Assembly: GCA_000165425.1 (NCBI GenBank)
Contig: CT867985.1
Coordinates: 496,001 to 560,000, forward strand
Source of the DNA: Paramecium tetraurelia
Lineage: Eukaryota
Direction of reading: 5' to 3'
DNA: 64,000 nucleotides
Below are positions 1 through 64,000 of the stretch, piece after piece (positions within the stretch are counted from its first letter, which is position 1; each line of letters opens with the position of its first letter). The translations under genes and the position numbers were made by a program. The notes below the pieces were generated by a model, which was given only the letters and a program-made list of their open reading frames with translations, was not told the DNA's origin and did not search any database.

Positions 1-2046
1 ATTCTTCCTTTAACTCAATATGGCTGCTATGGTGACTCCTTCATATGCACATCCAATTATGTTACAATACATAATGAATCTTGTTAAGAAGATATCAATG
101 GGCATATCACCCATCATTTATCCCAACCTAGTTATATGGATGGTTGAATCTTGAGAGTTTGGATAAGAGAGAGCCCCTAACATTTAGAGATTGGAGATGG
201 CATTCTCAATTTATTTAGTGCTTGGAGGGTCAATAGCAGTTTTAAGAGTGCGACTGGGATCATTGAAAACCTACTTTAAATCAACAATTGTATTAAGTTC
301 TAATTTCTCAGTTTTATTTTCATTTTCCATGGATAGTTGATATAATTTCTTCAGTCTCAATATAATAATTTCTAAGGGACATCTCAACATCTCACAAACA
401 GAATATTGTGTCATTTTATTTTTAAATATGGTTTAAGGTATCAAACGAAAACAAGTTCCAGGGAATAAACGTCCAGTCCTTCCCTTTCTTTGATCAGCAG
501 ATGCTTTAGAACAGTATTACAATGCTAACTTTTCTGTTAGATTCTTAGGATTGTATATAATTTCTTTGGTTAAACAGAAATCAATAACAAATCTACAATC
601 CGGAACAGTAATACTACTTTCAGCCACATTTGTGCTTAATATTAATCTTCTTTTTCTCTTGTGAGTCTCATCAAACTCTTTAGGGATAGTGACAGTGCTA
701 TGTAGTATGATAATGATGAATCTCTCTTCCCCAAATTTTTGATAGATCTCTTCTCTAATATCCATGATTTCTTAATATCCAGGAAGGAAAATCAAGATAG
801 CCCCAGCTCCTTACATGCCTATAGTATCTTTAATTTTATTGGAGTCTAAGAATTCTAGTATTTATAACATGGCTTAGACACTATCCTATTGAACCTTAGG
901 AGTATCTTAAAAGTATAATGAGGTTTGAAATCTTAAAGGTTGATGGAGTTCTAATTTCGCAGTGTCAGCATCATTGAAATATGAATGTATTTCTTCCATA
1001 TAATAAGTTTCAATAGGGTATTTCTAAGACATAGGGACTTTAATAATAGGTGCAGCTTGGTCTTCATCTCCATCCAAGAAATGCTATCCTAATTCTCTTA
1101 ATTCATTCTACTTCTACTCTAATTCTCTCTATTCTTAGGTTAATTGAACTTATCTCTCGATTTCTTTCCATGGTTGACCCCATTGCGTGGAAATGTCATG
1201 ATCTTCTTCCCCTTCAAATTTGATGGATATTTCTACATCATTTTCTTATGTCATATCTGTAAACTTGTACTTTCTATCTACTCTTTGTATATATGTTAGA
1301 TCATCAACCAAATTAAGTGATTTTTTGGAAAAATAGTTAGCAAATTTATCACTGCAGATAGTTGCAGACATCAAAATCAATTTAGTTTCTGGAAAATGCT
1401 TCAATAGATTTTTGATTATGATTAGACAAAAGTCTATGTCAATGTCTCTTTCATGGACTTCATCCATTATAATGTGAGTATAATCTTTCAAGACTTGTTC
1501 TCTGTCATGCACTAATTTTTATAGAAATATTCCTGTGGTTACAAATTAGATTTAGGTTTGTCTAGAACTTATTTGTGAATCCATCCCAACCTAATAGCCA
1601 ACAAGAGTGCCTAATTAACAATCTAACTCCTATGCCACTCTTTTGGCCAATGATTTAGCAGCCAATCTTCTTGGTTGAGTACATAGAATATTCACTGTTT
1701 TTGGTGTTTCGAATTCTGTGTTTGTATGATGCCTCAAAATCATCTGTGGCACTTAGGTTGATTTACCACAACCTGTCCCTCCTGTAATCACAATGACTTA
1801 ATTATTCTGCATTTCTTCCAGAATTTTGTTACTCACATTATATATAGGCAACGCTTTTCGTTCTCTTTCTGTCAGTGGTTTTATAACTCTTTTCCTCAGA
1901 TGAGTCGATTATGATATCTAGGCCTCTTGTTGTTATTATAATGGAATATAATCGCCAAGATTATCATCTTAAGTTCTCACCTTTTTCCTTACTATATCCT
2001 CTACTTAAGATTCCTTCTTCACGACCATTTCTTCCTCCATTTACAT
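1..2046 (-). CDS. DExH-box RNA helicase, Spindle-E/TDRD9-like (3' end beyond window)
   Basis: Ciliate-code ORF from ATG 2046: GGTGCGKSTQVPQ (motif I), TQPRRLAA, DEVHER, MSAT, IFLPG, STNVAESSITVPDCRFVIDFCLTK, QRKGRTGR, EMLRCPLE, then an HA2-like segment. Confidence 0.9.
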
Positions 2047-2600
2047 TTATTATCTTTTAAATTGCTTTTTTTGGCTTCAAAATAGGTATCAAATATTTAT
2101 ATTATACTTAAATATTTAGTAATAAAATAATTTTAAACAATTCAATTTTCAAATATTTGTTAATCTCAATTCTATTTATGTCCTTTTCATTATTCAAAAT
2201 GTTGATAAGCAATATACTAAGTATTTCTGGGATTTATAGATTTTCTTGAGTATATTTTATATTTATCTATAAGAATTGTATTTCAACAACCCTTACATCA
2301 ATATTCAAATAACCTTAGTAAATAATCATCTCTTACTATAATTATTCAAAATTTTAAATAGTTTGATGTTAAAAAGAATTATTAACATTAATAATTACTA
2401 TTTTATTCCAAATACAAAAAATTATTATTATAACAAAACATAAATTAAGCTAAAGTAGAAATTTCTGTCAACCATAAAATTATCACATTAAATAATTTGT
2501 TTTTGATATAATTATATAGAGATCTAAGATTAAAATGCAAAGCAATATCAATTATATGTAAAGAATTTCAATTGGAATTATGTTATTTTAATATGACATA

Positions 2601-3196
2601 TCATTTCATGTTATTAGCAGCCAATTATTATTCTGCTGATTTAAGCAATGTTTTTCCTTAGACATTATCTTATTTAATTACAAAGTTATCTTTTCCTGTG
2701 TTAGAGTTGATAAAATTAATTTCTTATTGAGTAAACTAAAGTAATTAATTTATAATTTACAGGTATTCCAATATCTTGCAATTAATTCAAGCAATTCAGA
2801 GTTTCTTTCACATATTAAGCTTAATTTATTCTTTAAAGTGTATAGTCTTAATCTAATTTCTTTATCTTTTCTCTTATTGAAGTGCCTTATGATGATGACA
2901 TGAGATGTTTGATTTCTTCAGAGTTAAAAGAATTCTTGATTGCTGCTCGTAATTCTTCTTATTATTGTTATAGTGCATTCTTCAATGTTAGATCGCCCTA
3001 TTCTATTTCTTATAATTTGGTTTGGAAAATCTCTAACTCCTATAATGTGTCATTTTTCATTTGTCTATAATGTATACGATGGAGCATACTTATATTCTTC
3101 AGGATCCAATTCATTTTTATATTCCTCCAGATCTTTAAGTTGTTCAAGCAGTCTTTTTAATTGTTATTCAATGTTTTCTAATATCTTTTTATCCAT
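2601..3196 (-). CDS. LZIC: LZIC-like protein
   Basis: MDKKILENIEQQLKRLLEQLKDLEEYKNELDPEEYK..TLQELEIF..GDLTL..AAIKNSF matches the LZIC N-terminus as I recall it; small GT-AG introns. Confidence 0.75.
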
Positions 3197-3248
3197 TTGT
3201 TTATAGAATATTAATCTTAATATTTAATATATTGTATTAATTCATAAT

Positions 3249-4250
3249 TCATTTTTAAGGTTCCAAAGAAATTGATCTCTAATCTAATTGTTCATCAATT
3301 AATTGATTTTCTTCAGGATCCACCATTTCTCCAGGTTCTCTCTCATCATTAGACTATTGTTATTGAGGTTCCTATTATGAAGTAGAATCTAACTGTTGTT
3401 AGACTTCCTAAGATTCCTATAGTATGATATGATTCTTCATTTCGCTCTCTTATTATTCGCATTGATTTTTATCTGATAATGCAGTGGGTTGATTTAAAAT
3501 AGTTTTTTTGCTATCAGACTGAGTAAAGTTGATGATGGCATTTTTATTTTATTGAATAGGAGGATCCTGTTATTTTTATTCTTCAGCATGAACATAGCTA
3601 GGCTGTTTGTTAGTATCAGTATATTTGGGATTGCGAAGCAGGATCTACTTAATCAATTATGCTCTTTCTACATTATCTTTTCCAGGAGCATAGAATTTGA
3701 TATCTGCGTTATTTTCATGACCTACTATACAATTCTCTAAAAAGTTCATAAAGAGCAATGGAGCAGCCAATTTGAATTGATCGTATTAGTAGAAATCTGA
3801 AATAGGGACTACTCCATCTGCTCTGGGTTTCCATTTGACTTCAAAGACGCAGTCCTCATTTGTTAACATCAAATGTACACTGTCTATTTCATCGCATTTT
3901 TGAGGGTAGGAACTACAAAATTTTTAAGCCATTTCCTTTTATTTGTTTAAGAGAAGTTCTTCAGAATAACTGGGATGTTTGAGACTTTATTAGACTTACT
4001 ACATGACAGGTAATTGTTGTGCTACATTTTTAAGATTTTTTTATTTTTGCTCTTAATATGATTATTAATTCTAAAGGAATTCTTCTAAAATTGAGCGTCG
4101 AACATTTTGTTCATATTCCCAAGTGGTTTAATCAGTTCCTTTCCATTTCATTAAATACTAGATTTGATTGTTTATTAGTCTTTTTTTGAGAATCCTTTCT
4201 GGAGATCGAGGAGTTATTAATTAATAATCCTATTATTTAGTGGGGCGCAT
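3249..4250 (-). CDS. HP1-like protein: chromodomain + chromo-shadow-like domain + Q-rich tail (333 aa)
   Basis: Intronless 1002-nt ORF; ERILKKRLINNQIQYLMKWKGTDQTTWEYEQNV (chromo); FEVKWKPRADGVVP..FKLAAPLLFMNFLENCI (shadow-like). Confidence 0.8.
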
Positions 4251-4353
4251 AATAATTAATATTAATTGAATTGATTTGAAGCCACTAAAATTTAAATCCT
4301 AAAAGTGCCAAAAATTCGCATCCAATTCACAAAATAAACAATGCTATTATATA

Positions 4354-4893
4354 ATGTAATATAAAAAGAATTACCCTAATATATAATTTGATCTTTCAAT
4401 TGATTAATTTAGACTGACAGATGACGAGATAATACTGACTACAAACCTGACTAAGAGGCCTAAATATTAGATAAAAAATATTTAATAAACAGCCAATTGC
4501 ATTTCTCAAGTCGTGAAGGAAAATGAAATCAAGAAAAGACCCCAAATAGAGATTCAAAAAGAATTGTGCACACCCAAAAGACCACTCAATCAGCACTTAA
4601 GAAATTACGATTCCCTGTTGTTCCCATTCATAACTACGAAACAAAGCCATCTGCCTAATTTTCTAGAGTTATCTAAACTAATTAAATTAACTGAAACTCC
4701 AAGAATTTCAAATAATATCAAACTTAGATCTAGGAGTACTGATTAACGAATCACTTTTCATAAGAGTTCTTCGATTAAAAAGCTGTAAACTGATGTTAAA
4801 AATATTGAAGAACAATTTCAAGAAACCAGGAATTTAATTAAGAGATTTAACAGAATCAAAAGAAAACAAGTCAGATTCGATGTTTCTACTTGA
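4354..4893 (+). CDS. Hypothetical basic protein (179 aa) ending in an RVxF-type motif (KRKQVRFD)
   Basis: Continuous ATG-to-TGA ORF in the ciliate code; includes the track ORF 4513-4746. Confidence 0.6.
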
Positions 4894-4923
4894 TTATTAT
4901 TTTAAGGAAAAATAATTACTATT

Positions 4924-5977
4924 TCATGCATTATTTTCAGCATTCTCTTCTTTCATCTTTTCAATCAGTAAATTCCATTCCTCCAATTATTTGGGATCCG
5001 GCTATTTCTAATGCTCTATCATCTTGAAACATTCATCCTTCGGCTTCGTCTGCTACTACTATTAATGCAATTGCTATAATTTCTATTATTTCCTCTCCTG
5101 CTTCTCCTGATCTGGAGATATTCCCAGATCCCCCAATCTATTAGCTTTCTTAGATCCACCTACTTTCTTACGATTCTGATGTAATTTCATATACTCTTCC
5201 AATGCCTTTCTCTCCCTTATATAGGTTAATTCCTATTATTTTCTTATTTTACAAAACTCTTGTAATTAATGTGTGTTCATCCACTGTCTTGTAATTATCT
5301 TTCTCTTATTCAACCCTTTGTCATCTAGGGGCTCCACCTAAACATTCTGATCCAAATCAAATATGTATTGCTTGTTATTTACATACATTATAAGGAGAGG
5401 CTTCAATTATTAATTATTTTTACTTCTCCCTTGACCATCAAGTCTTCCAATTAATTTTGTATCACTTTTTCATATTGAATCCACGTCTGCCCATTGTAGT
5501 AGGACCACTTGCCTTGCTATATTTTAATTTGCCTTGACACTATGGAGGATTCTCTCCTAATTTTATAATAACTAATTTAATGATGCATGACCATGTGATC
5601 ATAGTCAACTATAAACTACATGTCCTTGAAAATGATCTGGAACTCTCCTTGATTGCAGTAATGAAGCATATTCTCCAGGAGATTGCACCTTCTCCAATCA
5701 AATATTTTCCATTTCCCATCTTCATCCAGGTAAAACCAATCAACATCATGATGTGGGGGTGGGAATGTGCTGATGGTCGGCATTTGCTGGGGCCTATATA
5801 AATAAATAAATAATTGTGTTTGTAATAATACATATCAATAAGTGAAGGTGTAAATGTATATTAAGGCTATAAAAATAAGTATTATAAAAATATACTTGGA
5901 AATCTATATAGCGTATAATATATAAATATAAACTTACATAATGGCTGCACTATTTGAGGAACATTAAATTAGTACAT
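4924..5977 (-). CDS. Tandem WWE-domain protein
   Basis: After removing 5 small introns: WFYLDEDGKWKIFD..LE..IVDYDHMVM..KIRRE and WSYYNGQTWIQYE..LE..YIFDLDQNVQ. Confidence 0.7.
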
Positions 5978-6159
5978 ACTAATTTCTTCGTTCAATTATT
6001 TAATAAATAATTATATGAATTTTAATAAATGTCATACATACATTAATTACCATTGTAATAATATGAACTCTTAAGGGGGAGAGACACATTTTCAATATCT
6101 AAGATCAAATTTAAAATTTATGAATTTTATATATGCTCGATAAACAATACTTCAATTTT

Positions 6160-9100
6160 TCATTCATTCCTACTTGCTCTCTACGACAGCCTTAAAACTA
6201 ATTACACTGGGCTATTTTGAAAAATATCTATTCTGTCTCAACAGTCTACCAGTATTACGATTAGAACTTGATAATGGGTCAGTAATTATTGTCTATTCAT
6301 CCTTCCTCGTTGTCAACTTAGGCATATACAAATCACATGTCATAGAACTAGTTTAATCACTAATAAATACGATTTAAATTCGATTATCTATTGGGCTTAA
6401 TTGATTAAATAAAGTCTAACCATCTTGAATCGGTCTTTAATCAGTTTCTTCCTTAGCGAATTCTTAATGAATATTCTCTTTAAAGTCCTATTCTTGTTGA
6501 TTATATGAGGGAACTTTAGATAAATGATTGTCTTGATCTCATCGATAGTTTTTTCCATTTTATCAAAATAAGCATATACCAATTTCTATAGCATGTTTGC
6601 AACAAACAAAAAGTTTAAGACTGCTAAGATTGTATAAAATGGCAACACAACCTCAATTATGTCAAAAGATTATGCTGTATAGATTGAAGATGCTAAGACT
6701 ATAGAAATAGAACAGATAGACGTGGATAAGAAGTCGATTTTATTCAACGGAGCAGATTGATAAGGCTTGTACTTAGTGCTTAAATGGCTGTAGATATAGA
6801 GAATCAAGAAAACTAAAGAAGCCTTTACGGCAACATAATCAGAATAGTATAGTAGGACCAAAATGATTATTTCTTTCTACAGGATTTTCAAGGTTTCCCA
6901 GTAATACGTTTCCAATTTGTATTCGTTGTATAAATAACCCCACATCTTCCTTACCTTCATCGAATTCAACTATTTCCTATTATAGTACACAACGAACCAA
7001 AATAAAAAGGGTATAAACAACCCTAAAATGAAAAGACTTGGTATAACAAAACTGATTAACCAAATAGTGTGTTGATATGTATTATACAAATAAGATACAT
7101 TGCCTGACACCCAAAATTCATTAGAGATCTTTCTATAAGACAGCAATCCGATTAATCCACTGACTATGTTTGGGAATAAGTAAATGTAAATGTAAATAAA
7201 TGTTGTTGTCATAAACGTTATCTAAAACTTGCCTTTCTTTAAGAATAAAAGCATTATATAAATCGAAAAAAAGAGCATTATATATATTCCGATCGTTAAG
7301 AGACTAAAAATAATTCTAAAGTATAGTATTGGAACGATTTCAATTGAGTCAGCTAAAAAACAATCCAATGAAAATGCCATGGAATCCATTGGATTGCCAA
7401 CTCCACTAACTACTAAAGATATCCCAGAAGGTATCGACAGTTGGAATGAAGTTATTGAACTGATAATCTAAAGATAGTTAGTAAAAACTTTCAATAGAAC
7501 AGACGTCGATGTTGGTTGGGTTATCATGTAATTCCGTAATGATTTAAGTTTCAACTGAAAGATAAACTCTTCAATCATCTGAACTGTGCTAGTAACTGAA
7601 ATGAATAGAGATAATAAAGTCCATAAGACAACTAAAACTATATTGATAATGTTTTTTGCCACTTGCTCACAACCACTACAACCATATGCTTAGCTTATAG
7701 AGAAGTAACCTTAGCCTCGAATGTTATACAAATCACACTATTCACATAAAGCTCCAATGTGTCCTAATCCACAGGAAGGATTCCCAGCAAACCATCCTCC
7801 CTAACAATTTTATTGTTAATGATAACAGAGTTCTACGACATTGCTGTAGTAATATGCTCTCCAATATCCTGATCTTAATTCAATCATTGCTGGCTTAATT
7901 GATTTCATTTTCTATTCATTTTTGAATTAACAAGCTTAGGCGTTTTCTTAAACTGAGTATTAATTTTGAGTTATATCACATTAAACACAACCTCCTGAAG
8001 TAGAATTTAAATATTCTCCTAATTGACACTTGAAAGTACGCAAATGCAATAATAATATATAATTATCTAGAGTGTAATTGAGTTCGTATGGAGAATAGTT
8101 ATTAAAAACAGGAATCTTAATTGCCTTACATATAAAAGCTAATTAAAGTGAATATTATTGTTCTTGTAAAGGGTTGAAGTATACAGTCAGATTATCTAAG
8201 TTGTAATCTTAGGTTTAATCATTAAACTTCACTTAAGTATATGATAGTGATTAAGCAGAGATATTCTCCAAGATGTTCTAAATTTTCTCTTATATGTTAC
8301 TTGTATTCACAACTGAAGGGTTTATGGTACATTCTGTGCCATTTAGATTTTTCATTTGCTCAAATTATATATTCAACGGAATGAGTCTAAATGAGAAATT
8401 ATAGTCGATGTAAGAATTACTCTAAGCATCGAAATGTTTGTAATCATAGATTTTAAGACCTGATGGTACTAAGATTTAATCAGTTTTTTCTTCGGCACCC
8501 AAATAATAATAGGGCTAGACCTCAACTTCATCAATCTATGTAGTTTGATTCTTAAATAGCAGCTTGTTTTTTAATAAATTTAATCCATCCAACGAAAGGC
8601 TCAGATACATAGGCACTGATGCAAGGTTATCTGCATATTTCGTCCCTAAATTTTCCTTTATGTACACATTCCCTTTTGTAAGTTCTTGAATTGTTTCTCC
8701 ATTTTAATATAATCCACCTCCAATTTAAGCTTTATTCTATATAAGCTAACTATCAAGAATCAATATATGATTTTGCTCTTCTGAGTAATAATATATAGCC
8801 CCTCCTGTCTCTCTAGCCTGATTATTATTGAATAAGCATTTTTCGATTAACATATTCAAATCAATAAAAAAGCAGGCCCCACCATAATCGGCTATATTAT
8901 TTATAAATAAACTATTGCTAATTTTTAATTGGATTTGTTTGTTTTAAATATTTTTAATTTTTTCAACTGAATTTTAGAGGATACGATTTTATTGATTCTC
9001 GTTAAGATTGAAATTAGAGTTTTGTAAAAATGATAAACAACCAATTACACCACATGTATTATTAATCAGACTTACATTCTTCAATCTTAAATTCATAGAA

Positions 9101-12100
9101 TTCACTTTCACATCCTATACAGTGAATACTCCAAAGTAGCAGTTAGAACATTCGATATTAGAAATTAATAAATTCTCTATTAGTAATTCTTGTTCGTTAT
9201 CAATACTTTTTATCTCAATTAAACTCATGTTATAATTGGCTTCTTCAAAAATCAATTTTTTATTGCAGATTAATTGATTGGTTAAATTGTACTTTTTTAA
9301 TTCGACCAAAGGGTTCTAAACAATATCAGATAAATCATCAAAACATAGTAAATCTTTTGTCGCCACTATTTCCACCTCCTGGCAATCTTCGATTTGGGTT
9401 TGATATTGTTGTAGTTTTTGCAACTTAAAATCTTAAAGTAATATCTTGCCCATAAAACCTATAAAACATATATTTAATATTACCTTCTCTTAAGGAGATT
9501 CTTAGAATTGGAGATAGATAGTAAGTACTGTTCAAAATTTCTATATTATTTAAGTTTATGAGATATCCATTATATATCTCCAAAATGGTGGCTATGTGAA
9601 ATTAAATAAATGAACAGTTGACCATTGTAAAATTACAATATTGAACATACATAGTGGGATTTTCTCTTTGAAATGGCTTAACATCTTAAGAAGATATATC
9701 TTATAATTAGGATATGTAGTAGTTGAATGCATTTTCACTATTAATTATAAGGGAGTTTGAAATTTTAAAGTTTGAATACACAGAGTTTTATCTACTTGGC
9801 GAAAAAGTAAGTATGGAATTTTAGATTGAGAAGGATTCCTATATGGTTAAGTTATCTAGATTAATTTCATTTTTCAGAAATGAAGGTTCTATGTACAAAA
9901 GTCCTGCCTGTGTTCTGGAAGAAGTAAGTTAGAATATTGAATCATGAATATTAAGATTGAATCTGCTTTTTGAAGAGTCAATATAAAAGCAACCTCCAAC
10001 TGATATTTAATATCCATTAATTGTAGTTGAAGTATTTATAAATTTTGAATTGCTTATTTCTATTGAACCTTGTTGAGTTGTGATTATATAAAATGCTCCT
10101 CCATTTAAGGCCAAAGACTATTCAACTTGAATTTACTCTAGTAACGCAGAATTTATTAAAAGGTAGCCATTTCCACCAGATGATAACACCTGAAAGTTAA
10201 GCATAATGTTGGAAGAAATTTCAGTATCTGTTTTGGAGACAAATAAGTACTTCTCGAAAATAGTGGGGTTTAGTTAATTTTATTTAGTAAAGACACTATT
10301 TGAAATGTTAAGATAATTTGCCTTAATGAAGAGATTTGAATCAGTAGAATTGGAAATTATATTTTGATCAAAAAAGCAATTTGATATAATTACTTCACTT
10401 GATTGGGCATAGATGACTAAAGTTGAGGATGAAAATAATTAATAATCTTGGAAATATTCATTCAAGAAGTTTTAAGTAAAGTTTGTATTTACAATGTTGA
10501 TATTCATTAGTTGCTCTGTTTTAATGTATATAATTGAAGTAAATTTATTTTATTATGTTACTATCAACATGTTATCAAAAAACTTTGAATTTTTTATAAC
10601 TATGCTATTTTCTACCTAATCATCAAATTAATTTTAACTTGCAAATAAGAAAAATGAATTATCAAAAATAACGGATTAAAATATAACTACATTATCCAAT
10701 TCCACTTGATTGAAGGAACTTAGGTAAAAAACAAAGTATATGTCTAAGTATAAAAATTGTTCAATGCATTTATAAGAGGAATGCAATGTCTTTGTAATGT
10801 ATTGAGGACTCTGCTAAATGATGATATTTGAAAATTTCAAAACTTTACTTTGAAAAATCGCAATTTCTGGATATCCTAAGCCTCTAAGTATTTCCACTTT
10901 ATCCAAAATACATACTTAACACTCTAAGTAGATCAAGGATTGATCATTTGTCAATGACTTAATTGAATTGACTCCTTTTAAAATATTATAATATTGATTG
11001 TTCTTTAAGGTTAAACCTTCAATTATGAGTGAGTTATTTGAGATTTGATTCTAAAATATAGCAATAAAACATTAAGAATTATGGTAAATGTTTTCAATAA
11101 AACTTGCATTTTTAATCCTAATAGATTCAGCATTTTTTAAAGCTTGAGTTGCCTTTGATGAAGTGCCTTTATTAGTAATTAAGTAGCCTGTATTTATGAT
11201 TATATTAATAGCTAAAAAGTCTTCGATATTAATTATGTTGGATAGTAAGAAGGAGGACGAATCTAAAAAAATAATGTTTTTTAAAGTTAAATTTTTGATG
11301 GAACATGAGCCAGAACCCATAAGATTCAAAAGTTAAGAAGCATTCATCAATGTGATATTTTGGAAATAAAGATTCTCAAGAGTGATGTATCCTACATGAT
11401 ATTGCAATAAGAATGAAGTATAAATAAATTAGGATCCTGCTCTAAAAGTTAGATTAGAAGCATAAACATTGGAAATTGATATTTGATAATCAGGACTGAA
11501 TTTTAACGATTCAAAACAAAAGATACTTGATTTAGTAAAGTTAGAGTTGATGAAAACTAAATTTTGAGCATGGAATTTAGGATTTTTAGTACTTTATAAA
11601 GGCTGAAAGTCTATTAACTTAGAATCTGTCAAATTTAAATCTAAGAATGTAACATTATCAAACAAGATATTCAAAGAGTTATTGCTCATTATCGTGTAAG
11701 AAGTTAATCTAAAACTATTAGCACATAGTATTTAGGAATCAATCAATTTAAAAGTGACTGGAAAGAATTCATTAAGTATACTAATTTTACAATAAATATT
11801 GTATAGACTTGTTGAAGGATGACTTAAGGTTGATGTTGCTAATATACCAACATTTTAAAAATGGACTTCATCAAAATTCATAACATTATAATTTGATTAA
11901 GTAAGCAGGAATGTTAGTTCTTCACCTATGAGTTTAATTCTGGCTGTTTTTATAGTAAATACTTATGAAGAAAAGGGATTCTTAATCTTGACTGATTAAG
12001 CCTCCCATTAAAAACACGGACCAGGATATTTAGGGAGAATTTTGAGTAAATTAACAAAATTGACTTCTATAATTGATTACTCATTGAGGAAGTCATAAAT

Positions 12101-15100
12101 ATAATCTTCTAATTCAACACCATAAACAGTAAATTAATAGTATGTCTTATATAATTATCGATAATTTTAACGTTCCTCTTTGAAGAAATCGTAATACATG
12201 TAAGATGAATCACAATAAACAAATTGAGTAAAGGTTAAGGTCTTGATGCATTTATCATACTTCTAACATTTATAAGGTGTTTTAAAGAATGGGTGAAAAT
12301 TAATTTCATTTTTGTATTAGATATTGTACTTTATATCTTCATCGGATTGTTATATCTCCTGATCAAAACTGTAACATAAATTAGTGTATTTCGAGTCATT
12401 TGTAATAAAAGGGTTTAAGTAGCTTATTTATGAAACATCTCTTGATTCACAGGCTTTACAAAATACAACGCATTCTTGACATACAGTCAAATCCTTTTAA
12501 TTTGTACTTCTCTATTTATTATATAAAGCATTATTGCATTAAAAACATCGAGGTGATTAGGGTTAAGTGGTTGAAGAATAATAGTCATTTATAATTTAAC
12601 AATTACTGCAGTCTTATCCACAATTCTTAAAGCACTCGTTCTAATATAAAAAACTATCAGAAAAACAACTAGTGCATACAATTTCAAAATTTTTGGTATT
12701 AAAATTTAGACCATATTATTCGAAATAATGGTCTTCATTAGAATTTACAAAGTATTTATAAAATGCTTTAATATCCCATTTCCAAAAATCCTCATGATTT
12801 TTGTTCTATTATTGACAAGTCTTGCAAGTGAGAGGACATTATTTACATTGCCCAGTTGTGATAGATGAATAATATCCATCACTACACTTTATGCAAAAAC
12901 CATCAGTATTAATGTAATTGAGAATGCATTATTCACAAAAGGATATTGTAAGACATTCTGTTTATTATATTCCCACTAGAGGAGTTAGACTTTTAATACA
13001 AATAGACTTACCAAAATCTTTAGTAATGATGCCAAAAGAACATTTAACATCATTATTAAGCTATTCTTCGCATTAATTAGTTTGAAAGTTGAAGTACATA
13101 TTCTAATTACATTAGGCACAACCAATTTTAATTAACTCTTATTGAATATTTTCCATGAAGGGTTCATAATCTAGAGTTGTGTAGTACTTGTCATCTGATT
13201 AATAATATTAGAAACAATATTAGCAATCTTTGATATTGCAAATTGCACAATTTAATTTATCAAATGAGATAAAGTAACCTTGATTATTTATACAATAAAG
13301 ACATTTTGATTATATGCACTTTGCACAATATTAACCACAATCATAACATTATTATTCAGACCAATATTAGTTGCTTAAACAATCAGTCTCAAACATGCAA
13401 ATCTCTTTATTGTTTTCAAGCATACAATTATGACATAATCCGCATTTTTAACAATTACCATCTTTTCTCAATGTATACCCAATAAAACAGACTTAACAAC
13501 TAGAATCAATTAGACATCCTGAACATCCCTCCATACATTTTTTACATTTTCCATTTTAGTCTCTGTAATAACCAAACTTGCAACCATATGTATATTCTCC
13601 TTAAATTAATTTAAGTTAACTCTTCCCGAATTCATCTTAAACTATTTTGAATACTTCTTATTGCTAAGCTCCTCTAATTACTTTTTGATAGATAAATTAT
13701 TTTGATTTATCCAAAACTTTAAAATCATAACTGCAAATTAACGCAGATGAAAAAATTTCAGGAGCAAGTACGCAATCTCCGCATTCTATAGATTCATCTA
13801 ATATTTCAAAGTTCAATCTCGGACACATAAGACATTCATTGCCAGCCAAAAAATAACCATAATCACATTAAATGTTATCCTCATTACAAGTGAAATATCC
13901 AACTTTATCGCACTTTCTCTCATACTCATCAATTACCAAATTCCCCATTGTTTCTTCCAGAGCTTTATAATCACAAATTAATTTACTTTAACAGGTTTCT
14001 CTATCTGCTACTTCAACGTATCCATATGCACATTGACATCGTTTTTATTCTTCAGAATATAATCTATGACTCTCACTGTTGCAACTTAAACAATTTGAGG
14101 ATGAAATACCATCACAAGTCTTACATGAAAAGTGACATTTTATTTTAAACTATACATCTACTGGATAACAATAGATAGAGAATGACCAGTCACTTAAAAA
14201 TCCAGAAAACTAATTAGAAACAAAGTCATCACCACCTATAAAGTAATAAAATTTGCTATTTGTAAAATGATTGATCTATTTATTCCATTTCCATTGTTAT
14301 TTCTAATTTAGAAATGCAAAGTACATCGTAAACAATGGCTATCCATTATTAGTTTTGGTTCCTACCTCATACTAAAAATAGTGCCAATATATTATTGCCT
14401 CACTATATTGTTTACCCATTATAGTTATTTTATCTAGATCATCATGGTAATAAGTTTCCTCGATTATTGGAAATTTATAACTATTTAGAGACACCGTAAA
14501 TCCATTCTGATCTTAAATGATGTTTTGATGATAAACGATATATATCAAACGATCTCCATACTACTTATCATTAAAATATTAATATCGAGTTGTCACTCTT
14601 AATAACACTGTATCCAATTATTAAATTGACTCAATCTTATTTAACTTTACCCAACCTTGTATCACATATCCTACTTTGTGTAGTTCATTTGATAATGTCT
14701 ATCCTGATACAATCTTATTCTTTTTGAATTCCTGATTATAACCTACCAGGGACTATTGTCCTTCTATACAAAATTAAAACAATGGACAGTCTGTATTATA
14801 TTATTCCAAATTAGTAAATATATCACTAAAAAATGTAATGAATATAGATCCCAGCTTCCCAGGAAAATTTTTATATTTTACAACTTCAGACCCTTCAATG
14901 TTCTAAAAGGTTCCAAAATTTCTTTAGAAAGTCTTCTTCCCATATGAAATTGAACCAATATGTTACTTAGAAAATATCACTTTTGTTCTTGAATTAAAGA
15001 GATAAATAATTATTTATTTGGATGCTTAATCAACATAATAGTATAATAAGTGCCAATCGCCTTCAAGATTTGAAGTATCTAATAGTTACTCAAATACATA

Positions 15101-15504
15101 AGATTGAGTTTACAACTAAAATACTCCTTTTAATTTAATTTGTTCCAAATCTGCATCTATATCTAAATAAAATATTATTGAGTATTCAGTAGATTCAGCG
15201 TTTTCCACAATATATAGGAGATAATTCATTTATTTAATAACAAATGATTAAGATGCTAAATATTTAGATCAATTTCATACTCAAAGACTCAGAATTTGGT
15301 AAATAATTAAACCAAAAACCAATTCCTAATTTTTCCAAAAACTAAAACATTGATGTATCAACAGGGACCCATTATATGTTGGAATCAAAAATGTAATTCC
15401 AGTAATTAGAATTTTCATAATAGGGACAGTATGCAAATATTTATCTATCATATGGTACAGCTTTACTTCAATAGTACTAAACAATTGATTAGAGTCAAAA
15501 TCAT
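6160..15504 (-). CDS. Giant (~3100 aa) Cys-rich / parallel beta-helix multi-pass membrane protein of a common ciliate family
   Basis: Signal-like start MILTLINCLVLL, 22-nt intron, CxxC repeats (~12400-14100), GGAFYI/GGCFYI/GGAIY/GGGLY repeats, GYWR, GHIGALCEQCD, C-terminal TM block with WGYLYNEY..YWETLK. Confidence 0.8.
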
Positions 15505-15894
15505 AATAAAATATATTATATTAAATATATAAATAATATAGGTTTTAGGAAAATGAATGAACACTATTCTTAAATAAAAGTTTTGCATAATTTTCAAATA
15601 ATAGTTAAAGTTAAAGTTCATCTTCAACTAAATTAAGATTTTTCTTTTATTTTTATAAATTTCAATTAATTATAAAGAAGAAATTTAAAATGAGTAAAGA
15701 TTTGCTTCTTAATTACATTGATAGCTAAAGCAAAAAGGCTTAATATTTTTATGTTATAAACTCTCCAACATAAATTTAACGATTCAAAGCACTCCCATTA
15801 TGAATCTACTCCAAAAGTATGTAGAATGCTTTTCATTTTGTTGAGAATGAATTTAAAAAAAAAGATAATATTTATTTTTTGTATTAAACATTAA

Positions 15895-16617
15895 TCAACC
15901 TCCCAAAAGAAAGTTTGCTGCTTATTCTTCATCATATCCAAATCTGAGGAGAGCTTCCTAGTACATTTAATTACAATTCTTACCTTAACTACGCCGACTT
16001 CAAAACCTAAATTGACTAAATTTTACACCTTCTCCTCTTATTTATTTTTTGAAGCATAATTTTATGTCCATTCTCTATGAAATTATTGAATAACATACTT
16101 TGCTGTTTTAACATATAAATCTTTTTAGGTTTTGAATTGGTTGGCAACTACAGCATCTTGAGGGGAATCTAATTTATGTATTAGAAAATTCATTACCTGG
16201 TTAAGGATCACACAATAATGCCTAAAGTGACAGCAAAGCTGTACGTATTGAAAGGGCAGGTGACCACTCATCTTTTAATATATCCAAACAAATAGCTCCT
16301 GTTTGACTAGATATAGTGATAAAAATTACGAAGAGATGTTAGGATGCCAAATGCGGGTGTCGAACTTCATTTTTGGAGGTTTGTATGGATATTCTGGAGG
16401 AATCACAATGTCTACTTGAAAGTAACCATTAGCATAGGGAGTATCAGATGGCCCATTTATAAAGCCCTTCCAATGAGTGATATTTTAATCAACTAACAAA
16501 ATTGAAATTCCAGAATCTTCTCCCTTAGAAGAATAAATACAAACAGAATACTTTTTTTTCTCTCTCTTTAAAGTCCTGCAATTCCTTATTCAATCGATTA
16601 GTTTATGTTTTTTACAT
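15895..16617 (-). CDS. UBE2K: Ubiquitin-conjugating enzyme E2 with C-terminal UBA (UBE2K/Ubc1-like)
   Basis: [56 protein letters not shown]; small introns. Confidence 0.92.
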
Positions 16618-17195
16618 TAAAATAATTAAATAATGAATATAATCATAAGTAATCCATTTAATTAATCAAAAAACTCATTTCTAAGAATATAATAAAATAG
16701 GACAGTAATTTTGTGCTTTACTTTTTAATTATTCAACTAAATTTAGTCTTTCTATTTCTATTTCCATTACATTATTTTATTTTATGACTTTTAGAATCAC
16801 ATTTAGAATGTAATAGTTACAGTATTCCATATATATTACTATTTTATGAATGATTCAATCATTTATTTTTATTGAAATCACAATAATATGAACATTTTAA
16901 TTGATATACACTAATAAAGTACATTTTAAATTCTCTATTAATTAATTCTGGAGCAGAAATGGCAAGTTAATAAACCCTAATTATTTTTAAAGTATATTAT
17001 ATTTTATTTATTATATTCTCTATGTTGATCATAATATATTTTTGATATGTATATATTATACATAATTGAAAGTATACATCTTAATGAAAAGAAGTTAGTT
17101 TTATAAATAGAAAAAATTTGAATTCTTTTAATAATATAGCTTTTCTTGGTATATAATATTATAGAGTCTTGCTAATTTATCTTGAATTAATTAAA

Positions 17196-18088
17196 ATGTC
17201 TATTGAATACGTGCTTTTAGTTAAACAACAATAGGTTTGCCTATTTAAGATTCCACCGGTTAGCAGTAGCAAGGGTTATTATTTGGATGATTGGAAAGAG
17301 ATGTTTTGGGAAGGTAAAATAAAGCTTATAATTAACAGGGGGAATCAAATTAACAGAAAAAGGTGGGTAATTGACTTTATATTTTATCGACAAAAACACC
17401 TCAGCTGTTCAGACCTTCGTAAATTTTCCAGATAATCCATACTAAGCAATTGAGAAAACAGTGGACAGTTAAAGGTAAAGAATTAGTATTTATTATTAGA
17501 GGATACGCAATAAGATTAGTAACTCCAACAGGAGGTCATCAATGGGTTGGGTGTGTGTTTAGAGATAGAAATGATGCGTTTGATTTCAACGAAAAGATAT
17601 TGAAATTCATATCAGATCGAGAAATGGAAAGAAACCCAGAGAAATTTAAAAATGAATTCCAACCTTCATAAGACTTTAGTTTGAAGTAAGGATAGAAAAT
17701 CTAAATATCTTTGGGAGAAGGAAATCAATAAAAGAAGTAAACATAGTAAAAAGGGTAAACTAATTTGTCTGAATTTAAATTTGCACCTCCACCTGATGCA
17801 GGCGATTTTGGTTAATTTTCATAGCCAGTTCAACAACAACCAACTCAATCAGTGTAGAATAGTTGGGGTAATTTTGATTTCAACTCTTGGAATCAACCCA
17901 GCGTACCATAGCAGAACACATTCTAACAGGCTCCTCCATAATAATAATAATCATTTGGATTCGGATAACAATATCAATCATAGCCTCAATAATAATTTAA
18001 TCCCTAGTCTTAGGCATTTACAAACTAATCATAACCATAATAATAAAATTAGGCAAAGACAAAGGAATTGAATTTATTAGATTTATGA
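17196..18088 (+). CDS. NECAP: NECAP (adaptin ear-binding coat-associated protein)
   Basis: FKIPP..GYYLDDW, EKTVDSQRGYAIRL, GCVFRDRNDAFDFN, DFSLKQGQKIQI; Q/F-rich tail; 2 introns. Confidence 0.85.
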
Positions 18089-18118
18089 ATGCACATAATT
18101 AAATATATTGTCATTATA

Positions 18119-19051
18119 TCATTCTATAATTACCATTTCCTATCCAACTTCAGATAATTCTTATTTTTCAATATCAAACTAATATTTTTTAAGAGCAGCT
18201 AAGATTAATCTATAAAAATGATACGTGTGTTGTTGATTGGGAAATCATAAGGTACTTGCCTTTAATATGATTTTGCATTGTATTATCTAATGTTTCTTTT
18301 ATAATCCACACCATCCTTTGTAATGGCGACAACATCGACATTACTTCCAGATCTAGAAAATCAATAGAAATAACATTTTACCCCATATCATGGAAAATAC
18401 CAGCTTCGATGGCTTCAATAGCGAGATCAATAGCTTACTATTTTGTAAGTCCATCCTAAAACTTGGCTTCTAATATACCCAAAGCAGCAAGTGATCCACT
18501 TCCCATAGATTGGAAAGGATGATAAACATAACTATGTAAATAAGGATGATATTTACTTTCCATGAGGAGACACTGAAGCTAATTAAGGTCCATTGCAATC
18601 TATTCCTCCAATAATCAAAGCTACTCCAATATGACCTCTATAAGGGAAGAGCTTAGAAGTAAGTTTAGTGATGACTTCATTCACTCTACTTTATCTATTT
18701 AGATTTAGTCTTTAGAGTTTGAGTTTGGCATTAAAATGCGCACATTGATGATGTAAATCAGCAGCTGTACCAGCTCCAGCAGCCCAGATGTTTGGAGCTA
18801 GAGTGTGTAATTTTTCACAGTTTTTATCAGCAACTATAGATCCTGCTGTAGCTCTTGTGTCGGCAGCCATCACCACTCCTCCATCAAATAAAACACCGAC
18901 AATTGTTGTTCCTGTTTTTGTGAATGGCATTTCTTTAAATCCTTAAGCTTTCATTAATTCATTTCTTTAACTATAAAATCATTTTTTACCTTTTCACATT
19001 TGTATAATCGTAACCTCCTTTGGATTCAAGATAATTGTCCAAGTATTACAT
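18119..19051 (-). CDS. PSMB7: 20S proteasome subunit beta-2 (PSMB7/Pup1-like)
   Basis: KTG/TTIVG processing site, [28 protein letters not shown]; several small introns. Confidence 0.92.
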
Positions 19052-19095
19052 ATTTATAATATTTAAATTTAATTATTATTATTCAGATTAGGATA

Positions 19096-20559
19096 ATGGA
19101 GGAGCAATTATAATAAATATTCAATTCCAAATACAAAAATAAGACTCTCTACAATCATTTTTGTGAATTGTACTATCAGATGCAAGAGAATAAATATTAT
19201 AATGCAAAAAGTAAACACATCTTTTAATTTAACTAGATTTAGCAGATTTTGAAGATTTGAGTAATTTTATTAAAGAGAACAGATTTTATCATGTTCCACT
19301 CTAATCAGCAGATAAGGTTAATAATTTAAAAGATAAAGCATTCCCATGGTAAGAATATTGTGCTAAATTAATGTAACTTATTCAATTCAAAGTTAAATAA
19401 GTTAATGCCAATATCTAGAATTTTCTAAAATTAAACACCTTATTGAATATCGTTGGGTATGGTGTCAATGATGATGATGCATACGTAATATAATAATGTC
19501 TTAAACAAATTGCATAAAGAGATCCAAATATTTAAAGCGTACGTTTTTGGGGGAAAATACTAGCACAACAAAAGGATTACTTTGTTATTGAAGTTACATT
19601 AAATAAATAAATAAAAGAACCCCAACCTCCTGATTGTGATGAAAAACTAAATGAATATGTACATTATGTCACTTAAGATTGTAATTCTGATTGCATAATA
19701 AATTAGTTTTGGAAGATTGGGCCTTATTGCCATAAATAACACGCAAATAAATGGAAGCCAGTAGATTAATTACTTACGTTTTCAGTGGAGATCTTAACAA
19801 AAACATAATTTAATATCCATACTTTGAAGGGAAAGAAAAACATCTATTGAAAGCTTAAATATTAAGAATAACACACGCCAATTTATTAGCTCCACGAGGG
19901 TTGTATAAATATGACGATGAAACAAAAACAATAGGATTTGAAGAAGAATTCAAGATGCCTGAATCAACTCAATTGGCAACTATGGATGAATGGGTTCATT
20001 TGCCTGCTTATATTTTAAAATAAGGAAGAATTACATTTTATGAAGATCCTTCTTTAAAGGAAGAAGAATTAAATTAGATGAAGGAGTCTGACCCTGAATA
20101 AGAGAGATTAAAATCAATTAAGGATGATAAACGTAATAATTGATAGTTATTGTATAGAATTTGAATAAAATGATGGTAATTGGTTGATTAAAATTTTTGG
20201 AGAAACATAATAATATACTGTCAATTCAGATGAATAATTACCTTTAAGTTATTAAGTAGTCTTGTTGAGAAATTTTTTGTGGCCTGGAGCAGTGACTGTT
20301 AGCAATGTATATATTTAATTGTATAACATCTAAGTCGAATGAATACATAAGTGTTTACTTTGGATATGGGTTGAAGAATCAATAACATTCTTTTAATCCT
20401 TTGGCTCCAAAAGATGTGCAAGAGGATCCTGAAGACATTGATGAAGTTCCTGAACCAAATCCCAGAGAACAGCCAGATGAGTTGGAACCAGATAGTGATG
20501 ATGAAAGAAGAAGAGAATAGGAGAGAAGGGAAGCTGAATTACAATAGTAATAAGAATGA
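19096..20559 (+). CDS. Radial spoke head protein 4/6-like
   Basis: RFWGKILAQQKDYFVIE, FSGDL, FEGKEKHLLKAQILRITHA, WVH, LRNFLWPGA, YFGYGLK, EPNP; 3 introns. Confidence 0.88.
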
Positions 20560-20617
20560 TATATTTATAATATATTTTTGTGTTTTATTTAAAAAAGCTC
20601 TTGGATTTTCTGTTCTT

Positions 20618-22299
20618 TCAATAATTGTGTTGTTGTTGTTGTTATTGTTATTGTTGTTGTTATTATATTTATTATTATACTTATGTTTATTCCTCTTGCT
20701 TTCCAAAGTTCATAATATAAAAATGTTCATTGCGTCTAAAATATTAGTTCAAAATTACTTAAGCCCAATGTTTCCTCCTAAAATCCACAACTATTCCCCG
20801 TTGTAAATATCTGCCGCATGAAAATACCTTGGAGATGGCATTTAACCATATTGAGTAGGAGTAATCCATGTATTGGTTATGAAATCGAATAGATGTAGAT
20901 CATTCAGTCGATTAGATTTGCTATTTCTACCACCGAAAATACAAATTTTAGATTTAATCAAATTGGTTGTATGGCCATATCTTGGTTCAGGAGCAACCCC
21001 TTAAGTTTGGATCTATTGCCATTAAACACTATCAAAGTTCAGCACCCATATATCATTAAAATATTCGTCTTAATTCTTCCCACAAAATATGTACATCTTC
21101 TCATTAACTTAGATGGCAGTATGTCCATATCGTGGAGATGGTTAATTATTAATGTTCAGTTTCACCCATTGCATGTTCTGAATGTTCATATAATAGACAT
21201 CATTGTATATCAATTCGACTTCAAGATCAGGAGATAAATAATATCCACCAAACAGTATTACTAATTCTTCCTAAGCATAAAAAGTTAGACTTGCTCTTTC
21301 TCTCTCAGTCCATTTCTTATCAGTTTTAGCCAAATACCAAGTTTTGGCTGATGTTACATATACAAAATGGTCATTCAATATATTATGTTCATCCACACCA
21401 CCAAAGAATAATATTTTATCTCCATAAGCTAATGCATTATGATAAGCTCTCGGTCTTGGCATTTCTCCTTCAGTTTCTTCTAAATTCAATTAATGATCTC
21501 CAAATGTTAACTTATACATTTCATTTCTACTTGGAGCTCCACCAAATATGTAGAATTAATTCCCAATACTTGTCATTGTATGTCCATATATGTGATCAAA
21601 TGTATGATATAATAAGTCATGTTTCGTCCAATAAACATTATTGAAGTCTAGTTCTTATGATTCCGTTCTATTTATTAACACAACCATGATGTTATTTTTC
21701 CTTCCAAAAGAGTTCATTATGGTTGGCTGGCAACTATCATGAAAGTATTGACTTCCCCTTTTAAAAATGAATTCATAACGCCCTTCTTGCAAATCTACAT
21801 ACGTATAATATTCATCGCATAGTTTGAACTAGTTATATCGCTTTTATAATTTCAGTGGTTAACTCCAATTATCCCATGAACCAATCACTTCCTCAGCTAC
21901 TTCAAACAGTCTTATCAGAGGTTTTGCATTAGATTCAAAGATCTGATACGCTCTTTTAGGAAGCACTTAAATCTGTAATCATTATAAATTTTACCATATT
22001 ATTATATGATCCATGATTGTCATTCACAGTCTCTTGATTCTACAGATATCTCCATTGATTATCTACCAAGAACTTATATTCATATTGTCCAACTGCCAAA
22101 TTTAAAGTGCATTTATTTCCAATTAATTTAGTCCCCACTTAGAAAAGATTCCATGATCCAAATAATAATACATCTATACCTTCATAAGGCCTATTGAATA
22201 TTCACAATAATACCAAATAAATGTTACTGGTTGAGCAGCACAGGGTTATCTAGGATGTATATTTCCACAATCTTAACATCGATTCATGTTAATATTCAT
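20618..22299 (-). CDS. Two CBM48 (AMPK glycogen-binding-like) domains + Kelch propeller + polyQ tail
   Basis: FIWPYEG..FGSWN..GQYEYKFLVDNQW..GSYNN; VIGSWDNW..GRYEFIF..GRKNN; Kelch repeats (PRPRAYH, FFGG, PSPRYGH, PSPRYFH). Confidence 0.8.
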
Positions 22300-22320
22300 T
22301 AAATTATATAAATATATAAA

Positions 22321-23970
22321 TCAAATGGACTGCCAAAAGTTTTATCTTAATTTCAAATTATTTAATTATATCTAGGCCAATCTGTTTATCATCAGTAGAT
22401 ACAATTGATATCTTTCTTTGAAATAACTAAATAGAAATATAACTTATTTTACTTATCAATGTAATAATTTGCATATGACTTTACTAGAATACTCCAAATA
22501 GATTAAATAAGCGAAAATTGAGTTTTTGCAATAGTTAATTCCTCCTATTTAAGTTTTTAACTCATAATCTTCTATTCTAATTTATTCTTCTACTATTCAA
22601 GATCTTTGATATAATTCATGCATTAAGACATAGCATTAGCTTCTCTCTATTCTGTTACGAAATAATCGTAAACATCATTCATTGTATCAATTTACATTTA
22701 TAAACCTCTATCTATGGAATTTGATTTCCTTCTTTAAATGACTTCTTCTGACTACAAATTAAGATGAATCAAATGCAACTCTGGAAGGATATATTTCGAA
22801 AGATAATTGACATTCTTAGAATGATATTCAAATAATTTTTTGATATCTGAAAAATCGTTTACTTTTATTTATTCTAATTTAGACATCAGAAGCGAAAAGT
22901 CATTACATTTTTATCTTTATTATTCGTTAACTGATTCTTTTGTTTCAAATTCTTCAAAATTCTATTTATATCTTAAATCAATTTATTCAAGGCTAATTTG
23001 TTGGGTCATCTCCTTCAATTTATTTTGCACATACTCCATTTCTTAATTGCTATCCTTATTTGTTTTGGTTATAAAAACATTGAATTCCACCGATTATGCA
23101 AAATAAGTTATCTTGGATAATTTCATCAAAAAGTATTCAATGGCCTTCCTAACATTCTCTATGTGTTCATTTGAATAATCCTCGAATGTTGATTTATTCA
23201 TCAAAGGCGGGATATAAACTCCAGGCCTAAACTTTTATTATTCTGTTTATTATACCATCTCAATTGCAATATTTATCGTAATTAAAATACATCTTAAAAT
23301 CTCCTTATCACTTCCTACTCAGTGTTATCTACTATACGAAATTAAACAAATTTATTTGTTAGTCCTTATTATATAATTTATGGATCACAAACTCTATATT
23401 ACTTACCAATATATTCAAACTTACTGTTTTTTTAATTACCTTCGTTTTAGGACAAATATAATTGGTATAACTATGATTAGTATTGTGTTTATTGTTCAAC
23501 CAAAGGAATTATTTGCCACTCCAAAAATTATAATTATTATTTGTATCCTCCAGCTATCGCCCCTAATTGGTAGTTTTATTCCACTTTAAATTCCTTCTTC
23601 TCGCCATCCTTTTATCCTAATTGAATTTATTGCTTATTTGTCTATATTTCTACTCGATTTATGCCAATCTCATTTTAATACCATGTCAATGAAATGATGT
23701 ATTCACTATTATCCAAAACTAACCTTTATTCATTTACTCCAAAAATTTTTGATGATCTATAATCTATTGATTAAAATACCTGTGTTCTTTGCATTTTATG
23801 ACTGATTGAGAGCTAAATGAATAGTAGTAATTTTGAATCCCCAAAATCCCTTAGTTTGTAAAAAAGATCTTCACAGTATGAATTTTATAAGGGATCAATG
23901 ATTATAAATCAATTGAGTCATCAAAATATTTAAGATCTCCTTGTTTGATTCCCAAAATTATAGATTCCAT
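22321..23970 (-). CDS. Sorting nexin: jacalin-like N-terminal domain + PX + Vps5/BAR-like coiled coil
   Basis: PX: VIRRFQDVFQLRQILQLRWPGVYIPPL..IENVRKAIEYFL..SVEFNVF; C-terminus LAQIQLNNLKLRQNFWQSI*; N-terminus FDD..GIQNYY..EYII..TNK..GAIAGG. Confidence 0.75.
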
Positions 23971-24176
23971 AGAAAATTAATTAATAATTGTAAGCATAAA
24001 ATTCAATATTCAAATTCTAAAATTAGAATAGAATTGGATTTACTATGTAGCTAAGTCTTATTTTTAGTTAAAAATCAAATTTTAAAAGACTTTTAGAGAT
24101 AACTTATAAATCGAAATATATATTTTAAACAGATTAAATAAATATGTTCCTTTATTATTTTGTTAAATGAAAAATA

Positions 24177-26615
24177 TCATGGCAACTTTTTTAAGAAATT
24201 AGCTTTTGGTGCTTCTAAAGGATGCTAATTATATCTAATTTTTGGTTATTCTTATTCTTATTATGTTTATTATTATTAAATTTATGGAGAGGTTGGTTGT
24301 AATTATTAAATAGTTGGTGAATTCTAAGATGCCTTTTATTATTATTACTATTATTACTATTATTATTACTATTATTACTATAATTATTACTATTATTATT
24401 ATTATTATTACTATTATTATTACTATTATTATTGTTACTATTATTATTATTAATTCTAGTTCTATTATAAGTAGGATGATTCTTTTGAAGCCTATTATAT
24501 TAATGGACTTGGTTATTATTAAGTAGATATCGGTGATTATTATGTATAATTTGATTAAACTACTTCTCTGGTAGGTGTTTCAGAACCAAGGTATACTTAA
24601 TTGCCACTTGTCTTTTAAACATTAACATTAGGGTTAGTTGACAATGGATTTTTCTTATCAAATATAACTACTTTTTTTTAAACAGTATTTCCTTATTAGT
24701 TTTAATTTGCTTATGGTTAATAATATAAAGATTGAAGAACAGATAATGAATTAATCTTTTGATTTGGCTCTATTTTACCATCATTTTCAGCAAATTTAAG
24801 CAATTCCTAAGCTTATAGATCATAAAGCGAAAATACTCTTGCGTACTTCACTAAAATATTCTTAATCTCTTATTTATCCACTCTAAATATTAATAATGTA
24901 TATTACTTAAAGTTTATCATATTAAGTGTTAAAGTCAATAAATTAGAATATATAACGTTCTTATCCTTAAATATTTGCTCATTTGAAAACTGAATTGTAT
25001 CTTTCATAGCAGATTTATCAATCTCTGACTCAATCGTTGTATAAATTAAACCTTCCCATAAATCAATTTATTTCCAAATTTGCATAGATATTAAACTATC
25101 TTGTAAGAAAAATCTTTTCTCATGCTCATCTATTGTGTAGATAGTGGAGATCATGGTAATAATCCTTTTGACTAAAGTTAATTCTCCTTCTTTTTATGAT
25201 ATCTCTAATAATTTCTAAGTGAACTAATGCATATTTTTGAATCCATACGAATTTAAATTTGAGCACCTAAAGAAATAAAACTATAATCTTACCCTGCTTA
25301 TCGAAATGATTCAAGGATTATGCATCCTAATTCTCTAAAGAACTTTGAATCAAAAATCTCATCCAAATTTCTTTTTTATAATTCAGGTATATTTTTCCAA
25401 CCTTTTATTTATTGTTCTTAAGTCTATTAAATCACATGTTTTATGAAACTATAAGTATTAATAAGTTATTATTCGCCATATTGATCTTTATATTTATTCA
25501 CCATTTATTGAACTCCAGCTGGTTGTTCGTCAGCATTTTTTGGTTTATTTTTATTATTAACTTTTCCAATTAATTTAATTGTTACTCCTTTTAAATCATC
25601 AATAAATTCCTAATTAGCTAAGAATATATCAAAAGAATCAACGTTTTCTACTTAAGCAGAAGAAGCTGTAGTTTCTCTTTTAATATTCAGTCTGTGATTA
25701 AGAGAAATTTAATCTGCTATACTCCTTAAAAAAGAAGAATTTAATTGAGAATTAACTTTTAAATAGTTCTCTTTAGAAATTCCAATCTAACTTGAGGGTC
25801 CTGGAGCTGTAGGGTCATTTTAGGGATCCAAATAAATCTCAGCCTGCTTAAAAAACTGTTCACTATCATATTAAAGATTTCTAGTTTTGGAAATCTCATA
25901 AACTAAGATCTTCATTACAATGTCCTAATTAAATATTTATATACTTTAGCTATTGAAAATATTTGATTATATGATGTAGTTAGCTATTAAATGCCATTCT
26001 ACAAAGAAGTGCAATAGGATTAAACAGCTTAATTATAAATTGTAGCTGCCTATCTCAAAGCAGATTCATTCTCTTACTTGTATTGTAATTGTGAATTCAG
26101 TCTGTGTTATGCTTTTGATCTTTATTCTATATTGCATTCTTTGTTCCAACACAACGCTTCTAATGTAATTGCAGATTCCTCATATTCCTTTGATGCTCTC
26201 ACTGTCTTCTCCTTTTGACGATCATACTTATCACAGGATATTTTGATTTCTTTATCCATTTTTAACACATCTTGAATAAGTGGTTTGAATTAACTTTGGA
26301 TTTATCTAAGCTCATTGATGGCTTACTCTACATCATGCTTGTACGATTAATTGAATTGCTTAGTTACAAATACCCACATACCTTATAGTACTGGGCCCTT
26401 TGATTCAGATCTATCTTCACTCCTCTCACTAAATCATCCATATCTCCTCCACTATTTTACATTTGTCCACTTATTTTCTCCAAAGCCTTGTGGTACTTCT
26501 CTTCGGCTTCAGATCGCTCGAAAAGCTGTCCCAACATAAATTCTGTTACTTTGCTTCTGTCATTCACTCTACGATAGAGAACATCGAAATTTGTAGCTAA
26601 TTATTTAATATTCAT
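24177..26615 (-). CDS. F-BAR (FCH) + SBF2-like domain + polyQ tail protein
   Basis: FDVLYRRV..FERSEAEEKYHKALEKIS (FCH); STIY..RFFLQDSL..IWNQIDLWEGLIYTTIESE (SBF2-like); several introns. Confidence 0.7.
24275..24452 (-). repeat. (TAA/TAG)n triplet tract encoding polyglutamine in the F-BAR protein
   Basis: tattattac/tattattat runs on the + strand are Gln codons on the - strand. Confidence 0.8.
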
Positions 26616-27016
26616 TATTATTTATAAGGTATTCCATTAAATTATGTAAATTTATCAAACCAACTCAATATACTAAAAAAGAAAGAAGGAATTGAATGCT
26701 TTAATCAATAACTCCTTACTTTATAGTACTGAATTTCAGAATCTAACACTTTAATGATATGTGTAAAGCGATACAAAAAAACATATAACCTTAGATTTTG
26801 CAAATTTATGTTTACACATGTATACTTAATTTTAATAGGTCTCTTTATTTTATCTCTTTTTAAATGAGAATCCATTGCCATGTAGCCTTTCTTAAAGATC
26901 AAATGTAATAAATTCATAGAATATAATTTTGTTCATTGGCAATTTTAATAACTCTTGTAATTAATATATAATCATTGTGTTGTAATTAAGTGGAAATTTA
27001 ATTTATAATTTTAATT

Positions 27017-28112
27017 TCATAAGATTTTCAAATTTTATTCTTTAAGAACTTTCACCTTCAAATAATTTTAATATAATTGGCAAAAATGAGGCCAAACATC
27101 TAATTCGATGATATCAGGATTCTAATTGATATTTTCATCAATTTCAGGATTCTAAGTGATGATTTCAATTGGAACAAATATATCAAATTTTCTTTAACTC
27201 CAATCACAACAATTTTATTTTTCAAAAATAACTTTGATTAGAAGAATATGATGCGATTCTATTTTCTATCCTAAATATAATGGTGCAATATTCTAAAGTT
27301 AGCCTAAATCCAATTCGAAATCCACTTCACTATTATGATTATTATTCTCTACATTTTCCAGTTTTTTAGAAATTCTCTGAGTTAATTGATGATATGCTTA
27401 TTACATATTATCAAAAATAACTCTGTTATACAAAACAACTTCCACTTATGGAAGAGGGTGCTTTAAAAATCGGCTTTGTAATTTTATTTCTATTTTTTAA
27501 TTTTGAAATTAATAAAAAACAGTTGAATTCAATCTAAGAATAATTGGGATTCTATTTTAACCTGATCTTTATAGAATTAATTCATGTTAAATTGCCTTCT
27601 GTAAAGATTCATTCTCATTATCATACATAAAGTAGTCAACATGCATCTATTTGTATTTTTAAGAATTAACATCATAGAATTTATTAAATTATATAATAAA
27701 GTCCTTTTATTTTCTCTCTTCATCAGATATATAGCATATTGTTAGTTTATTTAAAGAACTAAATTCTATATATTATTTATAATTAGTTAGGGTTAAGCAT
27801 TGATGAATGGGGATTTCCCAATATAACTCACGTAAATTGTTTCCCCCCTCAACAATCTTCATGCTTATGGGACGCTAACATATAATCTTAGACTCCTATT
27901 TGTAATTTATTTCTAGGCTAGGAGCTTGCATTGATTCTATGCTACTAATCTTTAATAAGAATAAATAATTCTACTGAGGCAATAAAGCATGATTTTTTTG
28001 GAGTAGTTTGCAGACCTCCTATTTCGGCTTTAATTTTCAAAATTTATATTTTTTAATTGGAATTAGCTTCTTATATTGACATTTTATATCCAACTTTTAT
28101 TTTGTCAAACAT
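27017..28112 (-). CDS. Hypothetical protein, arrestin-like beta-sandwich
   Basis: Open frame with one 25-nt intron; C-terminal PLYLGQKIESHHILLIKVIF..FDIFVPIEII resembles Arrestin_C. Confidence 0.5.
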
Positions 28113-28409
28113 TATATTATTTTAATACTTAATTATAAAATATATTAAAATTAATTTGAATAAAATAATTTATCTCATGGAACAATTAAGTGCGAGAATA
28201 AATAATAAATCAGAATAATAATTTGTAAGATGGCTTATCTCTCTTCAAATAACTTTAAATTTTGAGAGTATAAATTATTGGAATATGAAAAATAAAACTT
28301 AATAATCTTAAATACTTTCTCTAGATATAATTATGATTACAAGGCTTTAAAATAATTTCAAGTATTTTGATAAATTTTTTGAAAACACTAAGGATATAAA
28401 ATTATTAAA

Positions 28410-30866
28410 TCAAACTTTCTTATATAAATTCAATATTTGCCAAGTAATTTGGTTGGTTTCGTCTATTTTTAAATCTTTAAACAATAATAACAATATATAC
28501 TTTTAAGATAATTTAAATAATTTTCTGAATATGTTTCTTATTTATTTTAATTAGAATCCGATTTCTCCATTTTTAATATTGTCAACAAAATAAAATTAAT
28601 TATCTATTTTCTAAAAATTATATTGAGTAGACTAATTGATACGCATAAAGGTAAGCCAGCATAAATGAGCCATTCATAATCCCAAAACAATTTAACAAAT
28701 AAATATATTTTAATTGGATAGAATGCTATAGAATAGACTTTGATTTAATGTCTCATCAAGATTATTGTGAATCTTTTATCAATAGCATAAATGTGAGTTG
28801 TAGTATATCTATCGAAAAAGTACATAAACAAATTAAAGAAAAAGCATATTAAGGTTATTAGTGGGCAAACGTAGATCAGACATAATCCAATGGTAATACT
28901 ATAAAGAGCGTTGCAATTTCTACTTCTCTATGGAAAAAATGGAGGTGTTATTAATTAATTTAATTGTCCTTAAAAATATTGTAAATAATTTTTGAGTGCT
29001 TTTCTTGTTCTTAGTAAGGATGAAATAAATCTTATATGGAATAAGTGAAATATATGCTTAGTAATTAATTTATTTTACGTTAGTGATATTAAATTATAGA
29101 TTGCAGCAGGTTTCTCCTTTCCATTCCATAACTCAAAAGTAAATAAATATGGAACAAATGTAACTAATAGATAATTTACAACAATTAAAAAATGCATAAA
29201 ACCCCGTTCTTAATGAGCAAATGTACTTTTTTAAGCCTTTTTTTAATTAATGATAACAGCAAGAATGGCACTTGTTGTAATTATTGGAACAAGTATTGTA
29301 AAAATGTTTGTCGCTGCTTTTTCTCCTGTAGTCAGTTTCCCAGATGCCTTGTTAGTTTAAAAATCTGGGTCATTGACATATAGATAAATAAGTTCATATG
29401 CAACCATTAAAATTGCACATGCAAAGATCATAATTACGATTGATTTACATTTTTATATAACTCTATCCATACTCTTGGCTCCTAAATGATTCCAAAACAA
29501 ACCATTAATTCGATATGACTTTTTCACAGCAATTTTATCACTTAATTTAGGATGAACAATAAACTTTAATTTAATTTTTAAATCTTGGAAAAATGTTCTT
29601 TTAAAATTTGAGTGAACTAAACTAAAAACCTGTTTATCAGCAAAATGGATGATTGCTTTCTTGCTAAACTGTAATGAATCAATATCCTTTAAAGAATCTG
29701 CTGTTAGTTAATTAAGTTAAACATTTCCAGTCTCCTTTTAGATTTTATTATTAATATCCTCAAGCAATGTTAAATTGTTCTCTAATTTTGTTTAACAATT
29801 AATTTATTAAGCAAAATCTTTTTATAAACAGTATTTTGAGTAGTTTTATATATTTTGGATTATCTCTATTAAAACCGCCTCTCTGATTGATGCAAACTTT
29901 ATTAACTATTCAACGTCATATATATATATTATTTCTTTAAACAATGGGTCAACCAATTTACTAAATTTATTATATCATTACTCAGATTAAGAAGCAATAT
30001 CTTAGTTAGGATGCTTTTCAACACATCTTTTGATTAAATCAAATATTTCATTTGGTTGCATTTTATTTTATAAATGTCTAACATAAATAGAATGCTTAGT
30101 TTCTGTTTATCTTCGACAAGGTTCCCTACTCCAATATTTAATTTCTCTAGATTCATTTAAATAAATTACATGTAAGACACTAATAAATCATATAGAAATG
30201 GTAGATGAAGATTAATAAAAAAAACAAAGAATGCAGCAAATTCGAAATAATTTTTTTCATTATTATCTGCTTCGTTTGAAAAATATTTCTGAAGGCTTAC
30301 AATATCAATAAAGTGATAATTATCCCTAAATTCGCACATTTTGCAATAATCTGAAAAATAGTCATCACATTATTCTTGTAGTTACACTTTAGAAGGATCA
30401 CATAATTGATGCACAGTCTTCATAAAAATAATTCCGTATATGCAAAAGACTATAATAAAAATTATCACTTAAAATTTTATTAAAGTGAAGTAAAGCGGAA
30501 CAGCAATACCATATTCGTCAGTCATTTATTCATAAAAATCAGAAGTAATCCAATTAAACTTGTTTTTATTGATAGTTTTGCTAGAAAAATTTAAATTTAA
30601 TACTTGCAGCACGGACATGTGTTGAATTAGTATTTGTTGATTATTTCTTAGTTTGGACATAGATAATAGGCTTATTTATGCAATTAAGCTAAGTCTAAAT
30701 CAGGCGGATATTTGAAATAATTGGAATCACTTTTCCTTACAATCTCAAGTACCTTTTGAAATTGGATTTCTTTTTCCTATTGATTTTCATTTTGTTGAGG
30801 TGTTGCACTAGGTTACTCCTATATGAGCACCTTATCTTCATTATTTTCGATATTGATGGTAATCAT
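28410..30866 (-). CDS. OSCA/TMEM63(CSC1)-like multi-pass membrane protein
   Basis: YPPDLDLAQLH, TCPCC, YGIAVPLYF, KAIIHF, LFWNHLG, QGQLNQLITPPFF, FFDRY; many hydrophobic segments; 2 introns seen. Confidence 0.7.
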
Positions 30867-31113
30867 CAAGTAATACAAATTAAATTAATTCAATGAATTG
30901 AGAAAATAAAAAGGTTATTTCCAATAACAACAGAATATATATTATACTTTTGTACTGTTAAATATACGATTTCAAAAAAGAAATTTATAGATATACTGTT
31001 TATTGAGAACTTTTGGATCTTCTTAATTAATTTACAACAATTTTATTTATTTATGATACACTTTTAATAATTGTCATTTGATATATTTATAAATAATTAC
31101 ATTTTTGGAAAGT

Positions 31114-32238
31114 ATGGGATCATAGTGCAATAATTGTAATTGTGAAAAGGAGAAATTTGTAGATATTGAGAAAGCAGTAACTAAAGATCTCTCATTATAT
31201 CTTTTAGGAATATGTAGTAGTTGTTGCTACATCTTCTTAAAAATCAACGTCAAAAGCAATTGATAAAAATAAAATGGCAATCACAATATAGAAATATTGG
31301 AGGGGTTACTTTGCTAGGAAGAGGCTGACTTACTAAAAAATATTAGAATCGATTCCTTAAAAAACTATTCACACCAATGAAGTTGATCAACAAGAGTAAT
31401 TTGAATCTGGAATAACTATAAACTAAGATGAATTTGAGAAAGAAACACGAAAACCTTATAAGTACAAAATAAAAAGTATAAGATTTAAAGGAGGGGCAGT
31501 TTATACTGGAGAATGGAAAGGATAAGCTAGGGATGGAATAGGTATATAAGTCTGGCCAGATGGAGCAAAATATCAAGGAGAATGGAAACATAACAAAGCT
31601 TAAGGAAAAGGGAAATTTACCCATTCCAATGGTGATACTTATGAAGGAGATTGGGAGAATGATATGGCAAATGGGTATGGAATCTATTTACATGTTAATG
31701 GAGCAAAATATGAAGGATAGTGGTTCAATGATAAATAACATGGATATGGTTATGAAGTATGGCCAGATGGGTCATCATATCAAGGGTTCTTTCAGAACAG
31801 TTTTAAACATGGGAAGGGTAAATTTTATTCTTAAATTAGGTAAATACATTTGGCCGTCAGGATAATATTTTGAAGGAGACTGGGTTTACAACAAATTATG
31901 CGGTTTTGGTGTTCTAATTTGGTCAGATGGAAGAAAATATGAAGGGGAATTCTAGAATAACAACATGCATGGTAAAGGAACTTACAATTGGCCAGATGGG
32001 AGAAAATATTATGGGTAATATTTTAACGACTAAAAAAATGTATCTCTTAATCATTTAATCAAAGGGTTATGGAATATATGAATGGAATGACGGAAGACGA
32101 TATGAAGGAGAATGGGAAAATGGAAAATAGCATGGAAAAGGGCTCTATATTGTTGGGGAAATTGAAAGAACTGGAGAATGGTTGAATGGAAAACGGATTA
32201 GATGGGATGATGAGAAGAAAACTAATTAGAAGAAATGA
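31114..32238 (+). CDS. IQ-motif + MORN-repeat protein with N-terminal acylation-like motif
   Basis: MGSQCNNCNC; IQKYWRGYFARK; repeated YxGEW..G.G..WPDG; small introns. Confidence 0.9.
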
Positions 32239-32788
32239 TTTTAAATTACTTAATTTATTCAATATTCTACCATTTGTTATTTTTGTCCTTTTTTATATGA
32301 AATTGATAAATATATAGATCATGACTCTCTAAATTCCATTTACAATAAAAATTTAAAGATGATCAACATTAATATATGCAGTTTTGTTTTTCCTCTTAAA
32401 TAATCCAATAATAAATATTTATTGAGTCCATTCAACTCATCTTTTTTACCAAGTTGTTAAATCAAAATAATTAAATGAATGTTTAGAAGCTGGGTTATAC
32501 TTACTACAAATTAAATTTGGAAACTTTATACCTCAAATGAAATTTTGAAACACTTGACCCCATTATTGTTATTTATCTAGTACAATTAATCGCAAAAAAT
32601 ATTTCCACTTCAAATAAGAAATAAAAATCTTATAGCAGTTGGTTTTCTCATTTATTGAAGATTTATAAATAAGATTAAGTATTTGTAAGGTAATTTGGTT
32701 ATAAAATTACCTAATGTAAACTTTCAATTGAAGTTTTTATTAGGTTTAATATTAATTGATATATTGAACACATTATTTTAAAAATAAA

Positions 32789-34359
32789 TCATTTTTTCTT
32801 AATCTAGCCTGATTAATTTACTCCTTGAGTTTTATTAGTTTGCTGTTAAACTTGACTCTTATTATTTTATGTTCCTTTAGTGCTTTTATCTATCTGTTAT
32901 GTGTTTTTTGTCTAAATAATTTGGTTTCCGTTTTGTATTGTTTTATGAGCTGAATTTTCATGTGAAATTGGTTATTTTTTTTTTTCTAATTACATCGCTT
33001 ATTAATTTTATTTTAATTAGTTCTACTAGTTTTGGGTTTACATATTAAATTAATCATCTTTTTTTTCAAATTCTTCTTCCATAGTTTATTTCCCAACACA
33101 AACTTTTTTAACATTTGTAGGCTGTTGTTTATCCTTTTTATTTGATTAATTGTTTGGTTTTTAATCTTAGTTCTTCGAAGTTGAACTATTATTAGAAGGT
33201 TTTAGAAAATTTTTTATCAGTTGTTCTCCACATTATTTTTTTTATATACTAAATTTATTATTATGTTCTATTACTTAACATTTTAAAAAATTTTTTGAGC
33301 ATCAGGTGGTTTATATTCATTATTTTAGACTTGGCTTAATTATTTATCTACAGCTTGAGTTCCCCAAATCACTTTCTCTAATGCATTTTAATTGAATTAA
33401 CCCTTGCTTTAAGTTTATTTTAGTGGAAGCTATTGTAATGCATATATGTCTTTATCACCAAAGAGTTCATTTATATAAAAATTGCAGATAGTTTTAACTT
33501 CAGGATGGGTATTCTAAATGATCTTCTTGTTTAAAGCTTCTTAAAAAATGGATTTGGCTTTAGATTTACAACTTTTAAAAAATTGTCCTTCTTTATTATT
33601 ATGTTAAGAATATTAATCAAAATAAATCCCAAAGGATAAATTAGCTTATAAAATTGCTTTGTTCATAGCTATAGGAAGATAGGGATGATCTTTCACCTTT
33701 TCTAATTTTTCGATTGTTTCTTCTAGTTGACCTAATTAGCACAAAGCATTTTCCAAATCCTAGAATATAAAGTACTAAATTTCTCTCTAGATTTAATTCT
33801 AAGCATTTTATAGCTTTTAGACCTACATTAATTTTAAGTACTCTTTTGATATAAACAAGGCTGTAAATAAAATTTTATTCTATTATATTTTTTCACAATA
33901 GAATAAAATAATAAATAAAATTATTAAAGAAAATTCATTTCTCCATTATATTAAACTTAATACTCAGTATGTCCAGGTGTTTAAACAACTAAAAAGATAG
34001 ATTTAATAAGTAATTTGTAGCAAGACAGTTTAAAATTCTATAAAATCTTGATTTTTCAAGTTCTATTAATAGTAAAAAATACTAACTTACTTAGATTCGA
34101 AAATTTAGAAAAAATGAAAACATATGAATATATTCCTTAAACCATATTGATTCTTTAATTGTTAGTTATTTTTTTAATTATTCATTAATTAAAAATACAT
34201 CACGAACAGTCTTAATATTAGAAATTTTAAGCAGAAGAATTCTCTAAATGATTAATTTAATGAATAAAATAATTAATATAAATAAAACAGTTAATAAAAG
34301 CAATATTATTAATGATAACTCTCATTTGAATAAAATATTAAATGAGGACTATATTTCAT
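32789..34359 (-). pseudogene. Disrupted hypothetical gene (Q/N/K-rich C-terminus)
   Basis: Long ciliate-code frame interrupted by an in-frame TGA (~33965) and a frame change (~33270); the start is uncertain. Confidence 0.4.
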
Positions 34360-34550
34360 TCAGCATCATTTGTTTTCATAATTTATTCAACCATGATATA
34401 TCGAAAATCTATTAGCTTAAAATGATAAAATATGTCAGCAATCTCTCATTTTTCTTTATATAACACTTCAGATTATGTAATATTAACAGTATTTCTTTAT
34501 ATTTTTGAATTTCTATAATTGAAATTAAATATTTCATAAATAAAACCCAG

Positions 34551-37500
34551 ATGTCAAATACTGCTAATAAGAATGCCCCTGCTCCTAAATTGAAGAAAGA
34601 AAGTACAAATTAATCAACGACCAAGCTAACATCTTCGACTATTAAGAAACAACCGTAATATATTATTTAATTTAAGAGTTTAATAAACCTAAAAAGCAAA
34701 TGAGCCTCCTTAAAAGAAAATTGCAAACACTGATTCATTGCTTGAAAAAACTTCTGAGTCAGCATAGGCTGCCAAATCAACTAAAGTTGTTCGAACTACA
34801 ACAAGATCAATCACTACAAAATTAGACGATGGAAAACTTAAGCAACCAGCTGAATTGACAAATAAATAAGATTCTACTTAAAATAAGAATTCAAAAAAAT
34901 AAACTTTAAAACCTGGTAAACAGCAGGATAAACAAAAAGTGGAACAATAAAAAGAATAAGTTTAAACTAAGGGTCAAGGTGTAATAAAATCATAAGATGA
35001 TACTAATTCATAAGTATCAAATTAGTTTGATAAAACAACAGATATAAACAACTCAATTATAGAATAAGATTAAATTTAAGAGAATTATAATTAAGATACG
35101 ACAGAAGCAAATAATTAGGATAGTATATTGAATGAAGAATAATTTTAATATAGAAGTTAAACAAATTAATCACTAACTGAAAACGTAAATGAATCAGTTA
35201 ATCCAGATTATGATGGAGATAATTTATAGTCTGTTAAGGAAAATGATGTAAATGATGATGATAAATCTCCTTACAAGGATGTTAGTTTAATGGAGTATGA
35301 TGAGATAGATGATTAAAATATAGAAGAAAATTAAAATATATAAGATGAATAAAATGAGGTTAATGAAATAATGAAATAAAACTAGGAGCAAGAAAAATAA
35401 GTAGAAATGGAAGGGAATGAAAATAAAAAATAAGAGAAGGAAATATATTAAAAATTAGAAATAAAAAATGAATAACCTGCAAATATAATAAATGAATAAG
35501 TTGAAGAAACAAATTAATAAGATAATATAGGTTTGGAAGGATAATAAAAAGATATATAACTAAAAGTGAAAAAAATTATCGATTTAAATAACGAAATAAA
35601 AATAAATAATAATGAATAACATGTTGAACAATAAGTTGAAAATTAATAGGAAAAGGAAATTATCCATTAAGTAGAACATGTGATTGAATAACATCATTAA
35701 GAATAAGTAGAAAATTTTTAAGAACATGTTGAATAATAAGTTGAAAATTAATAAGAAAGGGAAATTATCCATTAAGTAGAACATGTGATTGAATAACATC
35801 ATTAAAAATAAGTAGAAAATCAGTAAGAACATGTTGAATAATAAGTTGAAAATTAATAAGAGAAGGAAATTATTCATTAAGAATAACAATAAGTAGAGCA
35901 AGTGGTTGAATAACATCATTAAGAATAAGTAGAAAATCAGTAAGAACATGTTGAATAATAAGTTGAAAATTAATAAGAAAGGGAAATTATCCATTAAGTA
36001 GAACATGTGATTGAATAACATCATTAAGAATAAGTAGAAAATCATTAAGAACATGTTGAACAATAAGTTGAAATTTAATAAGAGAAGGAAATTATTCATT
36101 AAGAATAACAATAAGTAGAGCAAGTGGTTGAATAACATCATTAAGAATAAGTAGAAAATCATTAAGAACATGTTGAATAATAAGTTGAAAATTAATAAGA
36201 GAAGGAAATTATTCATTAAGAATAACAATAAGTAGAGCAAGTGGTTGAATAACATCATTAAGAATAAGTAGAAAATCATTAAGAACATGTTGAATAATAA
36301 GTTGAAATTTAATAAGAGAAGGAAATTATTCATTAAGAATAACAATAAGTAGAGCAAGTGGTTGAATAACATCATTAAGAATAAGTAGAAAATCATTAAG
36401 AACATGTTGAATAATAAGTTGAAAATTAATAAGAGAAGGAAATTATTCATTAAGAATAACAATAAGTAGAGCAAGTGGTTGAATAACATCATTAAGAATA
36501 AGTAGAAAATCATTAAGAACATGTTGAATAATAAGTTGAAAATTAATAAGAGAAGGAAATTATTCATTAAGAATAACAATAAGTAGAGCAAGTGGTTGAA
36601 TAACATCATTAAGAATAAGTAGAAAATCATTAAGAACATGTTGAATAATAAGTTGAAAATTAATAAGAGAAGGAAATTATCCATTAAGTAGAACATGTGA
36701 TTGAATAACATCATTAAGAATAAGTAGAAAATCATTAAGAACATGTTGAATAATAAGTTGAAAATTAAATAAGAGAAGGAAATTCATTCATTAAGAATAA
36801 CAATAAGTAGAGCAAGTGGTTGAATAACATCATTAAGAATAAGTAGAAAATCATTCAAGAACATGTTGCTTAATAAGTTGAAAATTAATAAGAACAGGGA
36901 AATTATCCATTAAGTAGAACATGTGATTGAATAACATCATTATGAATAAGTAGAAAATTTTTAAGAACATGTTGAATAATAAGTTGAAAATTAATAAGAA
37001 AGGGAAATTATCCATTAAGTAGAACATGTGATTGAATAACATCATAAAGAATAAGTAGAAAATCATTAAGAACATGTTGAATAATAAGTTGAAAATTAAT
37101 AAGAGAAGGAAATTATTCATTAAGAATAACAATAAGTAGAGCAAGTGGTTGAATAACATCATTAAGAATAAGTAGAAAATCATTAAGAACATGTTGAATA
37201 ATAAGTTGAAAATTAATAAGAGAAGGAAATTATCCATTAAGTAGAACATGTGATTGAATAACATCATTAAGAATAAGTAGAAAATCATTAAGAACATGTT
37301 GAATAATAAGTTGAAAATTAATAAGAGAAGGAAATTATTCATTAAGAATAACAATAAGTAGAGCAAGTGGTTGAATAACATCATTAAGAATAAGTAGAAA
37401 ATCATTAAGAACATGTTGAACAATAAGTTGAAATTTAATAAGAGAAGGAAATTATTCATTAAGAATAACAATAAGTAGAGCAAGTGGTTGAATAACATCA

Positions 37501-39747
37501 TTAAGAATAAGTAGAAAATCATGAAGAACACGTTGAACAATAAGTTGAAATTTAATAAGAGAAGGAAATTATTCATTAAGAATAACAATAAGTAGAGCAC
37601 GTGGTTGAATAACATCATTAAGAATAAGTAGAAAATCATGAAGAACATGTTGAATAATAAGTTGAAAATTAATAGGAAAAGGAAATTATCCATTAAGTAG
37701 AACATGTGATTGAATAACATCATTAAGAATAAGTAGAAAATCATTAAGAACATGTTGAACAATAAGTTGAAATTTAATAAGAGAAGGAAATTATTCATTA
37801 AGAATAACAATAAGTAGAGCAAGTGGTTGAATAACATCATTAAGAATAAGTAGAAAATCATTAAGAACATGTTGAACAATAAGTTGAAATTTAATAAGAG
37901 AAGGAAATTATTCATTAAGAATAACAATAAGTAGAGCACGTGGTTGAATAACATCATTAAGAATAAGTAGAAAATCATGAAGAACATGTTGAATAATAAG
38001 TTGAAAATTAATAAGAAAGGGAAATTATCCATTAAGTAGAACATGTGATTGAATAACATCATTAAGAATAAGTAGAAAATCATGAAGAACATGTTGAATA
38101 ATAAGTTGAAAATTAATAGGAAAAGGAAATTATCCATTAAGTAGAACATGTGATTGAATAACATCTTTAAGAATAAGTAGAAAATCATGAAGAACATGTT
38201 GAATAATAAGTTGAAAATTAATAAGAAAGGGAAATTATCCATTAAGAATAACAATAAGTAGAGCAAGTGGTTGAATAACATCATTATGAATAAGTAGAAA
38301 ATCATTAAGAACATGTTGAACAATAAGTTGAAATTTAATAAGAGAAGGAAATTATTCATTAAAAATAACAATAAGTATAGCCTGTGATTGAACATCATAA
38401 CTAATAATCATTTGAAAATCATTAAGAATATATTGAACAACGAGGAAAATTTTAATAAGAAACAGAAATAATTCTTTAAACTACTACTATCTAAAACTAT
38501 CAGTAATAATTACTAATCTCAAATCTTATAAAAACCTATCGAAAAGTAAGTTTTTGAGTTTATAAGAATAAGTTATATTTAATTAAGATTAAAAGAATGT
38601 TGATTAAATTTAACCCATTAACCAACACACCATTTCAAGAAATCATAAGCCCTTATATTTTTAATAGTAACCTGGATATATAAAATTAAACCCCAACCCG
38701 GAGTAGATAAAATATTTTAAAATTAAACCAAATTAATAAAAACCCTGAAAAAATTCCTTAAGTNNNNNNNNNNNNNNNNNNNNNNNNNNNNNNNNNNNNN
38801 NNNNNNNNNNNNNNNNNNNNNNNNNNNNNNNNNNNNNNNNNNNNNNNNNNNNNNNNNNNNNNNNNNNNNNNNNNNNNNNNNNNNNNNNNNNNNNNNNNNN
38901 NNNNNNNNNNNNNTAAAAGAATGTTGATTAAACTTAACCATAAACAAACACACCATTTCAAGAATCATAAGCCTTATATTCTTAATAGTAACATGATTAA
39001 TAAAAATAAAACCCAGCCGTAGTAGATTAATAAAATAAAATTTAAACAAATTAATAATAACCTGAATAAATCTCTTAAGATTAAATAAGCAATAATGATG
39101 ATTCAATATTTGCTGGGTTAATAGTTCAAAATGTATCTCAGTCATCTTCTAGTTCTAAAGATACTAATAATATTAATTAGTTCGAAACAAATCCAAAATC
39201 ATTGGATTCACTATAACAAAACCAATAACAAACTAACATAAGTAATACTTAGATCATAAATAATATTGTTATTGAAAATAAAAATTCTCAATAAAATGAA
39301 AATAATCATCCAACTTTAGATATTAATTAAAAAAATCAAAACCAATAAAATAAATTTAAAGAAATGTAAATAAATGATAATTTAGATTATAAATCAGGTT
39401 AAAATACCAACAGATTTGAAAAATACTAGGAAATTGAAGACCAGAATTAAACTCAAGATATGATTGAATAAAGCTAATATTTATAAGATGATAAAACAGA
39501 TTTATTATATAAAAACTAAAGCTAAGGAAATGATTAAATAACTGATTATAATCTAACTTAAGCTGATGAAAGTAAAAACGAAAAATAACAATATAAAGAT
39601 TAGAAAGTTTAAAATATAGTATAAGTTTAGTAAAATGATCATATCATAGATATAAAATAAGTTAATCAGACACCATCCACTAATTTACAAGAGAATAAGC
39701 AATAAAAAAAAAAAACATTAATTTGTAAATGTTGCTAGATATTTTGA
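34551..39747 (+). CDS. Large acidic E/Q/H/V tandem-repeat protein with polybasic CaaX end (assembly has frameshifts and a gap)
   Basis: ATG 34551, 22-nt intron, basic N-terminus, repeat core, ends KKKTLICKCCQIF* (TGA 39745-39747). Confidence 0.7.
35614..38400 (+). repeat. Coding minisatellite of interspersed 117-nt (39 aa) and 105-nt (35 aa) units, about 25 copies
   Basis: EHVEQQVENQQEKEIIHQEQQQVEQVVEQHHQEQVENHQ and EHVEQQVENQQEREIIHQVEHVIEQHHQEQVENHQ. Confidence 0.95.
38764..38913. other. Assembly gap (150 N)
   Basis: Run of N. Confidence 1.
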
Positions 39748-40411
39748 TTTAAATGTGTATATTTATTTACAAATATAAACTGAATCATTGCATAAAATTA
39801 TTTATAATTTTTTAATTACAATATGAAATGATTATAACTAAATAAAAATAATAAGTTTCTGCCTCTTTTTTAAGAATTAAGAATGAATGTAATTTTTATT
39901 AGAAAATATATTCAAATCCTACAAAAACCACAGATGGTACCTGTTTGAAATGAATAATCCAAAATATATAACCCTCATAAAAATTGAATTTCAAAAATAT
40001 TAGAGAATTTTATTATAAATATTCAAAAATTAAGGTTAAATTGGAGGAAATGGAGAGCTAAATTTTATAAGCACGATAAAGAATAAGAATTTAATTAAGA
40101 GAAATAAACTATCATCAAAAATGAGAAGAATATAATTCTCAGGAACCATAAAAACGAATTTTACCCTAAAATGAAGAAATTTAACAGAATTAAAAATATT
40201 AAAGATAATCAAAAAATATGCCAGCCAAAATATATAAAAATATAGGAGATATTTTATTCTTATTTAAATTCTCAAGTAAGCTAAGATAATCAACATTTTT
40301 AAATTTAACAAGAAATTAAATTAATTAAAATTGAAAGAGTTGAAATAAAAGTTTGAGAAGTAAACTAACTTATTGATTAATATAATAAAACTTAAAATAA
40401 ATATTTAATCC

Positions 40412-43400
40412 TCATATTTAGAGCATATTCTGAATTCTATTTATTACTTTCTAATGTGCAATCAATTTACATTTTATGAAATTTTCTAATGTTTCAAAGC
40501 ATCCTGCTTAATTAAAATTAATTCCATGCTATCTATAGTATGTTTGCTTTAGAATATCTTTTTCGCTATATTCAAAATGTTTAGGGCACAAGAAATAAGT
40601 TGATATATAAGGATCAAGACAATCTGGTTCGGTTTGTATAGTAATTTCAAACCCCCATAAAAAGGCACAAAACAAATGCATTTACTTATCGCATTCCTTA
40701 CATGACAATTAAACACCAATTTTTTCTTCACAAATCATACATGGACTTTAAGATTATTATATGATGCCTTTTTTCAGTTTAAATTATGTTTAATTAAATT
40801 CTAATAATCCACATAGTAATGCACAAGTGATATGAACCCAATATTATTCAATCTCTCTCAGAGGTATTCCTGTATAGCATTTTTGGCAAATATAGCAGAC
40901 CTATGAATTGTTTTATGATTTGCACTGATCACAATTTTCAAACTAATCTGTTGTGTTGTAACAATGTTTATGAAAAGTTGCTAAACAAGTACCACAGTAT
41001 GATAAATCATTATTACTATCTAATTAAATTAATTGATAGTTAAAACAGACTTTACAACATGTCTCTCTTGCTAATTCATCCTTTTAGCCTTATTTTAATT
41101 AAGAAGGATTGCATTTACCAAAAAAATTATCTGTTCTTAAACTACTTAAAAGATCTATCTTTTTTTTTATACTCATTTAATGTTCTTCATCTGTTATTTG
41201 TTTCATCCCCAACTTTGTGTTTTTCAATAATTAATAATATCGCAACTTGTCTAATTAAACATGTCCTTGCTTGCTAATAGAAATTTTTGCTTTCTCCTTA
41301 ATAGATTACTAATTCAAATAGTTAATGTCTATTTAATTTTGAAATTTCAATTTTTCGAGTTCATTTTCGTAATATTTTTCAAAATAATAATCCACATATA
41401 CTTAACTATCTTTGTCGTTTGAAAATTAATCGAAAACAGAATTTTCTGATTACCTCTATGGTTCTATAACTGTTAAGTTTTCTAGTACTAATTTTTATCC
41501 CTACCTGTCATAAATATCTTCATCTCCTTCCGAAGTATAAAATTTATTTTAAACATTTAGAATTTAAAATTGTATTCTTAATCCTCTTGTAGTTTTGGCT
41601 CATATAATTCATCATCCTATAAGCTATATTCAGCGTACATAATGTTTCCATTTCTAATCTCAAAAAGCACTTTCAAATTTTCTTGAAATTGTTTATCAGA
41701 ATCTTTAGTCTTCTTAAATTTTTCTATTGTTGAGTAGATATCCTATTTTGGATTAAAATATGTTTCCTCAACCTTATTCCACCATCCTTCCAGATTTTCT
41801 TCCCATGCTTCGTCAGATTATGGATAATAAATGATTTCATGTTATGCTTAAAGGGCTCTTGTTGTTTCATTTTTTCTACGATTTTTTGTTCTATTTTGTT
41901 ATTATTAATTTTTTAATAAAAAATTTAACAATTCTGAAGCAGACATACTTGAATAATCATCAACTTTGGTTAATTTAGAATTCTGTTTATCATTTTCAAT
42001 CATATCAGCATTAGGTATTTGTTTTTATTTCAAAGGCTCTTTTTAAAGTAAAACCTTTTTTTATCCTTCTTAATCATTATTATTAATAGGGTTGTTATTA
42101 TTGCTAATAATACAGCAATTAATATTACTATTTTGATTAATAACACCATTATCATTAGATTTATAATTAGTAGAATTACTATTAAAATTAGTAGTAGCGC
42201 TTTTATGATTATTACCATTGTTATGTATTTCATTAGTATTATTTTTAAATTAAGAGTTCAAAGATGACACTTGTTAATTATTTTCATTTAATATTCCTGC
42301 TCTTTTATCAGATAGTTCCATTTTTTTTTTAAGCAATTATTACATTTCATTTAATTCTCTCATTTCATCTTTTTCTTGTTATTCTTTATTGTTTTTTTAC
42401 TTTTCTACAACCTCTCTATATTAGTTTCTTTACTCAAAATAATTTGGAATAGTTGGGATACTACTTTTCTTTTCTCTAACAAAACTCAGTAGCTAATCAA
42501 GTGAAACATCACCATTTTCTTAAGTTTATTAATACGTCTTTTGTTCTTCCTTATCAATTTCTATTTATTCTGTTTTGATTTTTGAATAAGTGTTATTAAC
42601 TTTCACATTTGATTCTTACACTTTTTAAACAGGCTTAGCCTTTTTTTTTGGTTTTTCTATCTTATTAATTTCGATACCATCATCTGTTATGATGATTTCT
42701 TCCATAATCGCTTTTTTAATCGGTTATTATTATTATTCCTCTTCATCTACCGCAACTAACATCTCTTCCTTTTTTTTCGCTTGGTAATCAATTTAAAACA
42801 TTGGTCTTGGACCAAACTCATACTAGGATTTAAAATCTTTGCTTATATCCCAAAATTTCTATCTCTTTTTTTCCTATTCAACCTTTGTTTCTTTTTTTTA
42901 AACTTTCAACTTTTTAGTTAAATCTTCATCCAATCTTTTAAAGGAATTTTAATCTAGTTTTTCTCCTATTGTCTAAAATGGATCATCAACTGAGACAATT
43001 AAGTATTTGATTTCCCCTCTAAAAGCCTCTTCTTATTTGATATGGATATTTTCTTGGACTAAATTATACGCTATAGATTCCCATTAGTTCCAATCAGCTT
43101 ATAGTTCATTTTTATCAAAATGCTAATTACAGTAGAAATTGATCCTTGCTTTCGTGCAGGTTATTCTTTTTTTAACTTAAATGATGCAATCGATGTGATA
43201 TAGCATTTTGCATTTATGATGCGAACAATTAATGGAAGCCTTCTTTTGAGGAGCTTACACATTATTTAAACCTTAATCGCAAATAGAACAATCTATAAGT
43301 TGTTTGCTTTTGTGTATAGAATCCAATCCAAAAAATATATAGTCTGTAACGCATTTATCTTTAGCTAGATAATATTTCTCCTAAATTATTTGAACATTCT

Positions 43401-43572
43401 ATAGAAAAAACACTATGCATCCTAAATGACAATACTCTTTATAATTTTTCTTTAGAAATTATCTTTTCTCTTCCACTCTCTTCAATTCAAGGTAAGTTTT
43501 TCTATATCTATCCAATAAAATTGTATATAATTTCTCCTCTTTTTTTCTTCCACAAATGGAGCACAAAACCAT
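40412..43572 (-). CDS. PHD-finger chromatin reader: N-terminal extended PHD + C-terminal PZP module (~1045 aa)
   Basis: CSIC..HLGC..CSIC..CSHHKC..YHIDC..YCNQH; CKVC..CGTC..HKHCY..CDQC..CYIC..WVHITCA..CMIC..CKEC..HLFCA..CPKH; one 23-nt intron restores the frame. Confidence 0.8.
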
Positions 43573-44287
43573 AATTAAATATTGGGTATCAAATTCTAAA
43601 AGGATTTTTTCCTATTCAATTTTAAATATACTGCAAATATTTTCTAATTATAATATAAACCTTATAATCCCCTAAACTCAAAATTCTGAGGTTAACCAAA
43701 TTTGTCTGGTCATTTAAAATATACTTTTGAATTTATTGTTATCCAATTAATTAGGTTGCAGATAATGAGAAAATGAATAACTACCCTTATAATAAAAATA
43801 ATTAGGTTGGTTTTGCTATGTTATTATTTTGTTCCCATTTTGAAGTTTTCAACTACTTGTTAATTATCATCCTCCATATTTATAAAAAGTTCAAAATTTT
43901 CTGCTTATCAAATTGTAGTTTGCACTTAAAATAAATAAATTTAGATATTTATAGCTAATGATTTTGGATAAATAAATTTAATTTGAGAACAGAGAACTAA
44001 AGATATATAATAAATTCTTTGATTGTAAAGGATAAATCATCTGATAAATTTCTATTAAAGAAAGTTCATAAATACTTTTTGAATCTAAAATAATTGATAT
44101 TTACAAATTAATAATATACAATCCAAAACAGTATTTAATATAAATAATTAATGAATTGTAATAGTATGATAGAAAGTTTCGATCAGAGTTAACAGAGAAA
44201 TCTCTTCTAATAGAATAATTTAATGATATTTCCTTAAAGGTAAAAAATCGAAGATTTATTAAAAATTTAACAATTTTTTATAAATTT

Positions 44288-45415
44288 TCAGAAACATTTT
44301 CTGTGAACAATAGATGGACCTTATTCATCATATTCTTATCTTTTAATCCATTAAGGTTACTATGTAGATAGTGTACATTAGATAGACCCTCCAATCCAAG
44401 CTGAAAATCTCCTGTCAGGTGGAGCTGCAACTTAAATCTTCAATTAAGATGGTACCAAGTTAGTCAATTCATTACTTAATCTGTTTGCGATTCCTGGAAA
44501 AAGAGTGGTTCCTCCAGATAAAACAATATTTCTGCATAGTTCTTACCTAAGATCAAGATCACACTTCTTAATAGAAGAATATGCTAAGTGATGAATTCCT
44601 GCTACTTCCAATCCTATCAATTTAGGCTAAAATAAAATTTCGGAACATCTAAATTTCTGGCTTTTAATTGTTAAAATATTCCCATCAGGTAATTTATAAG
44701 GACTATCTTGAGAATTACTTTCTTTATAAATTCTCTTCTCATCTTGTGGATCTAATGCTGTGTAACAAAGCCTCTCCTTAATATTTTTAACTATAATCCT
44801 TTGATGTGGTTCTGTTAATGAATATCCCAATTCCTAGAGTATTTGCGTTAAATAATCAGTGCATAATCTTCCTGCCAAATTTATTTTAGTAATAGCTTGA
44901 GGTATTTAATGACCTTCAAAAACAGGTACGCAATGAGTTACTCCTTCTCCTGAATCAACTACCAAACCAATAGTTTTGCCAGATGTATAAAGGGATAAAA
45001 CAGCTTCATTGGAAATATATAAGCATGGCGTATTAAAAGTTTCAAACATTATCTAAGTCATTCTTTCTCTATTAAATTTAGAATTCATCGGAGCATCAGT
45101 CATAAAAACAGGTTAATCCTCAGGAGACATGCATAATTCATTGTAAAAGGCATGATGCCAAATTATTTCTATATCATCCCAACTATTTATTATTCCATTT
45201 TGAATTGGTTCTTTTATTGCTAAAACTCCTCTTTTTGCTTATGCTTCTTCTCCCACATAATACTCTTTATTAAATGTTGAAAAAATACCATCGTTTTACT
45301 TTGATCTTCCAACAATAGCTGGAAAACAACTTGTTGGAGCATCATCTCCCGCTATACCTATTTTACAATAACCAGAACCATTATCTATTACCACTGCTGG
45401 ATATTAAGCTTACAT
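44288..45415 (-). CDS. Actin (375 aa, divergent isoform)
   Basis: [59 protein letters not shown]; intronless 1128 nt. Confidence 0.95.
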
Positions 45416-45842
45416 TTGATTTTAGGATGATAAATTGAATATAAAATTATTTAGCTTGACGCATTCATGCAAATATTACAAAATTAATCTTATTGCTTTT
45501 ATTATTTTATCAACTGATGGTTATTATTATATTTAATTTTAATAATAGCCATTATAATTGCAGTATAATAAAATAAAATTAAAAAGTAATTCCAATTCAA
45601 TTACCTTTAAGAACTAAAAGTCAACTCAAAACAAATATTTTCCATTAATTTTATAGTTGATCTCATTAATTATATAATGATAATTTCGACCCTAATAATA
45701 TCATATAATGAAAAGAATATCACCATGGACAGTCTTGGTAAGTTAAAATTAGTTCATTAAGTTGATAATAGAATCCTAAAATAATAAATCAAAATTCTAG
45801 AATTAAACAATAGTATTAAATTTCATTATTTATTTATATTAT

Positions 45843-46153
45843 ATGTCGAAGACTCTATTGATTATTTTCGTCTTGCTAATCTCATTAAAGAGCATTGCAG
45901 CAGAAGAAATTGATCTCAGCTTAATTCGTGTACCAAATTGTACTTGAACATAATAAATTTAGATATTACATAAGAGGATGACATATAATTATATAAAATA
46001 AGAAAACAGCAGTTAGAATTCCAAAAATCTAAATATATGAAAATGAGCAAGGAAGAGAGGAAAAAAGTAGAGCAATAAAGTTTAGTATTTCAAAAATGGG
46101 AAAACGATCTCAAAAGGAAATATTAATATAAAAAACGATCAGACGATTTATGA
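45843..46153 (+). CDS. Small secretory-pathway protein ending SDDL
   Basis: Signal-like MSKTLLIIFVLLISLKSIAA; 23-nt intron; ends KKRSDDL*. Confidence 0.65.
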
Positions 46154-47299
46154 GTAATATTATTTGAATGTGTATAAATTGGGAAATTATACATTTTGTA
46201 GTTTTTACTTAATTATAGTAATTCAATTATCATTTCAATTTAAAGTTTTACAAAAAAAGTGTAAATAATTTTAATAAACTTATGAAAATAGATTTACTCT
46301 TTATCATCTCCTTTTCTATTATTGCAACTTAATTTTTCTATTTTCTAAAAGATTAAATCAATAATTATCTTTGCTTAAATATATCTATTTATAATAGTAT
46401 TAAAGATGTTAGTTTATAAATAACAACATATATCTAATAGTTATTTCAAAAGTATCAGATTTTCCAAAAGGAATTAAAGAAACCTTAAATAAATCACTGA
46501 TATATGTCTCTTTATTATTGATAAAAAGTGATTTTTTATTGATTATAATGTGTCTATAGTATTATCAATTTTCTTGTTTGGATTATTAAAACAGAATTTT
46601 CAATTATCTTTCTTATTAAAATCTTTTCGACTTTTTTATTTAGTATAACATCAATATCTTTTTCAAGGCGTATCTTGGTTAAAAATTAGGATCATCTACT
46701 CTTCAATCCAAAAATTCCAGGTTTAGAATAGAATAAAAATAAATCTTGCTCAGTTTCCTTTAATCATTTTCCTATATTAATAGTTAATATGGAATTTAAT
46801 TAGTCTTGCTTATAACTTTTAGATGATAAAGTTAGATCTATTTATCTTAATAATTACTTTACATAATTATTACATTGTAAATTGAGTAAAATACCAAATT
46901 AAGATTGCCGGTCAATTCGACATCATAATTTATTCTTTAAAGAGATAACAAATTAAGTACATTATGATGAATTCAAATTAATAGGCTGAGAATCTCGATT
47001 AAGTAATACACCTTTACGAAAAAATGTTATCTATATCTTAATATTTTATTTAAACCATTTGTTATTTAGAGAATAGAATTGATAACATCCTATTTGAATA
47101 GTATTATGGTTTGATTTAATTCATAAATTACATTTTTGATACTAATCAATTTTAGAAAAAATAGGATTATTCTAAGTTAATATATGAACAGAAATTGATT
47201 ACTTAATGCGTATGAATTTTTGGGTCCATAAAACATATTATTATAATTTTAAACTCCATCTAACTTAAATTGTTTAATCAAATTTTTACAAATAAAATT

Positions 47300-48412
47300 A
47301 TGATAGAATCTCATCCTCCTGTTGTAATTGAAAATTCTTCATGTAACATAAGAGCTGGAATTGTAGGAGAAGCGGCTCCGAGGTGCTGTTTTCCAACTCG
47401 AGTTGACAAAGTACAAGAATCTTAAACGATTAAATTTTTAATTGGCAATCAAATAGAAGAAAACTAATACAATAATTAACCTTGTTATCCAATTCAAAAT
47501 GGGTAAATAATGGATTGGGAATCTATAGAGTAGATTTGGAGATATATTTTTGAAGTCCAATTAAAAATTTCACCTTCTAATCATCCTGTATTATTGACAG
47601 AAGCGCCTTGTAATTCTAAAATCAATCAAGAAAAGATGACATAGATAATGTTTGAAAATTTTGAAGTTCCTTTTCTTCACATTTCAAACTAGACTGTGCT
47701 CTCATTGTATTCATTAGGCAAAACTACAGGTGTGATTTTAGATTCAGGTGAAGGAGCAACATATTGTGTACCAATTTATGAAGGATTCCAATTGAGACAA
47801 TAACTTTCGAAATTAGATATAGCTGGAAGCAACTGCACTAATTATATGTCACAAACATTAAAGGAGGAATTTCTCAAAATTTACACTCCATTTTAAAGAA
47901 ATTAAATAGCAAAAGCTATTAAAGAATCCTTATGTTATGTGGCTTTAGATCCAATTGCAGAGGAGAATAAATATTAAGGAAATACATCCCATAATAGTTC
48001 ATACATTTTACCTGATGGAAATAAAATTTCAATTAAAGAACAAAAATACAAATGTCCAGAAATTTTATTCAATCCTGCGAAGGCTGGATATGAACTGCCA
48101 GGCATTCATGAAATAACATATTAGTCTATCTTTACATCTGACAGAGATATATAACAATAGCTTTATAATAATATTGTAATTACTGGAGGAACAACTCTCT
48201 TCCCTGGACTTTAAGAACGATTACTTAAGGAAATTGAAAATTTGGTTCAGTCACCAACTTAAACAAGGGTTATTGTACCTCCAAATAGATTAAATTCAAC
48301 TTGGATTGGAGGATCTATTTTATCTACATTAACGAGTTTTAAACCATTTTGGATAACAAAACATGAATATGAAGAATTCGGACCTAAGATTGCTCACATT
48401 AAATGTTTTTGA
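47300..48412 (+). CDS. Divergent actin (370 aa)
   Basis: [53 protein letters not shown]; intronless. Confidence 0.92.
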
Positions 48413-48498
48413 CTTGTAAAAAATAATAATGATCTAACATTTGTAGAACTTATTTATTTATTAAATACTATAATACCAATTAATAATCATATAAAATT

Positions 48499-49598
48499 TC
48501 AAAAGCACTTTCTTTATACTATATTTGGCCCATATTCATCATAATCATTTCTAGATATCCAATCACTTGAAATTTAAGCCAAATTAGTCATAATACATCC
48601 TCCAATCCAAACAGAGAATTTTTCACTTTTTATGAAATTCAGTTGTTAAGAATATCTGTAATTATTAATTTTGCTAAATTCATAGTGAAATCGTTCTGAG
48701 AATCCACGAATTAGAGAATTGCCTCCAGATATCATCGTATGTTTAAGCAATTATATTCTCAAATCTGAATCACATTACCCTATACTATTCAAGGCTAACT
48801 AATGAAATCCAAAAATACTAGAATTGTCATACAATTTAGGATTGAACATTATCTCAGGTGCTAAGAAGATTTAAATATCTAATTTTAAATGAGAACCATC
48901 GGGCAAATCATAACTAATTGCCTGAATTAGATTCTACTACTGTTTCTGTAATTCTTATTCTTTATCTAAAGTAATGTAGCAATACTTTTCTTTTATATAA
49001 TCAAGAATTTCTAAATTTCCTACTCTTTTCTAATTTGACTGTGTAATTAAATGATTTAAGTAAGTTGAACAGGATTTACCGGCAATATTACAGAAATTAT
49101 CTTTAATATCTAATTTATATCCTTCATAAATAGGTACAAAATAAGTAGTATCATTACCTGAGTCAACAACAAATCCTGTTGTTTTTCCACTGGAAAATAA
49201 TGATAGAATTGATTATATTTAGATTATGAATTTCGATATATTGAAAGTTTCAAACATTATCTGTGTAGTTTTTTCTTTTTCATTTTTTGAAGTGTTTAAT
49301 TATGATGTAATTAAAATTGAAGAATCTTCAGGATTAGTCATTAAATATTCAAAAAATGCTTTGTGCCAGACAGTCTCCATGGTATCAAAATCTACAATTT
49401 TGCTATTTAATATAGGATATTTAATTATGTAATCCTCTTATATTTGATCTCTCGAATCTAGTAAATTTCAAGTTTACATTTCATTCTTTGAACAGGACTG
49501 GGGAAAGAACATCTTGGCATTCTATCTGATGAAAAGCCAACTCTGCAAAAGGCTGATCCATTATCAATGATAATAGAAGGTGAATCATTATTATTCAT
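48499..49598 (-). CDS. Highly divergent actin-like protein (359 aa)
   Basis: IIIDNGSAFCRVG, VDSGNDTT, LPDGS, SGGNS, WIGGC, VQRKCF*; a single 20-nt intron restores the frame. Confidence 0.85.
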
Positions 49599-49663
49599 GT
49601 TATAATAAAAATAGACTTATAAAATAGATTTTGAATAACAAATAATTAATTTATTGATATGAT

Positions 49664-52600
49664 TCATATTCCATCATCAATAACTTCCTCTTCTTGGAAA
49701 TCATCTTCATTTTACTCCTATTATCTTCCAAATGGTTATTTTTTATTTTACTATGATTATTATTATTGTTATTATTGACTACCTACTTTTTATTTCATAT
49801 AATTCATAACTTTTTGTATCTAAAATTAAGTAAAATTTATACTAATTCTTAATCTAAATAAGGATTGAGTACAATGGATTTCTTCTGCATTTTCTGCATT
49901 TCCTCATAAGCCTTTTCATATTGCCCTTGAGCATAATAGTATTCGATTAATTCAGCAAAGATATCTCCTTATCTCACTGCATATTCGATGTTACTCTAAA
50001 TTTATACTATAAATAAATACATCATTTAATAACTTATAGTAGAGTTATAACATTTCTTATGGAGACTTCTATTTGGCTTGAACAAAATCATTGATTAATT
50101 TTAATTTCTATTACAATTATTATGTTTTCTATTGGTTTGTTGATTTATCTGAATATTTGATGGCTTCTTTTAAAGCAGCACAAGCCTTATCGTAATCTCT
50201 ATATTCATCGATTTCGACTGAAGAGCATGCTTCAAAGAAATTAGCCAAATGATCAAATGCTTTGGCTTTACTATAGAATTGTATAATGTGTTTCATCAAT
50301 TCAGGTGTTTTATGCCAGTCACCAGTTTAAAGATAATTACCAGCCAGAATATAGATTTCAGCCATTCTAGCATTATTAGCAAAGGCAATTATTTTTTCAA
50401 CATCACCCAATTTGCAAAGAGCCTTCATGGCTTTAACTCTTTCTCCCATCTGTATATACATTTTAGAGGCTTGTTCGAAATTGCCCATTTTCTTTGATTT
50501 CTCAGCAATAAGCAATTAAACTTCCTTCTTTCTTTTGTCATCTAGACCATCTAACATTTGTTTAACCAAATCATCAGTTATCTATAAACCTTAACTATCA
50601 CACATTTCTAAGACTTTTTCAAACTATTTTTTATTGATTAAATCTTGTAATGATCCTGGAGGTGGTGCCTTATCCCTTGATTAAGTAGATTATTATTATG
50701 GCTATTATTGATTACCTAATTTTTATTGTGATGGAGCTTCCTTCAATGAACCAGTATTAGTAAAGGTTAGGTCTACCGTTTCCTATTTTTAAAGTGCAAT
50801 TTCTTAATTGATCTTCTTCACATAATCTGTCAATTTTTCTTTTTGAGCCAACTACAACGCTTTTTGTAATTGTCCTCCTCTCATGTAAAGTAAAACTGCT
50901 TTATCAATAATTTTCTTTTATTCGAAATATATAGCTGATTGAATCATAATCAACTTTGGTGCTTACAATGAAATAGCAGTAACATCCGAAATTAAAATTG
51001 GCCTCCTTTGCCAATCTAATGGCTTCACTATAGTATTAAGCCTTTGTATAATATTAAATGGCCTCAGGGATAATGTTCTTGGGCTTCTAGATATTTGGCT
51101 AAGAAGTAATGGTGCTGCTGGATCATTCTTATCATTACAAGTCTCTTTGGCATGTCTCACATTATCTTGGTGTAATAACACTCTGACAATACCCAAGGCA
51201 TCATTTGAATCTCTATAGAACTTCATTGCTTCTTCGTATTGTTCCTATGACTCTAGATGATTACCCCACCATTTATAAAGCACTGGGTCTTTCTTTTATA
51301 GGACGTAGCCTTCCAAATATTATAATTCATCAGCCTCATAAAACATTCTAGGTATTTCTTTTTGTGCATTACCTGACTTTTCATAATATTGGATTGCCTT
51401 ATCCCACTCCTTGGAAATTTCATATTGTTTAGCCAATTTGTAATACGTTGATAAGGAGATTGATTCTGTCCGTGTTTCTTCCTGCGATTTCCAATGCCTT
51501 TTCCCATTATCCTTATGCCTAATACAATTTATTGAGTAAATCATATCTCTTGCATTAATAATATAGTTTTTCAGCTTCAGAGATCATATTTAATTGAATA
51601 GCAACCATAGCTAATTAAGCTTCAAATTCAGGTTCCTTCTTTGTTTCTCTAATTGCCTTAGCACCTCTAGCGAATCTCATGTTTCCTATACAAATTTCAG
51701 CGACATCCAATCTTCTGGTTTTGACACTCATCTAAGCCATTTTTTCCCAGACTGTTGGATTTTGAATAGCCTTTACAGATTTATAGGCCTCATCCAAATT
51801 ACCACAAGATAAATGATAGGAGAAATTAATGACAGCTCTTTTGGTTGGTTCATCCGCTCTTTCTAAGCCAGTGAAATCATTCATGAGGATATCTTAAATT
51901 CTATATGATTGTTCTTTTTTCTGAATTACATTAATATGTGGAATACGAATAGACAGTACTCCTTCTTGTTTTTCATCAAGTACATAACAATCTTATTCTT
52001 TGATTCCTGTCTATGGATTGAAAAAGAAAGTGAAAAACTTCTTAGCTCTGAAATCAGCCTATTCCTCTTCAACATCGTTTTCACTATTTGTTTTAATTTT
52101 AGTGCAGATAGTAGTAACTCCAAAGAACCTTGGATCTGAATAGTCCCACATTATTTAAGTAGCTTTTCTGTATTATGGTAATTCAAATGATTAAAAGTTG
52201 TTGTTCTCTGGATTATAAACAAAAAATAAGTCATTTTGATTTCCATGATTATCTGCTATTATAGCCACATTGGATCCATCACAATTGACAGCACATTATT
52301 TAATTGTACCTAAAGGACCCTTGTCATTTTCAAACTTGCAATTAAATCCTGAAAGTTGAGCTTCTCTTCTACTAAAATCATATAATCTAAAATAATTGTT
52401 ATGTGTCCAAATGACCATTGTTTTATTGTTGAATTCATAATTAGCTATGATTCCATCACTCTCTGAGAAATCAACAAAGTATTTTTAAACTCCTTTAAAG
52501 TTTGTTACTTCAAATTTGTATTCATAAAATAATATAAGATCTTCTTAAAATAGAGCAGCCTTCACACATTTCCTATCAAATGACGATTTAGCTAGAATTT

Positions 52601-53968
52601 AAGAATTATCTAAATAGATTTATTTGTTTATTACTTGTAAATTCACTTATCTCAATCTTATTTGCACTCTAAACCAAAAGATGTTACTGAGAACAATCAA
52701 TTGACTTAATAGGAAATTTGCTATCCCATAAAAACATTGACCAAGGTCCTTTCTCTTTGTCCTGATTTTAAGAGTCATTTTTAAAATAGATTAAGATTTT
52801 ATTATGTTCTACTTACAATACTCTAACATTCTCGTATATTTTGCCATGAACCAAAGATTCTTGAACTATTCTAACGGAATCTGCTGATCTTGCAGCAATA
52901 ACTCCACTGTTCTTACCAATAGCAATTTCATTGACTGTTTTATTAAGGGTAATTATTTTTAATGCCTTCCACTACTCACTTTCAACTGGAGATTCATCTG
53001 TCAATGCATAGTTTTTCCAAAATACCAACCTGCCATCTTTAGTTCCAGCTACTAAATTCTTTGATTTCTTGCTGTATTGAACACAGGTAATCTTATCATT
53101 TAATATCTTTTCATTAGGATATTATTCTTAAAACTCATGCAGAGTGATAACATAATTTTCATCTGCTTCCAACTAAAACATTCTAATCATATTTTCATTT
53201 GATGAAATTGCTATTAAACATTATCCAATCCAAACAGATTACAATGATTCTGGCTCTCCTGCTATTGATAATTTAACCTTTTTGTCTGGCTATGTCTTCT
53301 CACTTGTACTGATTTTAAATTAAACTAAAAGCAAACCACTTGTGATAATGATAACTGAATTATATTTCTCGTATATCATCAAGCATTTAATACTACCCAC
53401 GACTTTACAGACTTCTGAACAATGTTTACTATCATCAGCCAAACATACCAATCCTGACTTCCCACCAAAAAAGAATAAATTTTAAGCCTTGATGATATTA
53501 TTTAAATCAGCAAATATGCAAATTGTCATTATACCTTCTTTTTGGTATGTACTCATTGGCGTTATTCCTCTCCATACGACTACCAGACCCGATATATCTG
53601 CACTGACCATTCTAGATCCATTGGTGTTATATTGTATTAAATTAATTTCTTCTTTATGCACAGCTGATTCCTCCTTGGCAGTACGTGTATCCTCTTACCA
53701 TATTGTTATTGTGCCTAAATTATACATCTTAAAATCTACCATTCTACCACCCTATAGACAATTGTGGCTGAATAGGATGCCATGCTATTGCAGTCGGTTT
53801 CTAATTACGAGCCAATTCATAATCAAATTTCTCTCCTTAATCATTATACAGCATCACTCTAGATATTGTACAGATCGCTATAGATGGACTTATAGCACTA
53901 TGTGAAACCGACATCATTGTTATGGTTTCACTTTTTATTGATATCGTATGTTCACTCAAAATTGACAT
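49664..53968 (-). CDS. IFT140: Intraflagellar transport protein 140 (local frameshifts in the assembly)
   Basis: WD40 N-half (WHPI); [71 protein letters not shown]. Confidence 0.92.
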
Positions 53969-54895
53969 TTTTAATATTAAAATTCAAAATTGAATACTCT
54001 TGCTAACAAATCACTCAATCTCATTACTTCATTGAATTACCTATTCTATCGACTCTGCTTTTAGAAATCTAAACAGAAATCTCAAATTTATCCTCCTACT
54101 ACTTTTTCATAGTAAATTGCATATAATTAATTTGATTCCTAATTCCAATCAACTATCACTAAATTTCCTTAGATGTAGATGTCAGATAAGAGGTCAAACA
54201 AAAATAATTATGCGATCTTACAGATTAAAAAGATTTCATCATACATTGTTATAATCAAGGATTATAATCCTGATCGTATTATCGTAAATAAATTTGTTAA
54301 AATACAAAAGAATAATCCTTTTAGAGACATATTCATTGAAATAAAATCATAGTTTATATATGATGATAAATATTTTTCATTATTTAATTCAATTTGCTAT
54401 AGATTTGAGGGTTTTTATTCAAGTATTTCCTCCTCTGGTACGTTCAGGAGCATAAATAATACTGCTCTACACTCAGCAATAACCATAATATTACATAATA
54501 TTTTCTATTCTAAAAGCAAATTTTAATTTATATATTTCTTGAATTTTATTTTATACCTCAAATCATAGGGAAATATTGAAAATTTGAGGTGATTTGAGGT
54601 TTATTCATTGGTTTTTAAAACCAAGGGCCATATGAAAAAAGCAGAAGGAGGTAAAAAGTTTGAAAATGCTCAAATTTTATTAAATACCATTTATTTATCT
54701 CTATTCTTGAATTCAATAACCATTTTGGTATTTTATATTAAAACTAAATTATTTGGGAACTTAAATTCATAGTAGTTTTTCTTACTAATTTCAACATAGC
54801 ATAGTTTATACTTTGAATTAAGCAATTTTTATTATAACAATTTACTTTCCTCTCATCAATTTAACATGAAATTTTATAATATTAATTATCTTTAT

Positions 54896-56042
54896 ATGAT
54901 GCATCTAATATTGATGGTCTTAGCCGTTCTAGGATAGTGTAAATTAAACACAAAACCTCACTAGAATCATTTCGAGAATATATTCTATTATGAAGATGAT
55001 TATTACAAAGTAATGCACAATAAAAGATTAGAATCATCTGCGTGTATCCAAAGTTTATTGGAATGCCAATTTCAATAAGCGTCTAAAAGATGTGGACCCC
55101 AGATATTTATATTACAAGGATGGAGACATCAAAAGATATACAAAATATGATAAAATAGGAAGAGGAGCATTTTCTTAAGTTTTCATAGGACTTCGAGATG
55201 ATGGGGAGGCAGTGGTAATGAAAGAACTAAAACCAATGAAATGGCAGGCAATCAATAGAGAAATTCAAGTGTTGAAAGCTATAAAGGGGACAACAAATAC
55301 ATTGTAGTTGATAGATGCTATTAGAAATCAAAATAAGAAACAGAATGCTACTTTTATTTATTAATATTTAAGTAGTGTGAATTTACTTCACCTATTTGGA
55401 AAACTAGAATTACCAAAGATATAATTATACATGTACTAATTGCTAAAAGTATTTACAACACTTAAAAGGCTCTAAATTAAGTACATAGTAAGGGAGTAAT
55501 GCATAGAGATGTCAAAATGGCGAATATCATTATTAAAGAAGATGATACACTCTACTTAATTGATTGGGGCTTGGGAGAGTTCTACCATCCAAAAAAGAGA
55601 TATAACACTAGAGTAGGAACTCGCTATTACAAAGCTCCAGAATTGTTAGTCAATAATAAACAATACGATTACAGTGTTGATATGTGGGCCTTTGGTTGTA
55701 CATTAGCAAGCATGATATTTCAAAAGTAACCTTTATTCAAAGGCAAAGATGTCTATGAATAACTAGATAAGATTGTTGCAGTTTTGGGAACTGAGGATCT
55801 CCTTAAATATTTGGAAAAGTATGATCTTGTCTACCCTGATCCACCCATGTAAAGATTATATATATATATCTATCAGTCACACTTAACAGCCTTTTACTAT
55901 TTATATAGATCCTGAGAATGCGCATTTAGTTACAAAGGAAGGCTTGGATCTGATAAGCAAATTGTTGATTTATGATCATAAATTAAGACTTACAGCAGAA
56001 GAGGCTATGGCACATTCTTTTTTTGATGGTGTTCGAATGTGA
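54896..56042 (+). CDS. Casein kinase 2 alpha-like kinase with hydrophobic N-terminal extension
   Basis: [55 protein letters not shown]; an alternative in-frame ATG lies at 54866. Confidence 0.88.
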
Positions 56043-56056
56043 ATTAATATAATAAA

Positions 56057-56961
56057 ATGTAAAAATTAATTGCTCCTCTTTTGACTATGAATAATGGCAA
56101 TAAAATCCCATAGATAGGTTATGGTACTTACTAGTGTAGTGGAAAGGAACTGGTGGATGGAATCAAATATGCTTTGCAAGTGTAATGAGATTTATAATTA
56201 ACATTATTTTAGTGGGTATACTCATATAGATTCAGCATCTTACTATCAAAATGGCAAAGATATTAGAGTTCCTAAAAGAGAAGACTTTTTCATAACTTCT
56301 AAGATTGCCTCATCTGAACAAGGATATGAGAACACTTTAAAATCGTGCAAAAAAATCCTCCAGGATTTGGATACAAAATATCTTGATTTATTATTAATTC
56401 ATTGGCCAGGTGTTGCAGGTAATCAGCTCAACAGTCCTAACAATGCTACTGTGAGACTTTAAACCTATAAAGCTTTAGAGTAATTGTTTTAGGAAGGATT
56501 AATTAAAAATATTGGTGTTAGCAATTTTTTAAAACATCATCTTGAACATCTTTTGTTGAACTGTAAAATAAAACCTGTTATCAACCAAATAGAAGTACAT
56601 CCCTTATGCTGGGATCAAGCTACAATTGAATATTGTCGATAACAAAGTAATTTTAAGTAATATATAATTAGGCATCTTAATTGAAGCCTATTCTCCTATT
56701 GCTAGAAATGACCCAAAACTGATCCAGAATTAGAAAATGATAGAGCTATCCAAGAAATATCATAAGACTGTTGCCTAAGTTAGTTTAAGATGGGCTGTTC
56801 AGAAGGGATTTATTGTGTTGCCAAAATCAAAGACTCCTAAGTATATAAAAGAGAATTTTGAGATCTTCGATTTTCAAATTTCGGAGGAGGATATTAAGGT
56901 TATTGATTAACTAAATGAAAATTATCACACTTGCTGGGATCCTAGCACAGTTATTTATTGA
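56057..56961 (+). CDS. Aldo-keto reductase
   Basis: MNNGNKIPQIGYGT, HIDSASYYQN, FITSK, YLDLLLIHWPG, IGVSNF, NQIEVHP, LPKS; 2 introns. Confidence 0.93.
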
Positions 56962-57091
56962 GTTATTATTTATTTCTAAAAAGAATGATAGATATTGTAC
57001 AAATGATATTCATTTATTCATATATTTTAAAAAATACGTTTGAAAAGAACTCAATTCTTGGAATAACGAATACTATTAATAATTAAATTAA

Positions 57092-57429
57092 ATGGTGAGA
57101 CGTGTGATTGTGTTATTACTATTAGGAATAGTGCTTGGATTACAACCATATGAAGCTGATTTCTTGATGTTTGATTCGGATGGGGATAAGGTGCTGAAAT
57201 ATGATGAATTGAGAGCTCAATTTCCTACATAGAACCCATATAACACGGCTGATTTTGTTGCTTAATTCTTTCTAGATTATGATTCCAATGGAGGTATATT
57301 ACAATGATCATATGTTATTTAGATAAAATCATTGAGTTCAAGGAGTATTCAACCAAAAGAGAATAATAAAAATTAGAATAAGAATAATAATAGCAATCCA
57401 TAAGTTCTATGTATCATGATGATTTGTGA
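57092..57429 (+). CDS. Small secretory two-EF-hand protein ending HDDL
   Basis: Signal-like MVRRVIVLLLLGIVLG; DSDGDKVLKYDE and DSNGDKIIEFKE; one intron; ends YHDDL*. Confidence 0.75.
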
Positions 57430-57630
57430 ATCTTTAACAGTATTTTAGTTTATGCAAACACTTTACAACATCATATTTATTTCATTTTAATAATATCCTT
57501 TCACTTTTACTAATTTTTATTTTTAAATGTTCGCAAAATATCAATATTAAAAATCTAAACACACTTGATTAATAAATACGAATCATATCTATAAAAAATA
57601 TTTTTATTATTCTCAATATAAATTTTACAC

Positions 57631-59079
57631 TCAAAATGATACTAATGAAAAGATTTTTCTTAACAATCTCTAAGCCAACGATCCCTTTTCTGGCTTATTA
57701 AGAATGAATTTATCGACTGCCATACCTAAAATCTACAAGAAAAAGTATCCCATAGCAAGTGATGAAAATGTTAGAATGTTGAAAGGCATAGAAAAGTCTG
57801 GATACGGCTATCTTGTAACCTAATGCGAAGTCAAGTATAATTCCCCATTGAAAATTACTGGAGAGGTAATCTATTGTAATTAGGGTATAATCTTACAATG
57901 TCCTATCCTCTTTCAGGATCATGAGGGTATTCTTCAAAGCTTTTCAATTTTTTGCTAAACTTAATTTTAACTAAAAAGGTCTCATTTTAATTCAAATTTG
58001 CGGTAATAATAATTTTTTTTGTCTCACCTTCCCAAAAAAATTAGTTTTAACTTACTTTACTTGTTTCTAAGGTATGATAAATTGGAGTAAATTCATGTGG
58101 AAAATAAAGCAAAATGGTAGCAACCCCATCCTCATAGGCAGTCACTTATTGATGGATATAGGAATCAAAGGCAAACCAAGGTCCAGCACAGAACTTTCTA
58201 GTAGTTACTAAATTTATTATAATAAGTGATACTCTTAGGTTAGTATTTAATCATATTAGTATCATCTTATATTTTGCTTAACTGTCCCAATCTGAATTGT
58301 TTGGCTGATTTTAAGTTATATGTTATCGCTCTTGTAGAATGTTAAATTATTTCAGAATCAAATTCAGGACAGGAATGATAAGTCAGATTGGGATCTAGAT
58401 TAAAAATCTTAGACAAGGATTAAGTATCGTACTTGATGAGGAGTACAATTTTTTAAGTAGCTGTTTTGGTGGATATATCATATTCAAATTTGGCTTAGAG
58501 AGATAAATAGGTTGATCTAAATATTGTATTAGGATCAATAATCTAAGCTATTCCTTTCTTACCATTACATCCAAAATATTGTAGAATAAATTCTATTCCA
58601 TCAATGCAAATGTTATCAGTGGGATCATGTGCCAAAAGTACTTTGCCTACTTAGATTGTGTCATCATCAAATCCCATAAAGGAGAGTTGTGACTAATCTC
58701 CATTGAATTTATAATAATAAGCCTGATCATAGATCATATTGTATTTTGCAATTCTAAAAATTTCAGATACTTGATTAATAGCAATTAATTAATCAGCATC
58801 TTCGTTCGTTATAATAAGCACACCATGTTAGGGGGCATTAAGTTCAGGCATCATACCTTGTGTGGAGCTGATATATAATTCTCTGACTTTGCCATCTACA
58901 TGCAAATTTTCCAAATATGATCTAGGAAATAAGTAAAATGGTTATGAGATTTAAGTGAAATCAATTTAATGCTTATTAGTGATTGTGAATTGTGCAATTG
59001 ATTCATCAGCATTTGGGTAATGGAAGTGCAATTTTGATGTAAATTACGCTTAAACATAAACTAAGAAAAGTATTAACAT
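57631..59079 (-). CDS. PIGT: GPI transamidase subunit PIG-T/Gpi16 (~464 aa)
   Basis: FYLFPRS..VRELYISSTQG; DNIC..FGCNGKKGI; FEEYPHDPERG; PYPDFSMPFNI followed by a TM helix; 28- and 26-nt introns. Confidence 0.8.
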
Positions 59080-59414
59080 TAATTATTTTATAAACATAAT
59101 ATTACTAAATTTTGAGAATATTATAATATAAATTAATTTCTTAGTCTTAATTGTTTCACTAGAATCAATCAATCTGTAAGAACATAAAAACTATATTATA
59201 ATATGGAGATAATGATAATAAGAGTAATTTCATTACCCATTTTATTATGAATATGAAAGTTTATCAACTTTAGCATATTTTTAGAAATTGGAAGTTTAAT
59301 CCAATTGTCCTTGTATTTTAAAATACAAGAACTTTGAATTGGATTAGAGAGACAAGAATCAATCATTTATATTCTCCAGCATTTTTCTGAATTATTAAAA
59401 TTATAAAGATTTTA

Positions 59415-60847
59415 ATGTTTAACCTCACACTCAGCTTTTCTTAATTTGGTATTTAAAAGAGTCACTTTTAATTATATGATTGTTAAATAGAGAGTCTTAA
59501 TAATAAACAATTGTAAAGGGATAAATAACCAATTCATCTTGTCACAACAAAAATCAGAGAATTGTTATAGTACGCTGAAACAATTTCTGTGACTCCTAGA
59601 ACTCTTACTCATCCAAATGCAGGTATCTAAATGCGATAAACTTAGCTGTCTACAATGATGGATTGGATAATGAAAATTATGATCTAATTGTAAGACTGGA
59701 TGATGTTATAGTAAATCAAAAGACAAACAATTAATATATTGCTAAAGAATGGCTAGGTGTTGGTACTTTTGGTAGTGTTTATAGATGTTAGAAGAATAAT
59801 TCTAATTTTGCAATCAAAATAATAAAAAATATTAATGCATATAATTTACAAGCCATGAAAGAAATTAAATTGATTAGACTGCTGAATAAAAAATAGGAGC
59901 ATGAAAGCATAATTAAGTTGATTGATTATTTCCTTTTTAAAAATCATGTTTGCATAGTCTTTCCATTATTGGGATTTAATTTGGAAGAATTACTACAAGA
60001 AACAAAATATTAGGGTCTTTCATTGTGCATGATAAAGAATATTTTAAAATAAGTCATATCAGGATTAGAATTCTTGCACTCTTTAAATTGGGTACATTGT
60101 GATATCAAACCAGAAAACCTGTTATTTACTGAGTAACTTTTTAGGATTATTATAGCAACACAGCCAAATAAATTCAGATAATTGATTTCGGATCTGCATC
60201 TGAAGTAAACATCCATTTATATTATTATATCTAAAGTTTGTATTATAGAGCACCTGAGGTATGTCTAATATATTATGTATATCTAGATTATTCTAGGCTA
60301 CAAAAAGACTTGCGCTATTGATATGTGGTCATTAGGATGTGTGGCTGCTTAGTTATATCTAGGATATCCATTATTCTAAGGGACATCATCGTTTGATCAA
60401 CTCTCAAAAATTCTAGGATTAATTTCTATGTAATCTATAATTTATCACTAATATTAGTACCAACTTTGGGTTGATCTCCAATAGTCCAAAATGTGAGAAT
60501 TATTTTATTAGGTAGGACTAAAATTTTGAACTTAAACCTATGAAAATGTATGAGAATGAATTTAATATCAATCTACCTGATCCTGGAATATAAAATATAA
60601 CTGATATATAGGAGTTGTATTTGGAATTCAATAAATCAAGTTTAAGAACAATCCAAGGTTCAAATTGGTAAGAAACTTATAATTAGAGATGGCCACTATG
60701 GAAGACTTCGTAGATTTACTAAAGAAGTTACTAGAATTTGATCCAACATAACGAATCACCGCTAGCCAATGTTTGTAACACCCGTTTTTAAGAGACTTTT
60801 AATTTAATATTAACGACATTCTTAAGTAGGACTTATAATTTCAATGA
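59415..60847 (+). CDS. YAK1-like DYRK-family kinase
   Basis: PRTLTHP..NDGLDNENYDLI; LGVGTFGSV; HCDIKPEN; IDFGSA; YIQSLYYRAPE; the start codon is tentative. Confidence 0.85.
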
Positions 60848-60902
60848 TAAATAGATGAACTTCAAAATGTTGTGTGACAATATATATATATATAAATGGG
60901 TA

Positions 60903-61169
60903 TCATTCAATTTCATCTAGTAATTCCTGAATAGATTTAGAGTTTTCAGAAATTGGCTAGTCAATTAACATGAAAGGGTTTTTGCAAAACTACCGCCCCT
61001 TACTTACTTTATTAATTGTTTCAATCTACTCTAGTGTTGCTGGAGCAGATGCAGCTTTCCAGATTAAATTAAGAAGATCATTGAATTCTGTATTTTTTTC
61101 TGGCAACCCTATTATCTTTCTCTTTATAGGTATAGGCTGCAGAACATTGCTTTTAATACTAATCTGCAT
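60903..61169 (-). CDS. Hypothetical protein (88 aa)
   Basis: Clean ATG-to-TGA 267-nt ORF (MQISIKSNVLQPIPIKRK..KNPFML..). Confidence 0.5.
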
Positions 61170-61436
61170 TTTATTTTATTAATTAAATTAATAAATGAAG
61201 ACATGTAATACAAACACATATAATTTTAAATATTTTGTATCATTCATTACATTACATTACATCATATTAACCCATTCTAATCAAGTTGTATTTTAATCTG
61301 AATCAAATCTACAAATTGAAACAAATCGATAGAAGAAGTTAAATAAAAATATTAAGTAACGATACTTAGTTTTGGAGGGATAAAATTATTAAGACTAATA
61401 AAAATGAGTCAATATTAAAACAAATGTATTAAATAC

Positions 61437-62327
61437 TCAAATTATTTTACAACCTTCTTTATCGATATTTGATTTTAAGGTTTTATAATTGTGCAGTTTT
61501 GATACTAAAAAGTCAGATTCTTATTCATCTTTTGGAAACGCAATACAAAACCCTCCATCTCCAGCACCAGTCATTTTTGCAGGAACACCTTCTCTTTTGC
61601 AAATTCTCTAAATCTAATTAGATTGATTACAATTATATCATTTATCCTATCAGTGCAAATGCCTAACCTATTCAAAAGATCATGATTTTCATATATCAAC
61701 TCTTTCACAAGTCCTTCTTTAATTATTTATTCAGTTACTTCTGAAATTCTATTCAAAATTTATCTTCCATCCTTTTACTCAACACAATTTTTAACTTTTG
61801 CAATTGATCCCTCAGTTCCTTTTTATTTTCTATCGCCTGAATCAATTAGCAATATATTTTGAATAGGAAGATTAACTTTCTAAATCGGTTTTCCTATCTA
61901 AAATATACATATGCCACCATGATTAGTGACCTACACATCTAATCCGCTTCCCCTCTTACCATGAAATATATTCTCAATTTCAATTGCTTATTCAATAGAT
62001 CCATTCATAGCTTTGGATAATGCAACAGCAGAAAGAGGCTGAGGATCCTAATCCAGAACTAATGGGTACTTCAGATTCCACTTCTATTATTGAGGGTTTG
62101 ATATTTAAGATGCGTGCCACTTAAGCTAACTAAGAATTAGTATTATTTGAATCTAGATTCAAGACTTCATGCCAATCATTTCCCCATCTTATCTCTATTG
62201 AATTAGCTTTGTTTGAGTGTATTTTAATTTTGGTGTATTTATTGATGGCTGCACATAATGCTTTATGTCCATACACAACAGAATGCTCACCAGAAATGAT
62301 TATCTTGGCTGGTGCTCTTACAAACAT
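61437..62327 (-). CDS. MVK: Mevalonate kinase (one apparent +1 frameshift)
   Basis: APAKIIISGEHSVVYG; PISSGLGSSA; ENIFHG..SGLD; KMTGAGDGG; 23-nt intron. Confidence 0.85.
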
Positions 62328-62390
62328 AATTAAAATTGAATATATATAGAATTTATTGAAACAATCATTCCTTATACAACAAACCAAATT

Positions 62391-63555
62391 ATGATAGGAG
62401 TTAATGCCAAGATTGCTTAGAAGTTTGAAATTGGCTTAAGTAACCCTTATTCTTCGGATTCAAGTTTTTAAAACATTGAAACCCATTGGCTTTGATAAAT
62501 CATTTCAGATCTACATTTATTAAGAAGAAGAAGGAGACTGCAATTTATTCAAAGGAAAACATCAAGCTTGGAATTTGAACCTCGGAAAGTTTGAGCTACT
62601 CCTAGAGTAGAATAGCCTCCAACACATATTATTATGATGTCCGTTTAATTGAGATAAGATTATGGACCTTAAATAGAATGATAAAAGATCATGGAAGATG
62701 AAAGAAAGATTACGTAATAAACATATCTTAGATAATGAAATAGAGGGATACTAATCAAGAGAAAAAAATTGAATTAAGGAATTGAGCCTCTACTTATAAT
62801 GAGGATTAGTTTTGATGAATACAACTATGATCATATTTGTAATCTCTTTGCCACATGCAATAACTAAAGAAAGAAGGATGTTATTAGAATATTACTATGA
62901 TATTCCACTTATATATAGCAATTGTATCATTTCTTAACAAAAGGAAGTAGAGCTAGATGAAGGTAAACAAGTTAGTTAGAAAAGAAGAAAGACCATTATA
63001 GAATTGGAGGAAGATCAAAAACAATAGATCTAATTATCGCCTGGAGATAACCTTGGTCTAAAACATATCATAAGAACAAATCTATATGAAAAATTCATAT
63101 CATGTAAGATACTAACCTTAAAACAATCTAATTTAGAAGGATAGTTGTTTTATTTAGATCGTGATAAGTATATAAGAGTACTATTGAATAATAGAATTTA
63201 AACTTCATCTTAAAATAATGGGGCAGAGCAAAGTCTATAAAAAATAGTCAAACGCAAGCAAGATAGAAATACCTTAGATTGAAATATTGTTGTAAAGTAA
63301 ACCATGATAATGATTATACAAAATAAAAGCTTATATTACATACGTTAATTTTTCTTTTAAATCTTCAGCCACTACTTTGTGAGGATATTGTGAAGAAAAA
63401 GTTCAACTATTAATGGTTAAAAGTATAAGGAAACTAATAGTAGAAATTAGTGATATCACTTGTTTAATAAAACACTGAATATAATCATAACCGACATAAT
63501 CACAAAAGCAATATTGATAACAACCAAAAATCCAAAACAGAAGAATGATTGGTGA
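62391..63555 (+). pseudogene. Multiply frameshifted hypothetical gene (pseudogene or poor sequence)
   Basis: Coding-like segments in changing frames with several TGA. Confidence 0.35.
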
Positions 63556-63627
63556 ATATAATGTGTTTATTATTAAATCAAATGAAGATTGTATTAATTT
63601 AAAAGATTTAATTAAGATCTTTTAATC

Positions 63628-64000
63628 ATGGGAGTTGGTAAACCCAGAGGTATGAGAGCCGGAAGAAAGCTCAAAGATCACAGAAGAGTTAACAGATGGG
63701 CTGATAAGGAATACAATAAGGCTATGATTGGGTCAAGATATAAGAATCCATTCATGGGTGCATCACATGCTAAAGGTTTGGTTGTCGAAAAGATCGGAGT
63801 GTAAATATACTTTTTAATGTGTATCTAGTGAATCCAAATAACCAAACTCTGCTGTCAGAGAGTGTGTTAGAGTCTTATTGAAAAAGAATGGTAAAAAAAT
63901 ATCAGCCTTCGTTCCCAAGGATGGTTGCTTAAACTTTTTAAATGAAAATGACGAAGTCACTGTAGCTGGATTCGGAAGAAAGGGACATGCAGTCGGTGAT
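63628..64000 (+). CDS. RPS23: 40S ribosomal protein S23 (uS12), runs off the window
   Basis: [50 protein letters not shown]; one intron. Confidence 0.97.

Follow-up and report, generated by a model that had tools for sequence, protein, structure and literature searches.

The first 2,046 nucleotides of the 64,000-nt stretch of Paramecium tetraurelia DNA analysed here (the window, G000:C2:496001-560000) encode the N-terminal part of a DExH helicase. Is this helicase a relative of Ema1, the ciliate factor of scnRNA-guided DNA elimination, or a separate component of the Piwi pathway, and does it belong with the animal piRNA helicases TDRD9 and Spindle-E (Spn-E)? The original prediction, made from the window alone, was of a TDRD9/Spindle-E-type helicase and candidate small-RNA genome-defence factor, with the relationship to Ema1 left undecided. 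We conclude with considerable confidence that the gene is EMA1 of Paramecium and is likely the copy EMA1a, that its product groups with TDRD9/Spn-E, and that the protein likely acts in an ATP-driven manner on nascent RNA, where it would enable pairing and chromatin retention of Ptiwi01/09-scnRNA complexes.

The gene and its duplicate

An ATG at window position 2046 opens a frame of 682 codons (NCBI code 6) that runs on the minus strand from 2046 to 1 and leaves the window. This portion (window 1..2046) holds codons 1-682 of a 1472-aa protein, which is under half of the gene; the remainder lies at G000:C2:496000-493603, also on the minus strand. A second copy is found on contig C677. In each copy the unspliced frame is 1446 codons (4341 nt) long, and the two frames are collinear, with 89.5% DNA identity. 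We dropped the intronless 1446-aa reading because excision of a 25-nt GT-AG intron, the only one in the gene (C2:493801-493777, minus strand, beyond the window), gives exactly the 1472-aa database records of both copies. The 25 intron letters are missing from the contig of one run, which we guess to be RNA, and exon 2 codes for a C2H2 finger absent from the unspliced translation. Raw RNA reads on a 6-kb stretch numbered 638, 415 and 103 in three runs and were nearly all in the sense of the minus-strand gene; some likely derive from the duplicate, and the stage of the runs is not stated, so that they speak for sense transcription without timing. At window position 1968 there is a C, whereas all four runs examined have a T, giving D27 here and N27 there. 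Either strains differ at this base or the assembly is wrong here.

Judged by sequence, the gene and its duplicate are the EMA1a/EMA1b pair, and our finding is a rediscovery of a known gene, since the two copies reproduce the published identity figures for EMA1a and EMA1b. In PMC11724296, the EMA1 RNAi fragment is nt 163-1176 of EMA1a/PTMB.220, with 88% identity to EMA1b and 193 nt at 100%. The matching segment of the coding sequence, window 871..1884 on the minus strand, is identical between the copies at 893 of 1014 positions (88.07%). Its perfect runs total 193 nt (six runs, for thresholds of 20-23 nt), an agreement that depends on adding the runs together; no single run exceeds 39 nt. The proteins EMA1a and EMA1b are reported to be 93.21% identical (bioRxiv 2021.08.12.456067). 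The same value (1372/1472) is obtained when database record P0126, which is one residue off the window protein (D27N), is compared with the duplicate; the window's own D27 protein gives 93.14%, not 93.21%. With three published figures reproduced, we take these to be the genes for Ema1a and Ema1b; the difference noted is the one base that gives D27 here and N27 in P0126 and the four runs. PTMB.220 also appears in an early-peak list of autogamy genes, as the orthologue of Tetrahymena EMA1 (PMC3091696), and the top-scoring named matches of the window protein are Tetrahymena proteins. EMA1a goes by the identifiers PTET.51.1.G0010313, GSPATT00000299001 and PTMB.220 (PMC11724296, PMC3091696). The choice between an Ema1 relative and a separate Piwi-pathway helicase is settled by this comparison: the gene is Paramecium EMA1 itself.

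Which of the two copies lies in the window? The DNA and protein fingerprints read the same from either copy, and point to the pair without telling its members apart. The window gene is on a contig of 981,684 bases and the duplicate on one of 739,885 bases, and we take the names G0010313, GSPATT00000299001 and PTMB.220 to denote, by convention, the largest chromosome. On the strength of the larger contig and this naming convention, the window copy is likely EMA1a. That it is EMA1b would be compatible with fingerprints shared symmetrically by two collinear frames, but is very unlikely given that the window belongs to the near-megabase contig and the duplicate to the 740-kb one, and that the EMA1a identifiers point, by the naming convention, to the largest chromosome.

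Two neighbours of the gene are also present in the duplicate region. A gene about 1.2 kb upstream (window 3249-4250, minus strand; L005 3547-4632, minus strand, in the duplicate region) encodes a chromodomain (Pfam Chromo, E 8.8e-6); a second block near aa 125-175 resembles a chromo shadow domain, and the protein is possibly HP1-like. The other gene, at window position 4924-5783 approximately (minus strand), encodes a WWE domain (Pfam E 1e-7). After the duplicate gene, a 963-codon frame (L004 2538-5426, minus strand) looks like an insulinase-type peptidase and is without a counterpart at the equivalent place after the window gene. Farther along, window 35001-38000 is strongly skewed in the positive direction (GC skew of 0.42-0.47, AT skew of about 0.3), and probably holds a long plus-strand gene rich in lysine and glutamate.

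Relationship to TDRD9 and Spindle-E

The protein has the features of a DEAH/RHA helicase: motifs I, II (DExH), III, V and VI are intact and are followed by HA2. All features in this and the next paragraph are on the minus strand of the window. The RecA1 domain (Pfam DEAD, aa 74-230, E 1.5e-10; 1357..1827) includes motif I (GGTGCGKST, 1782-1756), motif II (DEVH, 1464-1453) and motif III (SAT, 1368-1360). The RecA2 domain (Pfam Helicase_C, aa 411-527, E 5.6e-10; 466..816) includes motif V (STNVAESSITV, 636-604), which is near-invariant across 48 relatives, and motif VI (QRKGRTGR, 492-469). The winged-helix part of HA2 (aa 616-650; 97..201) matches Pfam HA2_N with an E-value of 0.01, below the curated cut-off.

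Four strings had been put forward as signs of TDRD9/Spn-E, and all of them occur in frame: VGYQVG (aa 149-154; 1602-1585), TGIFLQKLV (aa 171-179; 1536-1510), VIDFCLTK (aa 487-494; 588-565) and EMLRCPL (aa 552-558; 393-373). We compared residues across 48 non-animal Ema1-like proteins, 70 TDRD9/Spn-E proteins and 155 other DEAH/RHA cores. VGYQVG and VIDFCLTK discriminate, but TGIFLQKLV and EMLRCPL barely do so, being mostly generic: G172, L175, E552, R555 and L558 are common to all three groups. Position 154 is Gly here, as in TDRD9/Spn-E, and is Arg in 149/155 other DEAH/RHA cores and 0/70 TDRD9 proteins. Phe at position 490 occurs in 44/48 Ema1-like and 70/70 TDRD9/Spn-E proteins, while the others have mostly Ser (49), Thr (46) or Cys (35). 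Position 491 is Cys in 38/48 and 64/70 proteins of these two groups, respectively, and Gly in 139/155 others. Ser477 (in AESS), a marker absent from the original prediction, is present in 48/48 Ema1-like proteins, 70/70 TDRD9/Spn-E proteins and 5/155 others. We regard Gly154, Ser477 and Phe490-Cys491 as the diagnostic residues. The RF motif of MLE presumably maps to G154-M155 of the window protein. We set aside the loss of the hook-turn Arg as a mechanistic novelty, since the RF motif is absent from the non-MLE DExH-box helicases compared in PMC5262380, where it was found in MLE only.

Relatives for the phylogeny were the best 120 of 5918 matches, from 8000 candidates scored. Among the matches listed, 69 fall in the animal TDRD9/Spn-E clade, and 45 join the two Paramecium proteins in a non-animal clade; P0033 is unplaced beside the latter, and there is one DHX57 and one DHX9. 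P0006 was omitted for internal duplication, and P0125 and P0130 were substituted for P0004 and P0005. Five of the 46 non-animal relatives have a stated taxon, and all five are ciliates (three Tetrahymena, Stylonychia and Moneuplotes); for most, “ciliate-like” is an assumption. To these we added 148 further representatives (one was dropped), some of which are named or domain-typed as DHX29, DHX36, DHX9, DHX57, YTHDC2 or plant DExH6. A mixed-profile search for outgroups was set aside, having yielded almost only insect DHX57; the representative search gave diverse outgroups.

The trees united Ema1 with TDRD9/Spn-E. With FastTree (164 rows), five Ema1-like and four TDRD9 rows were joined with support of 100. 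With IQ-TREE (LG+C20, 41 chosen rows, 552 columns), 11 Ema1-like and eight TDRD9/Spn-E rows were joined at 100/100 on a stem of 0.71, and the Ema1 branches were long (stem of 0.89). When the 11 Ema1-like rows were forced into one group with seven DHX29/DHX57/fungal rows, the tree was worse by 147 log units (AU test, p-AU 0.000138); this constraint covered DHX29, DHX57 and the fungal rows, and no tree row was identified as DHX30 or DHX34. The core thus lies in one clade with TDRD9/Spn-E and not with DHX29/36/57 or splicing helicases, and a DHX29/57 grouping is rejected. The top Tetrahymena thermophila match of the window protein, P0008 (37% over the best stretch), is sister to the Paramecium pair (94/68) inside a clade supported at 97/97. 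P0008 shares the beta-tent motif and C2H2 finger described below, differs by its 1769 aa with long insertions, and is presumably Tetrahymena Ema1p.

Profile searches of the PDB agree with the trees. A profile of the 45 non-animal sequences placed Spindle-E (9nhs_G, 749 bits) first by 199 bits, with DHX29 at 550, DHX36 at 494-531 and DHX9/MLE at 498-504 bits; the single window protein gave a near-tie between Spindle-E (254.5 bits) and DHX29 (253.9 bits). In the Atlas, the closest named clusters to the whole protein were DHX34, others being unnamed, and the C-terminus of one relative returned nothing above 0.75. Genome-wide, none of the 29-30 candidates that we scored was of the DHX9/29/36/57 type. 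Other DEAH loci in the genome look like Prp2, Prp16, Prp22, Prp43 and ribosome-biogenesis types. TDRD9 retrieves both Paramecium genes first, but we discounted this reciprocal best match as evidence because no competing DHX9/29/36/57-group gene was seen in the genome.

The C-terminal half

The original prediction pointed to the 3ʹ end of the gene as the place to look for Tudor or zinc-finger domains. We scored C-terminal profiles, built from the non-animal alignment, on 48 non-animal proteins, 71 TDRD9/Spn-E proteins and 269 controls that include more than 100 insect DHX57 sequences; scores on the 48 non-animal proteins are circular. The profile of a block at aa 990-1160 (C2:495079-494567, minus strand, beyond the window) scores at least 20 bits in 68/71 TDRD9/Spn-E proteins and reaches 10 bits in 0/269 controls. 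A structural model of aa 780-1415 (mean pLDDT 69) has a single Foldseek match below 0.001, which is Spindle-E 9nhs_G (Z 14.9, rmsd 4.9, 325 residues); the next match is DHX29 (Z 9.5, rmsd 3.2, 148 residues). A C2H2 finger was indeed found, at aa 1429-1460 (C2:493737-493642, minus strand, beyond the window; ligands C1429, C1432, H1454 and H1460). This finger is common with Spn-E: its non-animal profile scores at least 10 bits in 52/71 animal proteins and in 0/269 controls. C-terminal C2H2 fingers also score in TDRD9 of sea urchin (P0091), crinoid (P0058), scallop (P0062) and amphioxus (P0119). The Spn-E finger was taken as unique to Drosophila after a check of vertebrates (PMC4232550).

The TDRD9/Spindle-E-type call is therefore supported by trees, profile scores and structure comparison. 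DHX29, DHX36, DHX57, DHX9 and YTHDC2 have the DEAH/RHA core and the ratchet/OB architecture in common with Ema1, but they lie outside the Ema1+TDRD9 clade, are without the C-terminal block, and mostly retain Arg154, AET and D-x-G. That Ema1 is a fast-evolving DHX29/36/57-type helicase, drawn to TDRD9 by long branches, is scarcely credible and already largely refuted: it would suit a genome with no other such locus among the candidates scored and the single-sequence tie with DHX29, but it is opposed by the AU test, by the AESS and DFC residues common with TDRD9/Spn-E, and by the block and finger outside the core that no control has, a C-terminal homology that is independent of the tree. Ema1 and its relatives group with animal TDRD9/Spindle-E, which is likely the direct counterpart of Ema1; we infer that the two are true orthologues, as opposed to sister paralogues or the product of a transfer.

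A Tudor domain was not found. There is no Pfam Tudor match, and a profile of the animal TDRD9 Tudor region scores in 0/48 non-animal proteins, compared with 52/71 animal proteins. Hence, we class Ema1 as a Tudor-less sister group and not as a TDRD protein. In animals, the Tudor region is missing from 19/71 rows, some of them fragments, and many ant Spn-E copies are likewise without it. Two forms of Spindle-E occur in ants, one Tudor-less and about 1200 aa long, the other with a Tudor domain and about 1400 aa long; Monomorium pharaonis has both (P0032, P0101).

A further domain, at aa 1255-1400 (C2:494284-493847, minus strand, beyond the window), scores with its profile in 37/48 non-animal, 0/71 animal and 0/269 control proteins. 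Structural modelling predicts a zinc beta-tent domain. This prediction is based on the consistency of middling-score matches together with a conserved CxxC...C-x3/4-H pattern (C1261, C1264, C1352 and H1357) that fits a zinc site. When a model of aa 1216-1415 (pLDDT 74) was compared with 48,161 chains, beta-tent proteins came out on top, including TCTP (Z 6.0), RIG-I (5.1), Mis18 (5.0), MDA5 (5.0), LGP2 (4.9), DRH-1 (4.8), MsrB and cereblon; judging by their titles, we take 20 of the 22 top chains to be proteins with this fold. The likeness to known beta-tent domains (TCTP/Mss4, Mis18/Yippee, the C-terminal domain of RIG-I/MDA5/LGP2/DRH, cereblon and MsrB) is one of predicted fold, with Z values of 3.3-6.0 and no higher, an rmsd of 3.7 over 114 aligned residues for the best match, identities of 4-13% and a Foldseek E-value of 0.03 at best; Pfam gave no Yippee, RIG-I or Tudor match in 16 relatives. 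The domain may have a binding role, and RNA as the bound partner is our guess. Together, the likeness between Ema1 and animal TDRD9/Spn-E consists of one clade, the motif residues, the post-Tudor block, the C-terminal finger and the best structure match, whereas non-animal members differ in being without Tudor (48/48) and in having the predicted beta-tent domain (37/48 versus 0/71).

Function of Ema1 and the parallel with animal PIWI complexes

What does this helicase do? The suggested role in small-RNA genome defence agrees with published work on EMA1, which concerns scnRNA selection and DNA elimination. Ema1, which published work terms a “putative” helicase, co-purifies with Ptiwi09 and Gtsf1 (PMC11724296). 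Knock-down of EMA1, by RNAi expected to affect both copies, takes Ptiwi09 and Gtsf1 off the chromatin of the maternal macronucleus; Ptiwi09 is then no longer ubiquitylated, and scnRNA selection, DNA elimination and the survival of progeny are all impaired. Ptiwi09 ubiquitylation requires both Ema1 and Gtsf1, but Ptiwi09 stays on chromatin upon GTSF1 knock-down. In Tetrahymena, Ema1 promotes scnRNA-lncRNA pairing (PMC10830130, PMC3105430) and EMA1 is co-expressed with TWI1 (PMC2636879). Early-autogamy expression and an RNAi phenotype are already in print, as opposed to constitutive expression and no phenotype.

We propose that Ema1 moves along nascent macronuclear RNA using ATP, and would thereby enable Ptiwi01/09-scnRNA to pair with this RNA and to stay on chromatin. 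Complexes that match a target would then undergo ubiquitylation, with Gtsf1 taking part, and be destroyed, which would leave germline-specific scnRNAs to guide DNA elimination. ATP-driven translocation on RNA is suggested by analogy with the DEAH/RHA family, and Ema1 presumably contacts Ptiwi09 directly.

The parallel with animals suggests another order of events. PDB entry 9NHS is, by its title, a SIWI-piRNA-target-GTSF1-Maelstrom-Spindle-E complex (bioRxiv 10.64898/2025.12.12.693873; De 2025, as cited also in PMC13269885). Ema1 could likewise dock late, in the manner of silkworm Spindle-E, on target-engaged Piwi with Gtsf1 and possibly a Maelstrom-like partner, and remodel or release the complex for degradation. 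Ema1 matches Spindle-E of 9NHS best in structure as well as in profile score, and both the co-purification of Ema1 with Ptiwi09 and Gtsf1 and the requirement of the two for Ptiwi09 ubiquitylation are consistent with late docking. Nonetheless, we consider it rather unlikely. Chromatin binding of Ptiwi09 depends on Ema1 and not on Gtsf1, which places Ema1 upstream of Gtsf1; the Tudor region is found in none of the 48 non-animal members; and the Maelstrom-like partner is hypothetical in Paramecium, where a genome search with Pfam PF13017 gave no candidate but was equally silent for its controls. Both Ema1 and animal TDRD9/Spn-E are described as working with Piwi and Gtsf1, but the place of Ema1 action is macronuclear chromatin, at a step before Gtsf1, whereas Spn-E serves the ping-pong cycle in nuage and joins a complex formed with GTSF1 and Maelstrom. 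SIWI-GTSF1-Spindle-E parallels Ptiwi09-Gtsf1-Ema1, but not one-to-one, Ema1 being upstream of Gtsf1 and having no Tudor domain.

It is improbable that Ema1 works mainly as a scaffold, holding Ptiwi09, PRC2 and condensin on chromatin independently of ATP, and that its motor is secondary. Ema1a has been found in Gtsf1/PRC2 and condensin I pull-downs (two preprints), and silkworm Spn-E has an ATPase-independent role besides an ATPase-dependent one (PMC11094040). However, all five helicase motifs named above are intact, with motif V near-invariant among the relatives, and in fly Spn-E the helicase-domain mutants are mostly severe, whereas the finger mutant is mild (PMC4232550). Our preferred reading is that of a helicase that likely acts by an ATP-driven mechanism on nascent RNA.

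We found no statement of orthology between Ema1 and Spindle-E/TDRD9 in the literature searched, with the founding papers, most subscription journals and some supplements outside that search; this evolutionary link is possibly unreported, and may well be in print. The remaining value of our analysis is comparative, and lies in the Spindle-E link, the missing Tudor domain and the predicted beta-tent domain. Placement with Spindle-E/TDRD9 supplies guides for Ema1, namely 9NHS, the characterised fly alleles and the silkworm ATPase mutants, and draws attention to two predicted zinc modules in the C-terminal half. More tentatively, and with the balance of doubt against it, Ema1 could be the true ciliate orthologue of Spindle-E/TDRD9, and the Piwi-Gtsf1-helicase machine could predate the animal-ciliate split, with ciliates having no Tudor domain and a RIG-I-like zinc beta-tent domain gripping RNA or the Piwi complex. 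If this is true, the silkworm complex would be a template for scnRNA scanning of nascent transcripts, and the helicase would join Piwi and Gtsf1 as parts common to DNA elimination in ciliates and piRNA silencing in animals.
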